From Selaginella moellendorffii (lineage: Eukaryota; Plantae; Lycopodiophyta), in NCBI RefSeq assembly GCF_000143415.4, contig NW_003314261.1:3154880-3218879 (forward strand): a stretch of 64,000 nt of DNA, in the 5' to 3' direction. Below, piece after piece: positions 1 through 64,000 of this stretch (positions within the stretch are counted from its first letter, which is position 1; each line of letters begins with the position of its first letter). The notes beneath the pieces are model-generated. The model was not told where the DNA came from. It saw nothing but the letters and a program-made list of their open reading frames with translations, and did not search any database. Both the position numbers and the translations under genes were made by a program.

Positions 1-35
<35 letters not shown>

Positions 36-36
36 G

Positions 37-114
<78 letters not shown>

Positions 115-132
115 CATGTATACATATACATA
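1..132. repeat. (TA)n microsatellite with TG/CA interruptions
   Basis: Directly visible TATATA array from the window start. Confidence 0.97.
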
Positions 133-754
133 GATATCATGTATATAATGATATCTAGGTAATATATGGCAAGTTATATATAATACTAAGAATTAATAGC
201 TAATTATTTGAGAATGAATAATGCCTAACCATATACTAAATGGCCATCCCACATATGAATACGTAATGGATATGGTGATCTTCTTATAGGATTCCCCCAA
301 TGGATATATATTTTCCTAATAGATGAATTTCCCAATAGGAGATGAATGTTCCTGATAGGAAAAACTCCTGATGAAAAAATGTCTTCTCAATAGAACATAT
401 TTGCTTTATACTTCCCGATAGGAACATATGCCTCCCGATAGGAAAATTTAGTCTTTTGTTTCCCCATAGGAAAGATTTATTGATTGGGACACTTCAAGCA
501 TATTTAAGAAGCTTCTCTCAAAAATAAGTTAATAATTTTTTGCATTCTTGGGTTTAATTCAGTCTTCTTCCTTCGTTGCATGTGTTTAAAGTTGCAAAGA
601 GAAATTGTTTTTTACTCCCCATCTTTGCCAAGTAGTAATAGCACTATTGGGTTTTTTATATGAGATGTAATGTATCATTCACGATCTTATTTAAGGTAAG
701 TATTTTGATGTAACATTGTTAATGGTCATATTTGACACTAGATTATAACTTAAA

Positions 755-1468
755 TTGCACTTAAATGAATCTCGAGGAAGGAAGATGAAGTATACCCTAG
801 TTAACAATGATACATTTGCAATCAACAACACTATTTTTTCTAAATTACAAGGTGATACATACATCTACAAAAACATTGATTTTGTTGACACTGAACATCC
901 TGAAAAATTTCCAACAGAATTCTTAAATTTTATCACACCTTTTGGTCTCCCACCACATAAACTCTCTCTCAAACAAGGTGCTATTTTTATCCTCCTAAGA
1001 AATATGTCTCCATCAGCAGGACTATGCAATAGCATACGTCTCATCTTGAAAAATATGCTACCAAATGTTTTAGATTGTGAAATTGTCATGGGGCAATTTA
1101 AAGGGACAAGAGTTTTTATCCCACATATCACACTAATACCATCAAATACAGAAATTCCATTCAAAATGTCCAGACGACAATTTCCAATTTGTTTGGGTTA
1201 TTGCTTAACAATCTCCAAATGCCAAGGACAGACATTTGACTGAGTTAGAGTTTACTTGCCCCACCCAGTTTTCACTCATGGGCAACTTTATTTGGCTTTA
1301 TCAAGATGCACATTACCACATGGACTTGAAATTAAAGTTCAAAACACCACATGCCAAGGCCACCTCTTTCCTCAAGATTGTTTTGTTTTTACAATTAACA
1401 CTGTCTATAAAGAAGTTTTATATTAAACCTCTTTGTAAACCACCCAACATTTGTTGGGCAAGTACTCA
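755..1468 (+). mobile_element. Decayed Helitron 3' end: PIF1-like helicase C-terminal fragment plus terminal hairpin
   Basis: ORF has PPHKLSLKQG...LLRNM...GLCN...RRQFPI...TISKCQGQT. Reading through the TGA at 1241-1243 in frame gives VYLPHPVFTHGQLYLALSR...TINTVYKEVLY* (stop 1426), the usual Helitron helicase end. Perfect hairpin CCCAACA-TT-TGTTGGG at 1443-1458. Confidence 0.85.
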
Positions 1469-2030
1469 TTACATAATATTTATAGCTTACATCACTCACA
1501 AGATCACTATTTATGGGATGTGAGAAGTTAGCAATCCTTGAACAATAATATAGTTAAATTTCAAAATTACTAGTAGCATATTTAACACACTCTTACACCA
1601 CTTATTAGTGAAATAGTCTTTAATTAATCTCATAACTAGCAAACAATTACTAAAATTGATTGTAAATGAGTTTGCAACTTGTAAGAATAAACTATACAAA
1701 ACACAACTAATAATGTTATTTTTTAAATTTGATGGCTTTATGGATTTCAATATTCTTTCGATTTAGTAAAAAACTAATTAGGAAGCACTCTCAATAGGCA
1801 TTCTTCCTATCAATTAAAAATTTGACCAATGTTTTCTTAATAGTATTTTATTTGTTAGAAATTGCTTTTTTGTAGAAAAGAAATTTTGAAGGAATTACTT
1901 TTTCATTAGGAAGAAATTTTGAAAAAATGTCTTATTAAGAATATCTTTGATTCCCAACAAGAACATTCTTCTGTTGGTAATACTCATTAGAATAATTCTT
2001 ACCAATAGGAAGGAAAAAACACTTAAACTT

Positions 2031-2170
2031 ATTAGGAGGTCCTTATGGGTATTTCTAATAGGAAAATTTGTATCTATCAAATGGTAAATTTTAGTGGGAG
2101 TATAGGAGGTCCTTATAAGTATTTCTGATGGGAAAATTTACATTTATTGGGTGGTAAATTTTAGTGGGAG
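2031..2170. repeat. Two-copy ~70-bp tandem repeat
   Basis: TAGGAGGTCCTTAT...TGGTAAATTTTAGTGGGAG occurs at 2031-2100 and again at 2101-2170. Confidence 0.85.
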
Positions 2171-3356
2171 CTCCATTAAAAAAGTCTTTTAGAACATACT
2201 ATCGGGAGATAAAGGTTTTGATGGGCAATCTTATTAGAATTTTCCATCCTGTTGGCAGAAAACAAAATTAATCTATTGCAAAATATTTCAAATTTTCAAT
2301 GAATTTTCCTATTCTGAGGAGGAAATTTTCTCATTTTGGCATATTAAAAATTCCATTCTATTGGGGATGGACTATTTGATATGGCCAACTTAGCCTACCA
2401 CATCATGGCCATGTAATCAAAGTAAATCTGTTAATAAGAACATATAATGAAATACATATTGAATGATTGCATACTCAAATATGAGAAATGTTCCCATCAA
2501 GAACTCTTTAGATTAAAGATATGTTAGAATATGCCTTTTCAATCCAATGGTTGGAAATTTATATATATACTGTATATATGCCTTTCATATATATGAGATA
2601 GCTATGCCAGAAATACTTGTGCGAGCCATATAAAAGATTCTACTAATCCAAATGCCCAACAAGTAGAGAAAAGAGATTATCCCTGCATAGCTTTAAAACC
2701 CATTCCTAGTGTATGGTTAGTATATAGAATTTAATTTTAATTTAATTTAGTTAAGTATTTTTTATGACTTTGAGTAAAAAAACAAATGTGTAAGGTCTAA
2801 GTGTACGGTTACAATGCCAATATTAGTGTGGTGGGATTTTGGTAACCATTAGATTAGTTTTAATTTGGACCACTTGCTCTTATATATAAATTAGGGTTTT
2901 TGGCTTAATTGATATTCATATTTTCTGTAATCCCTTTTCATATTCCATGCACTCATAGATGGAATTTTTATAATGTATTCAAAGAATCTGTTTAAAGTTA
3001 TTAGGATTTCAGAAAACCCATGTTCTATAACTAAAGGTTTTACTTTATAACAAATTGACTTTCACAATCAAAATATGAAGGCATAAAGTGTCACAATTAC
3101 AATTAACATTTGCTAGTTGTCAACAAAAAGAAAGATATGCTGAAGAAGATATGCCAAAGGCATGAAGAATTTAAGAGTAACAATTTGAAATTTGCTAGTT
3201 GTCAAAGAAAAAAAAACGGCATATTCATTATATTAACTTCTTGGATGATGTTAGGACAAACTTGTGTTTTGTTTCATACGTGGGTTAATTGTCTAATGAC
3301 ACATGTCACTTTGCTTTATATGAAAACGAAATGGTTCAGTGAATCTGGTCTTCTCG

Positions 3357-4550
3357 ATGGCTGAAGTTCTTCCGGCCTTTGTTCTTCCTTCCGAACATCG
3401 GCCAGGCCAAGTAAATTCCACGGATGGAATTCCAGTGATTGATCTCAAAGGATGGCACTGGGAGGCCGCAGAATGGCCCCAGGATCGCAGCTATAGGGAG
3501 AGCATTGTGCGGCAAATCGGAGACGCTGCGCAGGAATGGGGATTTTTCCAGATTGTCAATCACGGGGTCTCGCAGCGTGTGCTGGACGAGGTGGAGTCTT
3601 CGGCCAGGGAGTTTTTTGACCTGGATCTCGAGGAGAAGCGCAAGGTGACGAGAACTGCGGACAACGCCATGGGATACTTCGACATGGAGCTCACCAAGAA
3701 TGTCCGCGACTGGAAGGAGGTCTACGACTACTTGGCCTGCGAGAGAGCCGAAATCGCTCCAAAGCAAGTTTTTGCGAACAAGTGGCCATCAAATCCTCCG
3801 GAATTCAGGTATTTCTCCTCCCAGAGGTTCTCTATCATCCAGGAATCTCTTTATGCGATTTTGACAGGGATGCTTGCAAGAATTACTCGGCGGCTATGGA
3901 GGCGCTAGCTTTCAAGGTCCTGGAGCTCGTCGTTGAGAGCCTCGGAGCTCCCGCCAAGGCCTTGAACGAACACTTCGTGGGAGGATCCACTCGAGTTCGC
4001 CTCAATTTCTACCGAAAGTGCCCGTCCCCCGACCTTGTTCTTGGAGTGAGCAGGCACAAAGATGGCTGCGCTCTCACGCTGCTAGCCCAGGACGAGGTTG
4101 GCGGGCTCCAAGTGAAATCCAAAAGGAACGATCAGTGGGTCCAAGTGAAAGCTCGCCGCGACGCATTTGCAGTGAACATTGGAGACCTCATCCAGGTAGA
4201 TTTTCCTTTCTATCACCCCCATCTCTTCCAGAATTTACCTTTCACAGGTTTGGAGCAACGGCAAGTACCAAAGCATCGAGCATCGGGTGGTGGTCAACTC
4301 CACCAGAGACCGCTTCTCTTGCCCGGTCTTCTTTAGTCCAACCTATGCGACCAACGCTGCCCCGTTGCCCGGCCTGGTCAACGAGAACCATCCAGCGAAG
4401 TACAAGCCGGTCAACTGGGGAGAATACTACAAGATGAGGAGGGATAGCAATTTCAAGAACTTGGGCAAGCCAAACGTCCAGATAGATAACTGGGCCATTG
4501 CCATTGACCATATAGTCCTTGGCCATTATAATAAAACTATGCCGTGCTAG
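3357..4550 (+). CDS. 2-oxoglutarate/Fe(II)-dependent dioxygenase (DOXC class, DMR6/F3H-like superfamily), 3 exons
   Basis: IPVIDL, EWGFFQIVNHGV, RLNFYRKCP, H-x-D (RHKDG), NIGDLIQV, HRVVVN, RFS. GT-AG introns 3809-3867 and 4196-4247 restore the frame. Confidence 0.93.
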
Positions 4551-4916
4551 AAGTTGACTAACGTTGAATGGAGGAGACCCGCTGAACATGCAAAGAGGGT
4601 CTTGTCTACAGTGGCATCACCTTAGGTGAAAACGTTCTTTTCACCGGCTTAGAACGCTTTTTCACTGATGGTAGGGAATCTTGGTAAGTCCGTTGGAACA
4701 TGCACAAGGCAGCTCGATTCAGTGGCCCAGAAGCAGCAGGAGGCGGGAGCCCTTTGCAAGTGTGAAGTACCAAAACCCACGCCCAAATAAAAAGACCTAG
4801 AGCAGCCACATTTTCCCTCGGAGTGGAGAGCTCTCCCAGGGCGCGTGTTCTAGAGCGTCGTGGTGATCGTCTCGTCTCGTCTCGTATAGAATCCCTTCTC
4901 CTTTCTCTCTTCCACC

Positions 4917-7053
4917 ATGATGATCCAGATGATGTCGGTCGCCGAGCAATCCATCCCGACGCTCTCGCTCCGGCGAAGCTGGCTAGGTCGATCGATTGTA
5001 GAGTTTCTTCTTGCTTGTGATTCTCACGGTGTGATTGATCCATCCATGGCTGCCAGGGCCCTTCCAGGACATCGTGGAGGAGGACGGGAGCTTCAAATAT
5101 TACGCCGATGGCGAGTGGCAGACCTCCTCGTCGCGGCGATCGGTCACAATCTCCAATCCCGCGACGCGGGAAGCGCAGTACAAGGTCCAGGGTGAGTGAG
5201 ATTTCCAGCCGCGATCGATCGATCGATCGATCGACGCGGCGCGGGCTACATTCTCGTGATTTCTCTTCTTTCTCGCAGCATGCACGCAGGAGGAAGTGAA
5301 TCGCGCCATTGACAGCGCCAAGGCCGCGCAGCGCGTGTGGGCCAAGACTCCCCTCTGGAAGCGCGCCGAGAAGCTCCACAAGGCGGCGTCGCTGCTCAAG
5401 GAGCTCAAGAACCCGATCGCCGAGTGCCTGATCAAGGAGATCGCCAAGCCGGCCAAGGATGCAATGTCGGAGGTATCGCGATCTCGATCATGCATGGCAT
5501 CTCTCCCCCTCTCTATCTCTTCCCTCTAGTCCTCGAAAATTTCCAGGGTTCTCATCTCAAGATCGATATTTCGATGCGCAGGTCGTCCGCTCCGGCGATC
5601 TCATCTCCTACACGGCGGAGGAAGGGATCAGGGTTTTGGCAGAGGGCAAGTTCCTCGTCTCGGACAGCTTCACCGGCAATGACAGGAACAAGCTTTGCCT
5701 CGCCTCCAAGGTATCGAGCGATCGATCCACACCGCGGTTTCTCACCGATCTTTGATCCATGCAGATCCCACTGGGTGTCATCTTGGCCATCCCTCCCTTC
5801 AACTATCCCGTCAATCTGGCCGTCTCCAAGATCGCGCCCGCGCTCATCGCTGGCAACGCCGTGGTCGTCAAGCCTCCCACCCAAGGCGCCGTCGCCGGCC
5901 TCCATGCCATCCACTGCTTCCACCTTGCTGGATTCCCAAAGGGTTTGATCAGCTGCATCACGGGCAAGGGGTCGGAGATTGGGGATTTCCTGACCATGCA
6001 CTCTGGAGTGAATTGCATCAGGTAAGGATATGTCCTTGATCGTCGCGACGGTGTCACTGATCTTCTCTTTTTCTTGCGCAGTTTCACCGGTGGAGACACT
6101 GGCATTGCGATCTCCAAGAAGGCCGGGATGATTCCTCTCCAAATGGAGCTGGGAGGGAAGGATGCGTGCATCGTCTTGGAGGACGCTGATATCGATCTCG
6201 CTGCTACCAACATCGTCAAAGGAGGCTTCTCATACAGGCAAGTCCTGGAGTTTCTTTGGATCGAACTTACCAAACTCTCGTTTTGTGCAGTGGGCAGCGC
6301 TGTACGGCCGTGAAGCTCGTCCTGGTTATGGACTCCGTGGCGGACGAGCTGGTGGCCAAAGTGAACGCCAGGATCTCCAAGCTCACGGTGGGATCACCAG
6401 AGGACAACAGCGACATCACGGCAGTGGTGAGCGAGGCGTCCGCCAACTTCATCGAGGATCTCGTCGAGGACGCACGCGAGAAGGGAGCGAGCTTCTGCCA
6501 GGATTACAAGCGCAAGGGAAATCTCATCTGGCCGCTCCTGGTCGACCGCGTGACACCCGACATGCGCCTGGCCTGGGAGGAGCCATTCGGTCCAGTGATC
6601 CCGGTGATCCGGATCAAGTCCGTGGAGGAAGCCATCCACCACTGCAACTCAAGCAACCTCGGCCTCCAGGTAAACCAAAGCTCCAGCATCGATTCTATCA
6701 GCGGACAAAGTTCCAGCATCGATTCTATCAAAAGGTCTCACGCTGTTTTCGTTGTTTCTCCAGGGATGTGTCTTCACTCGCGACATCAACAAGGCTATGA
6801 TTATGAGTGATGCAATGGAGACAGGGACCGTGCAAATCAACTCGGCCCCAGCTCGGGGGCCCGATCACTTCCCCTTCCAGGTACCACAATCATCGAATTC
6901 TATGATCTCTTGGTTCTTATTTTAATGGTTTCGCTACAGGGTCTCAGAGATAGCGGCATTGGATCGCAAGGCGTGACGAACACCATAAACATGATGACCA
7001 AGACCAAGACAACAGTCATCAATCTCCCGGGGCCGTCCTATTCCATGGGATGA
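4917..7053 (+). CDS. GAPN: Non-phosphorylating NADP-dependent glyceraldehyde-3-phosphate dehydrogenase (ALDH11), multi-exon
   Basis: KYYADGEW, WAKTPLWKRAE, IPPFNYPVNLAVSKIAPALIAGN, FTGGDTG, MELGGKDA, FSYSGQRCTAVK, WEEPFGPV, ARGPDHFPFQG, C-terminus NLPGPSYSMG*. The start at 4917 requires intron 4987-5056. Confidence 0.95.
6677..6730. repeat. ~30-bp tandem duplication inside a GAPN intron
   Basis: AAAG(C/T)TCCAGCATCGATTCTATCA occurs twice, 30 bp apart. Confidence 0.85.
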
Positions 7054-7119
7054 AAATTTTATTCCTTTGTGATAATGATGAAGTAACGAATAGTTCTCCC
7101 CTTTTGAAGGGGAGGGTAT

Positions 7120-7160
7120 AAACCCTAAAAATTTTCATACGTAGAATTATGCCACGTGGC
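7120..7160 (+). promoter_or_regulatory. Telo-box (AAACCCTAA) and palindromic G-box (GCCACGTGGC) upstream of SBE
   Basis: Motifs at 7120-7128 and 7151-7160, within 80 bp of the SBE ATG. Function not shown. Confidence 0.45.
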
Positions 7161-7197
7161 AAATTTGTGTGAAGTTAGGGTCGATACTGGGGCGAGA

Positions 7198-10100
7198 ATG
7201 GAGATCGCCATTGCCTCCGCCGTGTGTCCGGCGATCTCGCCCTGCTCCAGCTCCAAGGTAGATCGATTGGTTGCCGCATTGCGTGCTAACGCTGGATCGT
7301 GTTGATCTGTCACAGGAGCGCCAGCAGCAGCCGCTTCGGTCGAGCCGGGGGCTTCTCCGGCGATCGACGCTCGTGTCAGGTCAGAAAGTACGTTGAGCTT
7401 GACGAGCGAGGAAGAAATTCTCTTGATTATGTTCCTTTGTCGCAGATTATGGCTGATCCGCGATGGAATTTCCACCGTTCAGTGATCAAGGCAGTGAAGA
7501 CCGAGGAGCATGTAGCAAGAGAGGATTTGCCTGTTGTGCGAGTCGATCCCCTGCTGGCTCCACACCAGGACCATCTTAAGTACCGATTTTCTCAGTACGA
7601 GAGGAGGAAGAGAGCCATCGAGAAGTATGAAGGTGGTCTTGAGAAGTTTTCTTTGGGTAAGCAAGCTCATCTTTTCTCTACTTTTCTTTGCTTGATCCTA
7701 TTTTTTTTAAGCTTCTAGGCTTTCAGAAGTTTGGATTTAATTACGAGGATGGTTATATAGTCTACCGGGAATGGGCTCCTCCTGCACAGTAAGAAGTAAA
7801 TCTTTGGTGGCTAAACTCTTTTCCTATAAACTCATGCTTTCTCATTTCAATAGAGCGGCTCAACTTATTGGGGACTTTAACAACTGGGATGGATGGAGCC
7901 ACCCGATGGAGAAGGATAAATATGGTGTGTGGTCAGTACGCATACCAGATGTTGATGGGAAGCCCGGAATTCCTCATGGATCCAGAGTTAAATTTCGGAT
8001 GCAGAAGGGAGATGGCCAGTGGATCGATCGTATACCTGCGTGGATAAAGTATGCGACTGTGGAAGCTGGGAAAATGGGAGCTTCTTACGACGGAATTCTG
8101 TGGAATCCATCGGAAGATCAGAGGTATTGATTTCATTCTGTGAATCGGTCTTATGAGTTTCTTGTCTATCAGGTACAAGTTTGAGCATCCACGACCTCCC
8201 AAGCCTGTCGTTCCTCGCATATACGAAGCACACGTTGGCATGAGTTCCAAGGAGCCATGTGTAGCGTCCTACATCGACTTTGCGGACAATGTGCTTCCTC
8301 GGATCAAGGCAAACAACTACAACACGGTTCAACTGATGGCAGTGATGGAGCACTCTTACTACGCTTCCTTTGGCTACCATGTCACAAATTTCTTCGGTGT
8401 GAGCAGCCGCTCGGGAACTCCTGAAGAGTTGAAGTATTTGATCGACAAAGCTCACTCTCTGGGCTTACGGGTGCTGATGGACGTTGTGCACAGCCATGCA
8501 AGCAACAACATTAAAGATGGTTTGAACGGATTCGACTTGGGGCAACAAACGCAGGAATCATATTTTCACACAGGGGATCGAGGCTATCACAAGCTCTGGG
8601 ACAGTCGGCTTTTCAACTACAACAACTGGGAGGTCGAAAGGTTTTTGCTATCGAATTTGCGGTGGTGGCTGGAAGAATACCAGTTTGACGGGTTCCGTTT
8701 TGATGGAGTCACTTCTATGCTGTACCATCATCACGGGATACACATGTCATTCTCAGGAAGATATCGAGATTACTTCAGCGAAGCCAGCGATGTGGATGCT
8801 GCTGTCTACCTTATGCTCGCCAACGAGCTCGTCCACACTCTTTATCCGGATGCAACGACAATTGCGGAAGATGTCTCGGGAATGCCAACGCTTGGTAGGC
8901 CCGTTTCTGAAGGAGGCGTGGGATTTGATTACCGCTTGGCCATGGGAATTCCAGATACCTGGATCAAGCTTCTCAAGGAAGTGACCGATGAGCATTGGTC
9001 AATGGCTGAGATAGCATCAACGCTTTTGAACAGGAGATACACTGAAAAGGCCATCGCCTATGCAGAAAGTCATGACCAGGTAGATACTCTGGGAGCTGCT
9101 TTTGGAAAACTTGTTTACGCTTGTGTTTGCAGTCTCTGGTGGGGGACAAAACCTTGGCTTTTATGCTTATGGACAAAGAAATGTACGCAGGAATGTCCGC
9201 TTTGCAAGAGCAATCCATCATTATTGAACGAGGGATCGCACTTCATAAGGTATGAGTAGTGATTAGTGATCGTTTATATGAACATCAGTAATTGCAGATG
9301 ATCCATTTTCTTACAATGGCTCTTGGAGGAGATGGTTATTTGAATTTTATGGGAAATGAGGTACGCTAGTTTTCTTGACTGGCTAATAAATTTATTCGAG
9401 CTATTTTGTAGTTCGGACATCCAGAATGGATCGACTTTCCCAGAGAGGGTAACAAGTGGAGCTATGATAAATGCCGACGGCAGTGGGATTTGGTCGACAC
9501 GGACCATCTTCGATACAAGGTTTGCCGTGACTGTCATTTGCTGTGCGTGTTTTGATTCGCGGCATTCAGTTTATGAACGAATTTGACAAAGCTATGAATG
9601 CGCTGGAGGAGAAATATCACTTTCTGACGTTACCTCTAATTGTTTCGAGTGCGCACGACAAAGACAAGGTGCAGCTTTCCAAATTCAACCAAAATCTCAA
9701 CAATTATTTCAGGTCATTGTCTTTGAAAGAGGAGATTTAGTTTTCGTGTTCAACTTCCATCCAGAGACAACCTATGAGGGGTATGTGGCGATTCGACTTG
9801 TATGGGATCTCATTCTTTTCTGCAGGTATAAGATTGGATGTGATCTTCCCGGAAAGTACAAAATTGCTTTAGACAGTGATGCATTTGACTTTGGTGGCCG
9901 TGGCCGGGTAAACTCATCTCTCCTTTTTCTTTCTTTCATTACATGTTTCAATTCCCTGCCAGGTTGGTCATGACGTGGACCATTTCACCAGTCCCGAAGG
10001 TATCCCTGGGAGGCCCGAAACAAACTTCAACAATCGTCCAAGCTCTTTCCTTGTTCTGTCACCAGCTCGGACATGCCAGGTGAATCATTTACTCATTCGC

Positions 10101-10285
10101 TCACAAAGAGCTTAACGCCTATCTTCCACCAGGTTTATTTTAAAGTTCCGGAAGACGCCGTCCAATCCGAGGAAGAGAACGAGGAGCCAGCGGCAAGCGT
10201 CTTGCAGCTTATATCCCAGTCCGCCGCACAAAAGGATCTTCCATTCAATTTTATGGACGACATACCGGACTTCTCACAAGACTAA
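7198..10285 (+). CDS. SBE1: 1,4-alpha-glucan branching enzyme (starch branching enzyme, SBEI class), plastid transit peptide likely, multi-exon
   Basis: [105 protein letters not shown]. Ser/Ala/Arg-rich N-terminus. Confidence 0.95.
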
Positions 10286-10669
10286 AGGTACGTGATTGAT
10301 CAGGCGACATCACGGTGTGTGAGCTGGTGCTCTAATCAGCAGGTTGTCAACCGCGACTTTCGTTTGGTCGATCGTCCGAGCAATGGAAGTGACAAACAGG
10401 CGGACAGCTTAGGATTCGGGTCTCGAACGAGTGAATGTGATGATCTCGTCATCGAAACCATACTCTTTATGGCTCAAACAGTTGTCCTTCAAATCTCTCA
10501 GCTCGACCATCTCCGGCATCACGGAGACAAGCTGGTGCTTCACACACCAGTTCGAAGAAAGCCATGATTTCTTCCCAGAGCGAGAATATTCTGCTTAATC
10601 AAATGTCAGCCATTGGATATAGGACCATCCAACGGATGGTATTCATTTAGGGCTCTTGGCCTAGGTTGC

Positions 10670-13600
10670 ATGAGCACAAGGGTTTTGGTCGCTCAGCTCA
10701 AAGAGTGTGGCAAATCCAGGGACCTGCGCAAGGGGAGGATCCTCCACGCCCAGATCGCCCAATGCAGCGACGCCAGGGAGAGCATCCAAGTCTCGAACAC
10801 CCTGGTGAGCATGTATTCAAAGTGTGGATCCATGGCCGAGGCGCGCCAGGCCTTCGACGCAATGCCGCGGCGCGACGTCGTCTCCTGGAACGCCCTCATC
10901 CTCGGCTACGCGCAAAACTCCCCTGGAGGAGGCCAGGCAGCGCTCGACTACTTCTCTCGAATGGATTGCCAGCCAAACTCCCTCACCTTTCTTGCTGCTA
11001 TCAAGGCTTGCGTCTCCATGGCAGCGATCGAGCAAGGCGGGCGAGATGCTGGAGAGGCTTTGATCAAGATAACGTCGCTGGAGAGAGGATTGGCGCTCCA
11101 TTCTCGAGCTGCCATCGCTGGCTGTGACTTTGAGGTGATGGTAGCAAACTCTTTGGTTGATATGTATGCTAAGTGTGGGAGTTTGATGGATGCTCGCAGG
11201 GTTTTCGACACGATGCCGGAGCACACGGTGGTGTCCTGGACTGTTCTCGTTCTCGGCTACGTAGATAACGGGGAGGCCGAGATGGCGCTCGAGCTCTTCG
11301 CTTGCATACCCGATGCTTGTGGACCGATTGGAGCTCGAGCTCTGGTTGCCGGACTGAAAGCTTGTAGCAGCCTGGCCGCTCGAGAAGAAGGAAAGCTTCA
11401 AGAAGAACAAGGTGGTGGTGGTGGTGGGGGGAGAGTTTTAAAAGTGGAGGCTCTGAAGAAGGCCGTGGCTCTCCACTCCCAGGCTATGGAGTGTGGCTGC
11501 GAGATGGAAGGCTTTGTGGCAAGCTCGCTGGTGGATCTTTACTCGAGGTGTGGGGATCTGGAAGAAGCTCGCAAGATCCTGGACAGGATGAGTTACGACT
11601 GCGTGGTATCGGCGACGGCACTCATGCTGGGATATGCCGAGCACGGACAGGGCGAGAAGGCGCTAGAGCTCTTCGCGAGGATGGGATCGAGAGACTCAAG
11701 AGCTTTTCTAGCTGCGCTCAAGGCTTGCATTTGCCTTGCAACGAAAGAAGATGGCAAGCTCGTTGGCGGAAGGATTGTCAAGCTAAAGTCGCTGGAGACG
11801 GGGATGGATATACACTTGGAAGCTGTGAGGTCTGGTCACAACGCTGGTGATATCTTCGTGGCCAGCAGCTTGGTGGACATGTATGCGAAGTGTGGGAGTA
11901 TGATCGATGCCAGAGGAGTTTTCGACAGGATGGCGAGTCACAGTGTAGTTTCCTGGACGGCTTTGGTTCTCGGCTACGCAGAGAACGAAGAAGAAGCTCT
12001 GGCTTTGGAGCTTCTCCCACGCGTGGAGAGTCCTAATGCCTTGACGTTCGTCGCTGGATTGAAGGCCTGCGCTGGCCTGGGGGCGAAAGAAGATGGCGAT
12101 CTAATCGAAGGAAAACTTGTCAAGCTTCTGTCCCTGGAAAAAGTTATGGCTTTGGAGCTCGAGTGTGGAGGGCTTACCTCGGACATCTTCGTGGCAAACA
12201 CTCTACTCGACGTTTACGCCAAGTGTGGGAGCACGCTGGATGCTCGCAGAGTTTTCGACAGGATGGAGTTTCATACCACGGTTTCATGGACGGCCTTGGT
12301 GATGGGATACGCCGAGAATGGCGAACACGAGCTCGCTCTGGAACTCTTCTCGTGCATGCGCTCGTCCATCGCTCCAAGCGCTCTAAGCTTTGTCGCTGCG
12401 ATGAGTGCTTGCTCCGGCCTGGCAGCGAAGGAGGAGGCCACCAAAGATGACGAGCAGAGTTTCAAGCTCAAGTCACTGGAACGAGCGAGAAACATCTACT
12501 GCGAGGCTGTGGAAAGTGGTTTCCAGGAGGACATCTTCGTGGCAAACTCGGCAGTGGATTTGCTCGCGAAGTGTGGGAGCCTGGTGGAGGCTCGTAGGAC
12601 TTTCGAGAGGATTCGTCGCCGCAACACGGTCTCGTGGAACGCTTTGATGCTGGGATACTCCGAAAACGGAGAAGGCGAGAAGTGTTTGAATCTCTTCTCT
12701 CGGATGGAGAAGGAATGCCAAGCTCCGGATGCTCGGACTTTCTTCGCAGCGCTCAAGGGGTGTGTAGTTCTTGCATCCAAGGAAGACGAGAACCAGGCCG
12801 AAAAGAAGAAGCTCTCGCTGGAAACAGGCATGGCGATCCATCTCCAAGCCGAGAAGAGTGGCTGCTGCGACTCGGACGTTTTCGTGGCGAGCACTTTGGT
12901 GGAGATGTACGCGAAGTGTGGCAGCCTGGTTGACGCTCGGAAAGTTTTCGACAAGATCCCCGGCCTCAATCTTTCGGCATGGACCGCTCTCATCCAAGGC
13001 TATGCCGAGGGTGGCGAGGAGCTGGCGGCTCTGGAGATTTTCGCGAGCTTGCAGTCGAGGAAAGGCTACGTAGCAAGCGTCCCAGCCTTCGTCGCGGCCA
13101 TCAAAGCCTGCACTGGCCTGGCGGCCAAGGAGAAGGTGGGAGCAGCAAAGATCGATGGAAGAACCGTCAAGGTGGAGTCACTGCGATCCGGCATGGCGAT
13201 TCACTCCCAGGTGGAGAGAAGCGATCACAGCGCCAACACAATGGTGGCGAACACTCTGATCGACATGTACGCCAGGTGTGGAAGCCTGGTGGACGCGCGG
13301 AGAGTGTTTGACAGGGCGATGATCCACAGCGACTCGTCCTGGAACACACTGATCCTGGGCTATGCCGAGAACGCCGAGGCGGAGCTAGCTCTCGAGCTTT
13401 TCTCGTGCATGGGAAGTGGAAGCGGAGGATCTCCTCGTCCAAACTCCCGGACTTTGGTGGCGGCTCTCAAGGCTTGCAGCGCGGTGGCATCGCTGGGCAT
13501 CGCGAGATCTATCCACTCGGAGCTCCTGCGGCGGGGGATCGATCGAAACGTCGTGCTGGAGAGCTCGCTGGTGGACGTCTATGGCAAATGCGGTAGCATG

Positions 13601-14113
13601 GCGGCGGCTCAGCGAGAGTTTGACACCATCACTCGAGTGAAGCGCGACTTGGTCACCTGGAACGCAATTCTAGCCGGGTATGCTCGCCAGGGAGACGCCG
13701 CCAGCGTTCTTGGCTTGTTTCCGAGGTTCCGGGAAGAAGGCTTGCGTCCGGACGAGATCACGCTAGCGTCGGTTCTCACCGCGTGTAGCCGTGCGGGGCT
13801 CGTGGACAAAGGGAGGGAGATCTTCGAGAGTATGAGCTCCAGCTATGGCGTGGCTCCCTCGCTGGAGCACTACCACTGCATGGTTGATCTTCTTGGGCGA
13901 GCGAACCGGCTGGAGGAGGCGATGGCGGTGGTGAAATCCATGCCGTTTGAGGCGAATGGAGTAACTTGGATGACGGTTCTTGCGGCGTGTGGGAAGTGGA
14001 AGAACGCTGTGGTTGGAAAGGTGGCGTTTGATTCTTTGCTGGAGCTGGATCAAGGCGATGCTGCCACTTACGTTTCCATGGCAAACATCTATCACGACTT
14101 GATTGATCTTTAG
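10670..14113 (+). CDS. Intronless PLS-class pentatricopeptide repeat protein with E domain (no DYW); L motifs carry inserts
   Basis: Repeated ANSLVDMYAKCGS..DARRVFD.M....VVSWTAL..GYA units. C-terminal HYHCMVDLLGRA...MPFEAN..TWMTVLAAC E motif. First in-frame ATG at 10670. Confidence 0.93.
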   Translation: MSTRVLVAQLKECGKSRDLRKGRILHAQIAQCSDARESIQVSNTLVSMYSKCGSMAEARQAFDAMPRRDVVSWNALILGYAQNSPGGGQAALDYFSRMDCQPNSLTFLAAIKACVSMAAIEQGGRDAGEALIKITSLERGLALHSRAAIAGCDFEVMVANSLVDMYAKCGSLMDARRVFDTMPEHTVVSWTVLVLGYVDNGEAEMALELFACIPDACGPIGARALVAGLKACSSLAAREEGKLQEEQGGGGGGGRVLKVEALKKAVALHSQAMECGCEMEGFVASSLVDLYSRCGDLEEARKILDRMSYDCVVSATALMLGYAEHGQGEKALELFARMGSRDSRAFLAALKACICLATKEDGKLVGGRIVKLKSLETGMDIHLEAVRSGHNAGDIFVASSLVDMYAKCGSMIDARGVFDRMASHSVVSWTALVLGYAENEEEALALELLPRVESPNALTFVAGLKACAGLGAKEDGDLIEGKLVKLLSLEKVMALELECGGLTSDIFVANTLLDVYAKCGSTLDARRVFDRMEFHTTVSWTALVMGYAENGEHELALELFSCMRSSIAPSALSFVAAMSACSGLAAKEEATKDDEQSFKLKSLERARNIYCEAVESGFQEDIFVANSAVDLLAKCGSLVEARRTFERIRRRNTVSWNALMLGYSENGEGEKCLNLFSRMEKECQAPDARTFFAALKGCVVLASKEDENQAEKKKLSLETGMAIHLQAEKSGCCDSDVFVASTLVEMYAKCGSLVDARKVFDKIPGLNLSAWTALIQGYAEGGEELAALEIFASLQSRKGYVASVPAFVAAIKACTGLAAKEKVGAAKIDGRTVKVESLRSGMAIHSQVERSDHSANTMVANTLIDMYARCGSLVDARRVFDRAMIHSDSSWNTLILGYAENAEAELALELFSCMGSGSGGSPRPNSRTLVAALKACSAVASLGIARSIHSELLRRGIDRNVVLESSLVDVYGKCGSMAAAQREFDTITRVKRDLVTWNAILAGYARQGDAASVLGLFPRFREEGLRPDEITLASVLTACSRAGLVDKGREIFESMSSSYGVAPSLEHYHCMVDLLGRANRLEEAMAVVKSMPFEANGVTWMTVLAACGKWKNAVVGKVAFDSLLELDQGDAATYVSMANIYHDLIDL

Positions 14114-15881
14114 TGATCCCTCCTCGATTCGAGCAGTGCTAGAGAAAGCAAAGGTCTCTTCGTTTACCGATCTGGATTTGAGAGTCTCGTCTCTCAACGA
14201 GCAAATCAAAGTCCATGGAAGAAAGGGAAACGTGTATGGAGCGCGGAGGATCTTTGATGCCATTGGAGCGTCCCGAGATTCTTATTCCTGGAACTTTATG
14301 CTCATCGCATATACCCAGAATGGGCATCTGCGAGATGCTGAGCAGCTGTTTGAGAGAATGCCTTCCAGGAATCTTGTGGCGTGGACGGCCATGTTGGTGG
14401 CGTATGCCTCCTTTGGATATCTCGAAGAAGCGGAGCGCATGTTTCACCAGATGCCCAGCAAAGACACGCCTGCTTGGAATTCTATGCTTTCAGCATATGC
14501 CAAGAACGGGCATCTTGAAAATGCACGTCAGGTGTTTGATCTTATGCCCCACCGCAGTATATTGTCATGGAACTCGATTCTTTCAGCATATGCCCAAGGT
14601 GGGCATCTTGAATCAGCCAAAAGTGTTTTTGACAGGATCCCAGAACCCGACATGATATCCTACAATGCTATTCTCTCGGCATATGTGAATGGAGGAATCT
14701 TGCGGGATGCCAGGAAGATCTTTGAGGGCATGGCGCTGAGGGACATGGTCTCGTGGGCGACACTGCTCTGTGGTTATGCCCAAGCCGGGCATATCTCTCA
14801 AGCGCATGAAATCTTTTTTGAAAATATGCCAGAGTGGGATTTAATTTCTTGCAGCTCAGTTTTGGTGATGTATTCCGGAGCCGGAAACATCAACGATGCT
14901 AAAACATTGTTTGACAACCTCCCACAAACAGATCTAGTAGCCTGGAACTCTCTTCTTACGGCATATACCCAAACCGGGCATCTCGAAAAAGCTAGGCAAA
15001 TATATCTTAGAATGCCAGAGCACGACTTGGTATCCTGGACGCTTATGCTGACTGTCTATCTAGAAGCAGGAAAACTTATGGAAGCAGAAGATATACTCGT
15101 AAAGATGCCACACAGAGACCTCGTAAGCTGGAACGCAATGCTGACTGGATATGCCCAATCCGGGCACCTTGAGAAAGCAAAATGCCTGTTTGACAGCATG
15201 CCTCTCAGGGATGTCATGACATGGACGGGGATGATGTCAGCATACGCTCAACACGAGTGTTTGAGCGAAGCAAAGCACCTGTTTGATGACATGCCACAAC
15301 GAAACCAGGTGACGTGGACGGCGCTGCTCGTGGCATATGCCCAGAACGGGCACGTCAGCACTGCCAGCGAGCTGTTTCGGGCAATTCCGGAGCTGGATTT
15401 GGTGCTGTGGACTGCCATGCTGGCAGCACACGCCCACAACGGCCGCTACGCAGAGGCATTTGAAGTGTTTGAGAGAATGAAGCCCATCTTTCCTCCGGAG
15501 GAGCTGTGCTTCAACTCTATACTCGTTGCTTGCAGCCATGCCGGGAGAGTGTATGCTGGGAGGCAGTACTTCCGATCCATGGCTGTGGATTTTGGGCTGC
15601 GGCCGACAAGGCAGCATTACTGTTGCATGGTCGATCTGCTGGGACGAGCCGGGCATCTGGACGACACGGAGGACCTCATCAAGCATATGCCGTTCGAGCC
15701 GGATGTGTTCGACTGGACGTGCCTGCTCGCAGCTTGTTTGGGTCACAAGGAGAAGAAGACCATCGCAAACGCAGCGGCCAAAGAGGTGCTTCGTTCGAAT
15801 CCTCGCTGCCGAGCGGCCTACGTGTTGCTCAATAATGTGGGTGGCCACATGACAATGAAACATCAGAATACGCCATCTTGA
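14103..15881 (+). CDS. PPR protein rich in 31-aa SS-type repeats, with E domain; true start uncertain
   Basis: Tandem (S)WN.ML.AYAQ.GHL..A...F..MP.RD repeats and HYCCMVDLLGRAG...MPFEPDVFDWTCLLAAC. First in-frame ATG is only at 14298. Confidence 0.85.
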   Translation: MIFSDPSSIRAVLEKAKVSSFTDLDLRVSSLNEQIKVHGRKGNVYGARRIFDAIGASRDSYSWNFMLIAYTQNGHLRDAEQLFERMPSRNLVAWTAMLVAYASFGYLEEAERMFHQMPSKDTPAWNSMLSAYAKNGHLENARQVFDLMPHRSILSWNSILSAYAQGGHLESAKSVFDRIPEPDMISYNAILSAYVNGGILRDARKIFEGMALRDMVSWATLLCGYAQAGHISQAHEIFFENMPEWDLISCSSVLVMYSGAGNINDAKTLFDNLPQTDLVAWNSLLTAYTQTGHLEKARQIYLRMPEHDLVSWTLMLTVYLEAGKLMEAEDILVKMPHRDLVSWNAMLTGYAQSGHLEKAKCLFDSMPLRDVMTWTGMMSAYAQHECLSEAKHLFDDMPQRNQVTWTALLVAYAQNGHVSTASELFRAIPELDLVLWTAMLAAHAHNGRYAEAFEVFERMKPIFPPEELCFNSILVACSHAGRVYAGRQYFRSMAVDFGLRPTRQHYCCMVDLLGRAGHLDDTEDLIKHMPFEPDVFDWTCLLAACLGHKEKKTIANAAAKEVLRSNPRCRAAYVLLNNVGGHMTMKHQNTPS

Positions 15882-16203
15882 CTTTTGTGGTGTCCGCAGC
15901 TGCATTTGCGGATCGAACGATAGAGCACGCTATATACAGCAAAAGAGTGTGGGCAAAAGCTCCAGGGCAAAGCCGGCATTTGATAGGATCTCAGCGGGGA
16001 TCTCAGGTAATCGTACTTGGAAATGCAAATGTTGCAGTGATTCAAAGGTTTTTCCTCTCAACCTAGTGACTACTTGATCGAGAAGGTAGGCTCCATCTTG
16101 TCCAGTGATCCATCCGGTACTGCATATCAAAGTAGAGAGTGTTCGTCCACTAAATCTCTTCTTGATCTTGGAACCTTCTCAGATCATTAGATTCGATCAA
16201 GAG

Positions 16204-17037
16204 ATGAAGCTGCAAGACAAAGTGGCGATCGTGACGGGCGGAGCCAGCGGCATCGGCGAGGCCATCGCGATCAAATTCGCAGCACACGGCGCCTTCGTCA
16301 TCGTGGGCGATATCCAGGACGAGCTCGGCCAGAAGGTCTGCGCCGCGATCGGGCCGCGAGCCACATTCGTCCACTGCGACGTGGCCGACGAGGCCAGCGT
16401 GGAGGCCCTGGTCAACACGGCGGTTGCCCGACACGGCCGCCTTGACATCATGATGAACAATGCCGGCGTCGGGGAGCCCGGCGGCCGCGATGTCCGGGAT
16501 CTCGACATCCGCGCGTTTGACCGGGTCATGTCGGTCAACGTGGCCGGCGTGGCGCTGGGCATGAAGCACGCCGCGCGGCACATGGTACCGCGCGGCTCCG
16601 GCGTCATCATCAACACGGCCAGCAACGTCACGGGCGCCGCCGGCATCGCACCGCTGGCGTACACCGCCAGCAAGCACGCGGTGGTCGGGCTAACCCGGAC
16701 AGCCGCCGTCCAGCTCGGGCGGTATGGGATCCGGGCAAATGCCATCTCCCCGGGCGCCATTCCCACGCCCGCGTTTGTGCGCTACTTCCGCGAGGCTGTG
16801 CCCGGGATGGACGAGAATGGGGCCAGGGCTGTGGCATCTAAGGCGACGACGCTCAGGTATGGAGAGGATTTGGAAAGCGCGCTGAGCGTGGAGGATGTTG
16901 CCAATGCGGCCGTGTTCTTGGCTAGCGAGGACTCGCGGTTCGTGAGCGGGCATGAGCTGATGCTGGATGGAGCGAGCACCGTGACGGACAAGTCGTTTGA
17001 TGCGATCGGGATGATGCTTGCCACTGCTTCAAGCTAG
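16204..17037 (+). CDS. Short-chain dehydrogenase/reductase (ABA2/secoisolariciresinol-dehydrogenase-like family), intronless
   Basis: KLQDKVAIVTGGASGIG, DIMMNNAG, catalytic YTASK, GIRANAISPG, DVANAAVFLASEDSRFVSGHELMLDG. Confidence 0.95.
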   Translation: MKLQDKVAIVTGGASGIGEAIAIKFAAHGAFVIVGDIQDELGQKVCAAIGPRATFVHCDVADEASVEALVNTAVARHGRLDIMMNNAGVGEPGGRDVRDLDIRAFDRVMSVNVAGVALGMKHAARHMVPRGSGVIINTASNVTGAAGIAPLAYTASKHAVVGLTRTAAVQLGRYGIRANAISPGAIPTPAFVRYFREAVPGMDENGARAVASKATTLRYGEDLESALSVEDVANAAVFLASEDSRFVSGHELMLDGASTVTDKSFDAIGMMLATASS

Positions 17038-17406
17038 AACAAAGACGATTGATTTGGTACTAAACCATCTATCCCACGATTTGGATTTGGAGAGGTTGCA
17101 ATCAAACGCAGTCTCGTGATTTATGAGCGAAAGATACCAATCGCAGTGGACAATTCAAGAGAAAACCGCGACGCACAGACACAAAGGAGGAAAAAAAGAT
17201 TTGGCAGAGCACTTACAAGTCACGAGAGATATAAGGTGTGGAAGAAGCGCTGGGGCCGTTGGATTCGCTGGATCGACGGCTGCCCAGCGATCTTTCGCTG
17301 TCGTTTCCCTGCGACATCTTCTTTTTGCTGCTTAGAAATTCCTTTGGGGCCGCCACGTCCAAAAACAAAACAGAGAGGAAAGGAAGAATTTGGTATCGAT
17401 CGACTG

Positions 17407-19077
17407 ATGGAGCTTGAGATTCATGGGAGAGTGAATCCCGCAACGAGGATTCTCTTGTTGATCATCATCCTAGCATCGCCATCGCTGTTCCTGCTGGGTG
17501 ATTGCTCGCCGGCGATCCAGGGATGCAACAGCGTCGAGAGCAGGCTGGTCCCGGGGCTATCGAGGGCGCGGCCGCGCGTTTTCTCCATCGCCGATTTTGG
17601 GGGAGTGAGCGATGGGATCACGCTTAACACCAAGGCGTTCCAGAAGGCGATCGATCACATTGGTAGCTTTGGCAAGCTGGGAGGCGCGACCCTCTACATC
17701 CCGCGAGGCAAATGGCTCACTGGATGCTTCAATCTCACGAGCCACATGACTCTCTTCTTGGAACAGGACGCCACAATCCTCGCCTCCGAGGTAAGAGAAG
17801 AGTTCTAGCACGGAAAAAAAATCCGATTTTTTTCTGGATTTCTTCGCTAGGATCCTCAAGATTGGCCCGTGGTCGATCCCTTGCCATCGTATGGGCGAGG
17901 AAGAGAGCTTCCAGGGAAGAGATACACGAGCTTGCTTCATGGGCTGAGGATCACCGACGTCGCGATCACGGGTATTTATAAGCGCTTAGTGATCGATTGA
18001 AAAACACTTGATTTTTCCAGGAAACAATGGCACCATCGATGGCCAAGGCCTCATCTGGTGGAACCGATTCCGCTCCAAAACCCTCCAGCACACCCGGGGC
18101 TCCCTCGTCGAGTTTATGTTCTCCTCCAACATCCTCGTCCACAACGTTACCTTGATCAACTCGCCCTTTTGGACGCTCCATCCCGTTTACACGAGGTATT
18201 ATGAGCCATCCTTGGCATTAAAAGAAGAGCTTTTCTTCTCCTCTTTTTCTTCCCCAGTGACGTGATGATCAAAGGAGTCACCATTTTGGCACCTCACAAG
18301 GCGCCCAATACGGATGGAGTCGATCCAGGTTAGATCATTCTCCCCTCTATAAGATAAGACGGAATCTGGCTTTGCTTTGGCTGATAGCTAGAGCCACTTT
18401 GACTTCTAGTCAACTTTGCAGTCATTCCCGCGCTGACCATGGGTGTATATTCCCCCGCAGACTCCAGCTCCAACGTGTGCATCCGCGACACGTACATAAG
18501 CAACGGTGACGACGCAGTGGCCGTCAAGAGCGGCTGGGACGAGTACGGCCTGGCCTTCAACCGTCCCAGCCACGACGTCTTCCTCGTCAACCTGACCGTC
18601 AGCGGCTCCCACGGTATCTCCCTGGGCAGCGAGATGTCCGGGGGCATCTACAACGTCCACGCGTACGGCGTCTCCATCTCCGGGGCCGTACAGGGCATCC
18701 ACATCAAGACCTCCGCGGGCCGGGGGGCTTACATCAGAAACGCGAGCTTTGCGAGCTTTGAGATACTCGACACCGGGGTCGCGTTTTCTTTCACTGGGAT
18801 CTATGGTGACCACCCGGACGCCGGGTATAACGCCAGCGCGTTCGCTACCATCGAGAATATCTCGTTCCGGGACGTGGTTGGGATGAGGGTTAACCGCGCG
18901 GGTGACTTTCGCGGGGTGCCACAGTCGCCATTTCGCCACACTTGCTTCACCGATGTGGCCTTGGAGCTGAATGGGAAGAGCAACCATTGGAACTGTAGCT
19001 ACATAGAGGGATATTCGCGGCATGTGTCTCCTCCGCCATGTCCCGAGCTTCAGCTAGAATCAGAATGTTGGTCTTGA
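17407..19077 (+). CDS. Polygalacturonase / pectin-lyase-like GH28 glycoside hydrolase, ~5 exons, signal peptide
   Basis: FSIADFGGVSDG..LNTKAFQ, WLTGCFNLTSHMTLFL, PLPSYGRGRE, GTIDGQG, SPFWTLHPVY, APNTDGVDPDSS, GDDAVAVKSGWDEYG, GSEMSGG, HIKT. Confidence 0.93.
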
Positions 19078-19189
19078 TTTTCTTTTTCTAATCTAAATTA
19101 ATTAATTTAAATTATTACTATTATTATGTTAAGAAGAATTACAAGTATATGCCTTTTTTTTCGATTCCACTGGGATTTCCTACAAGGAA

Positions 19190-19790
19190 GCTCATGGTAG
19201 AGGAGCATCGCGTTACCATGGTGGAATCCAGGGACTAGCAACACGGCTTGCAGCCCTGCGAGCAGTGATCCAAGGGGAGGGCAATGATTTCGCGCTTTGG
19301 ATATCAAGGCGCTCCTTCTCCCGGCCAGCGGCGAGATCAAGTCACTCGTCGCCAAGCTCCACAAGGTCAGCGTCTACGGTCAGCACGACTCGATGGTGGC
19401 GAGACCCAAGTGCTGGCTTCGCTCGTTGTCTCGCTCCCCTTGTTCCTTGCTCGTGGTTCGCAAACGTTTGGGTCTGGAAGCGATCAAGCGATCGGCTGGG
19501 CTGCGAGCACGAAGTTGTAGAGGTGACGGCTGGCCACTGCTTGACACTAACATACAATCTCCATGGGAAAGACCACACTGCTCCCGCCCAAGACAACGAT
19601 TTCTCACGCTCCTCGTAGGTGGCGGCGGGGCAAAGCTTGACGCTGGGCTTCCCATGCAAGCATCTCTACGTGCAGGGGCCGCGGGGCTGGAGGTGGAAGT
19701 CCGCGCCGTGTGGAAAATGGAACGAAGGCGAAGAGGACGAAGAAAGAAGAAACAAAGGGAAAGGGTGGCTCGGAGTTTGTGTTGTCCGAT
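19190..19790 (+). pseudogene. Frameshifted relic of a 2OG-Fe(II) oxygenase-like gene resembling a fungal-type family
   Basis: Collinear fragments in shifting frames: AKLHKVSVYG, VLASLVVSLP, IGWAA, CEHEVVEVTAGHCLTLTYNL, LGFPCKHLY. Family match is from memory of motifs, not a search. Confidence 0.6.
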
Positions 19791-20370
19791 GCGTCAGATG
19801 GAGGGAATGTGTGGTGTCACAGAGATTTCGATTGGAAGATAACTGGTGCTTGCGCGAGCCTAGCACCGAAACTTGCAACCGGATCAAGAGCTCCAACTCG
19901 TCTTTGCTCGCAGCATCCGCCAGCTTTTGATCGACGCTGAACTTAGGATTCTACGCCGCTGCCGCCATCTTTGTGACGATTGGAGCGAGCAAAGCCAAGG
20001 GGAATAAAGGAAAAGCAAGGTCTTAAAGAACGAAGAGATCACTTTGCATTTAGTTCGTGGCTTATTTCTCTAGGCGTGTTCATGCTCTTCCTACAAACGC
20101 ATACTTTTAGAAAAAATAGAGAAAAAAAAAATGCCAGCTTCTTGAGAAGAAAGCTCTCTCGATGCCTCCTGTGCCTATTCACATCCCATGATCAAAAGGC
20201 TTCGTCGCGCCCTGCCTGTCGCTAAAGAATTATTCACAAGCCGCTGGAAGCTTTTCTCCCCCTCTGATCTTCCTTCTTGTTCCTCTTCTTCTTCTTCTTC
20301 TTCTAGCCGATCACTAGCTGGTCGTTCGATCGCTCCGTGGTCTCCCGTCGCATGAATCAGCTCCCAGATC

Positions 20371-22418
20371 CTAGGAAGAATCGTACTGCCGGATAGCTTC
20401 GAAGCACGAACTCGCCTCTCCAAAGCAAAAGCCACCGTCCTGCTGCTTCCTGTCCAGCTCCAAGCACGGCGATGGCACCACCCTCTCCGAGAATCCATAC
20501 GTATTGGAGCAATTCCACGCTCCAGCTCCCACCGACAAGGAGACGTTGGCGAAGCAAAGGTCGCGGAATGGAGCTTCTTCCAGTCCGGCCATGCACCCGG
20601 CCCAGCCGATCTCGTGTCCAACCACGTCCCTGATGGAGATTCCTCGTATCACTGGAAGAGCTCGAGGATCGTAACCATCGTCGGGGTGTCCTCCATACAA
20701 GGCAGTGAAGTCGAAGGCCACGCTTACGTTCTCGAGCTGGAGGTCCGAGATGGAGATGTTGGTGATGTAGCCGCCCCGCCCGGCGCCTGTTTTGATCCGG
20801 ATCCCACTCCTCGAGTTGGCCACCCTCACGCTCTTGATGAAAACGTCGCTGATCCCGCCAGACATCTCGCTGCCAAACGCGATTCCGGCGCTCGTCGGGC
20901 TTTGTCCCGAGACGTTGTGGATGCAAACGTTGGTGCTCGGCATGCCGTAGTTGATGCCGTGCTCGTCCCAGCCGCTTTTGATCGAGATGAGATCGTCCCC
21001 GGTGGAAATGTAGCAGTCCCGGATGCAAACGTTCGACGATGAATCTATATATCTCCGGAAGTTAGAGCTTTCGCTTTGCAAACGCGAGGAACCCAAAAAA
21101 AAGATTTTTTTTTACCGGGATCTATTCCATCGATGTTTGGAGCGTATGGAGGAGCTAAGATGGTCACGTCCTGGATCAAGACGTCGCTGCAAAAGATCAC
21201 GTCAAAGTTTTCTTCCCGAGAGAAGGACATGAAAGAGCAAACCTGCAGTAAACCGGATGGATAGTCCAAAACGGGGAGTTCTTGAACGTAACGTTTGAGA
21301 TTGTGATGTGCCGGGAATCAATGAGCTCCACCAGATGGCCTCTCGTGAAATCCAGTGTCTTGTTGTGGAACCAGTCCCACCACACTGAGCCTTGTCCATC
21401 GATCGTGCCATTCGCGCCTGGAAAGAAGAAAAGGAAGCTTGCGTTTAACGAGGAACTATGCATATCATATCATCGATCAAATGAGGAAGAAACTATAAAA
21501 CTATACCTGTGATAACCACGTCCACCATGTTCTTCCCATGGATCAAGCTAATGTGTCTTCCGCCAGGGAGTTCTCGGCCTCGTCCATACGACGGCAACGC
21601 AGGGATAACTGGCCATTCCAGTAAATCCTGTGAGGGTGGAAAGACTTAGAACTTTGGCGACTAAGAAAAAATTAGTTTTTGGACTGCTCAACAAAGCCTG
21701 ACGCGATGCAGCAAGCTGGACAGCAACCAGAAAGGACTGGTACTTTTTTACACTAGTTTTTCTAGCTCAAACTTGGGCAAAAGTTAAGCTGGAGTAGAAA
21801 ATTCTTGAGACACCCAGGGATGAGCATTGGAACAATCCAAGGATTTAGAGAGAAAAAAAAGAGAATTTTTCCAGAAGGAAAAACTCTGTACCACGCACAG
21901 AAGAACAGTAGCAGTAAAGGCTTGGAGAAAGAGAAATGGGAGAACAAGAAGAGAGAAGAGTAGAAAGCTTTCTCTTCTCTTGCTGTCATGCAATGCAAAT
22001 AGAGGAAGAAGAAGAGAAACACTACCTGAGATCCAAGAATGACCGCCCCTTCCTCGAGAAAGAGCGTGAGATGGCTGGTAAGATTGAAGCTCCCGGTGAG
22101 CCATCGGCCGCGAGGAACGTAGAGCTGCGCGCCGCCCTTGTCCGCGAAGGATTTGAGGTAGAAGATCGCATTCTGGAACGCGAGCGTGTTGACGATCCGG
22201 CCGTCGCCCACTGCGCCAAAATCGGTGATCGACACGCTGTGCGGGCGCTTGGGCAGGCTCCGCGGCGAGCAGCAGCCCGGAGCTGGCGCTGGCGATCCCC
22301 CGCCATGAGGAGCCCTAAGCGAGAATTCTTGATGGGTGTGGCGGTGACGTGGAGATCTGCCCACGCTCGCCTCGACTCGGCCCAGTAGCAGCACAATCAG
22401 GATCGACAGCACACACAT
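20371..22418 (-). CDS. Second GH28 polygalacturonase, multi-exon, convergent with the first
   Basis: RPHSVSITDFGAVGDG, WLTGSFNLTSHLTLFL, GTIDGQGSVWW, SPFWTIHPVYC, APNIDGIDPDSS, GDDLISIKSGWDE, GSEMSGG, RIKT. An extra upstream exon cannot be excluded. Confidence 0.92.
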
Positions 22419-22865
22419 TGCCTGGTCGATCGATCTCCGCGCGGCGCTCGCCCTTGTCCCCCCTCACATCCTCTCCCACTGTCGCGAATCCGGTTGATGG
22501 ACTGGGCGGCAAGATTCTTCTCGGGAGGAGGAAGAGGCGCCAATCGGTCCTAGATCCAGATCGCGGCGGAGGAGAGGAAGGAATTCCAGCCCAATTCTCC
22601 TTGATGGCCGCTACTCCAAACTTCTAAGAGAGGGATTTTTTATGGCATTTAATGAAGGCCTCCTCTCTCTCACCGTACCAGTGACCACTGTTGCCCTGTT
22701 CGTCGGAGAGAGTGTCTCGTTCTCTGGAAGAGCCCTAAAAGCAGGGGAGCGACAACAGCCGTCCGATCTAAAAGCCCTAAAGACAGGGAAAATAGTTTGA
22801 ACCCTTGTTTTTTTACGTGGAAGTCAACACTTGTGAGTACTTCCTGCTTGGACGAGGGATTGGCG

Positions 22866-25800
22866 ATGGCGGTGGAGCGCGAGAGGATTAGGGATGCGAT
22901 CCATTCCACGGCGCTGGTGGACGGCCACGCGCACAATCTCGTCGGTATGGATTCCCACATGCCGCTGCTCCAGGCCTTCTCCGAGTCGCAGGGCGAAGCC
23001 CTCGCGCGATTTGGATCCCAGACGCTGTGCTTCAAGGTAAAGAACCTGCCTGCACGGTCGATTCTTCTGCCTGTAGATTTTCTCTAGGATTGATGCCCCA
23101 AGCACGAAGAGGATTCGATTGCTCTTATTTCTTTTTTGTTGTGCTTGCTCTAGCTAATTGTTCTCCAATTTTTTTGCAGAGAAGCTTGCGAGATCTCTCA
23201 CAGCTATACGGGACCGACGCTTCGCTCGAGAGCATCGAGGCCCATCGACAAGCCGCCGGCTTGGAAGCTCTCACGCGCGAATGCTTCCACGCCGCCGGGA
23301 TTTCAGTGCTGCTACTCGACGATGGACTAGCAATGGACAAAATGAAAGCTCTCGACTGGCACAAGGGATTTGTTCCAGTGGTCCACCGTGTGCTCCGGAT
23401 CGAAATAGTTGCCGAGGCCATCCTAAAAGAGGTAAGGATCCAATCCATTTCTTTGACAGGAGGACAAGTATATTAAATTCGTTTTGGGTGGATTCAGGGC
23501 CCCCCAGGTGGTGTCACTTGGACACTTGATAGTTTTGCCGATCGATTTGTTGGCAGCTTGAAATTATATCCTTTTTTTGCTTCACTTTATATTCGTTTCC
23601 GTGAAAGCTTTCAGCCTTAACTTTGTAAGCACACTCTCGGAAGGAGTTGTGGCATTTAAGAGCATCGCTGCGTACAGGAGTGGCCTTGATATTGATCCCA
23701 CCGTGTCGAGGCGAGATGCCGAGCAAGGACTCGTGCAAGATATGGGTATGAAACTGAAAATGAAGATTGTTTGATTTTGTACGGTATATAATCAACTTTC
23801 TTTGTCTGTGCTGCTGTCTTGCAGTCAGCAGCCCTCTGCGATTAAAAAACAAGCTGCTCTTGAATTTTCTCTTCGTCCTAGCTCTCGAAGTTGCGTGTTC
23901 TCAGGATCTGCCCATGCAAATACATTCGGGGTATGCGTTTATGGTTTGGCGAAAGATAAACTTTTGAACAGAATTTCTCATCCAGGTTTGGCGACAAAGA
24001 TTTAGATCTTCGCTTGTCAAATCCTTTGCACCTGCGAGCTGTTTTGGAAGACGAAAGGTTTAAAAAGTGCCGTCTGGTCCTGCTCCATGCTTCATATCCA
24101 TTTGTTCAGGAGGCTTCGTACTTGGCCAGCGTTTATGCACAAGTAAGTGGTCGCAAACTTTTGAGCTCTTTCCAAAAGGATAGCTATGCAGGTGTATTTG
24201 GACTTTGGCCTTGCTATCCCAAAGCTTAGCATCCGAGGAATGGAAAACACGTTAAGCCAGCTCCTGGAGCTCGCCCCGCTTGATAAGGTATCAAAGTTCC
24301 CATATGACAGACTAGTTCACGTAAAGAATTGATAGCAGACTCGGCTGTAGATGATGTTTAGTACAGATGGATACGCATTTCCGGAAACGTATTATCTTGG
24401 TACGGGGAAGTTTGATACACGCATGTGCATGATCATGCTGGTTCTTACATGTTTAAGCTTTCAGGGACGAAATGGACCCGGGAGGTTTTAACAAAGGTTT
24501 TGTACAACGCTTACGTCGATGGGGATCTCTCTGTTGAAGAGAGCATTGCCGCAGCGGAAGGAATCCTCCAAAAGAACGCCTTGTCTTTCTATAAACTTAA
24601 TGGCGATGCCGCCTCCAGCCCATCTACGGCGGCCATTAAAAAAATGGTGCACGGTAAGGACAAAGTCATGGCAGCGGACAAGGAAATCAAACAAGTCCGG
24701 CTGCTATGGGGAGATGGCTCAGGACAGAGGCGATGTCGGGTAAGCTTTTAAGTTTTGTCAAGTACTATTCACTGATTGCATTGTTTGTAGGTTGTTCCAG
24801 CTGAAAGGTTCAAGACTTCAATTTTAAAGCATGGTGTTGGTCTTGTCGAGTGTGGAATGGCACTTCCGGCTGGAATCGATGCTGTTGCAAAAGGATCCGG
24901 TTTGAGTGCGGTTGGAGAGGTCAGGTTGATGCCAGATCTAGCAACCAAGCGCAGACTACCATGGTAAGCCGCAAACTGGCGTTAAGATTTGTTGTTTTTT
25001 TTTCTCATGTGAGATTTTTTGTAGGTATCCACAACACGAAATAGTCCTTGGAAACATGCACATCGTACCTGGGAGTCCTTGGGAGTGCTGTCCAAGAGGC
25101 ACATTGCAATGCACGCTGGAGATACTGAAAAAGGAGTTTAACCTGGTACCGAAATTAGTTTTCTAACATGTGTTTACATCGAGATTTTGCTGCAGGAAAT
25201 ACGTGTTGGATTCGAAAACGAGTTCTATTTGCTTAAGCCGTCAAAACAGTAAATTTTCATACAAGAAGTGCTGTTTGGCATATTGACTCTTGTTTTTCTC
25301 TGACAGAGGGCCTTTGAACTGGACTGGGCTGGATACTACCAACTATTGCTCCGCAATATCTTTTGATTCCTCGTCACATATCATGGATGACATCTACGAC
25401 TCATTGAAAAAGCTAGATATCGAGGTGGAACAGGTGTGTTTCTACTTTTAAAGTTATGTTTCTTGTTTTACCTTTGCTCTCTTAGATGCATGCAGAAGCA
25501 GGCAATGGACAGTTCGAGATTTCTCTCAACCATTGTCCAGCAAGTACTGCAGCTGATAACGTGCTTTTGCTACGAGACACTGTCAAGTCTATTGCTCTTA
25601 AGCACCATATTAATGCAACATTCTTGCCAAAGTAAGAAACAATCTTCATCTTTCCATCATTTGGAATTTAAAACATTTTAACTTTCCAGGTACTTTGCAA
25701 ATGACCTTGGCTCGGGTTCGCATGTCCACATGAGTCTTTGGGAAGGGGGAGTAAACAAGCTCATGGACGAAACCTCCCGCTACGGCATGTCCCCGCTTGG

Positions 25801-26517
25801 TGAAGAGTTCCTTGCTGGAGTTTTGCACCACCTGCCTTCCATTCTAGCATTTACCGCACCACATCCTAACAGGTAGAGTTGATTGTGATTTGCTCCATTG
25901 CATTGCTTTCTTATATATGTCCTTATAAACTGTTCTTGTGTTGTATGCCAAAGCTACGCACGACTTCGTCCATGCACTTGGAGTGGAGCGTTTCAGTGCT
26001 GGGGCCACAGCAACCGAGAGGCCGCATTGCGCACACTGTCGCCACCGGATGCTGATGGAGTTAGTAACTTCGAGCTCAAAGCTTTCGATGGCATGGCCAA
26101 TCCGCACCTGGGACTTGCGGCGATTGTAGCAGCAGGAATCGATGGTTTGAGGAAACACATGGTTCTTCCCGAAGGAATAAGTAAGTTCTTCTCTTGCAAG
26201 TTGAAAGTTTCTCTTTTAAAACTCCGTGCTCCGTCTCTCTTTTCCAGGCGTCGATCCTTCCACACTTCCGAAAGGCACAGTCCCGAGCCTGCCGTCAGAG
26301 CTAAGCGCCGCGGTGGAAGCTCTCAACGCAAACAAGGACTTGAAGAGCATCCTGGGCGAGAAGCTAGTGAGAGCCATATGCGCCATACGCATGGTAAGCT
26401 GATCGTTTGTTCGGGTGTTTTGACTCTGGACTTTCTTTCTTTCTCCAGTTCGACGTTGATATGTGTAGAAACTCCAACCCGGAGCAATTGCTCGACCAGC
26501 TCGCCGACAGTTTCTAA
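22866..26517 (+). CDS. NodGS: Nodulin/glutamine-synthetase-like protein (FluG-like: amidohydrolase fused to type-I GS domain), many exons
   Basis: LVDGHAHN, AFKSIAAYRSGL, MQIHSGFGDKDLDL, LLHASYPF, FSTDGYAFPE, then the GS domain: GEVRLMPD, GFENEFYLL, HAEAGNGQFE, GSGSHVHMSLW, WGHSNREAALR, NFELKAFDGMANPHL. Confidence 0.93.
23566..23632 (+). other. U12-type (minor spliceosome) AT-AC intron in NodGS
   Basis: Donor ATATCCTTT at 23566, branch point CCTTAAC at 23615-23621, AC acceptor at 23631-23632. Removal gives in-frame FVGSLKL-LSEGVVAFKSIAAY. Confidence 0.88.
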
Positions 26518-27086
26518 AACACCACACTGAGGAGCAAAAGTTAGATTTGCTTTTTGGCTTTGCAACTGACTTTGTGTCGCAACAGCCAAATTGTAAAAGA
26601 TCGTACTAAAAGATCGCTTAAAGTTTTCTCCTGGGAAGAATGTGATGATATGGTAGTTTGACGATGGCACTCGTGCGTATCGCTCGCTCTTTATTTCTTT
26701 TTTTAACTTTCTTTTTCTTTGGAAGAACTTTAGAAGGAAGATCGCTTTTGCTTTTTTTTTTTCTCTTCGTGCACGGATCTTATAATCAAAGAACATTGCG
26801 TGTCTTCGCTTGTATCAAAATTTTCTCCACTTAAAATTTGACCACCTTGGCCTAGCCGACCACCGCGAGACCAGTGTCGGAGGGCCGTACATACGGAGCC
26901 CTCGACACGTGGCGCCACGCGTCCGCGCACACATGATACGGCAGTATCGGACACTGGAATCTTTCTCGCTCTTTAAAATGCGGAGGCTCGTCGCGCAAAC
27001 ATCAGCAAGAAGCAAGAGAGAAGCAAGGAAAAAAAAAAAACAAAAAGAGAAAAAAGTTTTTTGGTAGGAGCGAAAATTTTGGCGCC

Positions 27087-28197
27087 ATGGCAGCATTGAG
27101 CTTAGCATTCGGAATTCTCGGTATGTTAGCTAGAACGAAGAGCAAGAGAAGAGATTTTTTCGTTCTAGCGACGATTTGACGGTGGTGTGTCTATGTGTAA
27201 CAGGGAATCTCATATCAATTTGCTTGTTCTTGTCACCAATGTGAGTTCTTCCTTCTTCCACTTCCTTGGAGATGGTTTCTTTGCTCACAATTGCGGGCTT
27301 TTCACAGACCAACATTCTGGAGGATACACAAGGAGAAATCGACACGAGATTTCTCGTGGCTTCCATACGCGGTCACGCTCCTGAATTGCCTCCTCTGGAC
27401 GTGGTATGGTCTCCCCTGGGTGCAAATAAACATCCCAGTTATCACCATCAACATCAGTGGAGCGATCCTCCAGCTCACGTACGTTTTGATCTACCTCCGC
27501 TACACCACTGCCAAGAAGAAGGTACCTCTCGTGACCAATTCACAGAACCGGTTACCAATCGTTTGGTTTGTCTTTGCTGCTCCTCGAACAGATGAAGATC
27601 GTAGCGAGCTTGATCATCGTACCTCTCTTTGTAGCCGTGATTTTGCTCGTCACCGTCTTTGCGATGACGCAGAAAACCCAGAGGAAGCTGTTTGTGGGAA
27701 TCCTGTGCGTGATCTTCACAACGGGGATGAACGTCGCTCCACTCTCTGTCATGGTAAGAGATCACCACCTGGCTCCAGTAGAACCAAGAAACGTGAAAAG
27801 AAGCTATCTTTTTGTTCTTATCCCTCCGCGGTTTAACTCACTTCCTGTCCCTAAACAGCGAATGGTAATCAGAACGAGAAGCGTGGAATTCATGCCTTTC
27901 TACCTCTCTCTGTTCGTCTTCATCAATGGATGCGCGTGGCTCGTCTACGGCCTCCTCACTTCCGACGTCTTCGTCCTTGTAAGTTGCAGAGTCTAGATTT
28001 GTCTTCGTAAAGTTGGAAGCTTTGCTGACCTCTCGCTATCACAGATTCCCAATGCTCTCGGCGCTTTTCTGGGCGCAATGCAGCTGATCTTGTACGCAAT
28101 CTACAGCCGTGCCACACCCAAAGTCGACGAGGCGGAGCGCCAAACCGGCGAGAAAGACCTCGAGATGCAAAAGTCAGGCAGCGTAAACGGAGTATAG
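27087..28197 (+). CDS. SWEET: SWEET (MtN3/saliva) sugar transporter, 6 exons
   Basis: FGILGNLISICLFLSPIPTFWRI, PYAVTLLNCLLWTWYGLP, VITINISG, APLSVM..VIRTRSVEFMPFYLS, IPNALG..LGAMQLILY. Confidence 0.95.
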
Positions 28198-28538
28198 GAC
28201 GGGGCGAGAGCGTGGTACCAGAAGGGAAACCAATTTTCTCTTGGCCTTCATCTGTACAGCGTAAACTACCAGATTTTGAGAGGATCGCCTCAAAGTTCGA
28301 TCGAAGCGATACTTTCTTTCTAATTGTGATAGAAGTCCCTGCAAATTTGCAAGCTGTTGTTTAAACGTCTCCTCAAAAAGAAACCACGCGGCTCATGCCA
28401 CCAGGAGCATCCCCTTTGGATCTTTATCTCTTTAGCAGCCTCACAGCCACGCAAATCAGACCTGCAATCACACAGGGATGAAATATCTCAAGAACCCTAA
28501 TTTTCTTTAGGTTTGTCGAAATAGGGCTTGTGGAGTTA

Positions 28539-28583
28539 TCCCACATGCCGGAGCTTGGTTTCAAGCCGGAGAGGAGTATATAA
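28539..28583 (+). promoter_or_regulatory. snRNA promoter (USE + TATA) of U5 copy 1
   Basis: TCCCACATGC (USE-like; angiosperm consensus RTCCCACATCG) at 28539 and TATATAA at 28577, 32 bp before the RNA. Confidence 0.85.
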
Positions 28584-28608
28584 AGCGACCAAGAACGCCT
28601 AGTGCACC

Positions 28609-28730
28609 ATACGGGCCGTGTGGTCAGCACAGAGCGAACTATTCTTTCGCCTTTTACTAAAGAATACCGTGTGCTGGCCACATAATAGCGGCATATCCAA
28701 ATTTTTGGAACGCTTCCTCACGGAGGCACC
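28609..28730 (+). ncRNA. U5: U5 spliceosomal snRNA, copy 1
   Basis: Invariant loop I in CTTTCGCCTTTTACTAAAG, stem TGTGGTCAGCACA/TGTGCTGGCCACA, Sm site AATTTTTGG, 3' stem-loop, upstream USE/TATA. Confidence 0.95.
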
Positions 28731-28809
28731 CCCAACAAATCTATAATCTCAAGTTGGATTTACTGATTGCTTGATCATTATATTGTAGAATGTAGTAAGA
28801 GTGTTGTAA

Positions 28810-30474
28810 ATGTTTCTAAGTGAGTGTTACTTTGCAGATTTGATCAGGCGGTGCCGCGGTTGCTTGCGTGATTTGAAGTTCGTCCACGGCGCTATCGTTG
28901 GCAGCGGCCTCGACAGTAGCAGATACCTTGCCAACCTCTTCATCGACGCCTATGGTCGTGCTGGTAGCTTCCAACTCGCCACCCGCACTTTCGACGCCAT
29001 CCAGGTTCCGAACCTCCACTCTTGGAACACTCTCCTCGCGGCACAGGCCCGCACCGGGCACTTGTCACACCTTTCGGCTGCTTTTCACACAATGCCCCAC
29101 CGCGACATTGTCTCGTGGAACACCATGCTGGCTGCGCTTGACTCGTGCCAGGATCTCCGCGTGACTGAAAATTTCTTTCAGAGAATGCCGTGCAGAGACG
29201 TGGTGTCCTGGACGAGCATCTTGCAAGCAAATGCCTGTAGAGGGGATTTTTTGGTCGTGCTTGAAATATTTGGTGCAATGCCCCAGCGCAATGTGGTCAG
29301 CTGGGCGGTGCTAATAGATGCATGCGCGCGAGCGGAGAGTCTTGGCTATGCTACATTAGCATTTTCAAAGATTCCGTGGAGAAATGCAGTGTCCTGTACT
29401 GCAGTCTTTACCACGATTGCCCGCACCGGGCATCATCTGCGAGCAATGAAATGTTTCGAAGGGATGCGAGAAAGAGATGTCGTGTCCTGGACCGTGCTGC
29501 TCCAATCCCTCGTAGACGTGGATTCAATTCAAAAAATCTTTCTTTTGATGCCGCAACGCACTGTGATATCATGGAACATTGTCGTCGCAGCATACGCTTT
29601 AAACGGGCACCTTGTAGAAGCTTGGCAGGAATTTGAATCTATGCTCGAAAGAGATGTAGTCTCCTGGAATCTGCTAATGCGGGCGACTTCTCTGGCGGGT
29701 CAAATCGAGAGCGCAAAGGCTTTCATGGAAAAGATGCCTCAAAGAGATTCCGTCTCGTGGAACACACTGCTTCACTGCTACGTGCAATGCAAGCTCTTGG
29801 CTGAGGCGGAGACCCTCTTCAAGAATATGCCTCAGCGCGACGCGGTATCGTGGAATCTAATCGCCCATGCATTTACCCAGGAAGGGTATCTAGGTGATGC
29901 GAAAGAAACAATAGCAAATATGGCCCAACATGACATTGTCTCGGGGACGATCCAAATCACACTCCTCGCCCAAAGTGGGCATTGCGAGCAAGCGAAAAGC
30001 GTGTTTGACTCGATGCCACTAGTCAACCTGCTGACGTGGACGTCTCTTGTGGAGGCATATGCCCAAAACGGGCATTTGTCGGACGCACTCCACATCGTGT
30101 GGAAGATGTGCTGTGACGGCTGGGAGCCCAACGAGCTGACATTTGGCGCAGTCCTTGTCGGCTACAGCCATGCAGGAATGCTGGAGGATGGGCGACAGTG
30201 CTTCCTGTCGCTGCAGTCCAGCTTTGGGATATCTCCGACACAAGAGCACTACTGCTGCGTGGTGGATTTGCTGGCGCGGTGCAACCAGCTGGGTGACGCC
30301 GAGGAGCTCATCCGGAGCATGCCACTGGTGCCAAGCGCGGCGGCGTGGACGAGCCTGTTGGGAGCTTGCCGGATCAATGGCGACTTCCTGCGAGGAGAGA
30401 TGGTAGCTCGGCAAATGCTCGAGCTCGATGAAGCCACTGCTTACTTGCTGCTTGCAAACACCTTCTCGCAGTGA
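28810..30474 (+). CDS. Intronless PPR protein (SS-repeat-rich PLS class, E domain, no DYW)
   Basis: 31-aa repeats (RDVVSWN...MP) and HYCCVVDLLAR...MPLVPSAAAWTSLLGAC...AYLLLANTF. Confidence 0.9.
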   Translation: MFLSECYFADLIRRCRGCLRDLKFVHGAIVGSGLDSSRYLANLFIDAYGRAGSFQLATRTFDAIQVPNLHSWNTLLAAQARTGHLSHLSAAFHTMPHRDIVSWNTMLAALDSCQDLRVTENFFQRMPCRDVVSWTSILQANACRGDFLVVLEIFGAMPQRNVVSWAVLIDACARAESLGYATLAFSKIPWRNAVSCTAVFTTIARTGHHLRAMKCFEGMRERDVVSWTVLLQSLVDVDSIQKIFLLMPQRTVISWNIVVAAYALNGHLVEAWQEFESMLERDVVSWNLLMRATSLAGQIESAKAFMEKMPQRDSVSWNTLLHCYVQCKLLAEAETLFKNMPQRDAVSWNLIAHAFTQEGYLGDAKETIANMAQHDIVSGTIQITLLAQSGHCEQAKSVFDSMPLVNLLTWTSLVEAYAQNGHLSDALHIVWKMCCDGWEPNELTFGAVLVGYSHAGMLEDGRQCFLSLQSSFGISPTQEHYCCVVDLLARCNQLGDAEELIRSMPLVPSAAAWTSLLGACRINGDFLRGEMVARQMLELDEATAYLLLANTFSQ

Positions 30475-30667
30475 TGCTTTGGTTTTCCTTTTGATGATAC
30501 TGTAGAGAAGGAAGGGCCGGGTTCGAAATCTTTTTTTTTCTCTTGGCAGGAAAAAGAAGGAAAACAAAATATCAGTTTCCCGAAGACACTACCTGATTTT
30601 GTACAGTGTTTCGAGAGGATCGTCCTAGAGTTAACAGCGATGCCTCCGCCACCAAAGGAATTCTTTT

Positions 30668-31841
30668 CTAGCTGAATGTTTGGCTCGAAGTAAAAGCGTC
30701 CCCGTTCTCTCTGCTGCTTCTCCCGTTTCTCTGCTCGGCAGGGCTAAGAAGCGATGGATTGTCATACACTTCCAGCAACTGACTAGCAATCTCTGTACAA
30801 GCAAGAGTTTACGAAATTCTCTACGATTGAGAAAACGAAAGCTTTACCTTCGAGAAGAACAGGAGTTACATCGAGCTCATGCCACCAGAAACGCCCACCT
30901 TCTTCTTCCGGGAGCTTTATCTTGAGCAGCCTCGCGGCCACGTAAATCGCACCAGCGGCAACTTGGCCGGGTTTGAATTGTAAAACGAGTGTTGTCCGAA
31001 GCCTGCAATCGCATCCATCTCAAGGAAAACGAAAACACCCCGGAAGAACTTACCCGTCATTTAGAAAATTCCAGGCCCGCTGTACGAGGTCCTGCTTGAG
31101 AATGCGTAGCCTCTTCAGCGTAGCCACCAGTGGCTTGTGTGGATTTACCACACTTAAATCAAACTCTATCGTTGTGAGAACCAGCCGCTCTCCATACAGC
31201 ACAAGCTGCTTTTCGGAGACATACAAATCCTACACCGCAAGAAAAAAAAGGCCAGGTTTTAGAACAGGAAGAAGAAGAAAAAAACTTCATAGAATCGAAG
31301 CAGTCCTAGAAAAAAGAAAAGATACGAGAAAGAGGTACTATACCCTGTCTTCCATGATTCTTTCCAGAGCTTTGGGGTCGTCTCGGTTACGCAACTCATA
31401 GGAAATAAACACTACCTCTTTGAGATAGCGGTGTGTCTCCTCCACCTTGGTGGCCAGAAGCATGCACGAGGTTGCCACAATCTAAGAAGAACTTGTGTGA
31501 CACAGAGCTCCAAATCCAAAAACCCTAAACCTCGAGAGACTCACCAGGCAATTGTTCCTCAGCAGCGACTGGCGCGTGTAGAAGCGATGGCAAAATGTGA
31601 TTGCGGTGGCGACGGTCATCTGCGACCTGGAGAGATTTTCCCAGCTCGCTCATAGCCTAGGGCAAAAACGAAAACAAGGGGAAGGGGAGCAAAATCCTTA
31701 CACTTGGAGCTTCTTGCCCAGCTCCTGCGCGAAGGTGGAGTAGTAGCCCCGGTAGGACGCCTCCGTGCGCGCATCCATCCCATCTTGCAATGACGGCGAT
31801 TTGCGTTCTAGCTCGTCTTTCGAAAACAACCACGTTGTCAT
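30668..31841 (-). CDS. CYCT: Cyclin T-like (P-TEFb cyclin T/K family), multi-exon
   Basis: Spliced translation: [21 protein letters not shown]...[21 protein letters not shown]...[10 protein letters not shown]...[18 protein letters not shown]...[16 protein letters not shown]. Missed by the ORF track because exons are short. Confidence 0.9.
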
Positions 31842-31977
31842 CGCCCGGGTTTGAATCGCTTAAACATTACTAAGGGGCCCTCTCGCTCGCAACGGGAATC
31901 GAACTCCCAGTTGCTATAATAGAATATACTAATAGCCCTAAATCGTCCTAGGGCTGGGACTAGGGCTCGTCAAGTTA

Positions 31978-32023
31978 TCCCACATGCCGCGGTTTACTTT
32001 CATGCAATGCAGTGGGTATATAA
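31978..32023 (+). promoter_or_regulatory. snRNA promoter (USE + TATA) of U5 copy 2
   Basis: AGTTATCCCACATGCCG is identical to copy 1; TATATAA at 32017. Confidence 0.85.
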
Positions 32024-32049
32024 CATGGACGAAGGCTTATTTTTCAATC

Positions 32050-32171
32050 ACACAAGCCGTGTGGTCACCGCAGAGCGAACTATTCTTTCGCCTTTTACTA
32101 AAGAATACCGTGTGTTGGCCACATAATAGCGGCATATCCAAATTTTTGGAACGCTTCCTCACGGAGGCACC
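32050..32171 (+). ncRNA. U5: U5 spliceosomal snRNA, copy 2
   Basis: Near-identical to copy 1 (loop I, Sm site, 3' stem), with a few substitutions at the 5' end and in stem I. Confidence 0.95.
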
Positions 32172-32739
32172 CACAAATCTATAATCTTAAGATGGATTGT
32201 CTTTATGGTCATTGGGAAGATTCTTTCTAAACAAGTTGACTAAATTAGGGGCTTTGGAGGTCAATTTCAGATTTTACATGGCTTTTAGCCCGGATCTTAG
32301 GCATTCGATATTGCACTGATGTTAACGGATCTTCTGTTAGAGGTGGACGAAATTTCTGCATAATCAATGGAAATGCCATAATTAAAGGGCCATCTACTCT
32401 TCCACGATCGAGAAGTTTTCTTGTTCCACTGACTTAATCTTAGTTATAAGCTGTTATCCTTTTTTATCCGGCTTAGAAAAGGAGAGTTTTTTGTTTGAGA
32501 TTCTTCAGGCGAGAGTGTACACTAGGTGGAGACTAGTTCAAACGAGAGTTATAATCTCTTAGTGGAATGTCCTTCGACAGTGGGATTTCTAATGAGACTT
32601 GACTAGCTGTTGGAAATGGACGAGAGTTTTGACATGTCAAAGCAAGGTCCAAGTTGTTCGAAGAACTCTCTTTTCCTCCATTGTCACATTAGCTGGCACT
32701 AGTTCCAAGTTTTTACAATCAGTTTGAGAGCACACTAAA

Positions 32740-35700
32740 TCAAGTTACAACTTTTTCCTTGGACTTGAGAAGCGTCTTCCGGAATTCCTCGTTGGAATTG
32801 AGGGCCTCGTCACTTTTGGGGGCCGAGCCTTGCCACCCGAGAGGTTTGATCTTATCCCGCTCTACCTTTTCACTACCACCTGAAACATCTAAGCAACGCA
32901 TTCACGAACAGGCACACAAAAGAAAGACACGTTACCTTCTTGCTTTGGCTTTGGCTTGGAACGCGCTACGCTGACTTTGCGGGCACCCAGCTTGGTCCTG
33001 TTTTTGCTGATAGCGGCTGCGAGATTCTCCTCGTTTTCGAAATCTATGTACGCGAGCCCCTGCATAGGAAACAACTTCGTCAGAAACGTAAATTCGGTTT
33101 CGCAGCTTTTAGTCTTTACTCGAGAACGCCTTGTGTTCCGGTCCCTCAACAGTCTCACACCCTTGAGCCCACCGCAGGGAGCGAAAAACTCTTTTAGCTC
33201 CTTTTCCGTCAGCTGGAGAACATCCCTGGTAAGAACACACACGATGATAAAAGTAGCACCGTACCTCCAGGTCGATGTTTGAAACAAATGCAGTCAGCTC
33301 ATCTGTGAAGACACGATTCTTCTTGAATTGCGTAGCGGCTTCTCCTCTTCCATCAGTTGTCGCAGGGGCCTGGCCTTGTTCGTTTGGTTTCTCACGCTCA
33401 GATGCATCCCTGTCTCCTTCATTCGTAGCCATCTTGGCTTCAGAATGCAGCTTGCCAGGTTCACGTTTAGGAGCAACCTTCTGTCGTTTTTTCTCCTCTT
33501 TTACATCTTTAGGCCTTTTACGTTTCGCCGCTTGCGCCGAGCTTTCCTGATTGCCCCGTTCATGCTTCATCCTTGGCTCTTTAAACTCCTCCGTATCTTG
33601 AACAGCCTCTATTGACTGTATTTCTTCTAGCCTTTGTCCAGCCTGTACACAGGTTATGTCAAGCAAAAAATTAGTCACTTTCAGTGCAAAAGCTCTACCT
33701 TTAAGGAAGCTTTCTCAAAGTCTTCCAATGTTCCAAACTCGCGTTCAAATTGCAGCCATCCCTCGCAGATTACCTGAAAACGACATGAACGATCACAATC
33801 AAGAATTAGAATCCATACCTTCGAGCCATTCCCTTCGAGCTTTCTAGAGTAGCATTTCCTATATAGCGCTCGAACTTCATTTATATTTTCCAGTCCAAGC
33901 TCCATGTTGATGTACCCTTGCCAAACTTCAGTCATCCATCCGCTGCACAAGGTGACGCTTTGAGTAAACGAGGGCTCGAAAACGGCTTACCTGGATTTAA
34001 CCAAACGCTCCCAAATGCTTCGGGCCGCGCTGATATCCTTCGCTAAGCGAACTTCCATGCGTGCCCAGTATCCTTGCAGTCGCAATGACCGATCTACAAA
34101 GTCCGGAAAGTAGTTTGCCAGTAAATCGGCGGCACGCTGCAAGAGAAAAGAATCGCATACAAAACCTTTTAGAAACAAAAGGACGTACCTGAAATACTTC
34201 ACGTAAACGCTCAACAGAGGCCATTTGCCTTCTCAAGCCATCCACCCGCGTTAAGAAGACGTCGAGATACTGCAATATATCTAGTTAGCAACTGCCAGCA
34301 ACAACAGCTGCCTTTAGGTACCTCACTGGGCGTTTGGAAACCCCTCTTCATTGACTGCTCAAATACCTGGAAAAACCAATCAGATATATAAAGAAATGCA
34401 ACGCCGTACCTCAGACATTTCTTCATCCGAGCTATTGAAACGCTCTAATGTCAACAAATATTTTCTCCATAGCTCACCAACCCATGGGCAATTGCGCACT
34501 GCCCTTGCGTAGACATTTTTGCAGACCACTGCAACCTGAAATAATCTTTGTTAGTGTTTCCATAGCATAATAATCGCGCGAACTACCTTTAGCTTCTGAT
34601 CCAGGTAACCGGTGTATTTCAGCCACAAATCACTACTCACTGGGAAAGCTGTAACTGCACGTTCAAAAAGAACCTGGACTCTAGCTGGGTCGCTTTTACT
34701 TTTTTTCTGCTCGAAGTCAATATAAATCTGGAATAAGGATCATCAGCTAAAGCCAATTCCAATCAGCAAAACCTCGAGAATGAAAAACGTACCAAATAGT
34801 TCTGAAGAAGCTCTGCGTCTGCAGGTTTTCCACTTAGACTGTTTTCGAAGACTTTGCACTCTAGCCATCCTGATTCTGCCTTTTTATACGCTGCCAACAC
34901 GTTGGCATCAACCCCAGCAAACTTGTCTTCGAGACTTCCAATAGTTTTCCCTTGCTCCCGTTCCCACTCTATGTAGTCATTCAGCGTAGGAGCGTGATTA
35001 CTAAGCGGTACTGCTAACTGCCTGTGAAACAGGCTCTCCACGCGTCCAGCTTGTTTTTCCTTTTCCTGCGTGACTTGATCTTCTAAGCTACAGCCTTCCA
35101 AAGAGACAGACTTTACCTTGTCACCATCGGTATATTCGGCCATAGTCAGCAAAACAGCTTGTTCAAACTCGCGATAAGCCTCCCAAATCGCCGAACCCTC
35201 CGTCGCGTGAATCCCAGAAGCAGTGATGGCTCTCTCGTAAAGCTCTCGCATTTTCTGAAGCCCCTGAGGTGTGCACTGTGAAACTCCTGGGTCCCTGTCC
35301 TCTACAAACTCCAAGTAATCCAGCCAGAGTGGCACGTCCTGGGAAAGGAAAAAAATCGGAAAAACAAACCAGACAAAGCACGCGATTAGCAATCCGAGAC
35401 GAGAATAAAGCTCACGTACCACGCACCAAGTACTCCCTGAGCCCGCGCTCGTACAACTCCACCACCGGCGATATATCGCTCCTGCGCCAGCGCGATCGTT
35501 GGCAGCTAAAACTAAAACAAGAAGATATCTAAAACGTACCCGTCCAAGAGATTTGCTTCGTCCCTGGCCCATTCCCGCCACATTCTCCCGGGTATCGGGA
35601 ACAAGGCGTTCATGGCCTCCCTCGCGGCCCTGAGCCGGTCGAGATGCCCAGCCTTGCGAAGAGCAGCGACATACTGCGCAGAGACACTGCCAAAATCGAG

Positions 35701-35835
35701 AACAAGAGAGAGAGAGAGTAAAACCTGCTCGTGCGCCTCGTAGCTGTCCGGATTCGCGGCGAGCGCCACCTCCACAGCCGCGAGCTCGTCCTCCCCGTTC
35801 TCCCTCTCGCTCTCGCTATCGCTCGACGACGCCAT
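32740..35835 (-). CDS. SART3: SART3/Prp24-like U4/U6 snRNP recycling factor (HAT repeats + RRM + LSm-interaction tail), many exons
   Basis: LRAAREAMNALFP...MWREWARDE, VPLWLDYLEF, RELYERAI, RAVRNCPWVGELW, RRM (TAFVSNID...GLAYIDF), C-terminal SNEEFRKTLLK. Confidence 0.9.
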
Positions 35836-36067
35836 TTCCTCGTCCACCCTTCAAACCAAGAACCCTAACCCATATCCATAAACCCTAAAGATGTCACGTG
35901 GCATGGTCAAGTCTCGAATGACTGGTTGTTTAACTGCTATATGGCAGCCTATATAGAACACCCGACGCTTTGTTGTTTCACAAAATTATATTTTTTTCTT
36001 CCTCTCCAATAGGAGTGTGCTTTGCTCGAGGCACATTGCAGCAAATCGATCGATCTTAACGAGCGGA

Positions 36068-37691
36068 ATGGCGTCGCTCGTCAATGCCGCCCCCGCTCTC
36101 CAAGACGAAGGCCCGCCCAGCAACACCATCCGCGCCACCTTAACCATCGCCCTGGTGGCGGCGGTGATCGCGTGGTGGGCGATCGCCAAGAGCCGCTATG
36201 GTCTCAAGAATCTCCCGCCGGGTCCGCGAGGCCTCCCGATCATCGGCCACTTCCATCTCATCGGCCGCCTCCCACACGTCTCGCTCCAGCAGCTCTCCGC
36301 CAAATTTGGCCCGCTCATGTCCCTGCGCTTTGGCTTCGTCCCGGTGGTGGTGGTCTCCAGCCCCGCCATGGCGCGCGAGATCCTCAAGACCCACGACACC
36401 GCATTCGCGGATCGCCCCTACAAGATCGCCGCGAACTTCATCTTCTACGGGCAGCGCAGCATCTCCTGGTCCTCGTATGGCGATCACTTCAAGAAGGCGC
36501 GCAAGCTCTGCGCCACCGAGCTCTTCACCGCGCGCCGCGTCACCTCCTTCACGCACGTCATCCGGGACGAGCTCTGGAAGCTCAGCGGGGAGCTCCGCGC
36601 GGCGTCGGCGAGCGGCGAGGTTGTCAAGCTCCGGAGACACCTCCGGGGCCTGAGCTTCAACCTCATGACCCGGATCCTGATGAAGAAGGTCTACTTCGGC
36701 CCCGGCGCCTCCACCGACGAGAGCGCGCTGCAGGAGGCCAAGGAGTTCGTCAACATCATCGACAGCGTGCTCACCGTGGGCGGCGCCTTCGCCATCACCG
36801 ATTTCTTCCCCGGGACGAAGTGGATCGACTGGACCGTCCCCGCCGCCAAGGCCGCCAGCGACAAGCTCAATAGCTTCCTCACCAAAGTTCTCGACGAGCA
36901 GCGCCCCGGCGAGGTCCCCGATTTCGTGGCCCTCACGAAGTCCTACTTCGATGGCCCCGACCAGATGAAATACACCAAGGCACTCCTTGTGGTAAGCCTT
37001 GGATTGCTTTCTTCATCGTACACACTTTTTTGATGGTCTCTTCTTCACGCAGGACATGTTTCTGGGAGGATCTGAAACGTCATCCACAGTCGTGGAGTGG
37101 GCTATGGCGGAGCTCCTCCACTATCCCAAAGTCATCGCCAAGGCACAGGAAGAGCTCGAGAGGGTTGTGGGACGAGAGCGCATGATCGAGGAGTCGGACT
37201 TGCCCAAGCTCGAGTACTTTAGTGCCTTGGTCAAGGAGGTGTTTCGGCTCCATCCCCCGCTCACCATGATGGTCCCTCACACCACCGCTCAAAACCAGAA
37301 AGTCGCGGGCTACGACATCGCCAAGAACTCGATGATCTTCGTCAATGTCTTCGCCATCGGCCGCGACCCGAGCGTGTGGAGCAATCCCCTCGAGTTCAAC
37401 CCCGACAGATTCATGGGCACGAGCTTCAACGTGCACGGCCACGACTTCGAGCTCCTCCCGTTTGGATCCGGCAAGCGGGGATGCCCGGGCCTTCCACTCG
37501 GCCTCCGCAACGTCCAGCTCGTTCTCTCCAACTTGCTCCACGGATTCGACTGGAGCTACGCGGGCGACATCGAGAAGCACCAGATGACCGAGGCTATGGC
37601 GGTGGTCAACTTCATGGAGCACCCGATTAACGTGAGAGCGTCGCCGCGCCTCGACGATGCCACGTACAAAACCCTGTCAATCAATGCATAG
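36068..37691 (+). CDS. Cytochrome P450, CYP71 clan (A-type), 2 exons
   Basis: Membrane anchor, LPPGPRGLPIIGHFH, GGSETSS, KEVFRLHPP (ExxR), FNPDRF, heme motif PFGSGKRGCPG. Single intron at ~36992-37052. Confidence 0.95.
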
Positions 37692-38355
37692 TCAATCCCG
37701 AATGGTGGGAGTTTTAGAGGGCCAGTATGGAGATTTTATATTGGTTGCAGTAGCCATTACGATGATACTCTCGTCAATAAAATACCTTAGAGACCTGTCT
37801 AGGCCTTGTTGTCCCTACGTGGAAGTTACCACGAAGCTCCAGAATGTCTAGACGCAGTCGATCGTGACGCCGAGAGGAGTCCCGATCGGCATAAACGAGA
37901 TCGGCCACGACGTACGCTTCCAGACCCAAATGTGGAACTCCCACGATTTCTCCGTCCGAGTGGAGACGCCAACAATGGGGTCTCGCCACCACGCCTGGAA
38001 GCTTGCCAGGCTTGCGGAGCTGCATGCCGTGGGTTTCCTTGATCCCATTCGAGAGCCATCACGGCAGATGATCGATCGATTGAGCCCTAGCAAGCTTATG
38101 CGAGATTGTGGTGCGGTCCAGAATGTGCACGTCAATCTCCTCGTGCAAGCATCCCTACGTGCAGGGGCGAGCTTTGAGAATCCCAGAAGCTCTCCCGATG
38201 CGTATGCGTATGGCCGCCGGCTGATCCCGCCAGTGTCTTGCTTTTCCCACTACAAACAAAATTGACGAGCGAACCAGAGGAAAAAAACTATAGAGACCTT
38301 TTCCAGAAGTGCCATCATCAACTACCATTCCACGTTGTGACTGTAGTTCCAGGAG

Positions 38356-38868
38356 TCAATCGCGAAGATTGGTTGGAGTTTTTAGGGTTCCAGTGAGGAA
38401 GAAGAGCAATGTCCCATTAGCGACGGAGATTGTATACGTGTTGCAGTAGCCATTGGCGGCTCGGAACTGTCCAGTCCCTCCCACCACTGATAGCTCTCGC
38501 CCAGGAATATAATACCTACAGTGATCATCCCAGGAATTTCAGGATCTCGAGCGTTCCAATCCAAGGAAGAAAATGATTAGCAGGAACGTGCTAAGGCTGC
38601 TTCCTGTGTATTGTCCCGACGTGAAAGCTACGACAATGATGTATCCAGGGCGTGGGCGGCGTTGATATAGACGCCCTGGGCCTCCGTCGGCCGTGGCCAC
38701 GCCGCCAATTGTGCCATTGGACGCCCTGGGATCGAAGAATGGGGGGCCCGCGGCGTGGATCGCCGTGGGCTTACTTGTGTTGTAATCTTCGTGGATGTAG
38801 AACTGGAAATCGATGGATTCGGCAGCGGCCCAGATGGGCGCGAGGAAGCCCAGCGGTAGCAGTAGCAT
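38356..38868 (-). pseudogene. Dirigent protein pseudogene (frameshifted, internally deleted)
   Basis: Signal peptide + FQFYIHED, AQGVY in a shifted frame, VAFTSGQYTGSSLS, then RELSVVGGTGQFRAANGY in another frame. Confidence 0.78.
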
Positions 38869-39104
38869 TTCTCCTCTGTTTTGGAAAGAAGGTTCTCTGT
38901 TTTTAGGGTTCTTGGAATTAGGGCTCTTGAGATTTTAGGGCTCTTTGATTCAAACGAATTGATTGCGCGCTCTTTCGTTTTGGTCGGTTACCAGAAACAG
39001 CTGCGGCCGGATCCCATCGCTCAGCCGCATGACGACGCAGCGAGCGAATCTCGACAAAACGCCCAAGAGTTATATGGGAACTGTGGGATCACTAACAGAG
39101 GAAA

Positions 39105-39892
39105 ATGTCGAAGCTCCCGGCCGCGCTCTTGGTTGGATTCTTCACTATGTTGGGCACATCGTCGGCATTCGATTTCTTTTACCTCGTCTTGGAGGTTAGA
39201 GATGGATTCCAGATTGTTTCTCTTCGCAGCATTGATCTGTTTGGATATAGTGGCCTGGATCATACTGTGATGCCGCGACCAGCTGCTGCTACCCACAATC
39301 CGGGAAGCCAGCCTCCGATTTCTCGATCCATGGGCTCTGGCCAAACAATCTCGATGGAAGCTACCCCGAGAACTGCGATCCCTCGAGACCATTCAATGCC
39401 TCTCAAGTAAGTGTCCCAATCGATCCGATGGAAGACGAACGAAGATCTTATACCTGATTCCAGATTGGAGGTCTTCGCGGCGACATGGACGCGCTGTGGA
39501 GCTCGCTATCCTGCCCGAGTAGCAACAGCGAGAAATTCTGGGCGCACGAGTGGGAGAAGCACGGGACGTGCTCGGAGAAGATCCTGCGCAGCCAGCGCGA
39601 TTACTTCGCCGCTGCGCTGCGCCTGAGGAAGAGCGTGGATCTTCTGGGAGCGCTGGAGCAAGCAGGAATCTCGCCCGACGGAAAATCCTATCCCCTTGCC
39701 CTGATCAAGAACGCGCTCCAGGACGGAGGATATGCCCCTGGAATCACCTGCAATGCCGACGACGACGATTCCGGGAGCTCCCAGCTCTACCAGATCTATC
39801 TGTGCGTGAGCAAAGAGAATCTAGAGATCACGCCCTGTCCTGTGCTCCCTCGCAGCTCTTGCCACTCGAGAGTGGAATTCCCAGTGTTTTGA
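39105..39892 (+). CDS. Secreted T2-family (S-like) ribonuclease, 3 exons
   Basis: Signal peptide, FDFFYLVLEWPGSYC, CAS I FSIHGLWP, CAS II FWAHEWEKHGTCS. Confidence 0.95.
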
Positions 39893-40069
39893 TAAACCCT
39901 AGCTAAATTTCATTCTTGTGCGCATTTTAGGGGAGAGAGGGAGCGTTCTAGAAGTCGGATGCGATCGATCGCTCCATAATGGAAGCTGGAGCGCCAAGCG
40001 ACTGGCGCATTCTTAGGTTCGACTGCCTGCCGGGTTGTATTGTTTCTGGATCTCTTTCTTTCGGGTTTA

Positions 40070-42541
40070 ATGCCGCTACCTCGCATGGATTCTGGGGTCT
40101 TGCCGCTTGAGCAGCCGAATGGATCATCCAGCAGGAGATTTCCGAGCGATATCTTCAAAAAGAGGGCCAATGCTTTGCAAATCCTTGAGATTCCTCAGCA
40201 AAACGAGCGAGGAAAGAAAGAACATCGTCAAAACGAGGTGGCATTTTCTTTTTATAAGCGTTTCAAGAGTGGTGTTCATCTTCTTTGTGCTACACCAGAT
40301 CGAAGGATTGCATACGGCGCTAGACGTGGTTAGAAGAGAGATAGTCAATGTCCAGCATGAGGTGTGTGATTGTTTCTTTCTTTCTTCCTTTCGTTTTTCC
40401 TTTTCATTCACATAAGCTCCCGCAGGCTGAGAAGCTCTCGAGTAACATCATGGCTGCGCAACAGGAGTTTTTGCAGCTGGTTTCTCAGGTTTATGGATTT
40501 AGTACTCTGCCACTGGAAGCGTAAAGTCTTTGCAGATACAAAAATGTGTACCAGAGCATACTAAGGATGCCAAACACCTCCCAGACAGAAGATTTTCATC
40601 ACTACGAACCCGTAGTGAGAGCATCTTCAGTAGCTGCTCCACTGGCAGATCAGGCTCTACTGACAGTGGTGGCCCTGGACGAGGTAGCCGAGTCCAAAGA
40701 GAGTTGCTCGGAATGCCGAGCGAGATATCTTCAGATTCCACAAAACAAGTAACGTTGTTCTTGCCATGCAAACTAGTATCTAGCATGATGTTTTCACTTT
40801 ACAGGGTTGGCTGTGGAAGACCCCTCTCATGTCCAATGACAAGTCCCTGAAAAATCGGTGGACTCGAAGATGGTTTGAAGAAGTTTATAACTTTAGTTCT
40901 CGTTGGGACATTTTTTTTATATACCTTGATGCAGGTTCTACTTGAAAGGATTTCTTTTGAGCTACTACAGGGTGAAGGAGAGCTTGACATCGCCGGAGGT
41001 GGATATCCAGGGCAAAGAACCAAGGCGAATCTTTGATGTATGTGTGCCTTCCCATTTAACTTTCTTCTAAGCTACTTTGTTTTTCTTTTGTAAGCTATCC
41101 AGTAGGAGCACGGTCATTCGGAAGCCTCATTGGGACGACCTGGGTAAGAAAGTTCACGATGCAAGGAAATTTGCTCCAGACGGGGATACTCTTGTCGGTG
41201 ATGATCCATCAAGCTTTCTTGGGTTTCTCATCTTTGTTCAGATACCAGAGGTACCGTTGTTTAAATTTTTTGCCTGTATTGAGCCCTTTTCACAGGGAAA
41301 GCTATGCCTGCGAGCAGAAACCACCGAGGTTGCTGCTTCATGGCTCTCGCTGTTTTCTAGACGTCTGATGCAAGTAAGTTAAGTTAGCAAAGTGGTGGTA
41401 TGCTAAAAGAAATGGTTTTATTTCAGACCTCATATGTAGAGAAGGCCCAGGTTTTGCACATGCAACCAGATAAAACTGTGCTCAAGTAACAAGAATGTAT
41501 ATATTTCTTTCCTTGTTCTTAATTTGCTTGTTGTCAGACTGCTGGAAAATCCTAATGTTGAGCACTGGGATTTTAAGGACTGTGCTGATACGGAGTCTTT
41601 ACTTATTGGCCTTTCGGACTTGCTTCCAAGCTGTTCCGTAAGTTGACACCATTCCAGTTTAATTTCCTACTAATGTAACCTCAACTCTTTCAGTCTGTCA
41701 AGAGCCTTAGTTTAGCGAACTGCAAGTTCGGTGACAAAGAGATGTCAAAGATACAAGGACACTTAGCGACCATGTCCATGTCTCTGAAGGTCGCCCTTGA
41801 AAAACTTGACTTTAGCGTAAGTGTAAAGTGAAGTGCCATCGCTATTAGCATTTTGTTGACGCTACAGGAGAATATGATTCGAGCAAAAAGTGCTTCGGGT
41901 CTGGGTTTGGCAATCTCTGAAAGCAGCACGCTCCAGGAACTACTTTTGGACCATAACCAGCTCTCTGACCGGGTTTGCTCATACATATATCGTTTTCACT
42001 GACATGAACCAAAAACTGTAGGGGCTGGAGATTCTTGCAAGAAATATTTGGGAGACTGGCCGTCCTATAACCGCCGCACTTCAGAAACTTTCAGTGGTCG
42101 ACAATGGGATAACCGATAAAGTATTTCATACAGCTTTGAGTGTATAATATTGCCATGACGTTTGCTACCTGTGCAGGGCGTTCACACACTAGCCGATATC
42201 ATCGGCAAGGCACCGCCGCCGATCGGACTCAAAGCTTTGCACATTGGAGAGAACAAGATTTGTGATCAAGGAGCGGCTGTAAGTGAAAGTTTTTATTATT
42301 CTCATTCTTCCAAACAAAATCAAGCTAAAAGGCATTTTTCCAGATTATGAAAATCTCCAAAGCCCTCCCAAGCATCGCCGTCGACTTGCAGAGCAACTTG
42401 AGCGGCGGCGAGATTGTCCTGGCTCAACCAAAAGCAAGCTTTCCATGCGCCAGGATTATTAAGGCAAGTTTTTTCCATTGTCATCTGGGAGGAACACGCC
42501 AGAGCTCGCGTTGGCTGTCCGTCTCCCACACCACAATGTAG
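40070..42541 (+). CDS. Multi-exon protein with a putative coiled coil, PH domain and RI/RanGAP-like leucine-rich repeats
   Basis: Spliced exons: GWLWKTP...KNRWTRRWFYLKGFLLSYYR...KEPRRIFDL...LCLRAETTEVAASWLSLF (PH). Then LSLANCKFGDK, LEKLDFSENMI, LQELLLDHNQLSDRG, LQKLSVVDNGITDKG, LKALHIGENKICDQGA (LRR). Both ends uncertain. Confidence 0.75.
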
Positions 42542-43482
42542 CCGTCGTCCTCCACCGAGAGCCCGGCCGTTCTAACACAATTCGGCTGTGGCTTGCAGTA
42601 GACATTGGATGCGAAGGCAAACTGCGGCTTTCTCCCCCAATTATCCACAATAACCATATTGGAATCGACTTGGAGGCTGACGGAGCACGATGCATACCGG
42701 TTCTTCATGACCCTCCCGCTGTTCCACACCTCCCTCTTGCCACCCAGGCCATCACGCCACTCGTAGAGGACGAAGTAACAGTCGCTCCTGATCAAGGCCT
42801 TGAACTTCTGGTTTTTCGACTCCAAGATGTACGGACCCATGAAGAAGGAGCCGACGGATCCATGCCCGCTGATCATGCTCGTCGCAAAAGGCCAGCAGTC
42901 CTCCACGACGAGGTCCGGATCGCCAGGCACGGCGTCCCGGCGGAGCAAAGAGAAAGCTGACTCGTTCCAAAGATCACGGCCATGCAAGCTCGAGTTGTCC
43001 GTGGTTTCAACGCTCCAAAGCTCCTCTCTGTCCGGCTGTCCCTCCCAAGAGACGTAGTCAATGGCAAAGAGCTTGGAGAAGACGATCATGGATCCATACC
43101 CGTGAGCTTGGGACTCGGTGTAGATGGTGTTGAAGATGTCCCAGTAGGCTTGCTGCAAGGTTTGGGTGGACAAGATCATGGACTTATCGGGCGAGATGGA
43201 ACACAAGCTGTAAACCCTGGAGGGGGCGATGCTGAAGAACCAGAGGCGTATCGAGGCTTTGATCCTGTTCGTGACCATGAACGTATAGCTGAAGCTCCTG
43301 CCTGAGCTGTACGAGGAGTCGTAGGAGAGCTGTCTGATGCGATTGGAGATGGCATTTGTAATCCTCCTGGCTTCGAACTGGGAGAAGCGTCCCACATGCC
43401 TCCTCTCCCGGATCGTCACGCTAGAACCAGGCCAAGGTTGCAGGAAGAGCAATAAGATGACAAGGGATGCCACCTTGATCAT
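42481..43482 (-). CDS. Secreted protein with unrecognised N-terminal domain and C-terminal bulb-type (GNA/B) lectin-like domain, copy 1, intronless
   Basis: Signal peptide MIKVASLVILLLFLQP. C-terminal LESKNQKFKALIRSDCYFVLY...VWNS...LQVDSNMVI...LSVEDDGYIVVW...LW follows the B-lectin pattern. Confidence 0.78.
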   Translation of the reverse strand: MIKVASLVILLLFLQPWPGSSVTIRERRHVGRFSQFEARRITNAISNRIRQLSYDSSYSSGRSFSYTFMVTNRIKASIRLWFFSIAPSRVYSLCSISPDKSMILSTQTLQQAYWDIFNTIYTESQAHGYGSMIVFSKLFAIDYVSWEGQPDREELWSVETTDNSSLHGRDLWNESAFSLLRRDAVPGDPDLVVEDCWPFATSMISGHGSVGSFFMGPYILESKNQKFKALIRSDCYFVLYEWRDGLGGKREVWNSGRVMKNRYASCSVSLQVDSNMVIVDNWGRKPQFAFASNVYCKPQPNCVRTAGLSVEDDGYIVVWETDSQRELWRVPPR

Positions 43483-45269
43483 GGCGTGCCCAGAGAGAGA
43501 GAGGGGGAGAGAGAGAGAGAATTCCTCCTATATAAAACAAGCGTTTTGAATGTACATTATCGTAGCTGCCAAGTTTTGTCTGGACTCATTTATAAAAAGT
43601 GGCTCGGGCGCCGAAGCTCTCTTTGAACTTATCATGTTTGTATCGGACTATAGGCTGCGAACAAAGTTACAAGTGGTGTAGATCTTGAAGTGAGTTTTGA
43701 GTCGTTGATCCTATGCCTTCATGACCATCCTATGTCGTATAAGGGCCAGCCAAGCTGGGGCCCAACCACTCCATCGAGATCGTGAAGAACGATCCTGTAT
43801 ACGATGCTGAAGCATTCCAATATCTTCCGAATTCCAATCTAAGGTGTGACAAAAGAATGGACCCAGCAAATGCTGGAGAACGTACCCTTTAATTTGGAAG
43901 TCATGTTTGTTATTTAAGATATATTTGATAACTAAGCAAGAACTCAACCACAACAAAGCTTCTGGGAGTTCTACTACCCATGTTCAGTACGTATAAGAGC
44001 ATGGGTATGATTCTAGGGATATTCTTATATATATTGTGTTATTGAGATTGGACACACCAGTCAGAAATCGATTTTCATTGGATCTTGAGTGTGTGGCAAG
44101 GTTGCAAGATTCCCTCACAATAGATGGTGACCACAGTGGGATGCCTCTAGCTGAGACATCATCCCAGATGTAGATCTATACACTCTTGACAAAGGAAAAT
44201 AGATGGTGGCTGCAACCCTTCAATAAACATCAGCGTTGATATTTTTGCCACTCTCACAGAAGATGGGGATCACTTTGAGAGCACCACACATTCCTGAAGG
44301 CTTTTTATGATATTGGTCGATTGAGGAACAGTATTAAATCACTAATATTATTAAAAATCTTATTAGAAGTTCTTAAATTTTAAGATATCCATCATCTCAA
44401 AATTGTTGATAAAATTTTTCACCTAAAAAGGAAGGCTCCAGAATATAATCCTTTATTAAGGTATATACTCTATAAAGTCTAAAGACTAAGGTTCCAAATA
44501 TATAATAGGGATAATGGCATGACACATTGTTTAACTCCTCATTAAATGTGTTTGTCCTTATTTTGCTATCATATTAAAGCTTCTAGCCATCATCACTGGA
44601 TAATTACTTTAATATAAAGAGGTATCACATTAAGGCATACATCACTGGCTCACTTCAATATCCAAAAGTATCACATTAAAGCTTATAACCACAAACCAAC
44701 AAAGTTTCCATCTCTTAGATAGGAAAAAAAATTGGTTATATTCCTGTTTATTTGGGAGATGAAAATGTTCTTATTTGGAAAAAGAAAATTTTAAACCTCA
44801 TTGGTTTATACTTTTCTTAAACATTCTGATTCCCTCTTAGGTCCATAGTGTCTATTCAGTTGGGCAAATTCACCCAAATGGAGTAGTGTTTATATATATG
44901 GCAAATCTTAAAAGTATCACAAGACTCTCTTGTTAGTATAGAATTTAGTGTCTTATTATATAGTGAGAATAACATAGCTTCAAGTACTGGTCCAGATGGC
45001 ACAAGGAGAATGGTGTGCATTGGAAATGATGAGAGAAGCATGAAGATTCGTTAATCATAGGAAGAAAGCATTTCTTCGCACATATCACATAGCCATCGAC
45101 TTTTCCTCCCAATTCCCCTCGTGCAATCGGGTTTTGGTTTGTCCAAAACTGAAGAGATTTCCTCCCAGACTATATCATATTTGTTTCGCATCCAATCTTT
45201 TTCATTCTTGGAGAGACTTTCCTTCACCGTAGTTTCTAAAGCGAAAGAGATTATATGGAGTTTAAGTTC

Positions 45270-45406
45270 TGATAAGGATGAACAGGGTCTTGTTCATCAC
45301 AAGAGGCTACAAAGGAAAACACACCCTACTCTCTGGTGTCCCCTAACTGCCTACCGCGCCTCTAGAGAGCTCTGGAGAATATGCTATGCCAAGCATATTC
45401 GTGTCA
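45270..45406 (-). repeat. 3' LTR of outer Copia
   Basis: Matches 53741-53857 apart from a 19-bp indel, a 1-bp indel and about 4 substitutions. Confidence 0.92.
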
Positions 45407-47187
45407 CTCCCACTCGAGCACTAAGGTGCTCGCTCAAGGAGCTCTCTCACGCCAAGTGCTTGTACGTGTCGCTGGAACAAAGGAGGTAACGCCTTGGTAA
45501 AAATATCTGCAACCTGCTCTGTTGTTCCACACTGGATGAGCTCCAAAAACACGCTGGCTCACTTGATCTCGAATATAATGGAACTGCACCTGGAAATGTT
45601 TGGTACGCCCAATAGCACCCTGGTTATCGCAAAAGATAACTGTTGGCGCTAGCTGAGAATAGCCGATGCCATCCAAAAGCTGTCATAGCCAGCAACATTC
45701 CTTAGCTGCTTGAGTAGCTGCAACATACTCTGCTTCGGTCGACGATAACGCTATAATTGACTGTCACTTACTGCACCATGTGAGAGCGCCGCTGCCGAGA
45801 CTAAAAATATAACCTGAGGTGGATCTGCGCTGCTCAACCTCGCCTGCAAAGTCAGCGTCCGTGAAGCCAAACAGTCGCATACCTGCTGGGACTTTGGAGT
45901 ACGTGAGTGCAAAATGTCTGGTCCCCTTCAAGTAGTGAAAGATACGTTTGACTGCTAACCAATGAAGAAATCCTGGAGTCTCGAGAAATTGGGACACTGC
46001 TCCCACTGAAAAAGCCAAATCTGGCTGTGTGCAAACCATTAGGTAGACTAAGCTGCCAACCATCTGTCGGTACGGTATCTGCTTCATCTTCTCGCATTCC
46101 TCGACTGTTTGTGGGACTTGATCTTTGCTGAGATGGAGGCCGGCTTCCATAGGAGTTGACGCTTCATTCAGCCCAGCAAAATGAAACCTCTCCAAGATAT
46201 CGTCAACATACTTCTGCTGTGATAATTGTATGATGCCAGCCTGCCTGTTGCGTATAATCTCGATCCCCAAACAATATTTCACTGGTCCAAGATCCACCAT
46301 CTTAAGTCGTGCCTGTAGCTCACGCTTGAGCTGCTGCGAGTTGGACCGACTAGTAGACAATCGTCTACATAGAGTGCAAGATAAATATATGTTGTACCTA
46401 ACTTGCGAAGATAAAAGTTAGAATCTGCTGAAATACTCACAAAACCGATGGAGAGTAGATAGCTGTTCATCATCGCATGCCACTGCCGTGGAGACTACTT
46501 TAATCCATATAAAGCCTTCTTAAACTTGCACGCCTTTGATGACATATCCTTCTGGCTGAAGGACATAAACTTCCTCGTCAAGATCGCCATAGAGAAACGC
46601 CGTGGTGTGCTCCACGTCTAAATTCTGCTGGGCTGCAAGATTGAGTAACAAGCGGATAGAGGCCATCTCCATGAGAGACGAATACTCAGAATTTGCTGCT
46701 GCTTGCCACTGCTCACACTCAGGACTGGAGAGTGCCTCACGCAAATTCTTGGGAACCAAGATATCTTGGCCTTGACAGAATAATTCCAGAAACGCCTGGA
46801 GGAGCTGCTGCATAGTAGAACGTGTTGGAACCACTTGGAGCTGTCTGGGCACGCTCTCTAGCTTGAGCTTGCTGCCGAGAAGCTCGGCGGGCAGCCTGAA
46901 AGTCAAGCCGTTCTTGAAATTGTGCCCCTGCTTCTGTGAGTGTGCGGATCCGAGTAGATCGTCTTAGCACTGGCTGTGGTGAAGGCTGAGTACTCCACTT
47001 AAGCCCATCTCTCCGCCAACTGGAGGAGACGTTGGCCTGAAGTGTCGTGCCAAAAATACCGCCTGCTGGTGGGTTGAGAGAATTTATCGGAGTGCTCCCA
47101 CTCGCTTCAGCATCACTTGCCGCTGCGTCTATAGGGACGGGCTGATTGGATCCTGCTGCTGGAGCTGCACTTGCGCTAGGGTTCTCT

Positions 47188-50100
47188 TGTTGAGAGTGGC
47201 CCTGTGCCACGTGGCTAGTCCACGTGGAGAGACACGAGTCTTCACCGGTTCACCATTGCTATGACGGATCTTGAGCACCTTCACACGGTTTCACCTTTCG
47301 TTAGATGGTATCGGAGCAATGCCTGGGAGAGCGAGAAGAATTCGAAACCGTAGGATCAGGGCGACACTTGCTAGGGTGAATCGGAGCCTCCGTCTACGTA
47401 AACAGAGGCGTGCCCTAATCCAAACGCTCCAGGCCTTGCAAGAGGCACTGAACGACTAAGAACCTGGACCTAGACTTGAACGAGTGGTGGGATTGGGTGT
47501 CGGCACCCATGGCAGCCACTGTTCCTACAAATCCGCAATCCACCACCTATTTCCCCTCCCATCAGAAATCCGACTGTGCCTACAGCGGATATCGTTTCAG
47601 TGGACGCAAATCCACCAAAATTTGATGGGAGGAACTGGCGCTTCTGGAAGACAAAATTCGAATCCTATATGGATGAACGAGGCCTCTGGGACATCACCAA
47701 AGGAACTGAGACACTTCCAGATACAGCTACAGTGGATGAAACTGCGAAGTATCGCAAGAAGGACCGGAGAGCTTTGGGCAAATTCCATGCAGCGCTGGAG
47801 GGGCGAGAATTCCATTGCATTGGACGGTGCAAGAGTGCGTGGGAGGCCATGAAGCAGACTTACCAGATCCCTTCAACATCCCATCGCATATTTTTACGGA
47901 AGCAGCTTCATGCATTGGTGATAGCTGAAGGGGATGACCTCAAGGATCATCTTGCTGGTGTGAGAACCATCTTAGATGATCTTAAGGATGTGGGAGCAAA
48001 CATAGAGGATGAAGAAGAAGCAGAGCTGGTGCTCGTCACACTTCCTCCATCCTTTGATCCTCTCATACGTAGCCTCACTACCACTGGAACTCCTCTAACC
48101 CTGAATGGCGTGATCAGTAGCCTCCAGGACGATGATCTGAGACGAAGAGCAACAACAGGATCAGAGGCCGTTGCATTCTACTCTTCTCTCAGGAAAGAAA
48201 CAGTGAACAAAGGGAAACAAGGAGCCTCGTCATCCAAGAAGCCCAAGTGTTCTCATTGCAACAAGAAAGGCCATGACGAAGCTCAATTCTGGGTGAAAAA
48301 TCCATCTCTCAAGCCTGTAAGGAACAATGCAAAGAAAAAGGTGGTACACGCCTTCATCTTGTCACGAGCTATGGCTGTGGCAGCACTGTCTGCAGAGTGC
48401 ATCTACCTGGATTCTGCTGCTACAGACCATATGTTCAACAGTGATAAGTACTTTGAAGCCTATGTTCCTACAGCCACAGAGAAGAATGTCATCGTTGGCA
48501 ATGCCCAGCAGCTTGCTGTGAAAGGAGTTGGAACCATCAAGTTCACTTTACCACAAGGAATAGTCGTAAAGATCCACGAGGTTCTTTATATTCCTGGTTT
48601 ATGTGCTAATTTGTTCTCTGTGGGACAATTTGCTGAGGATGGGTATCAGTTCGCCATTACACCTCGCCAATTCCAGCTGATCTCGACCACAGGAGCCATC
48701 CTCACAGCGTCCCGGCCTGGACGGCGTGACCTCTACCGCCTTACCATGCTGCCAGATCTTGCTGGACGGAGTCCTGGCCTACACGCACAAAAGACAACGA
48801 CCAGTCACTCACTGGAGCTTTGGCACGCACGCCTGGGGCATCCTAGTGCTGATAGAATCAAGCAGCTCGCACGTGAGCAGATGGTTGAAGGTCTAGACCT
48901 GGACCCAAGAGCCGTTCTTCCATTTAGCCAGGGCTGTCAGCTAGGAAAATCCACTCGCCAACCTTTCCCCAAGACTGGAGCATCTCGAGCTACAGAGCTC
49001 ATGGAACTTGTACACACTGATGTGTGTGGCCCGATGGCCACCACAGCAGTGGGAGGTATCCAATACTTTATCAGTTTCATTGATGACTACAGTCGTCGCA
49101 CAATGATCTACCCTATGGCTCGCAAATCCCAATCGTTACACTACTTCCAGACTTTCAAGGATATGGGAGAAACACAAACTGGGAAAATGCTCAAGCGATT
49201 GAGAAGTGATGGTGGAGGCGAATTCACTTCCAATGCTTTCAACCAGCTGTGTGAGCAAGGAGGGATTGTGCGAGAACTTACAACGCGAGAGACTCCACAA
49301 CAGAATGGCGTAGCTGAGCGCAAGAATCGCACACTAGTGGAGAGTGCTCGGGCAATTCTACTTTCCAGTGGTTTGCCTCGCAGCTTCTGGTTTCACGCTG
49401 TCTTGACGGCGAACTATCTCCAGAACCGGCTCCCCACCTCTGCCCTTGCTGACATCACTCCTGAAGAAGCATGGAGTGGCAAGAAACCTACAGTTACGCA
49501 TCTGAGAATATTCGGGTGTGACGTGGGCACACATCCCTGATGGAATGCGCAAGAAATTGGATCCCAAGAGCCAGAAGGCTGTGTTTGTGGGCTACAGCCT
49601 CGATCACAAAGCCTATCGTCTCTGGAATCCAATCACGAAGCAGGAGATCCTGAGCAGAGATGTGGTTTTCAACGAGAATTCGTTTCTTCCTTCTAGTCAA
49701 GGTTCTACTTCCAGACCTACCTTGACCGAAGAAAATGACGTTGAAGCGGAACAAGATCAGTTGACTGTCGGCACTATCACTGTGCCGCTTCAAACAGTCC
49801 CTACACAACAACCCATGCCCGCTTCTACTCCAACACCACCAACCCCGCCGCCTCCTCCAGATCCTCTACGCAGATCGATCCGCACAAGGCGGCCTACTGA
49901 GGGTCTCATCGAGACAATGGTCTCCTCTCGTGCAGCTGGGACTCCTACTGTTCCGAGGACCTATGGAGAAGCCATGGCCTCACAGGAAGCGTCTTACTGG
50001 CGTGTAGCAATGGAAGCCGAGATTGCTTCACAGCAAAAGAACGAGACACATGTTCTTGTTCCAACTGTGGCTTCCAATCGCCAGATTATCAAGAGCATGT

Positions 50101-51685
50101 GGGTGTATGCTCTGAAGCTTAATCCTGATGGCTCGGTTCGCTACAAGGCGCGATTGGTGGCGAAAGGATGCTCGGAAGTTCCTGGACTTGACTACAACGA
50201 CACCTTTGCTCCAGTGGTTAAGCATTCTACTCTTCGTTCCTTGATTAATTTTGTTGCGGTGGGAGACTTTGATCTGGAACAGATGGATGTGACCACGGCG
50301 TTTCTTTATGGCGCGCTTGAAGAAGAAATCTATATGGCACAGCCAGAAGGATTTCTAGCCGCTGGAAAAGAGGATCATCTCTGGCTTCTCAAGAAAGCTG
50401 TCTACGGCTTGGAACAAGCACCCAGATCTTGGTACAAACGCTTTGACGATTTTATACTAAGTGTGGGCATTTCCCGTAGCGAGGCAGTAGCACAATCCAA
50501 GGTAAGTAGAGCCTCGAAGGTACATGAAGATGCGTTTGTACGCGCCCAGATATTTCTTTTGCCAGGTCCATAATCATCGCTTAATGTTTCTCCAGGTTAA
50601 GCGAGATCTTTGCAGCNNNNNNNNNNNNNNNNNNNNNNNNNNNNNNNNNNNNNNNNNNNNNNNNNNNNNNNNNNNNNNNNNNNNNNNNNNNNNNNNNNNN
50701 NNNNNNNNNNNNNNNNNNNNNNNNNNNNNNNNNNNNNNNNNNNNNNNNNNNNNNNNNNNNNNNNNNNNNNNNNNNNNNNNNNNNNNNNNNNNNNNNNNNN
50801 NNNNNNNNNNNNNNNNNNNNNNNNNNNNNNNNNNNNNNNNNNNNNNNNNNNNNNNNNNNNNNNNNNNNNNNNNNNNNNNNNNNNNNNNNNNNNNNNNNNN
50901 NNNNGATATTTCTTTTGCCGTGAGCAAAGTTAGCCAATTCCTAGCTAATCCTGGATCTCAACATTGGGCAGCGGTGAAACGCATCTTCAGGTACCTTCGA
51001 GGTACTACTTACCTTGGATTGTGCTACCAGGGAAAAGCGCTTACCCTCACGGGCTACTGTGATGCTGATTTTGGGGGAGACTGTGACACACGCAAGTCCA
51101 CCTCTGGCTATTCGTTTTCCCTGGGCAGTGCGACAGTCTCGTGGTGCAGCAGGAAGCAAAGTACAGTGGCAACCTCTAGTACTGAAGCAGAATATTTGGC
51201 AGCCTCACAAGCTACCAAAGAAGGTGTGTGGTTACGCTCACTACTTTCTAACCTTGGTGTGAGTGTGAAGACTCCCACTCGCCTCTTCTGTGACAATCAA
51301 AGCTGCATTGCGTTAGCGGCCAATCCTCGCTTTCATTCACGCACCAAACACTTTGGGATTCACCATCATTTTGTTTGTGAGAAAGTGGAAGATGGCACAA
51401 TTGAGCTGATCTACTGCGACACGACCACTCAGGTTGCAGATATCTTCACAAAAGCACTACCCCGAGATCGATTTCAAGTCCATCGCGAAGGGCTGGGACT
51501 TTCTCCACTGGTGAGCATCACTCGTGATGGCCACAGTGCCAGTGGGAGTGTTAAGAGTGGCCCTGTGCCACGTGGAGAGACACGAGTCTTCACCGGTTCA
51601 CCATGTCACACATATGTACATTTTCCATTCCATATATGCTATGACGGATCTTGAGCACCATCACACGGTTTCACCTTTCGTTAGC
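47188..51685 (+). mobile_element. Ty1/Copia LTR retrotransposon nested in opposite orientation inside the outer element
   Basis: LTRs ~47188-47305 and ~51549-51685, PBS TGGTATCGGAGC at 47306, PPT AGTGGGAG at 51541, flanking CTCT(T) duplication. gag (zinc-knuckle-like CSHCNKKGH), protease (LDSAAT), integrase (HTDVCGP, RSDGGGEF), RT, RNaseH (ADIFTKAL). Frameshift near 49520. Confidence 0.95.
50617..50904. other. Assembly gap (288 N)
   Basis: Run of N inside the inner element's RT region. Confidence 0.99.
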
Positions 51686-53740
51686 CTCTTCCTCGTCACT
51701 ATCAAGAACCATAAACCGCTGACGGTTGACTGGAGGATCAAGAGCGCACCGGAGATTTCTGGTTGCATACGTCCGTGTTTCATCGAAGATCACATCACGA
51801 CTGTGGAAGATCTTGGACGAGGACAAACTGAAGAGCTTGTAGGCCTTCATGTGATCACTATAGCCGACTAGAACTGCCTTCACGCTGCAATCTTCAAGCT
51901 TGGTGCGATGCTTCCTTGGCACAAATGCATACGCTATGCATCCAAAAATTCGATGACTGAGATCCGGCTTTCTGCCATACCAACGCTCAAAATGGTGTCT
52001 CGTCGCTCACTGCTGATGTGATCTGACGGTTTCGCAGATAAGCTGCGACAGCAACGGCTTCACACCAAAGGACTTGGGCAAACCAGCATCTCGTAATAAG
52101 GAGCGAGCTGCTTCCTGGAGCGTTCGGTTGGCTCGCTCAGCTGTGCCATTTCGTTGCTGTGTATCTGGAACTGAATACTGCCTCTCAATCCCAGCTTCGT
52201 CACAATATTTGATAAAATCTTTTATTCTCCACCACCATCACTTCGAAATTTCCTGAGTTTCTTGTCGGTCTGCAACTCTGCTCGAGTTCTAAAAAGCTGG
52301 AACTCATTGATCACCTCAGATTTGCGAGCTAGAAACTTCACTGCGATCATCCTAGATTTTAGAGCTAGTCCACTCTGACGTATGTACGATGCCAGTACTT
52401 TCTCGAGAGAAGAAGCTCTATTTTGTGACCTTTGTTGACGATTATTCCGCCTTGAAAGGAAATCTGTGCTGCTTCGCGAGAACGCACGGCTCACAAAAGC
52501 TCAGCTTCTGAGAAGTGATGTGAAGACCGCCATCCATAAGTTGTTTAATATCCTGGTAATTCGTGTGACCAAGCCGGCGATGCCATGTCTGGAGGTCAAC
52601 CGCATGCTGAGGACCTGCCAAAAGAAGCTGCTCGCTAGGCTTGACTGGATACTCCACCTCTGCATTCAGCCGGTAAAGGCCAGCATAACGCCTCCCACTG
52701 GCTATAACTGACTCGCCTCGCATTATAGCGCACTGCGTCTTGGAAAAGAGAAGTTCCCAATCACCATCTGTGATTTTTCCAACGGAGAAGAGCGTCTTCT
52801 TGACACCAGGAACGTAGTAGACTCCACTGACCACTACAACCTGTCCTGTAGCAAGTCGAACCTTGATTGTTCCCACTCCACACACGCTGTGTGAGTAGTC
52901 ATTGCCGAGGTAAATTCGCTTCCCGTCTGGAACGTCGAGAAAAGGCTTTGGAGATGAGTCATATGTTGATTGGCTCCACTGTCAACCAGATCACCTCTGT
53001 TCTTGGAGTGTTGGGTGCAAGGGAATTTGACTCTGCTACAGCTTGAGCCATGAACAAGCTACCATCAGTGACAGCGTCTTGCTCTGCTCGTGCGTAATTG
53101 GCGACTTGCTTCCCCTTCCTAAATCCTGCGCAGTTTCCAGTGGCTGAGCTTAAACTCGTTCCGGTGAGGCTCCATAACAAGTACGGCTGTTTTGCCTTTG
53201 GAGGGTTGCGCATGTACGCTACCATTCAAACATAGCCAAATCGCGAGGGATTTCATCGAGAAACTGAGATCCTCCTAGCAGGGTTTCCAGTGCCAACATC
53301 TCGTTAACTACCTCATCAAAGGTTTTGGTGGGAGATTGAAGAGTGTCGATCTGCTTCGCTGTATCCTTCAAACGACTTGCATAATCTTGAATGGACTCAT
53401 CCTTCGCTGCCGAACTTGGTTTTCATCTATTAGATTGGTCTTGTTGGTTCGGCCAAGAACTGTCTTTAGTGCTTCCCAGTTCTCGTTGGCTGTCAGGGAT
53501 GTGTCAAGGTGCGCGTCCAAGGATTCCAAGAGCTCGAGTGTTTTGTCTGTTCCACTCTTTCTCGGCTGCAACCTCTGTCGCTGCTGGACATGCCTCTGTC
53601 CCAGAGACTATATCCCAAAGGTTCTTCTCCATGAAGAAAAACTGCACCTGAGTTCGCCATCCATGGAAATCTCTGCCATCAAAAACTTCCAAAACGTCTT
53701 TGTCTGAATCCATCCAAGAAAAACTAGTGCTCCGATACCA

Positions 53741-53857
53741 TGATAAGGATGAACAGGGTCTTGTTCATCACAAGAGGCTACAAAGGAAAACACACCCTAC
53801 TCTCACAGCGCCTTTAGAGAACTCTGGAGAATATGCTATGCCAGCATATTCGTATCA
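53741..53857 (-). repeat. 5' LTR of outer Copia
   Basis: Adjacent to the PBS (CTCCGATACCA on +) and followed by the TSD AGTTC. Confidence 0.92.
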
Positions 53858-53934
53858 AGTTCATCCTCTGAAAGGCCGAAGCCCATCTACGTGAAAATCG
53901 GGTTTTTTGCACTCTTCTTTCTTTCCTATTAGGC

Positions 53935-54640
53935 AGAAACAAGTAATGTTGTTCTTGCCACATAGACTAGTTGATAGTTCCATTTTATGGGGTTGGCTAT
54001 GGAACCCCTCTCCCTGAAAAGATGATGGACTTGAAGATGGTTTGAAGAAGTTAGAACTCGTTGCTATACCTTAGTACAGGTTCTACTTAAAAGGATTTCT
54101 TCTATGCTACTTCAGGATGAAGGGGAGCCCGACTTTGCCCGAGAATTCCAAAGCGAACTTTTGATGTATGTGCGCCTTCTCGCTTAACTTTTTTCTAAGA
54201 TGCATAGGAGCACGGTCATTCAGAAGCCTCACTGGGACCTGGGTAAGAAAGTTCAGGATGCCAGGATGCAAGGAAAACTTCTCTAGAGGGGGATGCTCTT
54301 GTTGATGACGAGCCATCAAGCTTTCTCGGGTTTCTCATCTTTGTTTAGATGCCGGAGGTACTTTTGTTTATATTGCATTGAGCCTTTAAGCAGGGAAAGC
54401 TTTGCCTGCGAGCAGGAGCACCGAGACCGCTGCTTGCTGGCTCTCGCTGTTTTCTAGCCGTCTGATGCAAGTAAGCTAAGTGAAACCTCTAGTCATTCTC
54501 AAAAACTCAAGCTAACTTAAAGGGTTTCAGATAATGAAAATCCGCCGTCGACTTACAGAGCAACTTGAGCGGCGGCGAGATTGTCCTGGGCCGCAAACTT
54601 TCCATGCGCCAGGATTATTAAGGCAAGCTTTTTCCATTGT
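53935..54640 (+). pseudogene. Decayed partial duplicate of the PH-LRR gene (PH exons plus last exon; most LRR exons deleted)
   Basis: 53935-54480 aligns with ~40745-41385 with indels, then jumps to sequence matching ~42300-42480. Confidence 0.85.
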
Positions 54641-55641
54641 CATCTGGGAGGAACACGCCAGAGCTCGCGTTGGTTGTCTGTCTCCCACACCACAATGTAG
54701 CCGTCGTCCTCCACCGAGAGCCCGGCCGTTCTAACACAATTCGGCTGTGGCTTGCAGTAGACGTTGAATGCGAAGGCAAACTGCGGCTTTCTTCCCCAAT
54801 TATCCACAATAACCATATTGGAATCGACTTGGAGGCTGATGGAACACGATGCACGCCGGTTCTTCATGACCCTCCCGCTGTTCCACACCTCCCTCTTGCC
54901 ATCAAGGCCATCACGCCACTCGTAGAGGACGAAGTAACAGTCGCTCCTGATCAAGGCCTTGAACTTCTGGTTTTTCGACTCCAAGATGTACGGACCCATG
55001 AAGAAGGAGCCGACGGATCCATGCCCGCTGATCATGCTCGTCGCAAAAGGCCAGCAGTCCTCCACGGCGAGGTCCGGATCGCCAGGCACGGCGTCCCGGC
55101 GGAGCAAAGAGAAAGCTGACTCGTTCCAAAGATCATGGCCATCCAAGCTCGAGTTGTCCGTGGTTTCAACGCTCCAAAGCTCCTCTTTGTCCGGCTGTCC
55201 CTCCCAAGAGATGTAATCAATGGCAAAGAGCTTGGAGAAGACGATCATGGATCCATACCCGTGAGCTTGGGACTCGGTGTAGATGGTGCTGAAAATCTCC
55301 CAGTATGCTTGCTGCAAGGTTTGGGTGGACAAGATCATGGACTTATCGGGCGAGATGGAACACAAGGTGTAAATCCTGGAGGGGGCGATGCTGAAGAACC
55401 AGAGGCGTATCGAGGCTTTGATCCTGTCCGTGACCATGAACGTATAGCTGAAGCTCCTGCCTGAGCTGTATGAGGAGTAGTAGGAGAGCTGTTTGATGCG
55501 ATTGGAGATGGCATTTGTAATCCTCCTGGCTTCGAACTGGGAGAAGCGTCCCACATGCCTGCTCTCCCGGGTCGTCACGCTAAAACCAGGCCAAGGTTGC
55601 AGGAAGAACAGTAAGATGACAAGGGAGGCCACCTTGATCAT
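54640..55641 (-). CDS. Secreted bulb-lectin-like protein, copy 2
   Basis: Same 1002-bp length as copy 1, intact frame, highly similar protein. Confidence 0.78.
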   Translation of the reverse strand: MIKVASLVILLFFLQPWPGFSVTTRESRHVGRFSQFEARRITNAISNRIKQLSYYSSYSSGRSFSYTFMVTDRIKASIRLWFFSIAPSRIYTLCSISPDKSMILSTQTLQQAYWEIFSTIYTESQAHGYGSMIVFSKLFAIDYISWEGQPDKEELWSVETTDNSSLDGHDLWNESAFSLLRRDAVPGDPDLAVEDCWPFATSMISGHGSVGSFFMGPYILESKNQKFKALIRSDCYFVLYEWRDGLDGKREVWNSGRVMKNRRASCSISLQVDSNMVIVDNWGRKPQFAFAFNVYCKPQPNCVRTAGLSVEDDGYIVVWETDNQRELWRVPPR

Positions 55642-57739
55642 GGCGTGCCTAGAGAGAGAGAGAGAGAGAGCCACTTGTGGAGAAGGGTTATAAGACGAAG
55701 ATTGGCAGCTGGGTAGAATGTTGTTATTGTCTAAAAAGCTTGATTTATATGAGGAAGGCGCCAAAGCGTCTCATCGCCCATATCACAACGTAGCCATCGT
55801 CTTTTTCTCGCAAATGCCTGCTGTCCTCGCGCAATCACGCTTGGTGCTTGAGTGGTTGCTGCCATTCTCACGATGAGGATGATCATGGAAGCATAGACAC
55901 ATCACTGTGAGCTCCGTCAGCCAGAGAAATAGTGCGAGCCACATAATATCTTCGACTTTGTCCTCATCTGAACTTAGTTTTCAAATGAAATAAATTTTTT
56001 TATTGTTCTTGTGTTTAAAGTCAGCAAGAACTCATGCAAAACGAAAAATCTGACATATTCATGCGAAAGGTTACCCAAGTAACGTCACACGCGCGAATAG
56101 CTCCTTAATTTCGAGCATAGCAGTTCGTCAAAGAATATTCTTCCAGGGGGTTTTTTAGTCTAGTTAAGATTGACCGCCTAATCTTTAGAAGAGTCGGCAC
56201 GTAAAAATTGTATTTAACCTATCCTTTCATATTTAAAGGTTACATAGATGTTGTCAATGATCGTCTTCGTTCTAACTAGCTGCTGTTCAGGTGTGTCACC
56301 TCCTATCCAACAGTTCCAATTGGCCAGAGTAGCCCACAAAGTTCGGCAACCAGCCAATGGCAACCCAGGCTGTGCCGCACTCCCATTGGCCGAGAGCAAA
56401 CATTAGGGAAATATATCCCATGTAATCTGGAACTCCCTGGGGTTGGGAAACCACTCTGTACATGTTACGGATATATGGGATGAGAGATCTTGAGCTCCAC
56501 TACATAGTTTTCCCTTTCAGTAGAGACCAAGGTTTCATGAAGAACATTACTAACATCAGAAGTTATGCCACCTTGATCATGAATCCATAAACAAAAAGAT
56601 CGAGACAAAGAACCTCGTTTGTTTACTAACATAGAATAGAGTCCATACTCAGTTGGGTACAAATGGACTGTAAACACAATCTTATTGGGATATCACGTTA
56701 ATAGTTCTAAAGCTTTCAAAATGCTTGATTAAGATGGGAGCAACATGACATTACCCTAGCTTGAACAGTTGGAAGCGAGCAATGTGCTCCCACAATAAGA
56801 AGAAGAAGAAAAGGTTGTATGCCTGAAACAAATCATATGTGGTTTACAATACTTGTCCAAAAGTGAAGACATTTCTCCCAATATATAATGGCCTAAGGAC
56901 AGCTGCCTCTGCCGTGGAAGATGATGGTACATATGCCATCTTAATTGTGAATAATGCCATCACCATCTTCTTGCTTTCCAGATAACAGATTCCAAAGAGC
57001 TTGGACCTTGAATGTACAGATGAAAACTACACCATAAGGAAATTGAGTAGAAATGCATTGAAATAGACATGTCGTGCACTATTCTGAACCACAGGAATAT
57101 TCTAAAAATATTTGATAGCCTAACCATTAATGCTCACACTCCAAATCGCATCCAACAGTTGCTAGGGCTCTAGTTCTTGACACGGTGAAAGTTTCTAACA
57201 TTGCTGCTGTTTCAATCAAGATTGGGAGCAGCACATTCATTTAGGGATGACAAAAGAGTGGGATATAGATCCTGACGAGGATAATAGCCATGATGAAGAG
57301 GAAAAGACTTAATGTTGTTGCAGCTAAATTTTTTAGGTTTAGAATAACATTAGATTTCGTCAAATCTTATTAAGGATATTAAATATTTTATCAATTTCAT
57401 TAAGGATTTCCTGTTTCACATGAACCCCTAAAGATTGAATTAATCTTGTATTTGTGTAAGCATGCCAATAATTATAATATCAAAATGTTTATAACATATA
57501 AAAGGTTAATTGTTGGTTGGAGTTATGGGACAATTATTAATTTCACAACTTTTGTGAGGACAAAGTGAAGATTAGTTTTTTCTGACAAATCCTATGAATT
57601 ATACTTCTTCATGGTGGAAGAATTACATCAAAACTAATTTAAAGCCAACTTCTTGGAGTGATATAACAAAAGATTTCTGTGCTTCTTTTTTCAAAAAGCT
57701 TGAAGTTTATAGGCAGCATTCGTTCACAGTAGAAGTCCA

Positions 57740-58762
57740 AGAGGGTGAGTACCACAAGAACATTGAGTGCATGTGCTCCATCTTCACGGCCTGGTCACCT
57801 CTTCATGGCCAGAAGGGTCAACTCGTTCACCAAAATCATCCGGGACGAGCTTTGCCAAGGCTTCCAATCAGCTAGTGGCATTGGAAGGCAAGCTGAGACC
57901 AATGAGCTTTAATCCTCATGAACAAGACTTACTTTGGATCCAAGGCTTCCAGCGATGAGCCCCAGGCGTGGGAATTTGTGGAGCTGATTGACGAGGTGCT
58001 AGAGGCATCCGGGGCGTTCTCCATAGCTGATTACTCCCCAGTGTGGAGCATAACCCACTGTAGAAGAGCTCACAGCAAGATGGATGCGTTCTTGGTCCAA
58101 GTTTGAACGAGCAGAGACCGGTTCCCGATTTTGTGGAGATGACGAAGGCATAAGTGACCCAGTACCTCAAAGCTTTGCTCATGGTAAGCTCAGAACTCTT
58201 GATTTGATCTAAGCTTTTCTCAGTGCTTCTCTTACTAGGATTTACTTCCAAGACATCGTCAACCATGATTGAATGGGCTATGGCCGAACTTCTTCACAAC
58301 CCCGAGTGGATGGAGAAACTTTAGCAAGAGATTGAAAGCGTGGTTGGGAGAGATCGAATGGTGGAGGAATCGGACTTGGCGAAGCTGGAACTTGTCAACG
58401 CTGTTATCAAGGAGACATTTCGTCTTCATCCCCTGATCCCGCACACGTCCCCGGAGCCTCGAATAGTGGCCGGCTTTGAGATTCCAGCAAAGGCGACCGT
58501 GGTCATCAAAGCATACGCGATTGGAAGGGACTCCCAGGCTTGGCCGAATGATCCGGGCAAGTTGAGGCCTGGGAGATTTGTTGGTAGCAATATCAACGTC
58601 TATGGCCATGACTTTGAGTTGCTTCCGTTTGGATCAGGAAAGCGAGGTTGTCCTGGGCTTCCTCTTGGGGTGCTCTCAAACTTGATCCAGAGATTTGACA
58701 GTGGCCCTGGATTTATTAATACTGCTGTTATCACTCAAAGTGTGAATCTCTGGATGTTATAA
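57740..58762 (+). pseudogene. Cytochrome P450 pseudogene paralogous to the P450 at 36068
   Basis: Fragments EFVELIDEVLEASGAFSIADY, EQRPVPDFV, TMIEWAMAELLH, KETFRLHP, YGHDFELLPFGSGKRGCPGLPLG, with stops and frameshifts, the same intron position and no 5' part. Confidence 0.88.
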
Positions 58763-58882
58763 ACTTGGAAGTTTATCGGTGATTTGATTTAGCAACTAGA
58801 AGCAAGACGCGAAAACATCGCTATCTTGGAAGATTACTTAGATTTGTCACCTTTTCTTGATGTTGGATTATACACACACATC

Positions 58883-58910
58883 AAAAAAAAAAAAAAAAAA
58901 AAAAAAAAAA
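58883..58910. repeat. Poly(A) tract (28 nt)
   Basis: Directly visible. Confidence 0.9.
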
Positions 58911-59044
58911 CACAAAAGGAAGGAAGAAACAGTTTCCTCGCCCTGCACTGCCTTCCTGCAAAGAATTTCGCTCCCCCGCCTTGTTCGATTATCTAGTTGC
59001 CTATACCCCATTCCAAACTTCGCGAACGATCGGAGAAGTAGAAG

Positions 59045-62000
59045 TTACACTTGGAGGAGCTCGCGGGACTGCCACACGAACGCTGGCTTTATCAGCCTCT
59101 CCACCTCTTCCTCCGACATATCGTTGAACCATAAGAGGCCATCCTCTCGCACCCGAGGCTTCCGTGAGTCCCCGGAGTCTGTATCCCTCTCTACGCCGTC
59201 CAGACTAATCCCTTCCAAACTGATGAACTCCACCCCTGCGTCTATGTTCCCGGGCACGTCTTGAGACGACGATCCCATTGCCAGCGGGCGAGGGGGTATT
59301 TCCGAGCCAACAAAGTAGCGCCGCTTCTTCTCGCCCTTGGTGCTTGCTTTGGTGCTTACCTCTCTGGTGCGCTCCTTCTTGTTGGGATGGTGGAGCTTGC
59401 ATGCTGCTCTCTCCGGGCACTCTCCGGTGGCAGCGTAGGCGGGGCACACGTACGTGTGTTTCTTGTTGCACTGGAAGCAAAAGTAAGAGCCAGAGTTAAA
59501 CTTCAATCGGGGAAAAATAGAGACGACCTGATCACCGCTCGCGCAGTACCCTTTTAGAAAGCCTTCGCAGACTGGAGCATCTGGATTCACATTCACGTGC
59601 CGATAGGGGCATTCCTCGTTTATGCACAAGCCTGCACGTCCAGTCATGAAGAAGAAGAAGAAAAAGAAACAAAACCCTGGCCAACCTTGTAGAAAGAAAG
59701 AGCAGTCTGGCATCCTCTCCGGTAAGACCTGTACGAACAACCATTCTTTCCGACAAGCACATCAAGCGCAGAGCGTACCTTGTGTGTCAAGAGACAGCTT
59801 ACGTTCGAACAGGAACCTTTCAAGAATTTGGTACACACCGCCACCTTACCAGCGTCGTGAATGTAGGGGCATTTTCCATCTCCCTTCTTGCACTTGCCAA
59901 ATCTTGTAAAGAACTGGCAGTACTGCTGCTTCTTGATGACACGGGACCTGATATTATGTAGACTCCATCTGACTTTCTCGCTTGCCAACGCCCTGCTCGA
60001 AGCCTTTGGATCCCGCACAAGCTGGTTGCCATTTCCCATTCTCACGTAGCTGCTTACAGCGGAAAGTGAGAAACCACCGAAACAGGCTGACCACATCAAC
60101 TTACACTGCACCTCCAATCGATGCACGCCTTGGAGTCAACAAGCCCCAAGCGCCAGTTGATGAACTCGAGACATTAGAGTTTTCAGACGACTCTGCAAGG
60201 CCATATTTCGTCAGACACGCTTAGATGACCGAGAATACAAAAGCACCTTGTATCCGCTGCAGTGTTCGTTTCGACGGGTCCATCTTGTATCGTACAAGCC
60301 CGACCAGGACAATGCGCTCGCCTGTGGATTACAAACGATATATATCGATGGAAGAACCAGTATCAACTTACGTGATGTTCCAGCTTTGACGCCTCCTTTA
60401 TCAGTTTTCTTCCGGCAATGTTTCTCCAAAGCTGCCACCGCCTTCGTAGCGTCCTGTGTATTACAGCTTCATGTAACATGATTACCTTGCATGCATACCT
60501 GGTTTGCTTGCCGAGAGCGTTTCTCGAGTGACTTTGTCCATTTAAGACTGGCACCGTCAACGCTACGAACACCAGATCTATGCAGCGAAAAGCCATTTGC
60601 AGAGCGAGTATATAAAGGCTGTGACGTCCGTAATACCCGAAGCTTTTCGCTGCCATTTCAAACTATGTATCTGACAAACAAGATGGCATAAGAGTTCAGG
60701 AAAGCTTACCTTATAAGCGATAGCAACGAGCCTTTCTTCCCTTTAGGAAGAACCTCCAGCCTACGCGTTCGGACTCTTCTATAAAGCCGTTTCTTCCAAG
60801 GCATTAAGTGTGGTGCTTTGTGGGTATCACTCGGCGTCCACACCCAAGAAGACGAATTCTTCTTCAACCGCAAAGCTGCCAAGGAGAAAACATTAGAAAA
60901 TGCAGAACTTGGTAAGGGTCATCACCTTTTCCTAGCTTGGTTTTCATCACCGGCAGATCTTCAGAGCTCTGTTCTCGCTTGCGAGAACTTTCTGTATTTC
61001 GAACTAGCTGATTGGTTTTCCGTTTGACGTACACGTCCGGTTTACAGTGGTCGTGTTCCCCAGATGGTGAAACCACAAGCGGACTGGTCTTGGAGCGTAT
61101 CGTGCCGCTATTTTCACCAGGAACGCTGTTCTGCTTGTCGAGCTCCCCAACACCCGAAGAGTTTTTTGACGAGTCTAGAGCTGTACTACTGGGTACTTCA
61201 GGATCGAGATCGATAATTTCTACTGGAGCTTTCGACGAATCCAACGTAGCATTTGCTTTACCCTGTTGGTTTTGATCCCCAGAAGATAATGGACCCGCTG
61301 CCAAGATTGGTGACTTCCGCACAGTCGGTTTCTTCATCACGGCAGTTCGTAAAGGAGATCCCGTGTACTTGGGCAAGACCGGCGATGTTCTGACCAGGCT
61401 GTTGCCTTTCCGAACATAAGATGGCGCAGTGCTTAACGTAGACGCTTCACCGGACTTGCCCGCGGTAAACACGTTCGAAAGCTTCGAGGTTCCTGGAGCG
61501 TTCCCATCTCTATGCCATGTCTTCGACGTAGCCGTAGTTCGCGGCTTGAAAGCCACAGGCATGGACGGGTTCTTCCTTATACTTAATACAGCCTGCTTCG
61601 AGCCATGCTTGCGCTCGTCGGAAGAAGACATAACCTTCTGTGAATGGTCGACTAACGCTTGAATTGTGCTCGCCGCTGGTGCAGTAGTGTGCTGCTCCTC
61701 CCGGGCAGCACGCTCAGGTACCTGCGCTAATTCTAACGATGTCGGTTTCTCAGTTCCGTCCGCTAATACTAACGAAGTTCCCAGTACGCTATCTACGTGT
61801 TCCCCATTCTCTACCACTGCCGCTACCGGAATATCAACATCAGCTTCCTTCGCTTGTCCGTTTTCCGTAACAGCTTCAAAGTGCTTGGCTTGGCGGGGTT
61901 CCAACGCCACAGCTGCTTGTTCCTGTGGCTCGGGATCAGTCGGAGCTTCCGTGGTATTCGCGAGCAAGGTTTTCTCTGGTATTTCCTTGAGCTTTTTCTG

Positions 62001-63326
62001 TACTTGGGATGACGAAGGCTGAGGATGAGTCGGAGTCGGGATAGAAGCTTTCGCCGAGGACGACTTTCCAACCGTGTGAAGCTTTGGAACAGGGCTGGGC
62101 GCTCTCTCTTTCTCTTTCGGAGTGCGTTGCGGACTGCGAGAATCTCGAGCCGGATGGTCTTTAGGAGCTTGTTTGTGTCCCGTGACGGTCAGCTTCTTTA
62201 CGCTGGTCTCCCCAGGCATCTCCACCAGTGGAGGTCGCACATCAAACCTCGACTTCTTAACCGGAGAGCCAAGCTCCTTGCATGCCGGCCGCTCCCTCTT
62301 CTGCTGCGAATGAACTCTCTGGTTCCGGCCGTGAGAATCCGACGTCGAGTGCGAGTGGTCGTGATACTTGGTGATTGAGTTCCGCCCATACACTTTCCTC
62401 CTGATGTTATCCTCCGGCGTAAGCTGTCCATCCTCACGATCATCATCTTCCCTGTGATAATGCCGTCGCCCTTCGTAGCTCTGCCTCGCCGGCAATGGAG
62501 AGCTCCGCTCCACCACCCTCGACGCTCTCTGGTACCGAGCTGGGCTTCTCTCGCGGCTCCTGTTACGTACCTCTCGATCGTAGTGTGGCCGCGGCGAGCT
62601 CACCATGGACCTGGACGCCAAATGCCCGCTCTCGACTTCCACAAACCGGCGATCGCTACCACGCAATGGCGATGGAGTCCTCCGCTGGTAAGCTCTGGGA
62701 ACCATCACCTCGGCCGAGTAGAGATTGCTGGGAGGAGGCTGCCAGTATACGTTCCTGTCGTGTGGAGAGTCCGCCATGGAAGCATGCGGCCTATAGTTTG
62801 CGCTACTCGGTGCTAATCTACTATCCGGTGGAAACCTCCCGTCTAGCACCACGCTAGAATCGATACGCATCTCCGGCCCCTGATGCGGCATTGGCGGAAG
62901 AAGATGATGATTCCGAAAATTCCTCTCGTCCCAGCCGGGAGAGGGCTGGAGCCGCTGCTGCTGGGGGGCCAAAATCCCGTGGCTAGACTGGGGTGGCGGC
63001 GCCGGCACCGCTCGCTGCCGGTATGCCGCCATGGCCAGATCAAGAACAGCCGGCACGCCAGCGGCGCCGCCGCCGTGAAGAAGAACCTCTCGCGGCTGGT
63101 GATAGGAGTGAGGATGAGGAGACGCTTGTACCTGGTGGTGATTTTGCCGCGGGGGCTGCTGCTGCGGCTGCTGCTGATGCTGGTGGTGATGATACTGGAA
63201 AGAAGGCGGCATTGGAATGTGCGGAGGCGCCGCCGGGCTCCCCGCCGCGAGGATTGGCGGCACGGATGGCGGCGGCGGGGGATACATCCGGTAGGAGCCC
63301 CGATCGCGCGATCGCTGGAGCGCCAT
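59045..63326 (-). CDS. CCCH zinc-finger protein (ZC3H3/C3H7-like): long low-complexity N-terminus, C-terminal tandem CCCH fingers
   Basis: YCQFFTRFGKCKKGDGKCPYIH, VCTKFLKGSCSNVSCLLTH, PERMPDCSFFLQGLC..EECPYRH, VCEGFLKGYCASGDQCNKKH, CPAYAATGECPERAACKLHH; also SYVRKGNSLVR and YVKRKTNQLV. Confidence 0.88.
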
Positions 63327-63401
63327 AGCTATCTAACCCTAAATTATTAAACCAATTTGCCTTAGCCTGGAAATTATTGTTTATTAATGTAGTGATTTAT
63401 G

Positions 63402-64000
63402 TTAAGAAGAGGGAACGCCAGCCAAACGCCTCCTTGTAGCGTTTGACACGGAAATTTGGCCCAGCTTCTCGGCCGTCGTTTCCACCGAGCGATTCGAGAG
63501 TGGAATGTACTTACGCAACCATTCGCCAATGTACCACTGCGAGGAAAAAAGGAAACAGAGAAGAGGATTTTAGCGTGAAGATCATATGAGACATGCCTGC
63601 TGTGGACGCATGATCTTCGTGTCTGGATCGTCGAGCGACTCTTTCCAGTGCGCGAGGTAGCCAGCCATCCGGGGCACGGCGAACAAGACGGGGAAGAACT
63701 CCGATGGGAATCCCAGAGCTCTGCGACGAAAAGTTGTGAGATTCTCTAAAACGATGTGGAGGTTACCTGTATATTAGTCCCGAGTAGAAGTCCACGTTGG
63801 GATAGAGTTTTCTCTTCACGAAATAATCGTCCGAGAGCGCGGCTCTCTCCAATGCAACGGCAACCTGTAGAACAAATTGATAACATCTTACGATGATTAG
63901 AGACGTTACCTCTATCAGTGGATCACGTCCAACGATTGAAAATACCTCCTCCGAAAGATTTTTTATCACCTACGGTTTGAAAAAAATGCAGCAAGTGAGC
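63402..64000 (-). CDS. CSY: Citrate synthase (peroxisomal/glyoxysomal type), 3' exons only; gene continues beyond the window
   Basis: [90 protein letters not shown]. Confidence 0.93.

What the first reader, a model, noticed from the sequence alone, without database searches (positions are those of the whole stretch)
10970..13200. PPR protein whose L motifs each carry a ~15-25 aa insert, a possible undescribed PPR motif class
Seen: seven consecutive L-type motifs have extra sequence between the two helices: AIEQGGRDAGEALIKITS, AREEGKLQEEQGGGGGGRVLKVEA, TKEDGKLVGGRIVKLKS, AKEDGDLIEGKLVKLLS, AKEEATKDDEQSFKLKS, SKEDENQAEKKKLS, AKEKVGAAKIDGRTVKVES. Consensus is roughly A-K-E-E-G-K-x-h-x-G-[KR]-h-V-K-h-x-S-L-E. 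The last L motif before the E region has no insert. Known: canonical L motifs are 35-36 aa two-helix hairpins. Inference: K-L-V-GG-R-I-V-K and K-I-DG-R-T-V-K look like basic beta-hairpins projecting periodically from the solenoid. They could add an RNA- or partner-binding surface, for example for a trans DYW deaminase, since this protein has none. That would matter in a lineage known for extreme organellar C-to-U editing. I cannot confirm it is unpublished.
Basis: partly seen in the sequence, partly recalled or inferred. Interest (0 to 1): 0.75.

Follow-up and report, generated by a model that had tools for sequence, protein, structure and literature searches.

The report
Hairpin-extended L repeats in PPR gene
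This spikemoss gene for an organelle RNA-binding (PPR) protein has seven repeats that each carry an extra ~16 residues, mostly predicted to form a small beta-hairpin. The same extended repeat marks an old, apparently undescribed PPR subfamily in lycophytes and ferns, which this scan has already met elsewhere in this genome.

Summary
Window 10670-14113 (+) is one uninterrupted 1147-codon PLS/E-type PPR gene of Selaginella moellendorffii. Its seven internal L motifs are 49-59 aa long instead of 35. The first and last L motifs are canonical.

The insert is not private to this gene. An HMM test splits 277 relatives cleanly into proteins with several long L motifs and proteins with none. Long-L proteins occur in Selaginella, Diphasiastrum, three fern genomes and fern transcripts. 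Both lineages share the anchors E, G, K and S-L-E.

The modal insert is 16 aa and most resembles the 16 residues that follow it (p=0.0004). That points to a 48-nt tandem duplication.

AlphaFold (pLDDT 96 and 93) predicts a longer helix a plus a tight 3:3 beta-hairpin for four of the seven inserts. One is marginal and two are degenerate.

The inserts are not notably basic (net +0.65). They also occur in proteins with their own DYW domain, so the "dock for a trans deaminase" idea is not supported.

My best reading is a structural clasp at the a-b junction of the L motif; the function is inferred. The scan found this before on other DNA (s1-344428, s1-398975).

The parts
10670..14113 (+). Intronless PLS-class, E-type PPR gene (1147 aa plus stop). 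Architecture: L-S-P, then (long L-S-P) x7, then L2-S2-E1 and a truncated E2. No DYW domain.
   Evidence: The database model P0001 (966 aa, 100% identical) starts at an internal Met and keeps the inserts.
10979..11134 (+). Long L motif 1 (52 aa). Insert at 11024-11077. Degenerate: predicted as helix extension plus a low-confidence loop, with no hairpin.
   Evidence: long HMM 47.5 vs short 18.4 bits; pLDDT 61-80
11333..11509 (+). Long L motif 2 (59 aa). Insert at 11378-11452 with a Gly7 run. Predicted hairpin strands 242-244/255-257 around a disordered Gly loop.
   Evidence: pLDDT <50 at aa 249-251
11696..11851 (+). Long L motif 3 (52 aa). Insert at 11741-11791. Helix a of 17 residues, a 3:3 hairpin KLV-GG-RIV, then helix b.
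   Evidence: (67.8 vs 12.5 bits)
12038..12184 (+). Long L motif 4 (49 aa). Insert at 12083-12133. Hairpin DLI-EG-KLV. Helix b lacks the usual I-H.
12380..12532 (+). Long L motif 5 (51 aa). Insert at 12425-12475. Hairpin predicted at lower confidence.
   Evidence: pLDDT 75-87
12731..12877 (+). Long L motif 6 (49 aa). Insert at 12776-12817, only 14 aa. Predicted as a loop, with no hairpin.
13079..13237 (+). Long L motif 7 (53 aa). Insert at 13124-13180. Marginal hairpin with 2-residue strands.
   Evidence: pLDDT 68-88
13445..13549 (+). Canonical L2 motif (35 aa) with no insert.
   Evidence: (short HMM 32.6 vs long 18.0 bits)
13958..14110 (+). E1 motif and the first half of E2. The protein ends shortly after the N-I-Y of E2, as in fern and Selaginella long-L relatives. 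The start coordinate is approximate.
   Evidence: (PF20431, 21.8 bits, below cut-off)

Best explanation
This is a translated Selaginella moellendorffii PLS-class (E-type) PPR gene, probably an organellar RNA-editing specificity factor.

Shown: it belongs to an old subfamily, shared by lycophytes and ferns, in which every internal L1 motif is about 51 aa instead of 35. The extra 16 residues sit exactly at the helix a / helix b junction.

Supported statistically: the insert most likely arose as a 16-codon tandem duplication of the loop plus the start of helix b. It then spread with the P-L-S triplets.

Predicted: in the well-preserved copies it extends helix a by about one turn and forms a tight two-stranded beta-hairpin with a D/G-G turn. 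Its conserved residues are the inward-facing hydrophobics, the turn Gly and an E...K pair.

Inferred: the hairpin acts as a rigid clasp that fixes the angle between the two L-motif helices, and so fixes the geometry of the whole array. It is a built-in structural solution for the one PPR motif type whose conformation is known to limit RNA binding. It is probably not a conserved docking site. The specificity positions are kept (5th residue V/L/F, last residue D/N/E), so each long L probably still occupies one nucleotide.
For: Gene and inserts.

Inserts are coding. The ORF is continuous and the inserts are 42-75 nt, all multiples of 3. None has GT...AG at its boundaries. Protein models of dozens of paralogues keep them. 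Eight EukProt transcriptome ORFs keep them; the one I looked up, P0019, is from Pteridium aquilinum.

Subfamily. In 277 relatives, each protein has either two or more long L motifs or none. Long L occurs in Selaginella, Diphasiastrum P0111, Adiantum capillus-veneris, A. nelumboides, Ceratopteris and a Pteridium transcript.

Shared anchors. E20, G27, K31, S34 and L35 are conserved in 225 Selaginella and 142 fern motifs.

Tree. On the C-terminal region, which lacks the trait, the long/short state needs 4 changes against at least 26 in shuffles.

Duplication. The best internal self-similarity of the motif is at offset exactly 16, with the insert against the next 16 aa, z=3.7 and p=0.0004. HMMER also aligned the insert to the canonical helix-b start of 9kfx.

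Structure. AF2 fragment: pLDDT 95.9, pTM 0.90. Full length: pLDDT 92.9. Hairpins are predicted at inserts 2-5. The best solved matches are the RNA-bound synthetic PPR-DYW 9kfx (TM 0.71) and the MORF9-bound PLS9 5iww, and both lack these residues.

Clasp idea. In solved PLS structures, the orientation of L-motif helix b limits RNA binding and MORF corrects it (PMC13041630; PMC13324415). Lycophytes and other non-seed plants lack MORF (PMC8809517). Conserved positions are the structural ones and exposed positions vary.
Against: No experiment or coordinates were available, so I could not measure where the hairpins point or what they touch. The clasp role is inference.

Mosses, and many lycophyte and fern PLS proteins, work or exist with ordinary 35-aa L motifs and no MORF, so a clasp is not required.

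Two or three of this gene's seven inserts are degenerate. That suggests weak constraint in this copy.

Covariation inside the insert is weak (z about 3-3.6) and confounded by lineage.

The tree is a quick LG+G4 search on 185 columns of a biased sample, and eight fern short-L proteins nest beside the Selaginella long-L clade.

Confidence: 0.55

Rival explanations
1. The hairpins are an added RNA-contact surface. The conserved Lys after strand 2, and variable K/R on the hairpin, would touch the phosphate backbone of the bound RNA or of RNA held by the next superhelical turn. That would raise affinity where L motifs read bases poorly.
For: K31 is 74% conserved in the set, and K/R stands at the equivalent column in about two thirds of 784 motifs together with E. 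L motifs of non-seed plants are thought to discriminate bases poorly (PMC8110955). Lys-phosphate contacts drive compaction in P-type arrays (PMC13041630).
Against: The insert is mixed-charge, with net +0.65 and about 3 acidic residues per 16. From general PPR geometry (my knowledge, not measured here), the a-b turn lies at the end of helix a opposite the base-reading 5th residue. K31 pairs statistically with the conserved Glu, which suggests a salt bridge.
Confidence: 0.2
2. The insert is a largely neutral, tolerated remnant of a 48-nt duplication. It persists and is 'conserved' only because it must fold compactly so as not to disrupt the solenoid. It has no function of its own.
For: Signal for a duplication origin. 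L motifs tolerate variation. In this gene, inserts 1, 6 and 7 are degenerate and insert 2 carries a Gly7 expansion. Information content of the insert is lower than that of the helices: 1.8 vs 2.2-2.9 bits in Selaginella and 1.2 vs 2.4-2.6 in ferns.
Against: It is retained in every internal L motif of hundreds of motifs, in two lineages that split about 400 Myr ago by my estimate. Length mode and anchor residues are kept. Within this sample proteins are all-or-none, which suggests selection for uniform geometry.
Confidence: 0.17
3. The hairpins are a periodic docking surface for a protein partner. The first reader proposed a DYW deaminase supplied in trans. Another editosome component or self-association is also possible.
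For: The display is periodic, every third repeat. In seed plants the L motif is where MORF proteins bind. This protein lacks a DYW domain.
Against: Long L motifs co-occur with a cis DYW domain in at least eight proteins. The exposed hairpin positions are variable, so no common surface is conserved. In known cases a trans DYW is recruited through the C-terminal E/E+ region, not through L motifs (PMC13324415).
Confidence: 0.07
4. The inserts are short unannotated introns or an assembly or annotation artefact, and are absent from the mature protein.
For: By my knowledge Selaginella introns can be very short, and 42-75 nt is within that range. RNA reads could not be checked here.
Against: None has GT...AG boundaries. 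All are in frame and free of stops. They are conserved at the amino-acid level across paralogues and across lycophytes and ferns. They are present in assembled fern transcripts. They are predicted to be structured at high confidence.
Confidence: 0.01

Closest known systems
Canonical L1 motif of PLS-class PPR editing factors (35-36 aa; Cheng et al. 2016 nomenclature, as summarised in PMC13324415)
   Same: Same place in the P-L-S triplet. Same helix a signature (T-F-v-x-x-L-K-A-C) and same helix b signature (L-E-x-G-x-x-I-H...G). Same type of 5th and last residues (V/L ... D/N). Same flanking S1 (Y-A-K-C-G) and P1 motifs.
   Different: There are 14-24 extra residues (mode 16) between the helices. 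They are predicted as a helix-a extension plus a beta-hairpin. The motif is 49-59 aa here and 51 aa in the family, giving a 117-aa triplet period.
Solved PLS arrays: synthetic PPR-DYW with RNA (PDB 9kfx) and designer (PLS)3 with MORF9 (PDB 5iww)
   Same: These are the best structural matches of the model (TM 0.71 and 0.62, rmsd 3.5 and 3.2 A; 38% and 30% identity). They share the right-handed solenoid of helix pairs.
   Different: Both chains have a gap where the insert lies. No solved PPR chain found here has a hairpin in an L motif. A 2026 review of PPR structures mentions beta-hairpins only in the DYW gating region (PMC13041630).
MORF/RIP cofactors of seed-plant editing factors
   Same: They act on the L motif and fix the orientation of its helix b so that the 5th and last residues can read a base. 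The insert sits at the junction that sets that same orientation, in plants that lack MORF.
   Different: MORF is a separate protein that binds in trans. The hairpin is part of the repeat. No equivalence of contact surface or effect was tested here, so this is an analogy only.
SS-type (tandem 31-aa S motif) PPR arrays of Selaginella
   Same: Another lycophyte-enriched departure from the standard P-L-S arrangement (PMC8809517). One such gene lies directly downstream in this window.
   Different: SS arrays drop L motifs altogether. The long-L subfamily keeps the triplet and enlarges L.

Membership tests
PPR protein, PLS class | Tandem helix-hairpin repeats of about 31-36 aa in a repeating P-L-S order | tested here: met
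   Pfam PPR E=1e-87 and PPR_2 E=7.5e-78. The L-S-P periodicity has Y-x-K-C-G S motifs and V-V-S-W-N P motifs. AF2 gives an all-helical-pair solenoid that matches 9kfx and 5iww.
PPR protein, PLS class | L motifs of 35-36 aa | tested here: not met
   Seven of nine L motifs are 49-59 aa. Only the first and the last (L2) are 35-36 aa.
E-subclass PLS editing factor | C-terminal E1 and E2 motifs after P2-L2-S2 | tested here: inconclusive
   Pfam E_motif scores 21.8 bits, below the 27.3 cut-off. E1 is recognisable and E2 stops about 8 residues after N-I-Y. Fern and Selaginella long-L relatives end similarly.
DYW-type editing factor | C-terminal DYW cytidine deaminase domain (PF14432) | tested here: not met
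   No PF14432 hit. The protein ends in E2.
Organellar RNA-editing specificity factor (function) | Organelle targeting and a defined editing site | not testable with these tools
   The N-terminus is uncertain: the first ATG falls inside the first L motif and no transit peptide is evident. No target prediction was attempted.
Long-L PLS subfamily (informal; lycophytes and ferns) | Internal L1 motifs carry a ~16-aa insert with anchors E-(6)-G-(3)-K-(2)-S-L-E, while terminal L motifs stay canonical | tested here: met
   The long-L HMM beats the short-L HMM at six motifs. The terminal L motifs are canonical. The protein falls inside the Selaginella long-L clade, as P0001.
Long-L PLS subfamily (informal; lycophytes and ferns) | The insert folds as a helix-a extension plus a 3:3 beta-hairpin | tested here: inconclusive
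   Prediction only. It is clear for inserts 2-5, marginal for 7 and absent for 1 and 6.

The most novel reading that the evidence does not exclude
The hairpin-clasped long L motif is a cis-acting, built-in counterpart of the MORF cofactor. It locks helix b of the L motif in the RNA-binding-competent orientation. If so, long-L arrays would be intrinsically cofactor-independent, and the 16-residue module could be transplanted to make MORF-independent designer PLS editors.
Probability: 0.2. Interest if true: 0.8.

Novelty: new variant of a known kind. Interest (0 to 1): 0.55.

Why it matters
PPR proteins are the largest RNA-binding family in land plants and the scaffold for programmable RNA editors. 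The L motif is their least understood repeat. Its conformation limits RNA binding, and in seed plants it needs MORF helpers.

A second, structurally distinct L-motif class would matter in three ways. It is conserved since before lycophytes and ferns diverged, and it is present throughout arrays in the plants with the heaviest organellar editing.

(1) Motif-calling tools and PPR-code predictions may mis-register these proteins.
(2) It gives a natural experiment on how L-motif geometry is controlled without MORF.
(3) It offers a compact module to test in designer PLS editors.

For this particular gene the result is one more member of that subfamily, with partly decayed inserts.

Tried and rejected
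Exonic status therefore rests on ORF continuity, missing splice signals, conservation and fern transcripts.

Key papers. Cheng et al. 2016 and Gutmann et al. 2020 are not held. Eight full-text searches and seven papers read gave no description of a long or hairpin-bearing L motif.

First detector. My first regex (Cys to Tyr distance) became noisy when loosened. I replaced it with competing long and short HMMs.

Logan proteins. Their organism could not be identified; only the run SRR33208241 is given. They are closest to each other and then to Diphasiastrum.

Covariation. Mutual information on 784 triplets was dominated by lineage signal and gave only weak within-insert couplings.

Model geometry. 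Model coordinates are not exposed, so hairpin orientation and contacts could not be measured.

Frameshift in E2. I considered it because the +1 frame after the stop resembles the rest of E2. I think it unlikely, because relatives end at the same place.

Searches not run.
Full report
WHAT IS THERE

Window 10613-14113 (+) is a single open reading frame. Its first ATG is at 10670, giving 1147 codons. Pfam calls it a PPR protein (PPR E=1e-87, PPR_2 E=7.5e-78). It has a sub-threshold E motif at the C-terminus and no DYW domain.

A 966-aa database model is 100% identical. It lies on a 6.95-Mb contig that also carries a named Selaginella moellendorffii PPR gene (P0024). The closest relatives are S. 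moellendorffii paralogues at 43-47% identity. The window is therefore S. moellendorffii.

That model starts at an internal Met. It omits the first 181 residues of the ORF, which are good PPR repeats, but it keeps the inserts it covers.

CHECKING THE OBSERVATION

I measured the distance from the Cys of the helix-a signature (L-K-A-C) to the Tyr of the following S motif (Y-A-K-C-G).
- In seven consecutive L motifs it is 52, 59, 52, 49, 51, 49 and 53 residues.
- In the last L motif (L2) it is 35, and in the N-terminal one it is 36.

Their coordinates are 11024-11077, 11378-11452, 11741-11791, 12083-12133, 12425-12475, 12776-12817 and 13124-13180.

ARE THE INSERTS TRANSLATED?

Each insert is 42-75 nt, a multiple of three and free of stops. 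None begins with GT or ends with AG at its boundary. They are conserved at the protein level in dozens of paralogues whose models retain them.

Eight transcriptome-derived ORFs in EukProt carry the same long motifs. The one I looked up, P0019, is EP00250 Pteridium aquilinum.

I could not lay S. moellendorffii RNA reads on this locus, so that direct test remains open.

HOW WIDESPREAD IS IT?

In Selaginella paralogues the Cys-to-Tyr distance is bimodal, with sharp modes at 35/36 and at 51. The triplet period is exactly 117 aa in many proteins.

I built one HMM from 51-aa L motifs and one from 35-aa L motifs and let them compete on all proteins retrieved. The result is a clean dichotomy. A protein has either several long L motifs plus one to three canonical ones at the ends, or none at all.

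Long-L proteins include:
- nearly all the Selaginella hits;
- Diphasiastrum complanatum P0111, which also has a DYW domain;
- many unnamed Logan-assembled proteins;
- after a search seeded with the Pteridium protein, 8 of 8 Adiantum capillus-veneris hits, 11 of 11 A. nelumboides hits and 10 of 10 Ceratopteris richardii hits.

None of the Cryptomeria, Ginkgo, Sphagnum or Calypogeia proteins retrieved has long L motifs. Many Diphasiastrum and fern proteins also lack them. These samples are the top hits of three searches. They are not a census.

ONE ORIGIN?

Logos from 225 Selaginella and 142 fern long L motifs share the same anchors: Glu at the end of helix a, the turn Gly, a Lys after strand 2, and Ser-Leu-Glu at the start of helix b.

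I built a quick maximum-likelihood tree on the C-terminal P2-L2-S2-E1 region, which does not contain the trait.
- The long/short state needs only 4 changes, against at least 26 in 200 label shuffles.
- Fern long-L proteins form a clade (SH-aLRT 99).
- Most Selaginella long-L proteins form a clade (98).
- Both are separated from a supported cluster (96) of short-L proteins from Diphasiastrum, conifers, Ginkgo, Sphagnum and a liverwort.

Eight short-L fern proteins sit next to the Selaginella clade, so a single origin is compatible but not proven.

WHERE DID THE INSERT COME FROM?

I scanned the long-L profile against itself at all starts and offsets. The best match is at offset exactly 16, aligning the insert with the 16 residues that follow it (E/E, G/G, V/I, K/K).
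- Against column permutations this gives z=3.7 and p=0.0004.
- The insert matches the equivalent stretch of the canonical motif equally well, with p=0.0002.
- Independently, HMMER aligned one insert of this gene to the canonical loop and helix-b start of the solved synthetic PPR-DYW.

The most economical origin is a 48-nt tandem duplication of the loop plus the first part of helix b, followed by divergence of the first copy.

PREDICTED STRUCTURE

A 411-residue fragment with three long L motifs was folded with an alignment of 78 in-register fragments. It gave mean pLDDT 95.9 and pTM 0.90. In each long L, helix a is 17 residues long. It is followed by a 3:3 beta-hairpin with a two-residue turn (for example K-L-V / G-G / R-I-V) and then helix b.

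The full-length protein gave pLDDT 92.9.
- Inserts 3, 4 and 5 are the same hairpins.
- Insert 2 is a hairpin whose loop is swollen by a Gly7 run, with pLDDT below 50.
- Insert 7 has only two-residue strands, at pLDDT 68-88.
- Inserts 1 and 6 have no strands.

The closest solved structures are the RNA-bound synthetic PPR-DYW (9kfx, TM 0.71) and the MORF9-bound designer PLS array (5iww). Both have a gap where the insert lies.

In a two-residue-turn hairpin, the conserved hydrophobics at family positions 25 and 30 fall on one face. The variable positions 24 and 29 fall on the other. This is standard hairpin geometry, not something I measured on the model.

WHAT DOES IT DO?

Nothing here is experimental. 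The conserved residues are the kind that hold a small fold together: two hydrophobics on one face, the turn Gly, and a Glu...Lys/Arg pair that co-occurs in 515 of 784 motifs. The exposed positions vary.

The insert is mixed-charge, with mean net +0.65 +/- 1.7. It sits precisely at the junction that sets the angle between the two helices of the L motif. In solved PLS structures, helix b of the L motif is mis-oriented for base reading until a MORF protein binds and rotates it (PMC13041630; PMC13324415). Non-seed plants lack MORF (PMC8809517).

My best-supported reading is that the extended helix plus hairpin is a structural clasp. It would fix L-motif geometry, and hence array geometry. I give the clasp role itself about 0.35-0.4. 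The descriptive part of the explanation I hold at above 0.9.

Rivals are:
- contact with the RNA backbone through the conserved Lys;
- a tolerated duplication remnant;
- a partner dock.

That is weakened by at least eight long-L proteins that carry their own DYW domain and by the variable exposed face.

IS IT KNOWN?

L motifs are described as 35 or 36 aa in current literature (PMC13324415). Eight full-text searches found no mention of a long or hairpin-bearing L motif. The readings covered a 2024 general review, a 2026 review of PPR structures, the 2026 kingdom-wide survey and the synthetic S-type, PLS and KP papers.

The two papers most likely to mention it, Cheng et al. 2016 and Gutmann et al. 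2020, are not in the library. I put about a one-in-four chance on it being noted there.

This scan has already met the same feature on other pieces of this genome.
- s1-344428 reports lycophytes plus ferns and a predicted hairpin. I re-derived both here independently.
- s1-398975 adds hornworts, which I did not test.

VERDICT

The feature is a new variant of a known kind of repeat. This gene is one, partly decayed, member of a large old subfamily. Interest is moderate to good for PPR specialists. The function is still open.

Noticed in passing
window 14103-15881 (+): Directly downstream, and overlapping the stop of the long-L gene by a few bases, lies a 592-codon ORF in the +1 frame. It is a tandem array of 31-aa S-type PPR motifs (the SS type typical of Selaginella) with an E-like C-terminus (Pfam PPR E=9e-97). 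It has no ATG near its start; the first Met is well inside the array.
   Followed up: partly
window 14096-14160 (+): Right after the stop codon (TAG TGA at 14111-14116), the +1 frame reads F-S-D-P-S-S-I-R-A-V-L. Read in register after the N-I-Y-H-D of the gene, this resembles the rest of a canonical E2 motif (W/F, D, v/I, R, M/L at the expected spacing). A 1-nt frameshift would fuse the two PPR arrays. However, fern and Selaginella relatives also end just after N-I-Y, so the stop is probably genuine.
   Followed up: partly
window 11378-11452 (+): Insert 2 contains a run of seven Gly codons. GC3 is 0.20 against 0.67 for the gene, and the repeat is rich in GGT/GGA. It looks like a microsatellite-like expansion inside the hairpin loop, and it is the only stretch predicted disordered (pLDDT <50).
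   Followed up: no
window 10670-11212 (+): The 966-aa database model of this gene starts at an internal Met (residue 182 of the ORF). It leaves out a canonical L-S-P triplet and the first long L motif. The ORF's own first Met falls inside the first L motif and no transit peptide is evident, so the true 5' end is unresolved.
   Followed up: no
loci L001 and L002 (Logan run SRR33208241): Two long-L PPR genes (P0027 and P0033) come from the same unnamed genomic run. These Logan proteins are about 40-50% identical to each other and closer to Diphasiastrum than to Selaginella. They probably represent a third lineage whose organism could not be named with these tools.
   Followed up: partly
proteins (ferns): Fern long-L proteins share a distinctive helix-a signature (L-Q-A-C-G-x-L-A-E-K-E) and a C-terminus that stops a few residues after N-I/V-Y-A of E2. 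Few of those listed carry a DYW domain.
   Followed up: no
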